A stretch of DNA of 64,000 bases from Octopus sinensis (lineage: Eukaryota): contig NC_043003.1 of the NCBI RefSeq assembly GCF_006345805.1, forward strand, positions 93,744,001-93,808,000, given 5' to 3'. Shown piece after piece: positions 1-64,000 of the stretch. The number at the start of each line of letters is the position of its first letter. Position 1 is the stretch's first letter. The notes below the pieces were generated by a model, which saw only the letters and a program-made list of their open reading frames with translations, was not told the origin of the DNA and did not search any database. The translations under genes were made by a program, and so were the position numbers.

Positions 1-467
1 CAACAACTTCTGCTGCTTCTTTCACTTGTGTCCATCCTTCCCTCAAAAAAGGTTGCTTTTGTTCCACTATCTCACTTCTGTCTGCCATTTTCTTTCTTCA
101 CTGCTCTGCATGTGTAAGTGTGTCTGACTTTCCACCTTCTTGACCTAAGTTATTTCATCTTTTTGGATTGTACCATCTTCTGGATACATTATTGATTTCT
201 CTGGACTTTTTTTTTATCAATTTTCTATACTTTCAACCAGTTACTTTTACTTATCACAAAATTCAAAAAGTTTTCTCTCGTTTTTGAATTTTAACATATG
301 CTTTTTTTGTTTCACAGCTGCATACTTCTATTTATGCAGTTGCACACACAGCTAAAACACATAATACATGTATGTGTGTATGTGTTTGTATGAATGTGTG
401 TGTTTGTGTGTTATATGTATATAAATGGTAAGCTGATGAATAATTGTATGATCTATTTTATCATTAC

Positions 468-591
468 CTTCACAGTCTCCTCCATCCCAATCACATCGAG
501 AATTATTGCAGCTTTTATCACAGTAGCCATCTTTAATCCACATTGCAGGACAGTTTTCAGCACAATTAGGTGTTGGCCATGTTAGATAAAC
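468..591 (-). CDS. GNPTAB: GNPTAB coding exon 12 (124 nt, Notch/LNR repeat 1); gene continues beyond position 1
   Basis: ttacag|[41 protein letters not shown](G)|gtaatg; six-Cys LNR pattern as in human. Confidence 0.96.
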
Positions 592-743
592 CTGTAAGGA
601 AACATGGAAATAACCATCAGGTAAAAAAAAACAAAAAAAACATTTGAAGTCATAATCATCATTTAATATCTGTTTTCCATGCTGGCATAGGTTGGAAGGT
701 TTGATGGGAGCTGGTCAACTGAAGAGCAGCCCAGGCTCCATGT

Positions 744-977
744 CTTATTTCTTTATTGCCCACAAGGGGCTAAACATAGAGGAGACAAACAAGGACAGGC
801 AAACAGATTCAGTTGATTACATCGACCCCAGTGAGTAACTGGTACTTAATTTATCAACCCTGAAAGGATGAAAGGCAAATCGACCTCGGCGGAATTTGAA
901 CTTAGAACGTAACAGCAGACGAAATACCACTAAGCATTTCACCCGGCGTGCTAACGATTCCGCCAGCTCACCACCTT
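744..977 (-). mobile_element. tRNA-head SINE (family B) nested in an older SINE, with 12-bp TSD
   Basis: Core ...gaggtcgatttgcctttcatcctttc...taagtaccag; caggctccatgt is duplicated at 732-743 and 978-989. Other copies at ~13440-13643, 18753-18966, 27269-27465, 38905-39062 and 57276-57490. Confidence 0.85.
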
Positions 978-1597
978 CAGGCTCCATGTTTGTTTTGGCA
1001 TGGCTTCTATGGCTGGATGCCCTTCCTAATGCTAACCACTTTACAGAGTGTACTGGGAAGTACAAACAATAAACTGTTCTGGCATTTGTCTTAAATTTTA
1101 TAATCAGTGTTATCTCATTGCAATGATCTTTCAATACATCAGTTCAAAAGTTAGTCAACCTGTAATTGTTTCTGTTTCCATTTCTAATTATTTGACACAC
1201 TATTTTCACACTAATGCACTTCCTACCCACCCACTTTTTCTCTCCTCCCTATCTCTAAAGACTTGCTTTCCTGCACAACATGTACCTTGATCTTGCATCT
1301 CTCTCACTCCTTTCAGGTAAAGAAACCATGTATTCATTTCTTCAGCAAGACACTTGCTCCTATCCCTCTATCATATTTTCCTACCCCACTTTCAGTCTCG
1401 TTAGACAGGTATAGTTGTTCCTAAGCATGTATATTGGCAAATCAATAGGTGCAGGAGAAAAGAAAAACACGAGGTAGAAAGAATTAAAAGGTTGAATCCT
1501 GATTGAAATGCTTACAACAGAGTAAAATTCACTAAATGCACCCAAGGGCCAGGTAGAAATATTAAACTGGGCAGTGACTTATGGTAAACTATAAAGG

Positions 1598-1955
1598 ATC
1601 ATCATCATCAGCAGCATCGTTTAGCATCCGCTTTCCATGCTGGCATGGGTTGGACGGTGCAACTGGGGTCTGGGAAGCCAGAAGGCTGCACCAAGCCCAA
1701 TCTGATCTGGCAATGTTTCTACGGTTGGATGATCTTCCTAACGCCAACCACTCCATGAGTGTAGTGGGTGCTTTTTACGTGCCAGGTGGGGCTGGCAACG
1801 GCCACGTTCGGATGGTTCTCTTATGTGCCACCGGCACTGGTATCACAGCTACAATTTCCATTAATGTCGATCGATTTTGATTTTCTCTTGCCTCAACAGG
1901 TCTTCACAAGTAGAGTTTTGTGTCCCAAGAAGGAAAGGTATGCATAAGTGGACTG
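1598..1955 (-). mobile_element. Family A retroposon (RTE 3'UTR / SINE) with (GAT)n tail
   Basis: Shared core ggttggcgttaggaagggcatccagccgtagaaac...catgctagcatggaaagcggatgctaaa(gat)n; many copies in the window. Confidence 0.85.
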
Positions 1956-2023
1956 AGGTCGGTCCTGATATTTTATTTTCTAATTACAGTCAAAATAGTT
2001 TAGAATAAAACTAGTTAACCTAC

Positions 2024-2194
2024 CTTTTGTCCAGTTGAATGAGAATAAAAATCATCAGGCCAGACCTCTTTGCCAAACATTACATCATCATTGAGATAGA
2101 TAAATTTATCTGAAATTCCTGGAATACGGTGTAAATTGGCTTCTATTGCAGGAGAGGAAAAAGTAGGAAGGTAACTTTTATTCAAAAAGATATC
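2024..2194 (-). CDS. GNPTAB: GNPTAB coding exon 11 (171 nt, Stealth CR2)
   Basis: ctacag|[57 protein letters not shown]|gtaggt; contains the conserved FIYLNDD motif. Confidence 0.97.
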
Positions 2195-2794
2195 CTGTAG
2201 AGAATATATAACATAATAGAAGTAAATAGAAAGTGAAAAGACAAAACAGGTAAATATGCAACACATTTCAATTAGAAAGTAGAGCTTTTATTAGTCAACA
2301 TTCGGAAGGTAGAACCCCAACATTCAGTGGAGAAAATCTGAAAATATTTGTAAAAAGTCTACAGTAAATCAGCAAAACAATTTTCTTTTTTGTTTTGTTT
2401 TGGCCAAGGTGTTTCTTTGGAGGAGGAATTTCGAAATTTCTGAAGTAATCTCTTCTCATGGTGCATAAACATAGGTCATATTTAGTTTATACACTGTTGG
2501 CTGATACAAACAACTATAAAATATTCACTTTACATAGAAGCCATTTATACATACATGTACAGGGATCTTTTGAAGGACAAATATCTTGGCTAAATGAATA
2601 CTTTGTCAGTTATAATGACATCTCACTAACTTGTGAAACCACAGCAGCTGTTACAAGTCAACAAAGAAGTCTCTAAACAGATGTTCAATGGCTGAAAAAA
2701 CCCCAGCCAAATCTTTCTCAAATCACATCTAAGCATTTTTAAAAAGGAAAGACACATGGAGTATTGTAAATACACTATATCTGAAATTAAAATA

Positions 2795-2960
2795 CTACAT
2801 TCATGGAGTGGTTGGCGTTAGGAAGAGCATCCAGCCGTAGAAACATTGCCAGATCAGACTGGGCCTGGTGCAGCCTTCTGGCTTCCCAGACCCCAGTTGA
2901 ACCGTCCAACCCATGCTAGCATGGAAAGCGGATGCTAAATGAAGATGATGATGATGATCA
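2795..2960 (+). mobile_element. Family A retroposon, 5'-truncated
   Basis: Same core and (gat)n tail as 1598-1955, in the opposite orientation. Confidence 0.85.
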
Positions 2961-3486
2961 TGGATAGAATACTTTTGGCAATAGGTCAAATAAATGAAGT
3001 CTGATCTGGACCTAAACAAGAATGGCAACTTTAAAAGACAATAAATGTGCTATTGTAAAAAATATTTTTCTTTTTCTGCTTTCATGAATTCCCACGACTC
3101 TCTGTTGCCATTCAATTCCATTATAATGAATTTGAATTAGGAGCTAGAGTCACAGTGAATCTTTCATTAGCTGATACACAAACATGGATGCACTGCAGCT
3201 ACTCTCTTGATAGAGTTTGGTGACCCTGACCGTTGATCTAGGATTCTTCCACTCAGCATCAATGTAAGAAGAACTGTTGACTCATTTGCGTTCTTCCGAT
3301 ACCTCTTAATCCATCATGCTGCAGACCCATGACTTCATCACATATCCGGCAGGGTAGCTAAATGGGTGCTATGCCTTGCCAAAGGGCAGCCTGTAACTAT
3401 GCAGTGCATGGTTGTAATTCTATAAGATATTTTCAAAATACCCGCATACCCTAGTAAATATAATAGAAACAAGTAACAATACAAAC

Positions 3487-3618
3487 CTCATGAGTAACTA
3501 TATGCAGTCGAGGGTTGTCCAAATTTAACCAAGATGGTATCTGACCATTAGTAACAATAAAGACATTCCGAACCCATGGTGCAAACTTTTCAATCGATCT
3601 CAATGAATATCGTAGTTC
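3487..3618 (-). CDS. GNPTAB: GNPTAB coding exon 10 (132 nt, Stealth CR2)
   Basis: tgtag|[44 protein letters not shown]|gtttgt; near-identical to human CR2. Confidence 0.96.
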
Positions 3619-3766
3619 CTACAACAAATAAACGGCATATCTTAACAATACACACACTAATTGTGTATACCATTGTACACACACACACACACACTAAATA
3701 TGTATTACTGAGATTCTGCTATGTAAATTTATTTTACATCATAATTGTGAGTCTGATGCTCTAACC

Positions 3767-3967
3767 CAGTGCTTTTCAAACGTTTTGCTGGAGCGGAACC
3801 CCAAGGAAACATTCCACTGGCTCGAGGAACCCCTGTGCAATAATTTAATAGTCTTATGCACACATATCTGCACAGGAGAATTAAAAATTACCGCCGATTT
3901 TAGCAGTTTTGTAACTTCTTGCGGAACCCCTGGACTGTACTGGCGGAACCCTTGTTGAAAACCTCTG
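3767..3967. mobile_element. hAT-type MITE
   Basis: TIRs cagtgcttttcaa / ttgaaaacctctg; perfect 8-bp TSD ctctaacc at 3759-3766 and 3968-3975. Confidence 0.85.
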
Positions 3968-4486
3968 CTCTAACCACTGACCCATGTCTTTGCATGTCAT
4001 TAGAAGCAACTAAAAGAGCTGGCACCGATGAGCACCTCTGGCAATAAAATAATGCCTCAAAAAATTAATTAGTCCATGCCACCATGGAATAACATATGAA
4101 AAAGAAAAGTATGTATGCACGCACGTTTATATGTGTGCATGTATGTTCTCTTCTACTTTAAATTACATGAAATCTTCCTTACAGGAAGGAACTCATTTCT
4201 GACAAAGATACAAAGCTCTATCATTGGAATGTAGGTAACAAAAAACACAATGTCACATTTTGGACTCAAGATAATTTTCATACTTTTACTGCTCCATTTA
4301 CAGAATGTAGTCCAACCCATGCTAGCATGGAAAACGGACGCTAAACGATGATTTCTAGTGCACATTTTAGATGATCAATTTCTTTCTCTGAAAACCCTGG
4401 CTATACTAGATTCACACACACATGCATATATACACATACACAAAAAGAAAAGAACACTCAAGTTAATATCTGAATTAAAAATATAC

Positions 4487-4534
4487 CTCATTATCTTCAA
4501 AACGGCTCGGGGAAAAATCTTCTGTGCGAGAATA
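4487..4534 (-). CDS. GNPTAB: GNPTAB coding exon 9 (48 nt)
   Basis: ttatag|YSRTEDFSPSRFEDNE|gtatat; SRFEDNE is the start of Stealth CR2. Confidence 0.9.
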
Positions 4535-5030
4535 CTATAATTAAAGAAAATAGCAAAGAATTTCTATTACAATCGACATTAAATTAAAGCTAGTTTTGAA
4601 ACCAGCGTGGAAGAGCAAAACAGAGTTAATTTGTAAAATGTATATAGCATGGCTAACTTATAAAAACAAAAACGATTTTTGAAATGAGCTCAGCACCAAA
4701 AAATTTATTTCAGACAAACTTAGTTGAATGAATCCATCTTAACACTTGCCAGTTATTTCATTGAATCCAGGGAAATGAAATACATAATTAACTTAGTGAG
4801 ATTTTACTTCAAGAGTTTAAAGGAGTACTTTAAGGTAGTATTTAATGACACTATATGATGAAAGCTGCATTTGTATTAATTGTTGTTGTTTATAACACCA
4901 ACAGCATGAATAATCACCAAACTTGGTTCAATTTGGTTTATAAAGTGAAAATTTATGTTCAGAGCAGCTGTTCCCACACTTTAGATATATTTTCACAAAT
5001 GAAATGTAATAAAATTAATTGTTAACTTAC

Positions 5031-5099
5031 ATCATTGAGATCCCAAACAATACTGGCAGCAGCAAAAGATATTATTTTCCCGCTGATAGTCAAGTTGAG
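5031..5099 (-). CDS. GNPTAB: GNPTAB coding exon 8 (69 nt)
   Basis: tttctag|LNLTISGKIISFAAASIVWDLND|gtaagt; resembles human [21 protein letters not shown]. Confidence 0.87.
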
Positions 5100-5433
5100 C
5101 TAGAAAGAAAAAAAAACAAAAAAAAAAAAGGTTAAAAAAGGATCATGGATGTCTCCATCCTATCCTCTGCAAATCTAGACTATACTGTTCAATATGGCCT
5201 TCTCTTCTCAAGAGGAAATTTAACTACTATTTCAAGCAAAAAAATTACCACATAGAGACTCCCTTGTTTGTGATGATGGCATTGTTAAATTTAGCCTTAG
5301 GTTAGCAATAATTGAGCAGGTCTATGATCAAGACATTCTAGCTCTGACCATTCTATCTTTTATTCTGACAATGTATCTAAGACTACATAAATTCCTTGCC
5401 CATTGTAGGTAAATATCCCTTTATGTGATTTGA

Positions 5434-5644
5434 CCCTTTTGTTACCTCATTTCTGTTGGACTACAATGCCTTTGTTTCAATTAATTTTGAAAATAATGAA
5501 GAATTTAGTAAAATAACTTTGTCAATATTTGGAACATAAATTAACATGAAAGTTTAATGGAAGGATTTAATTAAGATCATTATAAAACAGGAGGTCTGTA
5601 TAAAAAAACCAGAGGTAGTGTCAGGCAGGTTGGTATCAAAAAGG
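5434..5644. mobile_element. TTAA-flanked piggyBac-type MITE
   Basis: cccttttgttacc ... ggtatcaaaaagg|ttaa; related copies at ~11760-11988, ~19170-19382 (inverted) and 23809-24028. Confidence 0.65.
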
Positions 5645-5759
5645 TTAAAAGAGACATGAATACTATTTCTAGCAGGTCAAGCAGCCACACAGGGGCTTGC
5701 TCAATGTGTTGTAAAGGTATGCATATTTGCTTGTATTTATGCATGTATAGTGGTACTTA

Positions 5760-6085
5760 TATTGCTACGCGTCGCCTTACTAGCACTTGTGCTGGTGGCA
5801 TGTGAAATATTCGAGCGAGGTCGTTGCCAGTGCCGCTGGACTGGCTCCTGTGCAGGTGGCATGTAAAAAGCACCATGTGGGCGTGGCCGTTACCAGTACT
5901 ACCAAACTGGACCTCGTGCTGGTGGCACGTAAAAGCACCCACTACACTCTCGGAGTGGTTGGCGTTAGGAAGGGCATCCAGCTGTAGAAACTCTGCCAGA
6001 TCAGATTGGAGTCTCGCCAGACCTCAGTCAAATCGTCCAACTCATGCTAGCATGGAAAGTAGACATTAAATGATGATGATGATGA
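5760..6085 (+). mobile_element. Family A retroposon
   Basis: Internal gtgcNggtggcaYgtaaaagcacc repeats, family A core and (gat)n tail. Confidence 0.8.
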
Positions 6086-6160
6086 ATCTATGATATTAAA
6101 TGTACAAAAAATATCTGTCAAAGCCTAAAAACACAAAGTATCCAAGAGACTATATCATAC

Positions 6161-6235
6161 CTGTAATACTTCTTCAAAGACAGCTTTGGTTTTAACATGT
6201 AACACAGCAACTCCTTTGTCTTCAAAAGAAACAAT
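6161..6235 (-). CDS. GNPTAB: GNPTAB coding exon 7 (75 nt)
   Basis: tttgcag|IVSFEDKGVAVLHVKTKAVFEEVLQ|gtatga; resembles human [23 protein letters not shown]. Confidence 0.8.
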
Positions 6236-6339
6236 CTGCAAAGAATAAGAATTAGGGAAATACTAATAACATCATTATGTTTTTAACTCTTTAGCATTTA
6301 AACCCCAAATATTCTACCTGTTTTTAGTTCAAACTGGCC

Positions 6340-6809
6340 AAGAGGGTACCCAAAAGAAACCAGAAGTTTGCAATATTATGAAGCAATGTATTGGTCTAGG
6401 TTTTTTTTTCCACTATTTGAAGCAATGCTGGAACTGTTGCGAAGTGACGCCTTTTAACATCTCCATCAGCCTGAATAAAGCGGGCCATCAAGCAACAAGT
6501 GACCATTCCTAAAGTGTGGAAACCACTCGTAAACTTCTGTTTTACATATGGCAGTGTCCTTGTAAGCAGTCTGAGGCATGGCAAATGTTTTGGCTGCCAT
6601 ATTCCCCAGGTGAAAACAGAATTTCACAGAAGTATACTATTCCTTTGTTTCAGTGATCGCAAAAATCTACGAACATGGGAGAAGCACTGCAAACCAAAGA
6701 TGCACCACATAGCAATGTGACTTTAGTTGATGCTACCGGTCACAAAAACCTGAACGACAACAGGCTCGTCTCACAGGGAACATTTCTAGTTACTTTGGGT
6801 ACCTCCTTG
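6340..6809 (-). mobile_element. Internally deleted mariner derivative
   Basis: TIR-like ends gagggtacccaaaagaaaccagaa / ttctagttactttgggtacctc; minus strand encodes the mariner HTH remnant VKFCFHLGNMAAKTFAMPQTAYKDTAICKTEVYEWFPHFRNG. Confidence 0.7.
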
Positions 6810-6940
6810 TACAAACAACCAAATCTAGAAGATACATGAATTTTTACATGCTACTAAATGCTACATGTATTTCAAGAAACAAGCATACTTAATTAATAGC
6901 AAAAATAAAACCCTAAAAATACATAAAAGAAAAAGCCTAC

Positions 6941-7072
6941 CTTTGAAAATACATCTTGATAAACGCTTGGAAAAAAGTTCTTCACATTCTTCATACCATG
7001 TTTGAAAGGAATACCAGACATGATGATTACATCCTTCAATAATACCCCCTGTGGTAATGTCCAATCAGATGT
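6941..7072 (-). CDS. GNPTAB: GNPTAB coding exon 6 (132 nt)
   Basis: taatag|TSDWTLPQGVLLKDVIIMSGIPFKHGMKNVKNFFPSVYQDVFSK|gtaggc; resembles human [22 protein letters not shown]. Confidence 0.85.
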
Positions 7073-7750
7073 CTATTACAAGATCAACAAAAAGAAGAAC
7101 ATCACTGAATTGAACAACTATAATTTACATAATGTATATGAACTACCAAACAAACTTTGATTAATATAGGAATGGTGAAGATCCCAGAACTGGAGAATAT
7201 ACTTCCTTAGTGTTATCTCACTACAAAATAAATCCCACCCACCCCAAAAAAAAACCCTGTCCAGTACCATTAAAGCACCAAAGTGGTTTATCAAATAAGA
7301 AACATGAGCTGTGAAATCCCAAACAAAGCTTAACAAGCCCAGCACACATACTGAAGGTAGATCTTAGCAGACCTCGACAGGAGACTGCATCATAAGGACT
7401 GGCTTTAATCTTCAGGCCACAAAAACTACTAACTTTTTACAAGGTCTGCACAATGAAGTACTGTTCCCACAGTGCTGCAGCTACATACACAGACAGCCCA
7501 AAACATGTCACTCAAATGATTAGCATGAGGGAGCTCACATGGGCTAATGATAAACTTTCAATCAGCCAAATATAAAAGTAAAAATTCAAATATGTTTTCT
7601 AGATGCACATTTAGAAATTCTGAGCAAAATAACTGTTTCTGGCGAATTGTGGTCTACTTGCGTATAAACGTATCCACATGCAAATACACACACAAGGATG
7701 CATAATTAGACATTAGCAAGAACATAATTCCAGTGAAGAAGTATACGTAC

Positions 7751-7818
7751 ATAATAAACTTTATTCACAGAATTATTCTTCCAGGAAATGGAATCCTTGT
7801 TCTTTAGGGCTCTGATTA
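7751..7818 (-). CDS. GNPTAB: GNPTAB coding exon 5 (68 nt)
   Basis: tttccag|(V)IRALKNKDSISWKNNSVNKVYY|gtacgt; open frame, phase 1 to 0 as needed to bridge exons 4 and 6; only weak similarity to human. Confidence 0.7.
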
Positions 7819-8159
7819 CTGGAAATATATTTGAAAAAATAAAACTGAAAATCAAATGTGTGCTTATAATTTAAAGAACAAAATGAGACATGAATCAAGG
7901 GCCATGTGGACCCCACTTGAGAACCACTATGATCACAAAGTCAAATCTTAAAACAGCCATTGTGTGTTCTACACCTGAGGAAGACACTACTTTCTTTTTG
8001 CCTTGGTTTTCTGGCTAACAACAGGTTCCACACCTACCACACATTTCAGGGGTTGCTTACAAGTACAAACACAACTGCCCTAATAATGCACAAATGTATG
8101 CATTTGAAAGAAAAAATACAACATTCAAACCCTCTTTAGGGATTGAAGATGATTCAGTT

Positions 8160-8620
8160 GCCAACAGCTGCAGACTGTACAAGGCTCAAGTATGGTCTAC
8201 AGTGGAGCACTACACCTGTATCTGGAATTGGGCTGATGCAACACACACTGACACCTTGGGTTGTGTCCAGAAAAAGGGCCTCTTGACTGATAAGCATTCC
8301 ATCACTAAAAGGCACTTCACCTTCTGGCCTACAGGCATACTGTTTTCTCTCTGTCTTTTCTATAGTTACTAAAATGACCTCTATTCTCTCAGAAGTGGCT
8401 AGTCTTGTATCTCCACATCCCAAGTGTGCCAACACATGTGCCTTTCTGCTGCTCATCATTCTTGTTGCACCTACACATCTCAACCAATGCTATACTAAAC
8501 ACTATTCTCAGTCTTTCTTCCTCAGAAGATCAGCTGTCTGGAATCTCTTCCTCATGTCTTTCCAGCAGGTGTTGATCTGCAACAGTTTAAATACATTTGT
8601 TAACAGTCTCAATCTCATTA
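8160..8620 (+). mobile_element. CR1/Jockey-group LINE 3' remnant
   Basis: LYKAQVWSTVEHYTCIW...LGCVQKK, SEVASLVSP and TKHYSQSFFLRRSAVWN match the degenerate C-terminal RT region of CR1-type LINEs. Confidence 0.7.
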
Positions 8621-8808
8621 GTCTTAGGAGGGTCTGCAAGGGTCATGGTTTCTGCCTCTTCCTCCAGATTCAGCAGAAAAAGAGAATCTGGGATGGAAAA
8701 ATATAAAGCTGATGGTAAAGAAAGGGAAAATGGAAACAAAGAAAGGAAGCTAATCCTCTTGCCAACATAGTTCTGAAATGAAAAAAAATCATCAAAGAAC
8801 ATAAATAC

Positions 8809-9005
8809 CTGCAGCCTCATTATCATATGACACAACTGTCACCATGCGGCTGTTGTCAGTATTGTTTATCGTAGTGACATCAGTGGCTTCATTAAACAGA
8901 GAATACTTCTGACGTAGATTTTCCAAAGGTAGGGAAGTTGGAAACTGAGGATCGATGACAATGAGGTCTGCTGGTACACAGTCACTGAATATGCAGGTGT
9001 CAACC
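8809..9005 (-). CDS. GNPTAB: GNPTAB coding exon 4 (197 nt, spacer-1)
   Basis: Polypyrimidine tract + ccaag|(R)VDTCIFSDCVPADLIVIDPQFPTSLPLENLRQKYSLFNEATDVTTINNTDNSRMVTVVSYDNEAA|gtattt; resembles human [28 protein letters not shown]; phase 2 to 1. Confidence 0.85.
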
Positions 9006-10029
9006 CTTGGAAAAGGAAGGAGGAGAAAAAGAAGAAGACATCGTCAATAGAGAAGTCTTTCTTATTAAACTTCAAGAAAAAGACAGTTAAATCAGCTGAA
9101 AAAGAAATACAAAAACAAAACAAAAGGAATAAAATAAAAGTAGCAAGGCACTTTGGAGAATCTAAGATGACCAGGATGGTATTGACTTCAGTGTAAGAAT
9201 TCTCATCAAAAGGAGGAATAATCTAGGTGTTAAAGGAAACTATCTAAATAAGTAATTTGTAGAGACAAATTTAAAATTAATCCTTCAAAAGGATGTGGGA
9301 CAATAAACGCTTATATAGCTGCAGACGAACATAGAGAGACTCTAGGCCCTCCCTCTCTTGACCCAGTGGGACATCAAGGATGTAACAGCTGGACAGCTGG
9401 AGGGACAGGGGGCTGTACCAGCTGGTGGCTGTCTTCATTTTTGCTTGACTAAATTAGAATATAAAATGAAGTGCAGTGTATATGTGTATGTATGAATGCA
9501 TGAATATATAACGATGTGCATGTTAATATGTATATAGACACATACATATGCATATACAGACTATGTATAAATCATGTAAGTGTGTGTGTGTGTGTTTCTA
9601 TCATCAACATCAATACAACCACCAACAGCAGCAGCAATATATAGTAGGACATAGATAAACAAATCCATTTTGAATAAAAACATATGTGGTATCCTAGTGT
9701 ATTTTAAAAGTTGAATAAAACGTTTTGATCTCAGGTTTGTGGGGATTGATTTGAGATTGGACAGCCACAACAAAACAATTAGCAAGATCAATATAACTGC
9801 AGCACCACAATCTCTGCCAACGGTTATTAACATTCAAACTAATGCAACCTAATCATTCCCACAATCAACCCACCAACTTCTGAATCCAACTGGCTACAAG
9901 ATATATCAGCTTGTACATCAACAATGTCTGTGCATGTGTGTGTATAAACATGTATGTGAATGTGTGTGTATAAGTATATGTGTGTGTGTGAAACTCTCTC
10001 TCAAGTCAGAAGTGCAATAATGAATGAAT

Positions 10030-10520
10030 TGTCTATAAAATGTGGCAAACCTTTTAGGCAATGTACCAAACCATCCAGCAAATTTAGATGCCCTTTCTGA
10101 TAATGTGAGAATAGAACATATCCCTAAGAATATAACTTCTTTGCACCAGTCATTGTATCAAAGTATGATAGCTAACTGCAAAGTATATTATATGAGAACT
10201 TTCAAACAATTTATGAAAGCAATTGATAGGGATGATAAACCTAGTTAGAGATTTCTGAAAAAATTTAACATAATAGCTAATGGATGCTGTGGAGTCATGA
10301 GATAAAGTGAAACCTTCAACTTTGAATAGTGCTTGGAAAAATATATGGCCAGACTGTATCTGAAATTACAGGTTTTCCTCAAGCAGAAAGTCTACATCAA
10401 AATGGAAAGATATTGTGACACTTGCAAAAGATGTAGGATTTGAACAAGTCATAGAAGATAATGTGATTGAGTTGCTAGTGTTCCAGAAAGATAGTTTATC
10501 TAATGAGAAGTCGATGTTTT
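10030..10520 (+). mobile_element. pogo/Tigger transposase remnant
   Basis: LLGNVPNHP...NVRIEHIPKNITSLHQSLYQSMIANCKVYYMR resembles the DDE_1 motif LLDNAPGHP...FLPPNTTSLIQPMDQGVI. Confidence 0.75.
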
Positions 10521-10635
10521 CAGAAAAAAGAACATGCAGAGAATACAGATGAGCCACTGTAGATAGATATTAGTAATAAAAATGAGTAAGAGTGGAGCAA
10601 GATTAGCATCGTAAGGAAACAGAACAAGTATTTAC

Positions 10636-10755
10636 CTTGATTCATTCAACTGAGTCTGGAGCATTATTTTGACATGTTGCAATTTTGAAATCAGTTCAGG
10701 ATCAGATCCGTTCACCCAGGTGTAGACAACATCTATGGGCATTGGTGAACACAAT
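10636..10755 (-). CDS. GNPTAB: GNPTAB coding exon 3 (120 nt, Stealth CR1)
   Basis: tctag|(R)[39 protein letters not shown](R)|gtaaat; contains the Stealth CR1 motif [11 protein letters not shown]; phase 2 to 2; not in the ORF track. Confidence 0.95.
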
Positions 10756-12119
10756 CTAGATGGATCCAAAGTACAAATAATAATCATTTGTTATTTTCAC
10801 ACAAGATTACAAATTTATTGGGGGGAAGTCAATTATTTTAACAACAACAAGAATGACTTGAAAGCCAACATAAATCCCTAGATGAAATTGAACTCAGAAT
10901 GTAGAAAGCGAAAAGTAAACAGTCGTGCAATTAGTTCAGCAGGCGGGGAACTTTTCTAACCATTTACTCTAAAATATATTTATTTACAGCCACATTACCC
11001 CCTTGATTTGAAAGGAAGAAAAACCAAGATTCTTTGAATTCAAAAGGTTTATTGAATCTATTTATATGGAGAAAACAATTATAGATATAAAAAATATAAA
11101 ACAAATGCAATAAAATAAATTAATATCTTCATTATGAAACAAAAGGATTTTTCTAGAAACTTTTTCACTTCAGGTTTTGGAGAAATGGCGTTTCATTTTT
11201 GTTACAATTATATTAAAACTGGGGCATTTTGATGCCAGAGTAATTTGGATACAATCTTCAGGGTCCAACCAATTTTCTTAAAGGATTGAAGTGAATAACT
11301 ATTTAAAGAAAGCAAAAACACATGTTGAAAAAAAAAGGTTAAGGTGAGTATAGACTATTGACAAATAAGATCTGTTTAGTCAATGCCTTAGCAATCAAAT
11401 TGTAATTCAAAATGGCACGGTATCTCCTAAACATGTCCATTACAATGGACAGATGTAGTAATGTTAGAAGAAAAGTTTCTGTTGTAACAAAGAACATGTT
11501 CTTTATGTAATTTTACTTATGTCTAATGAGCCCTCACTACCTACAAGAATTTCCTTTTTATCCCACTCAGGGTAATTTACCTTGGTTTGCTGACCCCTGA
11601 TTTAGTTCAATAAATTACTGGACACCTCATCTCCAATATCTATCACTTTGCAGCTGCTACAGATCATTATGTCTCTTCCTTACTAAATGTGAGTGACCAT
11701 GCAGCTCTTCTGTAAGTACCTGGCCAGCACCCCAACTTCTCTCATACTTAAACCATACTCTCATACTTTGTTACCATAGTTCTGTTGATATATATTGCTT
11801 CTGTCTAAATAAATTTTGGAAATAATGAAGAATTAAATAAAATATCTTTGACATTATTAAGCTATTGTTTGGAATGTAAATTTACGTGAAATTTTGATGG
11901 TAGATCTTAATTAAGATCATTTGAAAGGATTAACATTATAAAAGAGAAACACGGACAATTTTGTGCAAGTTGGTATCAAAAGAGTTAACTCCAGATGTTC
12001 TAGCATAAATCCACCCCACCTTTCCCTCAGGGTTTGTAGTCTTGCAATCATCATCATTATTTAATGTCTGTTGTCCGTGCTGGCATGGGCTGAATGGTTT
12101 GATGACATCCTCATACATC

Positions 12120-13400
12120 CACCTGTGAAAAGGCTGACATGGACATGAACATAAAGTTCACTATAGAACATCCCGACATCACTGGATCACTATCACAACT
12201 TGACTTCCAACTGAATATAATGGAAGAAGGGGAGATCCACAGCGAGTTCTACAGGAAAGTAGCCAGTAGAGATACGTTTGTCCAGTACAATTCAGCACTT
12301 CCACTCAGTGCCAAAATAGGATACGCCTGAAATGAACTTGCATGCATCCAGGGCAAGTGTTGGAGGATGGAGGACAAGGTGACCCACACTACACACTTCC
12401 TAGCTATATTGAAAACCAACGGGTACCCTAGATCCATTGGCTTAAGTACATAAGAACACATAGAAAACCCAGCAACATATGCTTCCTTAAAATACCCCAT
12501 TTTAGCAAGAGGATAACTACATCCATCCGAAGAGCCATAAGAAGAGAAGGGCTAGACATATAACTAGCCCACTCCGGCCCCTCTCTGAGAAGATACCTTG
12601 CAAAGAAATGAACAAGGGACAACAATCAATGCACACTAACAAACTGTCCCATCTGTGACACAGATTTATGCCAATGGGTAAATGTGTATAGAATGCAATG
12701 TAACAAATACAACAAGTTCTATGTGGGTAGCACAAGAAGACCATTACATGTCTGCATCAAAGAACATCCGAACACGAGGGCCTCTTCCTTCAGAAAACAT
12801 CTAGACAGATGCTGGAGCACCGACAAAAGCATAACAGTAACAATTGAGGCCAATGAAAGAAATTTGGGTAATTTAAGAGTTAAGGAAGCTATACTCATAC
12901 ATAGACTAGGGCCCGAAATTAACAACAGGCTGGAGGTTGGTAATTAATATATTATTTAGCTACATCAGATGCGTGTAGGTTCATTTTTGATAACATGCTC
13001 ATGTATTGTTTATAACAAAAAAAAAACAGAAAAAAGGAGAATGGGGAAAAAAAGGGAATCTGCACATATAACACATAACTTAGAAGCAGTGCTACGGATG
13101 TGCCAGCACACACGAGAATGAGACGTGGCTGACCTCATGCACTTCTTATGAGGAATTCTGGAAGGAGCTTCGTGAGACCACTGCTGAGACGCTTCCATAA
13201 AAAAGAGCTGTTGGAAAACCGATTATAGCAGCAACTCCATCAATTCCTAAGGCTATCTGAAGAAGGAATTTTTATTCCGAAATATCATATCAGACTATGG
13301 GTGATTAAATTACAACAGTTCTTATAGTCCATTGTTTGTATTATACTGCATTGTTGTGTCATTCAAAACATTTTATTCTTTACAAACAATACACAATGCT
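12120..13400 (+). mobile_element. Penelope-like element remnant (RT C-terminus + GIY-YIG + 3' tail)
   Basis: NIKFTIEHPD..SLSQLDF..FYRK (RT thumb); YRMQCNKYNKFYVGSTRRPLHVCIKEH (GIY-YIG); stops and frameshifts; hammerhead-like motif at 13251-13291. Confidence 0.85.
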
Positions 13401-14074
13401 TCAAGTGAACTACAATACTCTCCTGTAATTATAAATATTGGTTTCAAATTTTGGCACAGGGCCAGCAATTTTGGGGAAAAGGGATGAGTTGATTACATAA
13501 GCCCAAGTGTTCAACTGGTTCTTATTTTATCGACTCCAAAAGATGAAAGGTAAAGTCGACCTCAGCAGCATTTGATCTCAGAATGTAAAGATGGACAAAA
13601 TGCCACTAAGCAGTGTGCTAACGATTCTGCCAACACCTCACCTTAAGACACCAGCCTCTCTCCCATTCTCCCACTTTGTTGTTGAGGTTTTTTAATCTTG
13701 TGACTTAAAAGGCTACCCTGATGCTAGAGTCACAAAAAAGCATCCAGTACATTGTGAAGTGGTTGGTATCGGGTACGGAACCCAGTCATTGAAACCAAGC
13801 AACAACTGAAACACTGGAGCAAGATGTAGTCGTTGGACTAGTTGGAACCTGTTGAATCGTTCAACTCATATGAGCATGGAAAACAGACATAAGATGATGA
13901 CATGATGCTAATATTGATGGTAATAAATATAATATGTAATCAATAATGTGCATTTTTTATATGAAATCCAGGTTTCCACCATGGGACTGAACATAGCCTG
14001 GAAGGTTGCATATGTCCCAACTCCATTGCTAAATGAAATAGAAATTGTTAGATTGCTGATTTTGTGATATTTAC

Positions 14075-14160
14075 CTGTGTTTAAATGAATGACCAGCTAC
14101 ATTGTCTGTGAATGAACTAAACATAGTAATGTACTGCTTTTGGCTCCATTGCATCACAGT
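14075..14160 (-). CDS. GNPTAB: GNPTAB coding exon 2 (86 nt)
   Basis: ttctttccag|TVMQWSQKQYITMFSSFTDNVAGHSFKH(R)|gtaaat; resembles human [29 protein letters not shown]; phase 0 to 2. Confidence 0.92.
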
Positions 14161-14689
14161 CTGGAAAGAAAAGAAAGAAACTGGAATTAAATGTTGGACA
14201 CTTGTGATATTGGTTTGCGGGTAAGGTGCATCACGCTGCTTACCTCTCCATCTGCATGGATAACATATGGTCACTCTTGTCACAAAAAGAGAAAAACAAA
14301 TAATAGAAAATACAGGGTACAGCCATTATCATTGTCTTTATGAAGACTTTTTTTTCATATTTGCTTAGGTGAGAAGAGAGTATGCAGTCACTTGTGCAAT
14401 TTTGCCCCTATTATGTTCTAATGTTCCACAACCCCCATCACTTAGCAGTTCGGCAAAAAGAGACCGATAGAATAAGTACTGGGCTTACAAAGAATAAGTC
14501 CCGGGGTCGATTTGCTCGAATAAAGGTGGTGCTCCAGCATGGCTGCAGTCAAAATGACTGAAATAAGTAAAAGAGTAAAGAGTAACCCAACATTAGTTTT
14601 ACTCATGAGTGTCATGAAGTGTATTAGTTGTATAGTATCATTACATTTTAAGCTGTAATATTTCATTCTTTCTTTGCAGAGTGCTTCAG

Positions 14690-15720
14690 ATCTCCAGAAT
14701 TGTGAGATTTGCTTTATTATATTTTTTTTTATTGATGATTCTGGAGCTGATGTAGATTTTTACAAAAAGCAGATGCTAACACCATGCCAACCAAGGATCC
14801 CAGAGAATATTCTTTAATCTGGCTGCAACACAGTGACCTGCCTGGCATGATTGAATCTCCCCAGGATCACAGAAACATGCAAGTGTCCCTGCTGCCACCA
14901 CCATAATAACCATGTAGCAGTTCATGACATGGAAAACCTGTACCCTGAATGGAAAAAACTTCAAAATCATTGTGATCTCAATGTGATCAGAGAGATGAAA
15001 TGACAATATATGGAATGGATATTTGCACAAACAACGGGAAAGATTAAGGCTGAAAAAACATGAGAAAAAAAAAACAAAGCATTTATTATTAGTCAAAGAT
15101 AGTATCTGAGCAGACAAGAACAAATGCATTGAAGATTTGGCAGATGAAACTGCTACTGCAAATGACAACACTGAAAAACTTTATGATATCCTGAAGAAGC
15201 TGATACCTAACTAAAAAGAAACAAATGCTCTATTTGTGTCAATGAAGTTAACTTCACTATTGAAATGGATCTGTAACAGAACAGAATTCTTTTTAGAACT
15301 GCTCAACAGACCATTACCAGTAAACCATACAAAACACACAAGTGACTGAGTGAACCTGTCTATAAACTGTAAAGCATCAAATTTGGTTGAAATCCAGACA
15401 CCTATGTCTCTAGAGAACAAGAAAGCAGAAAAACCAGATGACAACTATGCAGAAACCATCAAAGTCAACCTTGAGGCCTCAACACATATGCTACAACTGA
15501 TCCTTCAGATATGGAACAAGGAAGAATTCCCTATCAACTGGAGAGATGGCTAACCTGTGCAGAAAAGAAAAACACCAGCAAATGTTAAAACTATGGTAGG
15601 ATAGTGCTGCTGTTAGTATCGGGGAAAGTTTTTAACTGAGACATTCTGGAGAGGCTTAAAGAAACACTGCATTCAGTCTACAAGAGCAACCAAAATTTTG
15701 CCAATTGGGTCATTTGTAGA
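14690..15720 (+). mobile_element. RTE-clade LINE remnant
   Basis: Degenerate KAEKPDDNYAETIK...QIWNKEEFPINWRDG...IVLLLVSGKVF..ILERLK, the RT N-terminal region. Confidence 0.7.
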
Positions 15721-16286
15721 GGAGATAGTTTCTTTGAGGATCAAAATTCAACAGTCTATAGGTTAGACTTTTTCCCTAAGACTATGTGATAATGAGGGCC
15801 TAGAATATTATACAGGTAAGTGACATTGTATAGAAATCATTTGAGAGAATGTTTTGCAGGGTTCTCAATGATGGAAGATTAGCAAACAATTTCATAGTAA
15901 AGTCTAGGGTCTAAAGTCTGCCAAGGTTGGCATTTACCCTTTGGTTGTTTTTGTTAGTGATTGATTGGATAATGAAGACCAAAACAATGGACAAGAGGAC
16001 CAGAAATCAGTGGAGGCACCTTGAGGATTTTGATTACACAGACGACCATGTTCTGCTGAATCCTTGTGTCAGAAATCTGTACTGCTGTATCACATTCTAT
16101 GCTTGATGCAAGAGAAGACATCCACTCTCCATGAAATATCTGCACAAATTAGCCTCTTCATTCACAGAAATAAGATCCTGATTTTGGGTTTATTTAGAAT
16201 AGCTTTTTTGCAATGCATTCTCGACATTTAAAACCCTCCCTCTTATAATAGCATGCATGCAGGCACTCACATACACATGTGTGCAT

Positions 16287-17319
16287 TATATATATACATA
16301 TACATAATATATATATACATATATATAATATATATATATATAATATATATATATATATACATATATACATATACATAATTTATATAAATATACATATACA
16401 TATATACATAATTTATATAAATATACATATACATATATACATATACATAATATATATAAATATACATATACATATATACATATACATAATATATATAAAT
16501 ATACATATACATATATACATAATATATATAAATATACATATACATAATATATATAAATATACATATATACATATATACATATACATAATATATATAAATA
16601 TACATATATACATATACATAATATATATAAATATACATATACATATACATAATATATATAAATATACATATACATATACATAATATATATAAATATACAT
16701 ATACATATACATAATATATATAAATATACATATACATATACATAATATATATAAATATACATATACATATACATAATATATATAAATATACATATACATA
16801 ATATATATAAATATACATATACATAATATATATAAATATACATATACATAATATATATAAATATACATATACATATATACATATACATAATATATATAAA
16901 TATACATATATACATAAATATACATATATACATATACATAATATATATAAATATACATATATACATAAATATACATATATACATATACATAATATATATA
17001 AATATACATATATACATAAATATACATATATACATATACATAATATATATAAATATACATATATACATATACATAATATATATAAATATACATATACATA
17101 ATATATATTATACATATACATAATATATATATACATATACATAATATATATATACATATACATAATATATATATACATATACATAATAATATATACATAT
17201 ACATAATATATATATATAAATATACATAATATATATATACATATACATAATATATATATATACATATAACATATATATATATATATACATATACAATAAT
17301 ATATATATATACATATAAC

Positions 17320-17350
<31 letters not shown>

Positions 17351-17546
17351 CTAATATATATATATAATAATATATATATACATATATATATATATACTAT
17401 ACATAATATATATATACATATACATAATATAATATACATATATATATATATAATATATATATACATAATATATATATATATATTAAATATACATAATATA
17501 TATATATATACATATACATAATATATATATATACATATACATAATA
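16287..17546. repeat. ~1.26-kb AT/AC-rich compound micro/minisatellite
   Basis: Tandem variants of atatacataatatatataaatatac...; source of the Y/I/M-rich pseudo-ORFs. Confidence 0.95.
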
Positions 17547-20339
17547 TGGTGGCTGCCCCCTCGTTATCAAGTATGGCCATTGCACAAAGCTTAATCAATG
17601 TTGTGATCGTTGGGAATAAAAACATGACAGTGGAGACACAGAAGGGGGACCAAATGAAAACAAACATGGAGGGTTGTTAGATCAGAATGAGAGGAAAATA
17701 GTGATGCGATGTGTGTGCGTGTGTGTGTGTGTATATGTGTAGCACGTATGAAACTACCGAATCCTTTTACTTGAAATGCACTCAAGAACATCAGGAAGAT
17801 ATATTCTCTTTTACTTGTTTCAGTCATTTGACTGTGGCCATGCTGGAGCACCACCTTTAGTCGAGCAAATTGACCCCAGGACTTATTCTTTGTAAGCCTA
17901 GTACTTATTCTATCAGTCTCTTTTGCCGAACCGCTAAGTTATGGGGACGTAAACACACCACCATCGGTTGTCAAGCAATGTTAATAAAATATAGAGAAAC
18001 ACACACACATATTCTTTTCTACACTAGGCCTGAAATTTTTAGGGAAGGTGGGGGGAGCTAGTCAATTAAATTTACCCCAGTATACAACTAGTACTTAATT
18101 TATCGACCCCGAAAGGATGAAAGGCCAAGTTGACCTCAGCGGAATTTGACATGCACATATATTACTGAACAGTTTCAAACTGAAGTCCATTAAAGAGAAG
18201 AATGACAAGATGTGACAGAAGCCATTTGAAAGGTTAACAAGGAGAGCAAACAAGGTTGCTTTATACACAAAATACATACAGTCAATAAACAATAACTGAT
18301 GATCATTTAAAGAAAATGTTTAATCGATAAACTCATAATGTTTAGATAAGAAAGTCATAGCTTCAGGGCAACACATGGAAAGTTGAATTGTGTGATACAG
18401 CTGAATTCTTTTATGTAAATTAGTCAGAGATGGCATGGTTGTAATATTTTGTAAGCCCCCCTACAGCAATTAGTTGAACATTTGCTGCTTTTATTTAACA
18501 TCTGTAGGTGAATATTTAAAATGAAAAATACACATGTACATACATATACACAACCATGTACAGAAATACAAACATCCATAAATGCATACACAATAACATA
18601 TATATTTGGCGTTAGGAAGGGCATCCAGCCTTAGAAACATTGCCGGATCAGACTGGGCCTGGTGCAGCCTTCTGGCTTCCCAGACCCCAGTTGAACCGTC
18701 CAACCCATGCTAGCATGGAAAGCAGATGCTAAATGATGATGATGATGATGATTTCTTTATTGCTCACAAGGGGCTAAACATAGACAGACAAAGGGATTAA
18801 GATGATTACATCGCCCCCAGTGTGTAACTGGTACTTAATTTATTGACCCCGAAAGGATGAAAGGTAAAGTCGACCTCGGCGGAATTTGAATTCACAACAT
18901 AGCGGCAGATGAAATACGGCTACACATTTCACCCGGCGTGCTAACGTTTCTGCCAGCTCGCCGCCTTCCATACACAATAACATATAGGATCCTTAGGCAG
19001 ATGCTATATGGTGATTTTGTTTGTGGAAAGCACCCCCAGCAAAAACCAAAACTATTATTTAAGGATTGTGCAAAGTCCTTGTTGAAAGCATAGGAAATAT
19101 GGGAAGTTATATGGGAAAGCAATGCTTGTCATGACCAACAGTGGAGTAAACACGTAGAGGAGAGAGTGTTTAATCCTTTTGAAGCCAAACTGCCTGAAAC
19201 TGCCCCCCCAGTACTGTGCTACAAACTTCTTGTTTGAAGTGTTTTAAATTAAAACCCACTGTTAAAATTTCATGTTAATTTATGTTCCAAACACAAGTTT
19301 AATAATGACATAACTATTTTACTAAATTCTTTGTTTCTGAAATTACTTGGAACAAGAGAAATATGGTAACAAAAGAATTAAAAGAAGAAGAAAAAAAAAA
19401 AACAAGCATTTTTTATGCAGAATTTAAGAGAGCTGCTAAAAATACTGCCAGTGTAGTGAATGGAAGAAGCTTGGTCTATGATATCTGCAGAGCTGGGCCC
19501 ATCAGTCACCAGTGGAGCCACAAGTGTAAAGTAGACAATATTTGTCTGAGTAAAGAGTGTTCTTAATGGTCAGAGATGGTCTTCCTCAGTCATTAGTGGA
19601 CAGTCATCATTCATTCATACACACACACAAACATGTATGACATTAGGAAGGGCATGCAACTGTAGAAACCATGTTAAATCAGATTGGAACCTGGCATGGA
19701 AAAAAGACGTATGATGATGACTATATATATATATATATATCAAAGTCAGGTGTGCATTGCATACCATTACTTACTAAATGAAAAAATGTATTGTAAATAA
19801 ACAACGACAGATAAAAAAAGGATACGAATACCGAGTGTACAACCAGATGAGAGACAGACACAGAAGGCCCCTAATTCTTCAATTATCAACCAAATGGTAA
19901 TACTCAGTTTTGCACCATTATTGATAAGACTGAGAACTTCCCATGTTGGTGGTGCCCATGAAAGCTGTGGAGAATGTATGGCCTCAAGCAAACAAAACAA
20001 AACAGAGTGGACATATGAAAGTAAAAAAATGTAATTTAAGATGATGGACAAAGAAGAATGAGCAAAATACAGCTACTTCGATTACTACTGCTATTGTTTC
20101 CTTATATCATCAATACTGTTGGCAAGATATACAAAACTACCCCTGTGGTAATCCTCCTATATCTATCTACACACACATACACATCAAACTTTTACAGAAG
20201 GGGTCTTTTAAGGTTCCAGACATCCTAATGATAGCCAAATATCTTCCAATACTTCCTTTCTCAGACTACTGAAATCAACTTCAGTCTTATTAGGTGACAA
20301 TATGACTTCAGAATATACTAAAAGCTACCTTTTACTTTT

Positions 20340-20752
20340 ACATAAAACAATGCACCATCCGTACGTGACCGATGCCAGCGCCGCCTTGACTGGCTTCCAT
20401 GCCGGTGGCACATAAAAAGCACCAACCAATCGTGGCCGTTGCCAGCCTACCCTGGCACCTAAAAACACCATCTGTATGTGGCCGATGCCAGTGCCACCTT
20501 GACTGGCTTCTGTGTCAGTGGCACATAAAAAGCACCAACCGATCGTGGCCGTTGCCAGCCTCCCCTGGCACGTAAAAAACACCCACTACACTCACGGAGT
20601 GGTTGGCGTTAGGAAGGGCATCCAGCTGTAGAAACACTGCCAGATCAGACTGGAGCCTAATGCAGCCTCCTGGCTTCCCAGACCTCAGTCAAACTGTCCA
20701 ACCCATGCTAGCAGGGAAAACGGACGTTAAAGGATGATGATGATGATGATGA
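20340..20752 (+). mobile_element. Family A retroposon with expanded internal repeats
   Basis: Four tandem ggcacRtaaaaagcacc-like units, then the family A core and (gat)n. Confidence 0.8.
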
Positions 20753-21363
20753 AAACAAAACCATAAAACATAAGGATAGTGTCATATCTATTTTCAGAAA
20801 ATGGTATTAATTTGATATCTCAAGCCTTAGGTTTCAATAACCACAAGTGTGTGCATACTGCACCCTTGGTTGAAAACTCCTACTTTATGTAATTACAAGT
20901 CTATAACAAGCTTTTAGTTCAAATCCACTTAGAAATGGGGAAAGGCTAATGAATATCTACCCTTAATAATTCGGGTTTGGTTCATAGATCAGAGACATTC
21001 ATTAACTTCAATTCTCTGGATTCAATTTCAGCATCTTCAAGCATGAGTAATATATATATATGTTCTTTAATTCTTTTACTTGTTTCAGTCATTTGACTGT
21101 GGTCATGCTGGAGCACCATCTTTTTATTCTATCGGTTTCTTTTGCCAAACAACTAATTTACAGAGATGTAAACATACCGACATCAGTTGTCAAATGATGG
21201 TGGTGGGGAGAACTTCACACAGGCACAAAGACACATACACATAAATATACATACATATATATGTGTGTATATATATATGTGTGTGTGTGTATATATATAT
21301 ATGTGTGTGTGTATATATATATGTGCGTATATATGTATATAAAAAATTAGAAAAAAAAACCAC

Positions 21364-21714
21364 CTTTTATCAATTCAAAATGAACAAATTACACCATCTA
21401 GAAAGTTACATATAATAGAAATATTAAAATTAAAATAACAATAAAATACCAATGATTAAGTAAATTGCAAAAAAAATAATAAAAACGTATATAATTGGTA
21501 GAATTGGCTATATTTAAGAAATGATTATAGTAAAAAAATTAATAGTAGTAGTAAAATCACATCAGGTTAACCTGATTTTTACCAATTATATACGTTTTTA
21601 TTATTTTTTTTGCAATTTACTTAATCATTGGTATTTTATTGTTATTTAAATTTTTCTATTATATGTAATTTTCTAGATGGTGTAATTTAATTGTTCATTT
21701 TGAATTGATAAAAG
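21364..21714. repeat. Long inverted repeat (~135-bp arms)
   Basis: 21364-21500 is the reverse complement of 21580-21714 with few mismatches/indels; the spacer contains the perfect palindrome atcaggttaacctgat (21561-21576). Confidence 0.92.
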
Positions 21715-22089
21715 ACTTGATTACCTGTGCAAGCATGGCATTGAACATTAAAAATGGTAGTAGTGACAGAAGTTGAGAAATACTCCCACACACAAACACA
21801 TATATGTACATGCAGGTATATATATATATACTTGTACAACACAAGTACTACTTTCGGAGTTTCTGTTGATTTGTACTTAATGATAGGCCAATGACCAATA
21901 CTCAGGTGAAACTGCAGATTTTATGAGGTGTATTCTAGAAGTTTTGAGCTTTTTCTTTTTAGGAGAATTAGTTGACTGTCCTAGATTATTATCATTACTA
22001 TACTTCTAATAAGCTGACATACTAACTTAGTTTTATTCTACATTAAACACGCTCTAGTAAACATTGCTTGTCATAGCTAACTTGTTTGC

Positions 22090-22470
22090 AGAATATACTA
22101 AACTTATGAAATGCTCCAGATTGTTCATGGGTTAATTTGTATAGGCTGAGCATCTGTTTTGCACTGGCATAAGAGGTTCAACAGGAGGTGAGAGAGTGTC
22201 AGAATATCAGAGCTGGTTGAGAAAATTCAAAATTTTCTGTATGAAGGTTATCATGTGTCAAGAAAGACAATAAGTATACAATTTGGAGTTGGTATGACAA
22301 CTGCATACAGCATTATTCATGAAGATCTGAACGTGTACAAAATCTATGCAAAGTTTGTTCCCAGGGTGCTCAGTGATAAACAGAAGGAAAGATGCATTGG
22401 TGATAGCAGGGCAATGGCTGAGCTCATTGCCTTCAGCCAAAGAGCGCTTGAGTCTGGTGACCTGTGAAGA
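22090..22470 (+). mobile_element. mariner transposase fragment
   Basis: IIHEDLNVYKIYAKFVPRVLSDKQKERC, containing a WVPR-like motif. Confidence 0.75.
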
Positions 22471-22692
22471 AAGTCTTATGGTGATGGAAGAGTGACAATG
22501 TATGCAAACCTAACCAGTTGAAAGCTACAACTTTTGGCGGTCACCTATGCTTCAAACCATGTAAATCTGCAGCAATACTGAATAGTCATCTGAGAGGTCT
22601 GAAAAGCCATAAATACCAATGACAATGAAACATAAAAAGATGGTAATCATCTATGATGATGGAGCAATCACTATGTGTTTGTGAGTGTGTGT

Positions 22693-22746
<54 letters not shown>

Positions 22747-22752
22747 CACATT

Positions 22753-23364
22753 TGGGACGAGGTGGTGAAGCACGACCTTTGAACTTTAGGTCTCATCAAG
22801 GAAATGACTAGAGACCGAGACCTATGGAAGTATGCTGTGTGTGAGAAGACCCGGCAGGACAAGTGAGACCATAACACATGGCCTCTACCTGGGATGTAGC
22901 CAGTCGACTTATGCATACCTTTCCTTCTTGGGACACAAAACTCCACTTGTGAAGACCTGTTGAGGCAAGTGGAAATTGGAACCAAAATCAAAGTCGATCA
23001 ACATCAATGGAAATTGCAGCTGTGATACCAGTGCCGGTGGCACGTAAGCGAACCATCCGATCGTGGCCATTGCCAGTGCCGCCCTGACTGGCATCCGTGC
23101 TGGTGGCACGTAAATAGCACCATCCGATCGTGGCCATTGCCAGCCTCGCCTGGCCATTTGCCAGCCTCGTCTGGCACCTGTGCCGGTGGCATGTAAAAAG
23201 CACCCACTACACTCACGGAGTGGTTGGCATTAGGAAGGGCATCCAGCCGTAGAAACATTGCCAGATCAGACTGGGCCTGGTGCAGCCTTCTGGCTTCCCA
23301 GACCCCAGTTGAACCGTCCAACCCATGCTAGCATGGAAGGCGGATGCTAAATGATGATGATGAT
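22753..23364 (+). mobile_element. RTE LINE 3' end continuous with family A 3'UTR
   Basis: WDEVVKHDL*TLGLIKEMTRDRDLWKYAV (RTE C-terminus) runs directly into the family A repeats, core and (gat)n tail. Confidence 0.75.
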
Positions 23365-23808
23365 TTGGTAAAACCAAAACATGAGTATATATACTGTTTC
23401 CAATTTAATCAGCAGACATTACAAAATGACTCATTGGCCAAAATTTGTTAAGTGCCAAGCACAAAATTCTCAACTCTTGAATCAATTAAGTCTAGAGCTG
23501 TTGAGGTCATGACAACGCCTCTAATGTTGGTATGAAAATAAACTGCATCCAGTACACACTGTAAAGAGGTTGGTTACAGAAAGAGCTTCCAGTCATAGAA
23601 ACTAAGCAAAATGAAACTCAATCAATCTATCTACCTGTATACACAGAGAGAGAAATGTGTGAGAATGTTGTTTCTAATCTAATCCAATAGTTTTGGCATC
23701 AATCTTAATCTTAGGCTGCCATGTTAGTTTATTGAGCCCAGAGACAAGACAAGAGGACTTTGGCAGGATCTGAACTATGAATGAAAAGAATTGGAACAAG
23801 TAGCTTAA

Positions 23809-24028
23809 CCCTTTTGTTACCTTATTTCTTTTGAGATATTGTGTTTCTTTCAATTAATTTTGGATATAACAAAGAATTTAGTAAAATAACTTAGTTATCA
23901 TTAAGCTAATATTAGGAACATAAATTGTGATTAAGGTTTGGTGGAAAATTTTAATTCAAAACTTATGAAAACAAGACATTTGTACTACAGAGCCAGAGGC
24001 GGTTTCAGGCGGGTTGATATCGAAAGAG
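23809..24028. mobile_element. TTAA-flanked piggyBac-type MITE
   Basis: ttaa|cccttttgttacc ... gatatcgaaagag|ttaa. Confidence 0.7.
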
Positions 24029-25888
24029 TTAAGGCTATTTTTTCTTTCTTTCTTTTTCAACACTCGAACAATTCTCCCAGCTTGAAACTGTCATCTAGAA
24101 AATATACACCCTCTTAATAGATGAGTAATCTAATCCTTAGATTAAAGTGAGAAAATATGTTTGATCCGCCATCTATGAAGGTAATAACTCTAAGTAAGAA
24201 CTGAGTCATGACAACTTGTCATCCCATGTTAGCAATAGAAAGAAATGATGATGCATATATTTGTTGATTATCTTGATAAGGCATTCATTAAACAATAGGA
24301 AAAGATTTAATGTAAACAAAATGATAATGTTTTACAAACAATAGATAAAAAGAAGAAAAGTAATCTTCATTACATGAAGAAGTCAAGAAGCAAATTAAAA
24401 CAGAAAAAAAAACCTATCTCTCTGTCTCCCAGACACACACAAGATTAGCATCAGGGGTTAGTGAGAAAGGGACAGACAAAGTGGAAAGGTGTTCAGATGG
24501 GTTGTATAATGGTAGTGGTGGGGATCCAAGGCTAGTCTACATTTTAGGAGCAAATATGGCAAAAAGTATGAGAGAAAGAAAGGAAGAAATAAACAAGGTG
24601 TTAAGGAATCTGGAGGGTCATTGAAGGAAAAAGAGATGTGGGAAAGGTTGTGAGAGTATGCTGGAATGGGTGTTGAAAAGGTGAAGAAGCTGTAGGAAGA
24701 ATGAAAGAAAAATTAAGCAGAAGGTGAGGGAGCAGTGGGTGAATGAAGTGAAAACAATGAAGAAAAGAGAAGCTGAAGGGTATAATAGAAGTAAGGGGGA
24801 AGAACAGAGTGTGAATGAGGAGAAAGTTTCTGGATAAAGAGGTTGTGGAGAGAGGGAGTGGCTGGTGAATGCAACAGGAGCAGTGGAGTGAAAGAAAGGC
24901 TGGAAGGTGCCCTAGAGTTGTAAGGATAGGTAGTGAGATAAAGGAAAGAGTAGGGATTGTGTAGTAATAAATTGACCCTGGAGATGGGCCAGTAGGTAGT
25001 ATTGTTGGATGTGTATGACCAGATGAAGCTAGAGTGTACAGGGTAACTGGGAGTGAGAGTGGTCCAGTGCAGCATCTTATATACTTATATATGTGTGGTC
25101 CTAGAAAAGAGAGCAGAGTGAAGTGGATGATGAAAAAGAAGTCTACCCTGGGAGTGGAGAAAGGGGGAGGGGTTATGAGTGATGAAAAGATAATAGTCAT
25201 AGAGGAGGAAGAGTGAGGATTCTAAGAGAAAAAAGAGAAGTATGCAAGGTGTGCTAGAAGGAGATAACATAAGACTATGTTGACTGGCAACATATTGATA
25301 GGAGAAGACCTATCTACCTGTTCAGGTATGGTGAAATGGATGTTCCCTAACACTCCTATCATTTTCCCTTATATCACACATTCATCTTTCATTTACCTAT
25401 CTTCATATCCTACAAGCACTACATCTTAAGCACTCTACCCTTTATAATTCATGCTTCTAGTGCTCATCTCTAAATCACACTCCTTTTCTCACTCTCAGTG
25501 ACACTCAGGATAGCTGAAAGTATGTATTTGAGATTAAGGATGATAGGGTGTAAGTGTGCAAACATGAACACATAAATGTTGTACACATCATTATTTTAAA
25601 CTCAGCAGTTCAAATGCAAAAACTGCTTTAACTTCATTCAGCCTGATATGCTTCTGCATAAATCAGCAAATGTTTTGTTTGCTCATTCCTATATACTGAC
25701 AGAAGTTTTTAGCTCACTCCAGTTGACTGATAAGTTGTTTGCCACTGAGGAAACAAATAAAACTGAAACATTAGTAGCTGAAAGTCTGTTGACATTATTT
25801 GGAACAGGTGGTTTTAACGCAAAATCTTGAAAAAGTTCCCCAAGGCTAAATCCCATAATGAATGTTGTTCCACGTTTGTATGTACATA

Positions 25889-26150
25889 ATCATCATCATC
25901 ATCATTTAGCGTCCACTTTCCATGCTAGCATGGGTTGGACGGTTCAACTGGGGTCTGGGAAGCCAGAAGGCTGCACCAGGCCCAGTTTGATCTGGCAATG
26001 TTTCTACGGCTGGATGCCAACCACATTGTGAGTGTAGTGGGTGGTTTTTACGTGTCACTGGCACAGGTGCCAGATGGGGCTGGCAAACAGCCACGGTCGG
26101 ATGGTGCTTTTTATGTGCCACCGGCACAAGGGCCAGACGAGGCTGGCAAC
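25889..26150 (-). mobile_element. Family A retroposon
   Basis: (cat)n followed by the reverse-complement core. Confidence 0.8.
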
Positions 26151-26809
26151 ATAGATTAAAAAAAGCACTCGGAGAGCACAGAACTCTGCCAAGCTGCTCA
26201 TTTCCACCCATATACACGCATGCTGAAAATTGCCTAATTGCCCAATTTCCCAAACTAATGCCGGCAAAAACATAACCTCCTTGGTGGGATTAAAAAAAAA
26301 CACAGCCATATGATTTAAAGAAAAAAACCCTTTAAAAACAGGAATCATCTGAAGCAGTTATAATACATCAATGACAATAGCAAGCTAGCTTGAGTGATAC
26401 ACACACAACATTATGGATGGTAAAGTAACAGTTAGTTACAGTGACTTGTGAACACTGATCCTAGTTCATATAAACATGATCTAGCAGGCTTCCATAGACA
26501 GTAGTAGGTTTTTGGACTAGTAAGTCGAACCCAGAGTGGTTCATAGTTGTTAAGATCTCATGGTTAGGGGAATCAAGGAGATCCACGTTGAAATACACCA
26601 AGGACGATGGTCAGATGATTCCTTGGCAAAGATAAAAAGGTATCTGTCTACTTACGAAACTAAACCTACCTACCTACTTTACAACACTCTGTGGTCAGTA
26701 TAGTATCAATCGACCCTTAAGAGACCATAGAAACGCGAATAAAATTACTAATAGAGAAATGAAAATACAACTTTGGAAACAGCAACGCCACCATAGGTTA
26801 CATGGAAAC

Positions 26810-27075
26810 AATGAACGTGTTTTCAAAGGAGATAATCAAAGAACGTCACATTGTAATACTTCATGTATAGTAAATATAACAAATGAAAAATCCTTCAAGA
26901 ATCTATAAAAATTTTCAAATCACTACCAAAATTTCATTATCTGCTACTTGTGTCATTACCAACTTTTCCTGCAAGTTTCATCAAATACCGTTCACAACTT
27001 TTTGAGTTATTTTGCACACAGACAGACAAACCAATGACAATGGAAACATAACCTCCTTCCTTGGCGAAGGTAATT
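26810..27075. mobile_element. Interspersed repeat, possibly a Helentron-associated (HINE-like) element
   Basis: Second copy at ~43985-44255; both end in a short acag/acgg repeat plus aaacataacctcc...ttggcgRaggtaa. Confidence 0.5.
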
Positions 27076-27685
27076 ATGTACACGTTTTGATCTGCTGTTT
27101 GAAGTGTAATTTCCATGTTGGCATGGGTTAGATGGGCTATTTCTGACCCCTATATGGGTCAAGGAACTCTAGAGTGCAAGTTTAATTTCTGGTTTGGTTT
27201 CTATCATGGAATTCTTTTCCTAAAGCCAACCACTCCACAGAGTGTATTGTACCATCAATAGAAAGACTAGCTGGCAGAAACGTTTGCACGCCGGGCGAAA
27301 TGCGTAGCCGTATTTCGTCTGCCGTTACGCTCAGAGTTCAAATTCCGCCGAGGTCGAACTTTGCCTTTCATCCTTTCGGGGTCGATAAATAAAGTACCAG
27401 TTTCGCACTGGGGTCGATGTAATCGACTTAATCCGTTTGTCCCCTTGTGGGCAGTAAAGAAATATATTATGTGTTTGATAAACTAAAATGTATTCTTAAC
27501 TCTATGCTTAGCAGAGCTGACTGTGAGCATTTTATTGCAGTACCAGCACTTAAGAGGATAGGAGTGAGTGACATATAGCAAGAAGACATCTGCTGAGAGT
27601 GTATGGTGGATGTTGAAACCAAATAGCCAGTGGGGAGCACAGGTAGAGGGACTGACATATAAGAAGGTCTGATGAGGTCCTTTAA

Positions 27686-27910
27686 CCCTTTAGCATTTAA
27701 ACTGGCCATAACCAGACCAAAATATTCTACCTGCTTCATGTTCAAACAGGCCATATCTCATCTCTCACACTACCCTACAATACAATATTATTACAAAATT
27801 AAACAACCACACCATTGAAATCTCAAAGCTACAAGGTAATGCATGGGTAATTTTTATCAATGTGAACAAATAAGCATTACATTTGATAGAGAAATCTGAA
27901 CGGTAAAGGG
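27686..27910. mobile_element. piggyBac-type MITE (second family)
   Basis: ttaa|ccctttagcattt ... ggtaaaggg|tcaa; partial copy at ~6285-6340. Confidence 0.55.
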
Positions 27911-30172
27911 TCAAGTATTTCAACCCAAAAGGCGAGAAAGCTAGGGTGATAAGGATAAGAGAAGGAAGAGTGAGATGGCACGGTGGTATACCTGGTTATA
28001 CTGGAAGTAATGTATGATAAGCCAGAGGTTTAGTGCTGCCCTTTGTCACATCGGTAACTTAGTGAAGTGAGAGTGAGAAAAAGTGATTTAGATATAAACA
28101 ATGGGGTCACAAGAGGCATCAGTGATAAAGACAGGTGGGCAATAAGAGAAAAGTGTGATAAGAGAGGCGATGGATAGATGTGTTAGAAGGATAAGAGGCT
28201 ATCCACATGCAAATGTTCATATATACACACAAACACACACCTGAGGATATAAAATCATCTGTCTGTCTACACACACATAAATGCATATATTTACACATAT
28301 TTTAACATCTGCTTTCATCATACTTCAACAAGCAAAGAAATGTTCTGCACAGGAGACTGAAGTGAAGAAAAAGTGTATAGTTCGATCAGCTCAACCGATG
28401 GTGGTGGTGGGGGTGAGAGATAGAGGACAGTGAATGATGACATGATTATGCATAGGGGATGCGAAGCAATAGGTAGATGAGAGGAGGGGGTGAGGCTACG
28501 AGGTGAGGGAGCAGCAAAGGTAAGTTTAGCAGGGTACAAAAATAAATATCACATCTTTTAAGTACTATCCTTGTATCGGGGTACGTTTTGTCATGGGTAG
28601 TAGACGGGTCGTTTGTAGCAATACATATTATTAATCAGTAGACTTTTGTCATCTCTCACACACAAACACACGCATATACATGACAATCTTTCGGTATTAT
28701 AAAGACAACGTTATTCATCCACGCAACGTTTCCTCATGAAAGATAAAAGAAGCTAGACTGATAAAGAGGATGAATGACGTCACCTACTTATACCGAAAGA
28801 CCGCGTGTAGGGTGTGTGTGTACAGATATGAGAGAGAGATTCTCGTGTATATATGACTTAAAGGAAAAGTATCTAATTTACAAAAGCAAACAATATGAAA
28901 ATAGAGGAAAAAACAAAACAAAAAGGAAATGTATAAAGCAATGAAAGTAGAGGAATGTACAATCAATCGATCAATCGATCGATCAATCAATCAATCTACC
29001 TATGTATCTGCACGCACGAAGTGAGAAATTTTTTTGAGTGCAATTATCTCCAATCTAATCCATGTTTTGAGGGGAGGGGATAGACGATGACATCGACCCT
29101 AATCTTTGATTGTCACGTTAGTTTATTGGCATTCCCAAACATGTGCTTCCCCACCATCCGACTTTGCAACCTCATAACTTCCAGAGAAATGGATAGAGAT
29201 GATTTTTAATGAAGTTTTCAACAAATACGCTTCTGATTTCTGATGGTGTACATTTCTATTACATCTGAATTTGTTGTGAAAAACTTTTTCTGTGGGCGGG
29301 AAAGGGGAGCTTTGGAAAATTCACACGAATGAACTTTGTTTTTCTCATAACTATCAGAAAAATGGGTGTTTCGATGAATTTTTTTTCACAAATACTTTCA
29401 AAGTGTGTAAATTATATCGGAATATGATGTGAAAAGAAAAATAGTGACACACACATATTAACACACATTTTTCGAAATTTCAAGTTTCAATTTGTAGATA
29501 TATGTGCAGTGTATTAGTATATTTGCATACGATCCCACCAATCTTTTTTTTATATCTCCGTATTTTTTTTTACGTATTTCAATAAAAAATTTCTGAAACG
29601 AGGGAAAATTGAAGAATTTGGGGTGGGGTATGGGGCGGGGGAAATAAAAAAATTTAAATGCCGGTTTTTTTGTAGACAGGATCTCCGTACTCGAAAATGG
29701 GGGATTCTATAAAAAAAAAAGAAAGATAGAGGGTGCGATCTACATTCTTTTACGTCCGCCGAATACTAGTTTACTGAGCCCGCTTGTAAGAGAACTAGCA
29801 ATGAAAAGAACATGTAACTCAGGGTTTTTCCTTTCTCACCCGCCCCCTTTCTTTCTTTTTCGACGTTTTAACGATTCTCCCATCTCAAAAATTGTCACCC
29901 AGAAAATATACACCCTCCGAATAGATAAGATTATCATTAGATTAAAGGGGAAAAAAATCTTTTGTTTTGTTTTAATCGGACAACGAACACACACACACAC
30001 ACAAAATATCGATACATTTTTCTTTTCTTTTTTAAATCAATTAATTACAGATTGAGATCATTAATCACCGGAGTGTTTATAATATCAGAGAAACACGGAT
30101 TATCAATTTACGTTATTTCAAAAACAAAGCAATATATACGAATCAATTCATGTGTAAATAATAACGACTTGC

Positions 30173-30295
30173 CTCTCCGAAATGGAAAGCTGAGACGACG
30201 ATTAAGACGAAGCCGAAGAAGAACAACGTTGTGCCATATTTATAAGAGAGGATAGTGTAGGCTTGTCGCTGTATGAACTTGCAGAAAGTTCTCAT
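30173..30295 (-). CDS. GNPTAB: GNPTAB coding exon 1 (cytoplasmic tail + TM1)
   Basis: MRTFCKFIQRQAYTILSYKYGTTLFFFGFVLIVVSAFHFGE resembles human MLFKLLQRQTYTCLSHRYG...VSAFQFGE. ATG at 30295 in caaaaATG context; ends in phase 0 at GAG|GCAAGT (GC donor). An in-frame upstream ATG at 30334 has weaker context. Confidence 0.9.
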
Positions 30296-30590
30296 TTTTG
30301 TCAAGTAAGCGCGGTAGTTTTCCTCAAGAAACATGAAACAAGTTGTGCGAGAACACCCCTCCTGGTATTTCTAAATCCATACTTGTCTTCAAAACGTGGC
30401 GCTGTTTTTTCGAGATATGGATTGTTTCAGTCACATGACAGAATTTAACTTCCGTCGTGTGCAAAACCGGACTCGAAACGGTGATCAATTAAAAAAGCTC
30501 ACTGCTTTAAATTATTACCATCCAATTAAACGTGAGCATGTAAGGTGTGTTTCTGTTGGTATGTAGGCGTGTCTAGAAGGATTTACATGT
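30296..30590 (-). promoter_or_regulatory. Probable GNPTAB 5'UTR / promoter
   Basis: Non-repetitive, locally CpG-retaining sequence immediately upstream of the start codon, bounded by a microsatellite block from ~30600; TSS cannot be determined. Confidence 0.45.
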
Positions 30591-30597
30591 TTAACTA

Positions 30598-30632
<35 letters not shown>

Positions 30633-30812
30633 GCCTGTGCGCGCGCGCATGTGTATAGATAAATGTATGTAATAATTATATGCAAAATTATAGCCTTTTT
30701 GCTTTTTACTAGCCTATATGTGTGTGTGTGTGTGTGTGTATGGGTGCGTATTATGCATGTATGTCCCTATTTATTTACCTTCCTCTCTTTCTCATACACA
30801 CACACACACACA

Positions 30813-30894
<82 letters not shown>

Positions 30895-31041
30895 TACATC
30901 CATCCAGATAGATAGATAAATAGATTGATAGATACATCTATCCATCCCTCCCTCCATCCGTCCATCAGTCCATCGATTCCATACATACATACATACATAC
31001 ATACATACATACATACATACATACATACATACGTACATACA

Positions 31042-31071
<30 letters not shown>
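30598..31071. repeat. Compound microsatellite block (TA, TG/CA, GA, GATA, TCCA, CATA)
   Basis: Direct reading of the sequence. Confidence 0.95.
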
Positions 31072-31072
<1 letters not shown>

Positions 31073-31600
31073 CACTGTTGCCAACTTAAAATCAGAATTT
31101 TATGCTAAATTTTAGTAGAAAAATACGAAAAAAAAATACTAAAAATGCTAAATATGACAAAAAAATGCTAAAGACAAATTACATCAAAAAGCTTAATTTC
31201 TATTTACTTTCTTTAATTATATTCAGCATTGAGAAATAATTTCTTGAATTTCACTGATTTAATCACTTTCAGCTGCAGTGCCTAGGTCTTGACTTCTGTA
31301 TACATTCAAGGTCCCAATCTTGTTAATTATGTGTTTGGAATATCAAAGTTTTTGCAACATTTGCCACATCTTTTCAGGCCATATTTTTTAGACAGTATTG
31401 ATCTAAGCATAGGAAGAGGCATTTTGTTTTGCAATTTTGATTTGATTACACCCATACTACTGAACAACCATCCAACTTCTGCATTTGAGTTTGGCAATAT
31501 CAATAGTTTAATGGCAAAATTTGCAACATCTCTAAAAGGATTTCCTTCAGTAGTATCTTTATATTCCAAGACTTCCAGCTATTTAACTAAATGAATGCTA
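31073..31600 (-). mobile_element. hAT transposon 3' fragment (dimerisation domain)
   Basis: Terminal cactgttgccaac; FRDVANFAIKLLILPNSNAEVGWLFSSMGVIKSKLQNKM resembles the hATC motif. Confidence 0.75.
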
Positions 31601-33880
31601 TCAAACCCCCGCCCTCCCTTTTAGGAACAGTTTCCTCTCGGCCCATTTCTGGGTGAGATTGGCCACTCTGATCGTAATCTCATCCCAATTTCTCTCTGTT
31701 TGGAGGTCTGGACCAAACCAAACCCCGAGCAATTTCAGCGGGCCATCTGTCCAACGCCTTACGATGTTGTTAGGTGGCATCAACCTGTCTGTCCAGGTTC
31801 CGAGCTGCAGGCCAACCGACTTATCATGGTTTATTTTTGCCCCTGATACCACTTCGTACTCCCTAATGGCATCACCTACTAGATGCAGGTGTATGTCACA
31901 GGATACGAATACGGTGGTGTCGTCCGCATAGGCTGTTACTGTCATCCCGCACTCTAGATCACGCAGGACGCCTCTCAAGGCCTCCACTTTCTGCAGTAAT
32001 GGCTCAAGGGCCAGAACGTACAGAAGGGAGGATAGGGGACATCCTTGGTGGACGTACGATGCTGAACTTCTCTGAAAGATGACCGTTCATCCGAACTACC
32101 AATTTAAATGTCAGGATTATTAACCATCCTGTCTATGGTGTAGCGTAGAGGAGGAGGCTGTCGTGGATTGTTCTGGATGGAATATCGCATGTTTTGCCTT
32201 CCCACCCAGTTTGTCGACGACAGGCGCCAACCTCTTATCTAGCACCTTGGCCAAAATCTTCAGCTCTGCATTAAGCTGAGTGATGGATCTAAAGTTATCT
32301 ATAACGTCATCCTTGTTTGGGTCCTTTCTTAGCAGCACCACGATCCCCCGGCTCACTGACCTAGAAATGCTTCTATCCTGTTGCCAGTTGGCGTAGATAT
32401 TTGCCAGTAGGCTCCCAAACAAGTCTGGCATATTACAATAGAACTCGTAGGGCAGACCATCTAGACCCGGTTGACTTGCCCCCAGTGCAGCCCGGTAGGG
32501 CCTCTTCTACCTCCGCAGCTGTGATCGGCCCTTCACAGCACTCCGCCTGCTGCGTTCAGAGTCGCAGCAGACCAACCAGGAAATCCGAGAAGTCTATCCC
32601 GCGATTCGGCCCACCGCTCATCCCGAACAGCTGAGCGAAGTGCTGGTGAAGGACCTTACATATTTTGTCGGGTTCGTTAACCGTGCCTCCATTTTGGTCG
32701 ACCAAAGACTGTATGGCGGCTTTATTACCACGTTGGGTCTCTACTATGTGGGCCCATCCCGCAGCGTTGATTCCCTCTTGTCTCATAGCACGAAACTTAG
32801 GTCTGACAATACAACCTTCGTGCTTGGCATTGAGGTGTTGGTCTAGGGCCAATATTGCTGCCAGCATGTTAGAAGTATTGCCAGATTTTAATGCCTTTTC
32901 TAGTGTGCTAAGTCCCTTTCTATTCTATTTTTTCTAATGCTAAAACGTTGCTATATCTACGTGACTCAAATTTAATGGCTCTTTTTAGGGCGTACCACCA
33001 GTTGTTATTGATGATGGCTCCTGTTAACGCCGTTTTCACTAATTCTCTAATCCGAGCACTATCTACAAAATCTATCTAAATCAAGCTTACAAATCACAAA
33101 CTTGTGATCCGTATAGCTGTCGATCTGAAACTGTGGACAACTAACGCTAGATTTATCACCTAACCTAATGAATGCTCTATCTAATAGGATCTGGAAGACT
33201 CGGTGCTGTTGGTTCATGTCCACATCCTATGTGCATCCGGATGAGCCATTCTAAACCTATGTGCATCTGGGTGATCAATTCTAAACCTATGTGCATCTGG
33301 GTGATCAATTCTAAACCTATGTGCATCCGGGTGATCTATTCTAAACCTGTCAGCCAGTTGAAAGCAACTGAACAGGTTAGTGAGGCAAGTATTCCTTTTC
33401 TATTTGGAGTTGAGCCAACACAACCCACACGTGCATCTAGGATTGTGTTAAAGTTACCTACTAACACTAACGTGCATAACACCCCGAGGAAAGCCTCTAG
33501 GCGTCTGAAGTAGTCGGATTGACCCGTGATGTTTGGGGCATAAGCTGCAACCAGTCTGAAGGCGTTGCCACTGCTATGTGTCGCGTTAAGGACAACCAGC
33601 TTGCCTTCTGGGCCCACAAAGATTATCATGATTTCTAAATCCAGGCCTTTTCGGAATAAAAGCACAATTCCTCTGCCTCCTCTAGGCTGGCTTGAAGATC
33701 GAAGAGTGGCGAAAAAGCTCGTGATCCGGTCAGCCTGGTTTCTCTGGTGACTACGACATCCAAATCTCGCCCTGAGATCATTTAGCAAGTATATTTGCTT
33801 CCAATATGATCCTAGACCATGCATATTCACACTATCGAGATTGAACGAAACCACGATAAGCAGGTTTAGAATCGATAACA
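31601..33880 (-). mobile_element. L1/Tx1-clade LINE ORF2 pseudogene (APE endonuclease + RT)
   Basis: SVNMHGL...LVAAYAPN...LVGNFNTILD (EN); NFRSITQLNAELKILAKVL, QGCPLSPLLY and AYADDTTV...SGAKINHDKS (RT); frameshifted. Confidence 0.9.
33226..33348. repeat. 30-bp tandem repeat x4 inside the Tx1 endonuclease
   Basis: cctatgtgcatcYggRtgaNcNattctaaa four times. Confidence 0.95.
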
Positions 33881-33949
33881 TACAAAATTCCCCACTCCAC
33901 CCACCAAAAAAAAAACACAGTTTAGACAAACAAATAGCGGAACTTACAA

Positions 33950-35042
33950 GAGAGAAAAAAACACGTCCGAATTGTCGAACTGGAATGAAAAGTGCTGGGG
34001 AAATTGTTAGAACCACAAAGTATGCCAAATCTACTGTTTTTAGTGTTGTAATTCAATTTGAAGAGAACTCGGGATGTTCAGAGAAAGTCTCACAGGCCTC
34101 TTAGTGATAGAAAACGCACACCTCACTTCTTAGCAGGACTTGAAAGATCGACTGAGTCGAACCCATCAAAATCGATAGTGAAGTTGGCTCAAGATCGAGG
34201 AATCAGTAAAATGACCGTTTCTGGGGCAGTGAGACAAGGCCTCCATATGAAATCGTATGTGAGGAAACACCGTAACATCCTCCAAAGTCATTTGAGGTGA
34301 AAGAAGTCCCAAACTTATTAGTCATCTGAAACACTGTGACGAAGACGTCTGCATCTTCGTGAATGAAAAGAAGGTCATGATAGACGAAGTTGCAAACCGT
34401 CAAAATTCACAAGTGAAAGCGTACGATCCTTCCCAAGTTCCTTCAGTTATGAATAGCAAGAATCCAGCTTCCATTATGATCTTTAGAGCTGTTGCATGTG
34501 ATGGGAAATTGACGCCTCCTCGTGTTATTGAAGCGGTTCTTAAAATCGATACAGCAGAGTATCTAAAAATCTTAGAAGTTTTGTTGCCTTGGATTACGAA
34601 GCATTATTATGCAAGTCGGGTTATGTTTGTATAGGACTCTGCACCAGCCCTTTCTTCGAAAAGAGTGCAAGAATTTTTGAAGAAGGAATTGCCCATCTTT
34701 GCCCCTGAAGATATCTGTCCTTCTAGCTCGCAAGATTTGAATCCGTGTGAGTTTTTGTTATGGAGCGCAGCTGAAGCAATATCCAACGCAACTTCTCAGA
34801 ACTGTGTGTATTCACTGAAGGCTTCGATCAAGCGAGCATTCGGTAAAAGGAGAAAGGAAATCAATTCATAAACAGATTGAACTGGTAAAGAGATTAAATG
34901 GCGGTCACATTGAACTGAATCAAGTACTAAATACTCCACACTAAATTGCCATGAATATAAAATTTGCAGTGTCTGATTTTTCCAAGTTATACTAATTATA
35001 ACAAAAATATTTAACTGGTCCCAATTTACCTGTTACACCCTG
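33950..35042 (+). mobile_element. maT (DD37D-type) Tc1/mariner pseudogene with 3' TIR
   Basis: DSAP...PSSSQDLNPCE has 37 residues between the acidic positions; HTH N-terminus; ends ggtcccaatttacctgttacaccctg|ta. Confidence 0.85.
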
Positions 35043-35091
35043 TATAAATATATATATGTATGTATGTATGTATAAATTTATTCACCGTATC

Positions 35092-35189
<98 letters not shown>

Positions 35190-35439
35190 TAAATTAGAGA
35201 TAAAACCACTATTAGGCAAATCAAACAATGAAAAACTTAAGTCAATACATAAAATTAATTAATTTATATTATTTTAAATATATATCAAAAGTATTAAAAG
35301 ATTAATAAAAGATAATGATATATATATATGCATATGTACACACATATATTTACATATATATACATATATATATATATATGTTTACCAAAATTACATAAAA
35401 GTATCTTGAAATACTAAAGAGTAAATTTATTTAATAAAA

Positions 35440-36720
35440 TCGCCATTGGCTTCAACCACGGCCTCCAGATGACTTCGGAATCTCCTGTAACTTCTCTGGG
35501 CGGTCTCCTTGTTTAAGTTGGTGAATGTTGCTATAATATTTGTTTTCAGTTCATCTATGGTGTTACAAGGAGTTTTGTTGGTCTCTCGCTCAACTGTTTC
35601 TCACATATAATAATGAAGGCGGTTGCAGTCTGGAGAGTTAGATGGCAGATGCTAGAGGTGATGTGGTCGCAGAAATTGTCTGACAGCCATGACTGGGTTC
35701 TCCTGCTTGTGTGACATGGTGCAGAGTCCTGTTGTCAAACATAGAACCCTCCAGCAGTCACCCTCTTGACGCAGAGCTACACTACCTCCTCCAGACACAT
35801 AGTGTTGGGCTCTGTGTTGAATCTGATGCCGCGTGGGAATATTAATAGAGGCATAGCGACGCTATCTCTTTTGATCACTCCAAACAACATGATGTTGAGT
35901 GGAAGTTTGATTTTTATCCTTCTCGGTACATGTTTTCGGGACACGGCAAGCCAACAGTTGTTCTATGTGTTCACTATCTAATCCTGGCAGAAATTTGTCT
36001 CGTCTGAGAAAAACCAAAGTATGGTTTGAAGGGTATGCTTGAGTTTGTTCAAAAGCTTGGTAGCGCGGTCTTTCTTCACCGTATACACACACACACACAC
36101 ACACACTCATATATATATATATATATATATACACATGGTGTAACAGGTAAATTGGGACCATTTAAATATCTTTACTATAATTAGTACAAGATGAGAAAGG
36201 GATAAAAATTGGCCCTTTCTCATCTTGTACGAGGAATACCGAATGTCTTCATGCACTACTTGCCTGACAAGAAACTCAGACACTCTCATGGCCCTGACGA
36301 TGGACCTGAATAGCTTGGAGGGATCGTTGTCAATCAAGGCCTGGATCTCACCAACAAATTCATGAGTTCTTTTTTTATCAGAACGATCAAAATGAGTTTT
36401 CCGAGCTGCCGTACCTTCATATTCACCATTAGATTCATCCAACTCTTTCCGAATCTTCTGCACTGTCCTCAGATTGACACCCAAGCACTCTGAAATATTC
36501 CAATTGCAGTTCCAGGTGCGAATGCCAAGCAGTGCAGTATATCGTTTCCAAATTTCTAGCAGAGTGAATTGCGTTTTGGTGCTGTGTTTCTCACAGACGG
36601 TGCCCAACTGCCCCCCTACTATACTGTGTAGTCGACAACATCAAAAGCAAATAACGTTCATGAGCGAAATAAAAATATAAAAAATATAAAATAGCGACAA
36701 TTTACCCACTGCACCCTATT
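35440..36720 (-). mobile_element. Second maT-type transposase pseudogene, interrupted
   Basis: WFFSDETNF...QQDSAPCHTSRRTQSWL and the N-terminal HTH (ORF 36107-36607); interrupted at ~36083-36195 by a microsatellite and a TIR piece matching the neighbouring element's end. Confidence 0.85.
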
Positions 36721-36986
36721 CTTCCACCTTTCTACTTCCGGTCTTTCAATATGTGACCTCGTGAGTACCGCTGGCGATTTTTTCCCTCTGTCTTCCCTTC
36801 TCGGGATCTTTCCTTCTCCTATGTTTTCGACGAAGAGCTCCGCTCGAAACGTTAAACCCTCCTTCTTCCCTTCTTTCCTGAGCGTCCAATAATACTTTAT
36901 TTGTTCCACGTCCTCGCGTTGTTGTGTTTTTTTGTGTTTCTTTTTGTGTTTTCTTGTTTGGATTAACTATATATATAATATATATA

Positions 36987-37025
<39 letters not shown>

Positions 37026-37026
<1 letters not shown>

Positions 37027-37060
37027 TAGCAGAGTTACCCGGCGTTGCCCGAGTTACATA
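37026..37060 (-). mobile_element. Helitron 3' terminus
   Basis: Minus strand ctcgggcaacgccggg hairpin, ~8 nt spacer, then CTAG|T; the element body probably extends to the right. Confidence 0.65.
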
Positions 37061-38486
37061 CAATTGAAGAATTAGAATGTTCTGTTATATTTTCTGTAAT
37101 GAACTGGAATACCTATGTTTCGAATTTCATCAAAATTGCAGATGCGGGTTATTTCCCTCTTTAAACACCCTAAAAAAATTGTAATCGTGCCACATGTATC
37201 CCATACTACTGATTTGTATGCGCATATTCCAAAATTCCAGTCTTATAGAACCTGTTAAAAGGATTTTTCTCCTGAAAAATGGAAGTCATAGAGCTGCTCT
37301 AAAATGTGAGAGTTAAGGCCCCTATTGGGGGTGGGCATTTTAATGTCAACCAGAGAAGTTGAATTGTTGAGAATCTTTTAAAATTGGGTCTTATATCTAT
37401 TGTTTGAATTTCTTTGAAATAGGAAGTATATGTTCACTGGGTTTGTAAAAGAGAGCAAAGCTACAGGAAACCAAAAGACGAATGATCACAATAAGCAGTC
37501 AGCTACAGTACCCTAGTCGTTACCACTCCCAATGTAGTATTCCTCACCATCCAGGTGACAGGCACAGCCGTAAGATGCATTACGAATCTATAGCAATTGG
37601 AAGGGCATGACCCAACTGAAATAAACATTAACAACTGTGTGACGTGAGGGCTAAGGAGAAAGTGTCACCTCTGGAGTTTGCAAATGACCACTATACTGAT
37701 ATGTAACTGGGAAGAATAAATATACAATCTATAAATGTCTTTGAATAACCAGTCACTCATCTGGGAAGGCCTTGAAATCAATGTTACCATGTGGGGACTA
37801 TGTGTGACCCAGTGATAATAAAAAGACTGAAAGGAAGTCTGCAATCAAATAACTTTACTCAACACTTTGCAACTGAATCAGTGGAAGCAAAGATGCCTCT
37901 CATTTACTTGACAATTTATGCACCACATTGCAGAAATCACAATGTAAGTGTATGCCAAAGCAAACTCTTACACTGTTGTACCATTGAATTACAAATAATG
38001 CTCATCTTCTATGCTCGGGTGACCCTACAGCTTCCAAGAGCACAACTGTATTCGTCTTTGCTTAGATAAAATGACAAACTTGTGGGTGTTAAGTCCTCAT
38101 GAAGGGGTCTTTCTAACTTGTAAGAAGATAAAATTTTATAAATATTACTTAATTTGTATCTAATATCTATGGTTAAAATTTCATCAATAGCAAAAATATA
38201 TGAATTGTCATGGGGGTTATGGCCCTTATGCAGAGAATATAATTTCCAAATTTCGTAAAGATCCATTCAGTACTTTTGACTTAGTTTTGGATCATAAAAG
38301 AAATGACTAAAATTTGGGAGTTAAGGCCCCCATTAGGGTGTTTTAGAATCCTCATGGGAAGAGGAAACTTTGAGAATACTTCTTGATGTGTGTCAATTAC
38401 CCATGGTTGAAATTTCATCAACATATTATTCAAAGTGTCCTTTATTGTTTAACATGTAGGGTGTTATTTTGAAGATTTGCCTAGAG

Positions 38487-38832
38487 CAGGGGTCCTCAAA
38501 CATTTTTTTTTATATCTATGAACCCCTTTGATTACTATTTTATTCTGGTGGACCCCCATAACCATTCAGTGTTTAAAAACTAGCTTTATAGAAACTTCTT
38601 TCAAAATTCCTATTTTGTTTTTCTCACGTTAACTTGTGTAGGTCGAACTTTGTAAACTTTTAGAGAAAGAAACATGGCTGTTTTTGGCAATACATACTAG
38701 TTTAATGCTAAATTTTTTCAGGGGCCCTTAAAATACTGTTGTAGATATCCAATTTATATTTTTGTTGCGTGGACCCCGCAAAATCTTATATGGACTCTCA
38801 GGGTCCATATGTACCCCGGGCGAGAACCACTG
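38487..38832. mobile_element. hAT-type MITE
   Basis: caggggtcctc...gagaaccactg with 8-bp TSD gcctagag / acctagag (7 of 8 match). Confidence 0.75.
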
Positions 38833-39065
38833 ACCTAGAGGGTCTCCCGTTGATTCGTTATGAGGTAAGTGATTTCAACTGAATTATACATGAAACACTA
38901 ATACTAGAAATGGTTAGCAGGTGTCTCACAGAGGTTTACCAAGGTCGACTTAGCCCTTCGTTCTTTCAGGGTCGATGAAATAGGTACCAGTTGGGCACAG
39001 GGATCGATGTAATCGACTAACACCTCTCCCCACCGAGTAGCAGGCTTTGCGCTTATAGTAAGGAA

Positions 39066-39066
<1 letters not shown>

Positions 39067-39131
<65 letters not shown>

Positions 39132-39590
39132 GCTAGTGTATGCTAATTTAGTTAGCAAGCATTTTATCTTGAGGTTTGGTGATAACAAGTCCCCTTAAAT
39201 CTTAAGAATCTTTCTTTAGCTTTTGTAGAATATAGGATGGTACTTTTCTGCAAATCAACTAAGTGAGTTTCGATTCGAACTTTTTTCAGTCTTTTAGGTA
39301 GTACGTTGGGTGTTGTACCAAGTGCACCAATGTTGTCTTGGTCTTCCACAGTCTCCCCAGCTCTCTCTTGGTATTTCTAAATTTCTTTACAATTTTTTTG
39401 GTATCGACTCTGCTAGCTATCATAGGGAATTTCAAAATATATGAGTTTACAGTTTGTTTATTTTGTCCTCCATAATCATGTTTAGTCTTCTTGCCTCAGT
39501 AGTATGGTTAGTCTATGTGGGGAATTCCCATAAGATCTTGTATTTTTATTTTCTATCACTGCCCCTGGTTCATGTTCATAACGCAATTTC
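39067..39590 (-). mobile_element. RLE-type (R4/Dong-like) non-LTR element 3' remnant with trinucleotide tail
   Basis: NIGALGTTPNVLPKRLKKVRIETHLVDLQKSTILYS resembles the RLE C-terminal IGALG...QK motif; adjacent (tac)n array at 39067-39128. Confidence 0.6.
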
Positions 39591-39699
39591 TGTTGTTTTA
39601 TTTTTATGTTTTTTGATTTATTATTAGTATTGCTTAATATGATTTGCTAAAATTGCTGTTTCTTTTCAGATATCGTCAGAAAAACGGTAATTAAAATTC

Positions 39700-40200
39700 A
39701 TTAAAATGACAGATCTATCGAACTTCAAAGCAGTCAAATTGATGGTGTTTGTACGGCAGCTGTTAGTACAACGAACAGCTGAAATGTTTGGTGTATCAAT
39801 ACATACTGTCTCGAAAGTAATGACAGCCTTTAAGAAAGAGAGAAGAACCTACTCGTCGAAACAAAACTGCGGAAGAAACCAAAACTTTCAGATAGAGACC
39901 GTCGGGCTCTTACGCAGCTTGTTAGAAAAGATCACAAAAGTACAGCTCCCAAAATTACTGCAGAGCTTAATGACCACCTCGAGAACCCAGTTTCCACAAA
40001 AAACTGTTCGCCGGGAGCTGCTCATAGCCAGATTTCACGAGAGGGCTGCAATCTGAAAAGCACTACTTTCAAAAAGAAACGTTGCAAAGTGTTTAGAGTG
40101 GCGTAAAAACCTACAGAATTGGTCCCTAGAGCAGTGGAAGAATGTCATCCTTTACCTTATTTCCGACCACCGGTCGAGTATACACGTGGAGACAACCAAA
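39700..40200 (+). mobile_element. Tc1-family transposase fragment
   Basis: RTAEMFGVSIHTVSKV...CGR..KLSDRDRRAL...VSTKTVRREL...NWSLEQWKNV. Confidence 0.85.
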
Positions 40201-40573
40201 AGACTAAAACCCTCTAAGGTGGTGCTCCAGCATGGCTGCAGTCAAATGATTGAAACAAGTAAAATAGCAAAGGGATATGTATGAATGTATGTGTGAGTGT
40301 GTGTGTGCGCGAAGGCCTTTTTCCTAGTGGTTAGTGTGTTGCAGTCAGGATTGCAAGATTGTGTTTTCTGTCCTTACAACATTTGTGCGTTGTGTCCTTC
40401 AGCACAACACTTCATTTCACGTTCCTCCAGTCCACACAGCTGTAAACGGGCAAAACTGCAACGGACTGGTATTCTAGGAGGACGGTATCACTCGAAAGTT
40501 ATAGCAATGCGAAGAACCACGTTATAGCCAGCGAAGTTTCATAAAATCCATTCGTCCGGTCGATAAAATGCTC

Positions 40574-40728
<155 letters not shown>

Positions 40729-40740
40729 CACACAAGCATA

Positions 40741-40797
<57 letters not shown>

Positions 40798-40851
40798 ATA
40801 TAAGAATTTACGAAAAAATAAAAGACGAAGACAGGTGGTGTACAAAACAAA

Positions 40852-40882
<31 letters not shown>

Positions 40883-40983
40883 TGTATGTATGTATGTATG
40901 CATGTATGCATGTATGTATGTATGTATGTATGTATGTATGTATGTATGTATGTGTGTTAAAATGCTTCTGTGAAAATATCTTT

Positions 40984-41393
40984 CTTTTCTCTTTCTCTTT
41001 TACTTGTTTCAGTCATTTGACGGCGGCCATGCTGGAGCACCGCCTTTAATCGAGCAACTCGACTCCGGGACTTATTCTTTGTAAGCCTAGTACTTATTCT
41101 ATCGGTCTCTTTTTTGCCGAACCGCTAGATGACGGGGACGTAAACACACCAGCATCGGTTGTCAAGCAATGCTAGGGGGACAAACAGACACACAAACACA
41201 CACACTCATATATATATATATACATATATACGACAGGCTTCTTTCAGTTTCCGTCTACCAAATCCACTCACAAGGCATTGGTTGGCCCGGGGCTATAGCA
41301 GAGGACACTTGCCCAAGATGCCACGCAGTGGGACTGAATCCGGAACCATGTGGTTGGTTAGCAAGCTACTTACCACACAGCCACTCCTGCGCC
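40984..41393 (-). mobile_element. Full-length tRNA-derived CORE-type SINE (family C) with internal microsatellite
   Basis: Head ggcgcaggagtggctgtgtggtaag...gattcagtcccac, CORE-like cttgggcaagt, internal (TA)/(TG), tail gactgaaacaagtaaaagag. Other copies at ~14442-14585, 17805-17980, 21070-21230, 42200-42630, 56058-56210 and 58285-58510. Confidence 0.8.
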
Positions 41394-42391
41394 TATATAT
41401 AGATTTTTTACATCAGCATAAGGCTAATTCTATAGAAAGGTACATTTTTTGTGGAAGAGTACATTGGATTGAAGTTCACAGATTGGATTATTCTATAATT
41501 CAATTCTCGCTGTTCATTTGCAGCAATTTCAACTTTTCTGAAAACGAAATGGCACATTAAAGAATGTAAGAGTTATTCCCCTGCATTCGTTGGTTTTACT
41601 ATTTTACAAAACAGTCATGGGAGACCTTTTTTTCGAGAAGCGTGCCTCATGAATCCCATGACTCATTATCATGAGGGCCGTACTCTTATAAAAATATTCA
41701 AGGTTAGTTTTCGTTAGGCGTACTATTCAGAAACCCCAGCCAGCCGCAGGTTACCCATGACTGTTATAAACGTAAAAAAATATATTATTGAATGCGGTAT
41801 AATATCGAAATAAAACTATTTAATAAAAAGACTTAGAAATTGTTGATGTCAGTTTGCATTTTGATGCTCTAGAATAAGAAAGTGGATTTGTTGTCTTGTC
41901 ATCCGAGACTTCATCGCTTCGTGATAAAGTCATGATCAGTTAGTACAGAAAAATTGATTTTTTGATTTTCAATATTTCCTTATTAACGCCGTCGAATTGC
42001 GGTTGACTGAATTTTTGAATCCATAATGAGTAACATTTCTCTCTAATAAACTGTCATTTCTATTCATTTTTGTAATTGTAGTTAGTAGATCATTAGGTCG
42101 TGGGGGGTGGGGGTGGGAATGTTTTCACCCGAATTTGAAGACAAATTCAGTGAGAATTGTCCAAAATAAGTCCCAAATAGTTACATTTTGTGAATTTTTA
42201 TCTTTTACTTATTTCAGTCATTAAACTGCGGTCATGCTGGGGCACCGACTTCAAGAACATTTAGCCGAAGGAATCAACCGTAGTACTTTTATTCTTTTTT
42301 TTAAAAACCTAATTCTTATTCTATCGGTCTGTTTTGCCGAACCGTTAAGTTTCCAGGACGTAAACACATCAACACTAGTTGTTAAGCGGTG

Positions 42392-42435
<44 letters not shown>

Positions 42436-45400
42436 ACACACACACACACAGACACACAGACACACACACACACACACACACATACGGCGGGCTTCTTTCA
42501 GTTTCCCTCTCTCAAATCCACTTACAAAGCTTTGGTCAGTTTGAGGTTATAGTAGAAGGCACTTGCTCAAGGTGCCACGCAGTGGGACTGAACTCAGAAC
42601 CATATGGTTGGGAAGCAAATACCCATGCCTGTGCCTTACTGATATTAACACAAGTCAAGCAATTTTCGAGAGAGGGCGTTAGCTAGTTCACCATGAGTTT
42701 AATAATAATGGTTTGAAAATTAAAATCTTTGGTTGGGGACAAGTCCATAAATTTATATATAAAAAATGTTAATGTGATACAGTTATATATTAATACCTTT
42801 ATTGTAGAAGACCAGCGTATATGAAATGAAATTGCCTTTATTATGCATTGACGTATTCGTTCACGTGTCTCCAGGTCTCCAGGTTGGATATTATAGCCAT
42901 GACATTTCGGTGGTTGTACGCTTCCGACCTTTTTTAAGTACCTAACGTATTCCACAATGTTCTCCCAATTTATAAGCGAGCCGTTTATCAATTCCATGAG
43001 GATAGTTTGTTCGCATCCCATAACCCAAACCAGATGTATTGGTTTCAAATTTTGGCACAAGGCCAGCAAGTTCGGGGAGAGAAATTGTCGATTACATCAC
43101 TCCAGTATTTAATTCTCTGTGTTTTGAGGTGTCATAATTTTTCTTGGAGGGGAACATTAGTGTATGATTGAAAAAAATGTGTATCTTTGTTTTGATTTGA
43201 ATTTATTGTTTCCATTTTGTCCCCGTTTTTCTCCCCATTCACTTACCACCTTCTTATGTAAACTGTCGTTTTTCACTAAATTACGAAAAATAAAATTGCT
43301 TATTTTTTTTTTTACTAGTGTTCATCATCATATCGCTGATGCTCTTTCCTTTGAGTTTATTTTGCATTATCAAGACTGGATTTATGTAAGGGTCAATGTG
43401 GTTATGGCCCATATGTCTCCAATTTTGATTTTCGTTGGGGGTTTAGCTCAGAGAAACCTAAAGATTGGAGTTAAAAACTGAAAAACATATTTACAGTAAA
43501 TAAAATTTTTTAAATCCAGGTGAGTTATTTAAAATTTATTGATCCCACTGTTAACTTATTGGACCCTTTCAGATTAAAAAAAAATACTATTATATTCATC
43601 TGAGTTCATCTGAATCTACTGAATTTCTTATAAGTTTTTTTCCCCACTTCAAACCGTTTGGGAACCCTAGATTTAATGGGGCTGTAACGAATAACTTCCT
43701 AGATTCTTGGCCAACATTCGAACCCTAGCCTAAATTTTTCTATCAGTTCCTTTCTGTTGTTCTCAGGATTTGCATTAAGAAATTTATAAATGTCTACTTT
43801 TACATCTTATAATAATTCTGCTTGTCATCACGTTACTTAGCCCGTCGGTAACGCTTTCACGTGATTACAGAAACAGAGGGTGAAAGAAAAGAGAGAGAAA
43901 AAGAGGGCGAGAGAATTGTCCCTGACGTGAGATAGAGGGAGCGTAATTGTAACGCTTTCACGCGATTAGTTGAAGGGAAACGAGGAACGTGTTTTCAAGG
44001 GAGATAATCAAAGAACGTAACATTGTAATACTTCATTTAAAGTAAATATAACAAATGAAAAATCCTTCAAGAATCCATAAAAATTCCCGGATCACTACCA
44101 AAATTTCATCATCCCGTTCCTTGTATCATTACCAACTTTTCTTGCAAGTTTCATCAAATACCGTTCACAACTTTTTGAGTTATTTTGCACATAGACGGAT
44201 AGACGGACAAACCAACGCCAATGAAAACATAACCTCCTTACTTGGCGGAGGTAACAATATTTTAGTTTATAATTCCACGTTATAATAATTACAAGTTTCT
44301 TTTTTAATTTGAAAAACAAGACACATTGTTTCTAAAAAGCCGACTACGAACTGAAAAATAAATTTGAACAAGATAACTTTGTTGTATCTGTTCATTCTCA
44401 ATATATTTTAGCAGATTCAAGCGTGAATATCTGATTTCTGTTGTTTTTCCTCAACAGAGAACACCTGCTCCCTTTAGACGAAGTGTGTTCATAATAGATG
44501 CTATTCAACAGTGTAAGAGGACTTTGAGACACTGTGGTTTATCAATATTATTGTGTGTCTTCTTTGTTAAAAATAGACCGATCAACCAACAAGAGAACTA
44601 GGTCTTATTTTATAGAAATCGTCAAAAAATTATTTACTTATGAATGCTGATGTCTGTTAAACAGATAATAATTTATGTGGTGCATGCAGAATAGTGAGAA
44701 TCCTAACCATAACATATCTATTCATTCTTACTACGTTTTAGCAGATTCGAACATGAATATTTTGGTCGATGTTGCTTTTCATCACGACAAAAATCCCTAA
44801 CAGCAAAATGCATGAGGTGAAAATACGACAAAGGGAAAATAAACACGGAAAAATTTCCTAAAGTGAAAGAAATTTACGGCGAATATAGCTGTCAGAAAAT
44901 TGACAAGTTCTGATTAAAAAGTAAATAAAATAACCAGTTCACACGAAATTGTGTAAACCATTTTCGCATCCGCCACACCCTAACAATCGCTCATCTCTAT
45001 TACCAATCGATTTCTCTCACTCCAGCAAACATGTAACTTGGTGTTTTATTACTCCCCGAAGCGTTGTCACTCTTCAATCACTCTGCCCCTGATCACATGC
45101 CCGAACCTCTCACCAACTCACCGCTGTTAAGGCTTCCTCTTCTAACAATCCTCTCTTGCTAACACACCCTGAATGAACAGAATTACTCTTGTATCAAGAG
45201 AGCCCCTTTAGCCTTGTGGAGGATGACACTCTCTATTCTCATTACCACAATGAAATGCAACCAGTACACTCTGTAAAAATTTACTGATGCTGCCCAGCTA
45301 ATTAAAAATCCAGCCTGCTACTTGTTATTTTTTCTTTTTACACAGCAGATCCATAGGAGATGTTATCTTAGGACAAATACTGCAGTACTTGCCCACCGAC

Positions 45401-45450
45401 ATTGTGCATAAATTAAGTATAATATATATAGATCTCTCTCTTCCTCTTTC

Positions 45451-45538
<88 letters not shown>

Positions 45539-45542
45539 TCCT

Positions 45543-45584
<42 letters not shown>

Positions 45585-45590
45585 CTTCCT

Positions 45591-45634
<44 letters not shown>

Positions 45635-47959
45635 GGGAGGATTCATGTATTAATATAACGCTCGAGAATGGAAAAAAGTCTTTAACGTTTCGAGCCTACG
45701 CTCTTCCACAGAAAGAAACTCAGAAAGAAACAAGTAGAGAAAAAAGGAGAGAACACTAATATATCTTGAACTACGTATACGATAAACAAGGATTCAACCT
45801 CCAAATACCTTCGACACTGCACTCATTTGTTTTCTCTAATTGCTGGAGATGAAAAGTCTTGCGGCATTTGATTCAACTCTCTCTGCTATGACTTAAATTC
45901 CACTGAGGCCAACTTTGCTTTTCATCTCTTCAAACTGATAAACATATGGTAGATTAGTTGAACTCTTAGATGACCGCTTGAGACACCATACGTTCTCTCA
46001 GTAATGCCTTCAATGACACTGGAGCCAAACCGAATCGATGCTGATTGGCCGCCTTTCCCTTGGGTAGACATCGTGGGATGACTTTTATTCACAAGCAACT
46101 GCTAGTCTTCGTCTGGAAATCTTACTTAAACCTGTATGTACATGTGCAGATGCGCGATTGATCTTAACTAAAAGAGGCCCTACGTGCACACGCGTGCACG
46201 CACACCACATACGTACGTACGTATGTATGTATGTATGTATGTATGTATGTATGTATGTATGTATGTATGTATGTATGCATGCATGTATGTATTTATGTAT
46301 ATATGTATGTATGAATTATGAAAGCAATGGACACAAAACAACATAAAACAAGACAGAACAAGAGGGAGAAATAGTGGTAAATATTGCATCAGCTTCACGG
46401 TTAAAGGAAAGTGTCTTGACATTTCGGACGCTAGTCCTTTAACGGAAGAGAACAGAAGAAAAATAAAAGGTGAGACTGAAAGAGTAAAAATAACTGGGAG
46501 AAGAAGAAAAAGGGTGATTAGAGGGCAGGTGGAAACGGTTAAATAAGCAGGTTAAGAAATATATACAATTATGCATGTGTGTATGTGTGTGCGCGCACGC
46601 GTGTATGTATGTACATATTTTCTTAGGCACAAGCTCAACTGAGATATTGTTTTGTCACTCATTCAAAACAGCATATCGTCTTCATTAAAAAATATATTTT
46701 GCAAGTTGAAACAATTGTAAACATTTGGTGATTGCAAGGCTTGTAAAACTAATATTCTAGACATAAGTAGATAGAAAAGCAAACACAAGGTTTTGGCTAT
46801 GGTACAAAACGTAAGTTAACGACAGTGAAAGCATGGTGGTTGAATCAAGAGTAAGTGAACAGAGTATTCTTTTAAAGTCACAGAATTAGGATAACCTAAG
46901 TCTCAAAAACTCATATCATGGAATGCTGAAAATAATTCAGCTTCAATGATGTATGTGATTAAGCTAATAAGTAAATATAATTACACAAAATTACATAAAA
47001 ACTCGCTATAAATTGAATAATTTAAGCGTAACAAAAACGCATTTACATATCCGGTATTCGTGTTGTGTATCAGTTAGTAAATAGATACGTAAATCTGCAG
47101 ATAAACGCAATTATCCGATGCTTCAACTAGTCCCAAATCAATCTCAAAAGCTTGGACTATAAAGAAGCTATCATATTAGTAAATTCTATTGTTAAATTAG
47201 TTCATTATTGTCAGCCAAGCTATAGATTGCAACAGTAAAAGATTGGATCGAAACAATATATTTGTTACGCTCTTTTCCTGCATGCTTCTGGTACATATCC
47301 CATCACGTTCACCTTCCATAAAAAATATAAAAAATAAACACACAATTAATATTGATTTCGTTTCATTGATCATAAGACAAGGGAATGTATATAGCCGATT
47401 ACTTCGACTGGGATTTCATTCATCATTTTATTGATGAAGTATAATGATATTTCGATAAACGTGTACATACAGGCAATTACGAGTGTACAATAACTTATTG
47501 ACTAAATAATGTTAGTGGGTATTGTCAGACAGAAAAGATATAGAGGATTTGAAATAACTCCAATTGGGAAAACCTAATATTTGTTATTGGTGTTTAATCC
47601 CTTATCAGCCCTAATCGAACAGACTTAAGACGAAAGGCATTCCAGTCGTGACCGTCTTATATTTTTTCCAGACAACACGGTCAAGAATGCATTATCTAAA
47701 AAATTAGGAGGGTGTAAATTGAGGAAGTTTTGACTGTTATTTCTGACAAGCTGAGTAACTACGTTGAGCTCCACCCATGGTTCGTTAAAGATTAGGTACT
47801 TAAACTCAATACATGTGTTTTGTTCCAGATATACTGTGACTCTGCTAATAAAATTCATGCTGTGCACAGGGCTTCTGAGAGAATGGTGTAGTCAGTAGAT
47901 CAAGCCTGGGATCTCGAAAAGCAAAGGAAGAGTATGTGACTATCTGATGAGCCCTTTTC

Positions 47960-48256
<297 letters not shown>

Positions 48257-48639
48257 TTTCAACATTTTACAATCCCGAAAGCAGTTTTGTTCCGCCTTGC
48301 CAAATTTTTCTTGAATATTTCAGCATGCACGAATTTATTGTAGAATTTAATGTCAGAAACCGGGCACATTGTACTCCCCAACACTTCTATTCCGTTTGTT
48401 TTAGTATATGTCAGATGTTGTTGTTGCTGTTGTTTTGGATCTAGTCGGCCCCGATCGAGTAGATCTACTTTCAACGTCATTCCAGCTCTAACGATTCCAC
48501 CTTTTTGTTTTCTTTCCTCCCAAACATGTTGTAAGCTGTACTATATTATTCGATATAACCATTTGAGAACCACAGTAGAGTTTAATAGGGAGCTATGTGG
48601 TTGCTCGACTTGCCAGAAACAAAAGCCAAACATCCACTA

Positions 48640-49195
48640 AATGCTTAGCAGCATTTCGTCGGTCTGTACGTATTGAGTTCAAATTCTGACAGATCGATTT
48701 TTGCCATTCGTCCTTTCGGGGTCGACGAAATAAGTACTTGTCAAGCACCGAGGTCAATGTAACCAACTTGCTACCTTCTCCCCTCCAAATTTCAGGATAT
48801 GTCCTTATAAAGAAAAGGATTATTTACCTCATGGTTGAGTTAAAATTCTACCGAAGTAGACTTTACTCTTCAATCCATGTCGGAGTCTATAAAATAAGTA
48901 CCTGTTGAACAATGGGATCGACGTAATCGACTTCCCTAAAATTGCTAGCATTGTACTAAAATTTGCAATCTTTATTTAAGGCAGCGAACTGGCAGAATCG
49001 TTAGTGACTGGGGCAAATGCTTTGTAGTACTTCTTCTTGCTCTTTATGTACTGAGTTCGAATTCCATCGAGGTCGACTTTTCCTTTTATAATTTCGGAGT
49101 TGATGACATAAATACTAGTCGAATACTTGGGTCGATGTAATCAACTAATCTCCATCCACAAAAATTGCTAGTTTTGTGCCAAAATTTAAAAACTA
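48640..49195 (+). mobile_element. Three head-to-tail degenerate family B SINE copies
   Basis: Three occurrences of gagtt.aa.ttc...tcgg.gt.Ka..aaataa.tac...ggtc.atgtaa.c.act. Confidence 0.7.
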
Positions 49196-50281
49196 TTATT
49201 TAGTTCAAGGTCCGTTGTTAAGGAGCAAAACTATCATAAAATGCATTCTGACAAGTATCACAAGTTATTATTTTTAAGTACTATTTTAGACTTGGGTGTG
49301 ACAGGAGGTGGGTAGAGGATTTGCTTGTCACTTTTAGGAGTTTGGTCAACTCTGCAGTGATACTTTCATTGGCTAGTTTGTATATGTCAATAAGTTCGAG
49401 CCGTGGGTAGTGGGCTTAATCGAAACGCAACAGTTACTGTTCCTCTGAGCTAATCATTGTTGTTACTCATATCAATAGAATGTTTGGAGCCCAATGAGGC
49501 TATTTTTGCGTTTCTATTTTCGTATCAGAATATCTAGGGTAATATCGATAGGATGCCGTTGTAAAAATCTTTCGGTCTATTTTAAATTGTATCGGTATCG
49601 GATACTAAATCTTAATTACTTCGCTTTTGCTAACGATGAATTAATTCATTGTGTTTTATTTTTCTTTCTAAAATTACATATAGCTTCGATTTCAGACTAG
49701 ATTTACTTATGTTTAAAGTACATGCATTATTATTTTAAATAAGAATGAATTCTTCTTCCCCTCCTGTACCACCCCGCTTCTTAAAAAAATAACCATTTCT
49801 CACCATTTACATCTTAATCTAAATCTAGTACAAAATTGAATTGCATGGCTAATATATGTATTTACTATACAATACATACATACATGGTGGCTGCCCCCTC
49901 GTTATCGAGTATGGCCATTGCACGAAGCTTAACCAATGTTGTTATCGTGCAATGTCTGTGCAAGAAGATTTTTTTTTAAGTGAGGAAAGGCTGTGCACTG
50001 AGTCAATCCCACTCACTAAGCAACAGCAGCCATAATCCGAAAAGAAGAATAAGTCAACATCATCAGTAACCACTAAGCCGCAGGTTTTACGTCGGAGTTA
50101 TCCCAGTTACCTGAGTCACCTTCTCCTAGAGGGATGCCTTAACAAAGTCTAGGAGTCCTTCACTCCCAGTGGTTTAACCGCGCGATCGGGTATTCAGTCC
50201 GATTATTTCTATGTCCCTACGCATGATACAGCCTTAAGGCATTTATTGGATGGCCGTTGACTCTCAAGAGTTCCTCCGCCC

Positions 50282-50313
<32 letters not shown>

Positions 50314-50632
50314 CATACATACATACATACATACATACATACATACATACATACATACGTACGTACGTACATACATAATGCATACATACATACATACATA
50401 CATACATACATACATACATACATACATACATACATACATACATACATACATCGGTAGTGTATAGTGTAATCACCGATTAAAGATATGATTTTCTCCATTC
50501 TTATTCTTGTTATCTTAAACTCTGAATTTCCTGGTATCTGATTGTTTGTTATAGTTAACCAAATTCGTTTAACACCGAGTGGTCTATTGATATCTGCCTG
50601 GATTGATTAATCCTTTTTACTTATGATATATA

Positions 50633-50727
<95 letters not shown>

Positions 50728-50959
50728 ATATGAAAGAATGTGTAAATGCATATACATTCATAGTCATTTACGTATGTAAAGAAACATACAGATCCAAAAT
50801 GAATCAATCAGAACTCATTGGTTGAAGAGATTTTAAATTAGTGTAGATACACAATAGTGTCTCCAGGGGGAATGTATCTAGTCATAACGGTTATTCAAAT
50901 CCATACATACATAATACATACATAGTACGTACATACATACATGCATACAAGACACGCAT

Positions 50960-51000
<41 letters not shown>

Positions 51001-51299
51001 CATATATATGCATACATACACACATATACATACATACATACTCATATATACATGCATGCATACATGCACACATACATACATGCGTAAACATAACTATACA
51101 TAAGTATATACGTACCCACACATATATACACATGCGTATTCATAGCTGTGTACGTAAGTGCACAGATATAAACTTTCTTTCACATACGTACATACATTGT
51201 ACGTATAATCATACATTTATATACACTATATAATTTTCAAATTAGTTTATAAGAATATGTTAAAGTACAGTTATTGATGTAAGGTAATGCAAGCTGCGA

Positions 51300-52810
51300 T
51301 ATCGTTTATTATAAGTTGTATAGTCAATGTTACTTATTTATATATAAATATATGGAAAGAAGAGAATTACTTGAGTTGATATAATAGCTCCAAAGGGTTC
51401 CGAAAAAAATCCAATAAATGGACACATATTAATTTTAGTTTGTTACATAGGCAAATGATTATTAAATATATATGGTTAATGATATTAAGTAATTATAGTA
51501 ATAAATGTTAAATTATAGTAAATAATGTAAGGGTATGGAGCCAAAAATATTGCGAAATAAAAGTGTTATAATTATTATTATTTAGTTACGTGTAAATACA
51601 CAGGAGAAAGAGAATAACGATAGCAGAGTTAATGACACCCAAGAGTTCAGAAAAATTCTTCAAATATAAGGGCGCGTATTAACTTCAATTTATTATTAAT
51701 ATTATATATTTTTAGTTATGTTATCCTATAATGTAATTAAACATTTTAAAATTAAACTTAGGGAATACAAGAAATACTTTTTTCTTTTCGCGAGTTAAGT
51801 AAATATTTTTTTAAAGTAAGAATTATAAAATACTCTTCGGTACAAAAGTCACATCTCCTGTTTGAGATTCTATAAGAACTTGCAGAACAAATGATGTCCC
51901 ATCTAATTTTAAATTCAATGTTAGTATCCTTTAAATCCCGTATGAACTTACTTAATCCGCTGGAATTAATGTTTTGTCCATTCTTAAAACTCTGTAGATG
52001 GTTAGACACGCTGAGTTTAATCCTATTTTCGGTAGAGCCTATATAATAATATTTTTTTCCTGGGATTCTACTATACATTGGTAGACTATGTTATCTTTCT
52101 TACATGAATGTTTATATCTACAATTATTTTTGACTTTGCGGTCACAATATTCATTTACAAGTCTATGTGTATATTTATTAGAAGAATTGATAATAAGGGA
52201 ATTAGTATGGGTTATTTTCCTTCGGTCGTTCGGGGATCTAAGATTAAGTTGAGATGAATTAATATCTTGGATATTATCATTATCACCCAGCAGTTTATTA
52301 ATAGAAGAATTATTAATTCTACGTTTATTTTCACTACTAGTTTTAGCTTTCATTGAATTACCAAACTTTTCAGTTTTAGTTTTTCCCTTATAATTAATTC
52401 TAACATATCTATTTATATCGTTTGGTCGATGGTATTTTATCTTTATATCCAGTCTTAGCTAGAGCCATGTTATAAAAATCTACGTGTTTCATGAATATGT
52501 CTTCATTAGATGACAGATATGTTTGTCTTTTCCCAATGTTGGAGACTAATGCGTTTATAATTGATCTTGGATGATTACTTAGGAAAGTAATGTAGCTTAA
52601 ATTTGTATTTAATTTATGAAAAGGTTCGTGCTAACCGGTTAGATTGAAATTAGCATAGAAAAAGTTAACTGAGTTACTATCTTTTTCAATAGATACGGAA
52701 AGTTCATGTCTCTTGAAAAATTTATAAAATCGTTTCTTAAATAATTCTAATTTTCTATTAGATGCATTCATGATGACAAAAAGTGCACCATCCCTATACA
52801 ATCAACTCTA
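51300..52810 (-). mobile_element. Penelope-like element remnant (RT + Cys-rich linker + GIY-YIG), possibly Hydra clade
   Basis: LYRDGALF, SNHPRSII, CKKDNIVYQC, YYIGSTENRIK..NHLQSF and RCDFCTEE...LLNSRKE, followed by an AT-rich tail. Confidence 0.85.
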
Positions 52811-53417
52811 ATTTCATTAATCATGCAGGTAGTACAAAAGGTAGATTCATAAATGACAGAAATAGTTTGATGAAATTTTATGCCCCAGCATGGCCGCGGC
52901 CTTCGGGCTAAAACATTTTTAAGGATTTAAGGAATAAGAAAATTCTAATATCACAACAAATTGTTTCGTAACTTAAAAACATGTAAATAATTAATATTAT
53001 ATATTTAATAATAAATAAGTTACTTACATGTTTCCACTTATGCAAAAGGCAAAAGTTCCTTCTAAATAATGCAGAATTTAAGCTATGTATATTGTAACAC
53101 ACATACACGTATATGTGTATATATACATATATATATATACATACACACACACACACACACATATAATTGTAGGTAGTTTTCACACATTAGCGTCTCCTAG
53201 CAAGCAGTCGGTCTCGTATTCGTACGTGTTAGCTCCTGATATATATATATTTTATATATCAATTTATAAAATGATTAATTTTACCGTAACCAGTTGATTG
53301 CATGCTAGCTACCTGATAAAATCTAACATAGATTTTATTTTCAATTTTTTTAATAAGAAAATACATATTTTTAATATATCATTTCACCCAAACCAAAATT
53401 ATTCAATGCTGAATTAT

Positions 53418-54227
53418 CATCATCATTGTTCGACCGTGGTCGAGACAATGGAATTTACTATGTTGCGCCAGAATTCACGGTCCATCATAGCATTACGGAG
53501 GTCCTGTTGCTGGATGCCTGTATCCCTGGAGATTACATCAGGGTAGGAGAGTGTGCGCCCTCTGGTGTTGCGAGTAGATGGCCTCCAGAGGAGAAGAGTA
53601 GAAATTACTTCTTTTTCAGCTCTACAACAATGTCCAGCAAACTGGACTCTCCTACCTTTCACAAGAGATGACACAGGTGGTAATTCCCATATATTGCATT
53701 TTAGTTGGATGGCGCCTCCACGAGAGATTTTGAGCTCTCATAAGGAGGCGAGTGTAGGTTCCATCCAACCGCCTCTCAAGCTTCTTTGATAACGTCCAGG
53801 TTTCTGAGCCATATAGTAGGATTGGTTCGACTGTGGCTTTGAATATTTCAAGTTTGAAGTCTCTACTTAGATTTGATGACCAGATCTTATGCATGTCATT
53901 ACAGGCTGACCATGCCATACCCTTTCTAGTTAGAAAGTCTTTTCCAGATGATGATATGTATGACCCAAGATATTTATAATCAGAAACCATATTTAAAGGT
54001 GCACTGTTGAGAGTGTGGATAATGCAATCACTGATGGACAGGCACTTGTTTATGTATTCAGTTTTGGCCTCATTGAGGTAAAGACCTACACAGTTTGAGG
54101 CTTGTTCAAGAGATTGTAAAAGAGACTGGGCATTGGAGAGAGAATCACTGATAAGAGCGATGTCGTCAGCAAAGTCAGTGTCTGTCAAGTACTCAGCTGG
54201 GTGTCTGGAACTTCTTCTTGGTTTTAT
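53418..54227 (-). mobile_element. 5'-truncated RTE-clade LINE with 16-bp TSD
   Basis: DTDFADDIALIS...VGLYLNEAKTEY...YKYLGS...ILLYGSETW; (atg)n tail; ttcaatgctgaattat duplicated at 53402-53417 and 54228-54243. Confidence 0.92.
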
Positions 54228-54368
54228 TTCAATGCTGAATTATACGGTTATTAACACATAGTCGAAATAAACGATATCAGATTTTTGAATTTTTACTCTG
54301 TATATAAGTACGAACAACGTATTTACGGTGCGGAGCTTCTTCGTGTTTATGTGCATTGACCTGGTTGT

Positions 54369-54428
54369 ATTACACTGATGATAGAAAAAGGGATTGCCCC
54401 TTAATCTTGAAATCAATTGATATGTAAT
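54369..54428 (+). ncRNA. Minimal type-I hammerhead ribozyme (candidate)
   Basis: attaca-CTGATGA-t[aga..aaggg attgc ccctt..tct]t-GAAA-tcaattga-TA|tgtaat: 6-bp stem I, intact core, palindromic stem III, predicted cleavage after 54422. Confidence 0.75.
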
Positions 54429-55305
54429 TGAACTGTTTCATGAATCTGTTTCGTTTATTTGCACGAGTACGACGCGTGTTATTTTTTTATGGTGATATGT
54501 TAGGCAGTTTTCAGACATTAGCGTCTCCTTCTAGCAAGCAGTTGGACTCGTAATCGTACGTATTCGCTTCTGATATATATTTTTATATACCAATTTATAA
54601 AATGATTAATTTTACCTTTACCGGTTGATTGCATGCTAGCTACCTGAGATAAAATCTAACGTAGATTTTATTTTCAATTTATATATATATAATAAATGAG
54701 ATAGAGACAGAAAATGGAATATACGAGAAACATTATTACACATAATGATCGTTTCGACCCATCCTGCATCTATCTCTCGCGGGTGAGATACTGTAAAATA
54801 GAACGCGATGCATCCCTCGGTACAGAGTAGTCTCGTCAGGTGATGCTATAAGGGGTATCTCGTTAAATAGACCCTGTTTTGCTCGGTTTTAATACAACAT
54901 GTTGTTAGTGACGGTAGTTTTAAACCGTTGGGCACGAATGGCTAGGGACAGATTCAGTTGCGATGTTGCAGACGCTTGTCTACATTCTTTTTAGTAGTAA
55001 ATCAAAGAAAAATAAAAAGAACAAGAGAAATAAAATATACAATAAAGAAAAAAATTATATGCTTGAGTACACACCTAGATTTACTTGTGTAGCCACAGTT
55101 GTGGTTCTGTGTACACACACTCATATGCGCAGTTAAATAGATATCATTAAACTCTTTGTTGCTGTATTCCCACCCATAGGATATTATAGATATGATTTGC
55201 AATATTCTTAGATTTTAAGGGGAGTGTTAATACATGTGTTCGTTTCTTGTGAAAGATGGGAACAATAAGCGGTAGCCGGAATAAATAGCATAAGTGAACT
55301 TTGGA

Positions 55306-55381
<76 letters not shown>

Positions 55382-55744
55382 TCCTTGCAGCGAGGCAGAC
55401 ACATGTTAGCCATTCAGAAACACACAAAGGCTGTTAACTCCACTTAAACATTTTCTATTTGTAAAAAGTGTCAAAATTTTTGTCACACAACATTGTCAGA
55501 TACCAGATCTGTGTTTCGGGCGACGAAAATTTTGACACAGTATTACAAACAATAAATTTTTCAGTGAAATTAACAGTCTTTTTGTGTTTGGATTGCGGTA
55601 TGGATACCCGCGTCTTCATGCTGCAATCGTATAAGTCTCAACTCACGGTCTCAGATCAATACACTTGCCATACAAGTACATCTCCATCATATATATATAT
55701 ATATATATATATAACACACACACACATATATACACACACACACA

Positions 55745-55828
<84 letters not shown>

Positions 55829-56219
55829 ATACATATTCACATAACTTGATATATACATATTTATATCTAGCTATCTGTGTGTGTATATAAATATGTATAT
55901 ATCAGGTTATATATATATATAAACACAGAATAAATTGTATTTACTATTTATTTATTTTACACATACACTCACACACGTATATACATACATATCTTAACGA
56001 TACAATTTGTATATATATATATTTACGATTTATAGATAGTTTACTATTTTAAAATATGCGTGGTTGTGTGGTAAAAAGCTTTCCTCTCAACCACATCGTT
56101 CCGGGTTCAGTTCCACTGCGTGGCATCTTGGGCACGTGTCTTTACTATAGTCTCAGGCCAACCAAAGCCTTGTGAGTGGGTTTGGTAGATCGAAACTGAA
56201 GGAAGCCCATCCTTCCCTT

Positions 56220-58260
56220 AACGAGAGGATATTATAAAATTTTGTAACAGTAAGGATAAGATTAAATGCGACAATATTAATACCTAAGAAGTAATGTTAG
56301 TAATGAATGCATAATTAATTCTTCTAATGTACAAGGGGAAACAATTCCTATTAAATCCCATCCGAACCTGAAGAACAGTAGTAAAGTAGTAAATAACCAC
56401 CATACTGAAAAATGGTGTAAATCAAAATGGTGTAAATCAAAACAGTAATATGAATAGGAAGGAAAACATAGATTGTGGTTGCAAAGTTATAAATAACTGT
56501 TTGTTTTATAATTATTGTAAGCAAAGAAATGTAGCATATAGATGTAGAGTGAAATCTGAAGGTAAGAATTTCTTTTACATCGGTGCAACTGAAAACTTTA
56601 TCAAAAAACGCATCGCTAATCGCAATTACACCTTTAATAATAAAAACAAGTCATCTAATAGCCTTAATAAATTTATTTGGGACTTATAGGACAAAAAAAT
56701 TGTTTATTCTAGAGTGGGAAATAATAAGCAAGGCCGGTGCCTACAAAATAGGAAATGCCTATTGGTTTCTTTGTGTGGAAGAATTATTCAAAAATCCTAA
56801 ATTCTAGACGGAGACTCCTTAACAAGAGGGCGGGCTATTATGTGTTCACACCTGTAAATATGTTTTCAAAATCTACCATTAAACTGAATATGATGTAAAG
56901 AATACTAGGACTATAAATTAGGTGGTATTTTAGTATTAATGTATTACAAATTGTAACTAAAAAGATTAGATAATTCTTAGTAGATATCTTATTAGAACAT
57001 AAAATAAATGGTAAATATAAATATAAGGTTTTATTTACGAGTAACTGTATTATATAAAGGTTGTTAGGACGTTAATTTAAGTACGTACCTCAGGAATCTG
57101 GGATTATTATTTATAAAGTAACAGGTAATTTTAGACTAAAGATACTACGTATTAATTTACGAATGGTTTTAATTTTTCTTAATTTTGATTTGTTAACGTT
57201 AATGCTTTCTTCAATTATAATCGTTGCTATCTATTCTCACTATTATAAATAAATATATTGTGTACATATATGTTAGGCGGCGAGCTGGCAGAAACATTAG
57301 GACACCGGGCGATATGCTTAGCGGTATTTCGTCTGTCTTTACGTTCTCAATTCAAATTCCGCCGAGGTCGTCTTTGCCTTTCATCCTTTCGGGGTTGGTA
57401 AATTAAGTACCAGTTGCGTACTGGAGTCGATGTAATCGACTGGATCTCTACCCCTAAATTTCGGGCCTTGTGCCTAGTGTAGAAAAGAATATTTAACTTT
57501 GCTAAATAGTAAGCAGTTTTGATTCCTCATCGTCCAGTAACTTCCAACACATTAACAAACGCACGCACGTAACATATGCGTAACTACAGTTTAAGAAAAA
57601 AAAATAATAATGATAATTTATTATTTAGCTGTAATTAGTAGAGATTATAATTGGGTGAATTATAACATATTTTTAAAGTGATTAAATACTTTACTGACAT
57701 TTCGATTTATCATAATTTATAATGTAAATTAGGAATACCGCTTTAATTAATAGGTAAAGCAATCGTATTGAAATATTGTTTAAGCAAACTAACGGATACT
57801 TTCGTTTCTCAACACATCACATGCACACGCGAACAAATGCATAAACAAATTTGCATATACGTATATAGAAATAACGGTTGCTAAAACGAACATATCTGAG
57901 TGTAACAAGAATCAAACAGCTCATTGGAATGTAACGCCTTTATATCAAATTCTTCCCCTGACGAAACGCCCAATTAACGATATTCAGTATGGGAACTTAT
58001 TTTAGTTTAATCTAATTTAATTTCTTAAATTGAATTGGTTGGGCATGGAAAGAACTGTAGGTGCAATGGAGCTGATATTGTTCGGAATTGAATATGTTCT
58101 AATAATTAATGTCTATATATCAATTTCTCCGTTTTCGTTTTCTCATACAAAAATGGTAATATACCCATATCCAGTAATGTGAAACTAATATCTTTAGTTT
58201 TTCTCTGATACACTGGATAAAACCAGGGAACTTGGATGCCGACATCCCTCTAAGAGGATT
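56220..58260 (+). mobile_element. Penelope-like element 3' part (CxC linker + GIY-YIG + AT-rich tail)
   Basis: DCGCKVINNCLFYNYCKQRNVAYRCRV...FYIGATENFIKKRIAN...LNKFIWDL, LEWEIISKA; SINE inserted at 57276-57490; hammerhead-like motif at 57955-58063. Confidence 0.8.
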
Positions 58261-59415
58261 TTGTAACTTTGCTTTGATTTAATTATATATATATATATTG
58301 TGTGTGTGTGTGTGTGTTTGTGCCCCAGCCACCGCTTGACAATCGATGCTGGTATGTTTATGTCCCCGTAACTTAGCGGTTCGACCAAAGAAAGCGATTG
58401 AATAAGTACGAGGCTTACAAAGAATAGGTCGTTTTGGGGTCGATTTCTTCGACTTTAAAGTGGTGCTCCAATATGGCCACAGTCAAAAGAATGAACCAAG
58501 TAAAAGAATTAAGCAACACAATTTAAATATATTTACTATATACTATACCAGATAAAAGTATATATGCTATACAATTTTTATTATATATATTTATTATGCA
58601 ATTTAGTTCTGTACCATCACAAACTGATACAACTTTAGGTATAAGTAATTTTAAACATAAGTAAATTCAATCTCCAAATCCTCCATTTCATGAACCAGTA
58701 AGTCTAAGTACTTCATTATTTCATAAAAACTTCTTTTAGATGTTCATTGATGTGTCTTAATATTCTTGCCATTACGTAAATTGCTCTAGAATTTTTATTT
58801 CTAATACAAACAAATGATGTACTAAATTTTCTTTCTGTTTAATGTTTTCATTACAGAGCACTTTTATAATCACGTATTACACCTAATTTGTTGAGTTCTT
58901 TTGTTGAACTCGATTGAGATGAGTTAAAGTGTTCTCTGTTATGTTCATGCAAATCTTTTTACTACATACACACATACACAAACACCCACACAGACACACA
59001 CGCTCACATATAAACAAACTCAGTATACGTTGACCGATCTTCCGAACAATCACAGCCAAAGCAAACGTCAGGGCGATGTCATCTATCAGTTATATACTCA
59101 TTGAATCAGTGGAAAAGTAATGGCATTAGTCGAGATCAAGTCGTGTAGCAACACAAAACTTTAACATTACTTGAATCATAATGTCAATGACAGTATACTT
59201 GCCTCTGGAATCTCGCTGGATGGAGTACGAGTGATTAATACTGAGATCACAGCAATTTTGATAGGATATGATATTGCAGTATACACCAAGATTGACTATT
59301 TAATGTAGTATCAAACGTATCCTGCAGGCTTTATTCTCCAGAATTTGACAGATCATACATTATATCTTGAGAATATATCAGAGCAGTTTAATGTTGTAAC
59401 CAGTGATGAGATATA

Positions 59416-60664
59416 CGAGAGGTGTTCATTAAAGATTTCTCCTGACCTCCTTCCGGTTATTGAAGGAATCGAAACTTGTACAGGTATAATCATACATGTC
59501 TCTACATGTCACATTGTAAATTGTAGCTTTCCACTAGTATTTATTTGTCTTTTACGGCTGCTGAAGTGGACTAATGTAGTTCAGTGATCAGGTTATTATA
59601 CTTGAAAGGTCGTACACCAAAAGAGACTTTAGATGAGATGAAAGAAGTTTCTAGTGATGATGCACCATCATACGACGAAGTTAAGCACTGGCATTGCCAG
59701 TTCAAATGTGGTCGGACATCGGTGGAAACTGTTCCTATTCCTGGGCGACAACATTCCGCCATTGATGACGACACCATTCATAAAGTGGAAGTCACCTTTT
59801 GGGAGGATCACTACATAACTATTCAGAAACTAGCCCAAGAAGTGAAGATAAGTGTAGGGTCCGTGGAAAAAAATCATTCATAACCATTTGCACATGCGGA
59901 AGTTGTTTACACGATGGATTCTCCGGATGCTAACACCTTTTCAGAAGCAGGAACGAGTCAATTGCTCCCAACCTCTTTTGGCAAGAAAACGAGGGAGGAC
60001 CTTTTCTGCAAACTTATCACACGGGATGAAACGTGGATCCATCACTATGACCCTGAGACTAAAGTCCAGTCGAAGTAATGGAAACATTATAATTCACCAC
60101 CTCCAAAGAAGGCTCGTGTTCAACCCTCAGCAGGCAAGGTGATGCTCACAGTGTTTTGGGACCAGCGCGGAGTAGTGAGGATGGATTTTCTAGCAAAGGC
60201 ACCACAATTATGCTTCTCTACGGCAGAAATTGCAGAACGCCATCAAAGCAGAGAGGCATGGCATACTGATCAAAGGAGTCCGCTTCCTCCAAAACAATGC
60301 CCCAGTTCAGAATGCGCATGTTGCCCAGATGAAAGCACATTCCAGCGGCTATGAAATCTTTCCTCATCCTCCTGGCTCTCCCGATCTCGCCTCATGTGAC
60401 TTCCACCTCTTTTCAACCATGAAGTATTTTTTGAAGGGGAAGCACTTTTCGGATGAAGGTGAACTTAATTCCGCGGTAAAGTCTTGGTTCCAGGCACAAC
60501 CTACCGACTTCTGCAGATGAGGTCATTACAGCTGCATAAAGCAATGAAAGAAATGTGTCACCATTAGTGGTGGCTATGTAGAGAAGGACTAATAATTATG
60601 CTAAGTTTCGTTTATCCCAGTCCTTGGGAAGTGGGTCAGGGGAAATCTTTAATGAACACCCCAG
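59416..60664 (+). mobile_element. Full-length mariner (DD34D) with decayed transposase
   Basis: TIRs ggtgttcattaaagatttcYcctgacc at both ends, TA on both sides, 1249 bp; ITRDETWIHHYDPE, NNAP...HPPGSPDLASCD with 34-residue spacing; stops and frameshifts. Confidence 0.93.
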
Positions 60665-60889
60665 TAAGTTTTGTTAATTTATGCATCACTGTAGTATATG
60701 CACTTGATTAGCTTGTCATGGCATTTAAGCAATTAAAATCGTGTATTTTTTTTTTAAATTTTAATCATCTGCGTTAGAAATATAATCAATAATTCAATAT
60801 CTGCGTGAATTAAAAAAAAATTGATATTTAAGCTAATTTAGCCAAATCTCTCAACTGAAAAAAACTATTATAAGACTAATTTCTGTGTA

Positions 60890-60974
<85 letters not shown>

Positions 60975-63278
60975 AATAATCTGCTCTAGCAGGGTATGAG
61001 GTAACCTAGTCTGTTTTATGCCCTGGGATAGTTCAGTTTATAACCGAATGTATAAACAAGCTAGCTCATATTTTCCTCGAGCGGAGGCATACTCGTATTT
61101 CTGGCTGACGCATCAGGGACTGTGTGCAGGAAAATTGCGCCGGGAGAAAAGTAGTTACTTGCTCGGACAAGTCGCCCACACACACACATACACGCGCGCG
61201 CAAGCAAGCACACTTATATAAAGCTAAATATTTTCCATATCCTTACTATTGTTCACATAATTAATATTTGTCGTACATAATTCTTCCGGAATTTTCCGTA
61301 TATTTTCGTTAAATTGTGATCTTGTCTCGTGTAACAATATATATTAATACACTGTTCAACGTCTCATTGTATCAATCCTTTCTTGTCTTCCTGTCTTTAG
61401 TACACTATTCCCTAGTAGAATTATATTTAAATCTAGTGGCTCACTTGAAGCTAACGATCCTGACGCTAACCGTGCCGAAATTGCTACGAGCTTTAATCGT
61501 CTGCTGTTGAAGGGAAACTTAAGTCCTTATTTGTGGTTTTCCATGTCCTATTTGTTTGGCTTGTTCATTGCAGTTAATTCTTTTTTATTATTTGGAGTAT
61601 ATTGGAACGTACATTTTTGCAGCATATTATTATACGTATTATCTCTTTGTGACCGTCTTTCTTTATTATTCGAACCTTTGTTCCCTTTTATATATTAATA
61701 ATTTAAATCTGACTACCCTTTATTTCCCATCGTTCTGGTTTTTTTCGTTCCTTTCGCTCAGGGGCCAATGATGGCAAAATAACTATAATTTCTTGAGCGT
61801 TAACGTCCTGTACGTTGTCCCCGCTTGCTGGACGCCATTTTGTCAGTGTTTGGTGTTAGATTTGGTCTGTTTGTTTTTACTTCTGAGATGTAAAGTGGTT
61901 TAGTTGGTTAGTTGTTGAAAATTAATTGCCAGCAGTTGTACTATTTTGGGATTGTAATCCACCCATATTCTTTAATGCCAAAGGCTATATAGTAGCACTG
62001 TCATCTCACAGCCAAGCTCATGCGGTTCTTCAATGTTTACTTTTGTCTCACTTAATAATTAGTAGCTGAATTCCACAGCTCCATATTCAGTGTTGGATCT
62101 ATCTTTTGGAGGCCGTGAAACTTGAATTGCATTGGTAGTACCTTTCGAAACCAGTGACAATGTGCGATAGATCTTGCTGTATTTGCAATGAACTCAAGGG
62201 TGGAATCAGAGTGCAGAGAAGTCCTTGAAAATAAGATCAAGCAGTGAATTTCCTCCTTCAGAGATTAAAATAGCCATGATTGCTTAGCTCTCATATCCAT
62301 TGTCCGGTTCCAAAGTTTCCTGAATGAAAACATTTTATACTTTACAATTTTAGGGTTATGGGGGAATTAAAATAAACGTATTCTTAAATACATGTTTGAA
62401 ACATCATAGAATGACGAAATAAAACCTTACAAAACCCCAGCTAATATAAACTTTTATCCTAAACAGTTTTATGAATACTTACTCAAAGAAGCATATTTAC
62501 AAAATACTATTTTCCCCCCAGAGTCATATTCATGTACAGTTTTGTCAAAAGAGGGAGTTTCTTTGCAATGACAATTTCTGGCGACAACATGGATAGTGAA
62601 GTTAAGAACCCTTAAATCATGGTAGACGGAAATTTATTCATTAAAAAGGACTTAGAGGATTTCCTTTCTCCTTCATAGCTCGTGACAGGCATTGCCAAAT
62701 ATTGACACATTGACAAAATTTTCTGAGTAATACGATCGCATACATTTAAGATTGCCTTCATTAATTTAACCCATACCGAAAGGCACTTGAAATTTTACTG
62801 GTCAAGTGCCTTACGTAAATGGATTACCAAAAACTTCTATCCTAAACATGTCACCTCCTCTCGAAGAAACATTATTTTGGCATGTAAGGGTGACAACTCA
62901 AGGTATGTTTCACTCTTATTTTAAGCTAATGTACAAAACGTCGTCGTCGTACTTCACTTGGCCAAAGTAGTGATGAGACATGTCAAAGCAACGATTACAA
63001 AGTAAATAACTTACAAGATTGCTTTGAACTTTACTTATTATTGAACTTTATTTGTCTAGTGATTGTTTTATTCTTTTACTCCTTTCATGATTCAGAAATA
63101 CATTTATTCCTTGTCAAATATTTTACAATTTACTTATTTACTTTTCTTTTCCTTTCTACAGAAAGCTAACTGTAATTTTACGACCGTATATAATACAATT
63201 TACCATAAAATTCTATTTTATTAACTACTAAATCGTATTTTCTATTTATTGCACATTCTGTACTGTTCTATCTTTCTT

Positions 63279-63411
<133 letters not shown>

Positions 63412-64000
63412 ATGTATGTCTCTCTGTCTGTCTATGGATCTCTGTATATGTGCGTATTTGTGTGTATATGTGTGTGCATGTTTGTATATATATATATATA
63501 TGACACATTTGTATTATGTATGCATATATGTATGTAAGTATGTATTGCAATTGTTGTTGTTGTTGTTGCTAGTGGTGATGGTTGTGTTCTGTAGCTGGTG
63601 TTACTGGCGTTGAAGTTGTAGCTGCTGCTATATCGTTTCCATTGACTGGATTTTGTTATTGGTTAGTCTCACATCAGCTCTGATGGAGTAAATATGATCA
63701 AAGGCACACTTCAGAGTACGTACATACATACATACATACATGCATACCCATGTATACATACATACATACATATATACATATATATATTGAATTTTAATAT
63801 TATAAATGATACCTGCACCCGGTTACCCTACTTATATGAAAATAGCCCTTGGAAATAATTTTTTGAAAAAGCTTTTTAAGAGAGATATGATTAACCCTTG
63901 CAAGGGGAATTACTCCCATTAGGCGAATGGTGTTTTGTTTTGACGACGTGAGGTTTTTTTGACAAAGCATGATTAGACGAACACACGAACACATAAAATA

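Follow-up and report, generated by a model that had tools for sequence, protein, structure and literature searches.

The genome of Octopus sinensis (2.72 Gb) contains a ~505-nt repeat, and one old solo copy of it, now interrupted, carries a complete type I hammerhead ribozyme core; we consider it about 80% probable that this repeat is a non-LTR retrozyme mobilised by Penelope-like elements (PLEs). The copy was found in a 64,000-nt stretch of A+T-rich, microsatellite-dense DNA, referred to below as the window. Judged from its sequence, it is a solo copy, now decayed, that belongs to a new family of non-LTR retrozymes, for which catalysis is predicted. The hammerhead is a real motif. Its core (C3 U4 G5 A6 N7 G8 A9 / G12 A13 A14 A15.1 / U16.1 H17) is complete and surrounded by three helices, with helix I open, in an arrangement supported by covariation, and its GC content is 0.33. 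The motif is composed as follows:

54363-54434, + strand: type I hammerhead ribozyme motif in its full extent, with both ends of distal stem I (sequence, covariance-model match and pair counts)
54369-54374, + strand: 5' strand of stem I, forming six Watson-Crick pairs with 54423-54428 (sequence)
54375-54381, + strand: core C3-A9, CUGAUGA (sequence)
54382-54408, + strand: helix II, with U10.1·U11.1 and 3 bp (54383-85 / 54405-07), then distally an AA/AA internal loop and a 5-bp hairpin (54388-92 / 54398-402) with a 5-nt loop (fold)
54409-54422, + strand: G12-A13-A14-A15.1, the 10-nt palindrome (54412-54421) and A17 (sequence)

A preliminary description of this DNA had listed stem I, CUGAUGA, a U·U pair, GAAA, the palindrome and an AUA triplet, and every one of these elements is present in the sequence. 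GAAA occupies 54409-54412, U54382 faces U54408 in place of the usual G10.1-C11.1 pair, which is absent, and the triplet AUA corresponds to 54420-54422, with the cut site predicted 3' of 54422. The description contained neither the internal loop and distal hairpin of helix II nor the distal part of stem I, where four further pairs (54363-66 / 54431-34) follow beyond a 2x2 loop. U2.7 (54368) is located opposite the unpaired U1.7 (54429). The call of a hammerhead is upheld by covariation in paralogues and sister families, whereas the accompanying claim of a loop-less stem III had to be given up: a single strand can form a 3-bp helix, of which A15.1-U16.1 is one pair, with AAUU as its loop. This helix is weak, with a pairing probability of ~0.01 in the folding model.

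The motif belongs to an insertion that starts behind a (TA)n(CA)n tract and ends in a short (TA)n run. Its organization is as follows:

53170-54690, + strand: whole insertion, ~1.35 monomers of the ~505-bp non-coding repeat
53170-53417, + strand: 5'-truncated first part without hammerhead (monomer positions ~331-504, then ~1-50)
53402-53417 and 54228-54243, + strand: 16-bp target-site duplication of the LINE fragment (exact match, not extendable)
53418-54227, - strand: LINE fragment, a later insertion into the element (open frame and Pfam RVT_1)
54228-54690, + strand: hammerhead-bearing remainder of the monomer (alignment; nhmmer monomer positions 33-504)

The two overlapping parts of the repeat (53170-53347 and 54501-54680) share 88.5% identity. 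The LINE fragment represents the 3' end of a reverse transcriptase with a short ATG-repeat tail and contains a 195-aa open frame (53655-54239) with a Pfam RVT_1 match (E=7e-6) below the curated cutoff; we take it to be RTE-like by motif. In the alignment, the window copy lacks ~25 bp near 54336 that are present in most paralogues, and it departs from the majority of its subfamily at 46 of 437 positions. An intact core is found in nine out of 25 copies of this subfamily, including the window copy. The locus, with its single ribozyme and the LINE insertion, is probably an inert fossil. In most paralogues, a splice-donor-like sequence, CAG/GTATGT (TGG/GTATGT in another subfamily), precedes the core by ~47 nt. 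It is deleted from the window copy at ~54336, and an acceptor-like sequence is found near 54500-54513. The family may have an intron that spans the ribozyme.

A relaxed hammerhead descriptor matched once in the whole 64-kb window, namely at this motif. Among 300 dinucleotide shuffles, any match of the descriptor occurred in two and a stem I of at least 6 bp in one, and none of the 300 combined such a stem I with a palindrome of at least 8 nt. A covariance model built from the family matches the window at 54357-54441 with 111.6 bits, a high score by construction, and the next best score in the window is only 14.5 bits. The window thus holds a single hammerhead, and the upstream repeat at 53170-53417 is ribozyme-free, which contradicts the tandem context assumed in the preliminary description. 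The same description had proposed confirmation against Rfam, where the outcome was negative: no Rfam hammerhead family was detected in the window even at E<=10, and the motif does not reach the gathering threshold of RF00163 Hammerhead_1 (34 bits). Across the genome (74 candidates scored), RF00163 recovered seven other loci, none of them the window locus or related to its repeat family. MicroRNA and snoRNA matches of Rfam in the window were rejected as low complexity or sub-threshold, such as SNORD82, whose 16.7 bits fall short of the gathering score of 43.

For the analysis of covariation, 34 of the 42 extracted motifs were aligned; the eight omitted comprise one near-duplicate and seven in which a stem strand is missing or large parts are deleted. 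Pairing was found in 90.8% of 709 cells, compared to at most 49.1% in slid controls. The preliminary description had let its call depend on covariation among the paralogues, and covariation is indeed present. Pair 10.2-11.2 is AU in 22 copies, GC in ten, GU in one and unpaired in one. All GC copies fall into one clade of the tree, so the AU-to-GC exchange counts as one event. The number of pairs with changes on both sides (five) is not above that of shuffles, 113 out of 500 of which reached it. A register of helix II with a bulged U followed by A10.1-U11.1 was rejected and the U·U register preferred because the GC subfamily pairs in no other register. U10.1·U11.1 itself is found in 29 out of 41 family copies, while U1.7 and an A 5' of the 3' strand of helix II are each found in 38 out of 41.

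A pattern restricted to the core and the base of helix II gave 31 matches in the genome and none in the control. We read 30 of these (with L151 as a doubtful case) and found families whose helix I, distal hairpin and palindrome differ in sequence from those of the ~505-bp family. These sister families keep the U·U, the 3-bp stem and the purine-rich internal loop, and all except family E also keep U1.7. In all sister families seen, stem III is self-complementary, with letters that differ between families, and beyond the ribozyme the sequences have little or nothing in common. The families are:

Family C (L124, L125, L127, L131, L137, L147, L150): low-copy, with a ~515-bp unit
Family E (L143): low-copy, with the same hammerhead architecture and different stems
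Family D (L153, L161-L166, L173-L202, L233-L251): units of 545-558 bp, ORF-less, in long tandem and back-to-back arrays (>10 units)

The covariance model built from the ~505-bp family alone assigns 40.8-48.9 bits to the hammerheads of families C and E and 18.5-27.5 bits to those of family D; the three Rfam-type loci that were included are not reported by it. We should note that the scores of the sister families are not independent of the core, since the loci were picked by a pattern that shares it. The sister families are stronger evidence for covariation than the ~505-bp family alone. Family D is young, with at least 3,099 exact genomic matches to one 25-mer (control 0), and has a stem III palindrome of 8 nt. 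Of its 50 distinct 3' ends, 45 lie at two TA-rich sites ~100 bases apart, and its 5' starts are not clustered at the cleavage site (one out of 55 within five bases).

The palindrome bears on the mode of cleavage. In the folding model, which leaves out tertiary contacts and concentration and in which any palindrome favours a dimer upon cofolding, the two-strand MFE structure is an exact double hammerhead at -33.4 kcal/mol, compared to twice -14.1 kcal/mol for the best monomer fold, and the palindrome duplex has -9.0 kcal/mol versus +1.1 kcal/mol for the hairpin formed by the monomer alone. In the best monomer fold, the core UGAU is paired with AUCA of the palindrome; the probability of this pairing between core and palindrome is 0.17-0.55, and that of stem I is 0.09-0.35 in a larger sequence context. 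The double-hammerhead dimer is also the best structure for one copy of the GC subfamily. For one family C and one family D copy, the dimer pairs the palindrome and helix II is rearranged. The window hammerhead is thus predicted by the folding model to cut mainly as a dimer. The preliminary description went further and held that two tandem copies would be needed. The preference for the dimer agrees with both the folding model and a precedent in axolotl, but the strict need is too strong: the axolotl U·U ribozyme HHR_Amex2 has a shorter helix III, and its monomer is 22% cleaved in an hour, with the dimer performing much better (PMC7229834). With its single hammerhead and the LINE insertion, the window copy would be limited to slow cutting as a monomer or to pairing in trans.

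An efficient monomer hammerhead, built on the 3-bp helix III closed by AAUU and on a contact between U1.7 and the internal loop of helix II, with the palindrome being secondary, is a possibility that deserves attention, though we doubt it. Canonical metazoan motifs have a helix III of 1-2 bp (PMC4209133), shorter than the one here, and coral and mussel monomers are described as cleaving co-transcriptionally (PMC7229834). In addition, U1.7 and the A of helix II (each in 38/41 copies, as above) are placed as in the Hoogsteen pair between U1.7 and loop 2 described for hammerheads (PMC11875169). The very low probability of helix III in the monomer and the competing pairing of the core with the palindrome speak against it, as does the recurrence of a self-complementary stem III of differing sequence in every sister family seen. 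Returning to preferential dimer cleavage, a more speculative extension, which we put forward tentatively and think somewhat improbable, is that the hammerheads of several dissimilar retrozyme families in this genome would form a distinct subclass. It would be characterized by U10.1·U11.1, a U1.7-docked 2x2 purine-rich loop replacing terminal loop 2, and a core-pairing palindrome acting as a built-in switch, by which monomers and circles would be silent and only multimers would cut.

The repeat monomer is ~505-513 bp long and non-coding, with no long ORF in the unit. Three DNA searches yielded at least 42, 46 and 40 matches from 113, 97 and 49 candidates, respectively; 40 candidates were scored per search, and the family counts are thus lower bounds. 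Among the loci examined there are at least 59 distinct insertion sites with at least 71 arms. The 3' ends of the arms are found at monomer positions 415-434 (27/71) and 494-504 (17/71), both of which are TA-rich, and the arms ending there mostly run into (TA)n. The 5' ends are scattered around the monomer and not clustered at the cleavage site (five out of 71 arms in that 20-base bin), giving the family a 5' repeat of variable length, unlike an LTR. At 12 of the 59 sites arms occur on both strands (inverted), and at 25 the junction from monomer end to start is crossed. Two complete hammerheads on the same strand were found at one site only (L098), so tandem cis-dimers are rare among the surviving copies of the ~505-bp family, which persists mostly as old insertions of 1-1.6 units. 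A 449-bp tandem on contig C9581 was rejected as a tandem form of the repeat, being a local identical duplication that includes non-family DNA.

Insertions of PLEs are described as truncated at the 5' end, arranged in partial tandems, accompanied by 5' copies in inverted orientation and directed to (TA)n (bioRxiv 2021.04.23.441226; PMC8557442), and all four marks are found in the ~505-bp family. In the mechanism that we propose, an active ancestor would have given multimeric transcripts in which two neighbouring hammerheads would join through the 10-nt palindrome into a double hammerhead. This structure would cut after A17 and release monomers of ~505 nt, which would probably be circularised. 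The circles would probably then be reverse transcribed more than once round, primed at (TA)n targets, with a Penelope-type reverse transcriptase/endonuclease as the likely enzyme for both copying and inserting. A circular or multimeric template fits better than a cut linear monomer because of the scattered 5' ends and the permuted junctions. Several 5' starts at monomer positions 222-234, and likewise those of L137 and L147 in family C, fall within the 3' strand of helix II; these few cases perhaps reflect stalling of the reverse transcriptase at the hairpin. One sequencing run, presumed to be of RNA, gave a single 36-base match to a paralogue, which is not evidence of expression.

Since these insertion marks are identical to those of PLEs, the repeat could also represent a 5'-truncated pLTR of an autonomous PLE instead of an independent retrozyme. 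The mostly 1-1.6-unit insertions and the donor-like sequence upstream of the core in most paralogues would suit this origin, as PLE pLTRs can hold introns (PMC4209133), and homology between retrozymes and pLTRs has been reported (bioRxiv 10.64898/2026.07.22.740005). We nevertheless judge it unlikely. The 25 sites mentioned above pass from the monomer end straight to its own start with no ORF in between, no PLE ORF continuous with the repeat is present in the 10-kb stretches that were translated, and the PLE fragments at L114 lie on the other strand or 1.4 kb off, with relatives that lack the repeat. Moreover, the hammerhead is of the canonical type and not of the PLE minimal type, and sister family D occurs in ORF-less arrays of more than ten units. 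A search for an autonomous partner with two PLE protein queries (30 loci each of 150 matches; 59 of these 60 loci were scored with the family model) revealed no such partner and no shared repeat, and the 59 loci have no convincing DNA similarity to the ~505-bp family. One of them (L207) did match the family model, and this match is probably a separate insertion:

L207, 56-140, - strand: hammerhead motif with C10.1·U11.1, of the shared architecture but with stems of its own

The features by which a retrozyme is recognised are found here, namely a short, non-coding, low-GC unit with a type I hammerhead that is dispersed over at least 59 sites. Two consecutive hammerheads are not found in the window copy, which, having one, is classed as a solo derivative of a retrozyme and not as an active retrozyme.

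It is very unlikely that the motif was catalytically dead already in the source elements and passively carried along: the U·U and A+U-rich stems without G10.1-C11.1 would fit, as would a core kept by only 13 of the 36 BLAST-found copies and substituted there at 7.6% (30/395) versus 9.5% (307/3229) in neighbouring columns (p=0.23), yet the decay of the core that we observe dates from after insertion, among subfamilies and sister families all stems vary in a compensatory way and the core does not vary, and U10.1·U11.1 is known in active natural hammerheads. Selection on individual copies was likewise considered and rejected, since the apparent excess of core conservation vanished once the pattern-selected loci were left out and neighbouring columns were used for comparison.

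Among known systems, the metazoan non-LTR retrozymes, and especially axolotl Rtz_353, come close to the retrozyme family in the window. Rtz_353 is a low-GC non-coding repeat with one type I hammerhead per unit (HHR_Amex2), whose helix II starts with a U·U at its base and whose helix III is weak, with 2 bp and a tetraloop (Cervera and de la Pena 2020, PMC7229834). PLEs co-occur in the axolotl genome, as they do here, and dimer-enhanced cleavage is reported for axolotl. In contrast, the monomer of the window family (~505 nt) is longer than the 170-400 nt given in that paper, its helix II is lengthened by a 2x2 purine-rich internal loop and an extra hairpin, its 3-bp helix III lies inside a 10-nt palindrome, and the family consists mostly of old 1-1.6-unit copies and is known from DNA only.

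Li, Clavereau and Pollet (bioRxiv 10.64898/2026.07.22.740005) surveyed 31 vertebrates, three insects and one coral, and consider elements with two consecutive complete hammerheads as active and monomers as derivatives. Their solo retrozyme derivatives are dispersed hammerhead-repeat monomers like those of the window family, their consensus lengths (51-972 bp) span that of our family, and mobilisation by PLEs is proposed in the preprint. The window copy differs in having one hammerhead, where two define an active element, and no pLTR homologue was found here. For eight out of nine predicted Xenopus retrozyme dimers, the same preprint describes no cleavage.

The minimal hammerheads of PLEs, as described in PMC4209133, have a short helix I and retain G10.1-C11.1 together with one additional base. 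They resemble the window motif as type I hammerheads with a palindromic helix III for which dimer action is proposed, and the window family as a whole in their long helix II and the Penelope-type insertion marks. The window motif differs from them by having no G10.1-C11.1 pair and no single extra base after A9, the latter because the AU/GC exchange at 10.2-11.2 supports the U·U register. Its helix I has 6 bp, an internal loop and 4 bp, instead of 4-5 bp. A further difference from PLEs is that no linked RT/GIY-YIG ORF, between repeats or otherwise, was found at the loci examined. Dimer cleavage of PLE hammerheads was reportedly addressed by Lunse et al. in 2017.

Both unusual features of the window motif have been described for different hosts and elements by Perreault et al. 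(2011, PMC3088659), specifically natural hammerheads with U10.1-U11.1 and a motif of Aedes aegypti in which helix III of the dimer has 10 bp. The accessible part of that paper does not combine these two features with an internal-loop helix II. A search of the openly accessible literature found neither retrozymes from cephalopods nor a helix II built in this way.

The single locus is of little weight, being an old, LINE-interrupted copy of a known class, and its hammerhead is a modest structural variant within the known retrozyme class. It does lead to a hammerhead architecture which Rfam fails to report and which several families of this genome have in common. Family D, young and with thousands of near-identical tandem units, is a good substrate for questions on retrozymes, such as how retrozyme circles avoid self-cutting and which Penelope-type enzyme mobilises them. 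The natural covarying variants provide ready-made compensatory controls.

Several other elements were noticed. Loci L116 and L119-L122 represent another hammerhead family, unrelated to the present one and reaching the RF00163 threshold, in which inverted copies and a 431-bp tandem occur. The region 5744-6514 of L114 and its relatives L203-L232 represent an abundant GIY-YIG-like Penelope-type family, with at least 150 matches listed; in several of these loci, a hammerhead-like core whose helix II is very long lies ~640 bases from the end of the matched region. In the window itself, the frames at 31603-32086, 33338-34052 and 36109-36640 (all on the - strand) are further transposon remnants, presumably two LINE-like frames and one transposase-like frame by their motifs, and a 30-bp tandem repeat with 4.1 copies at 93% identity is found at 33226-33348.
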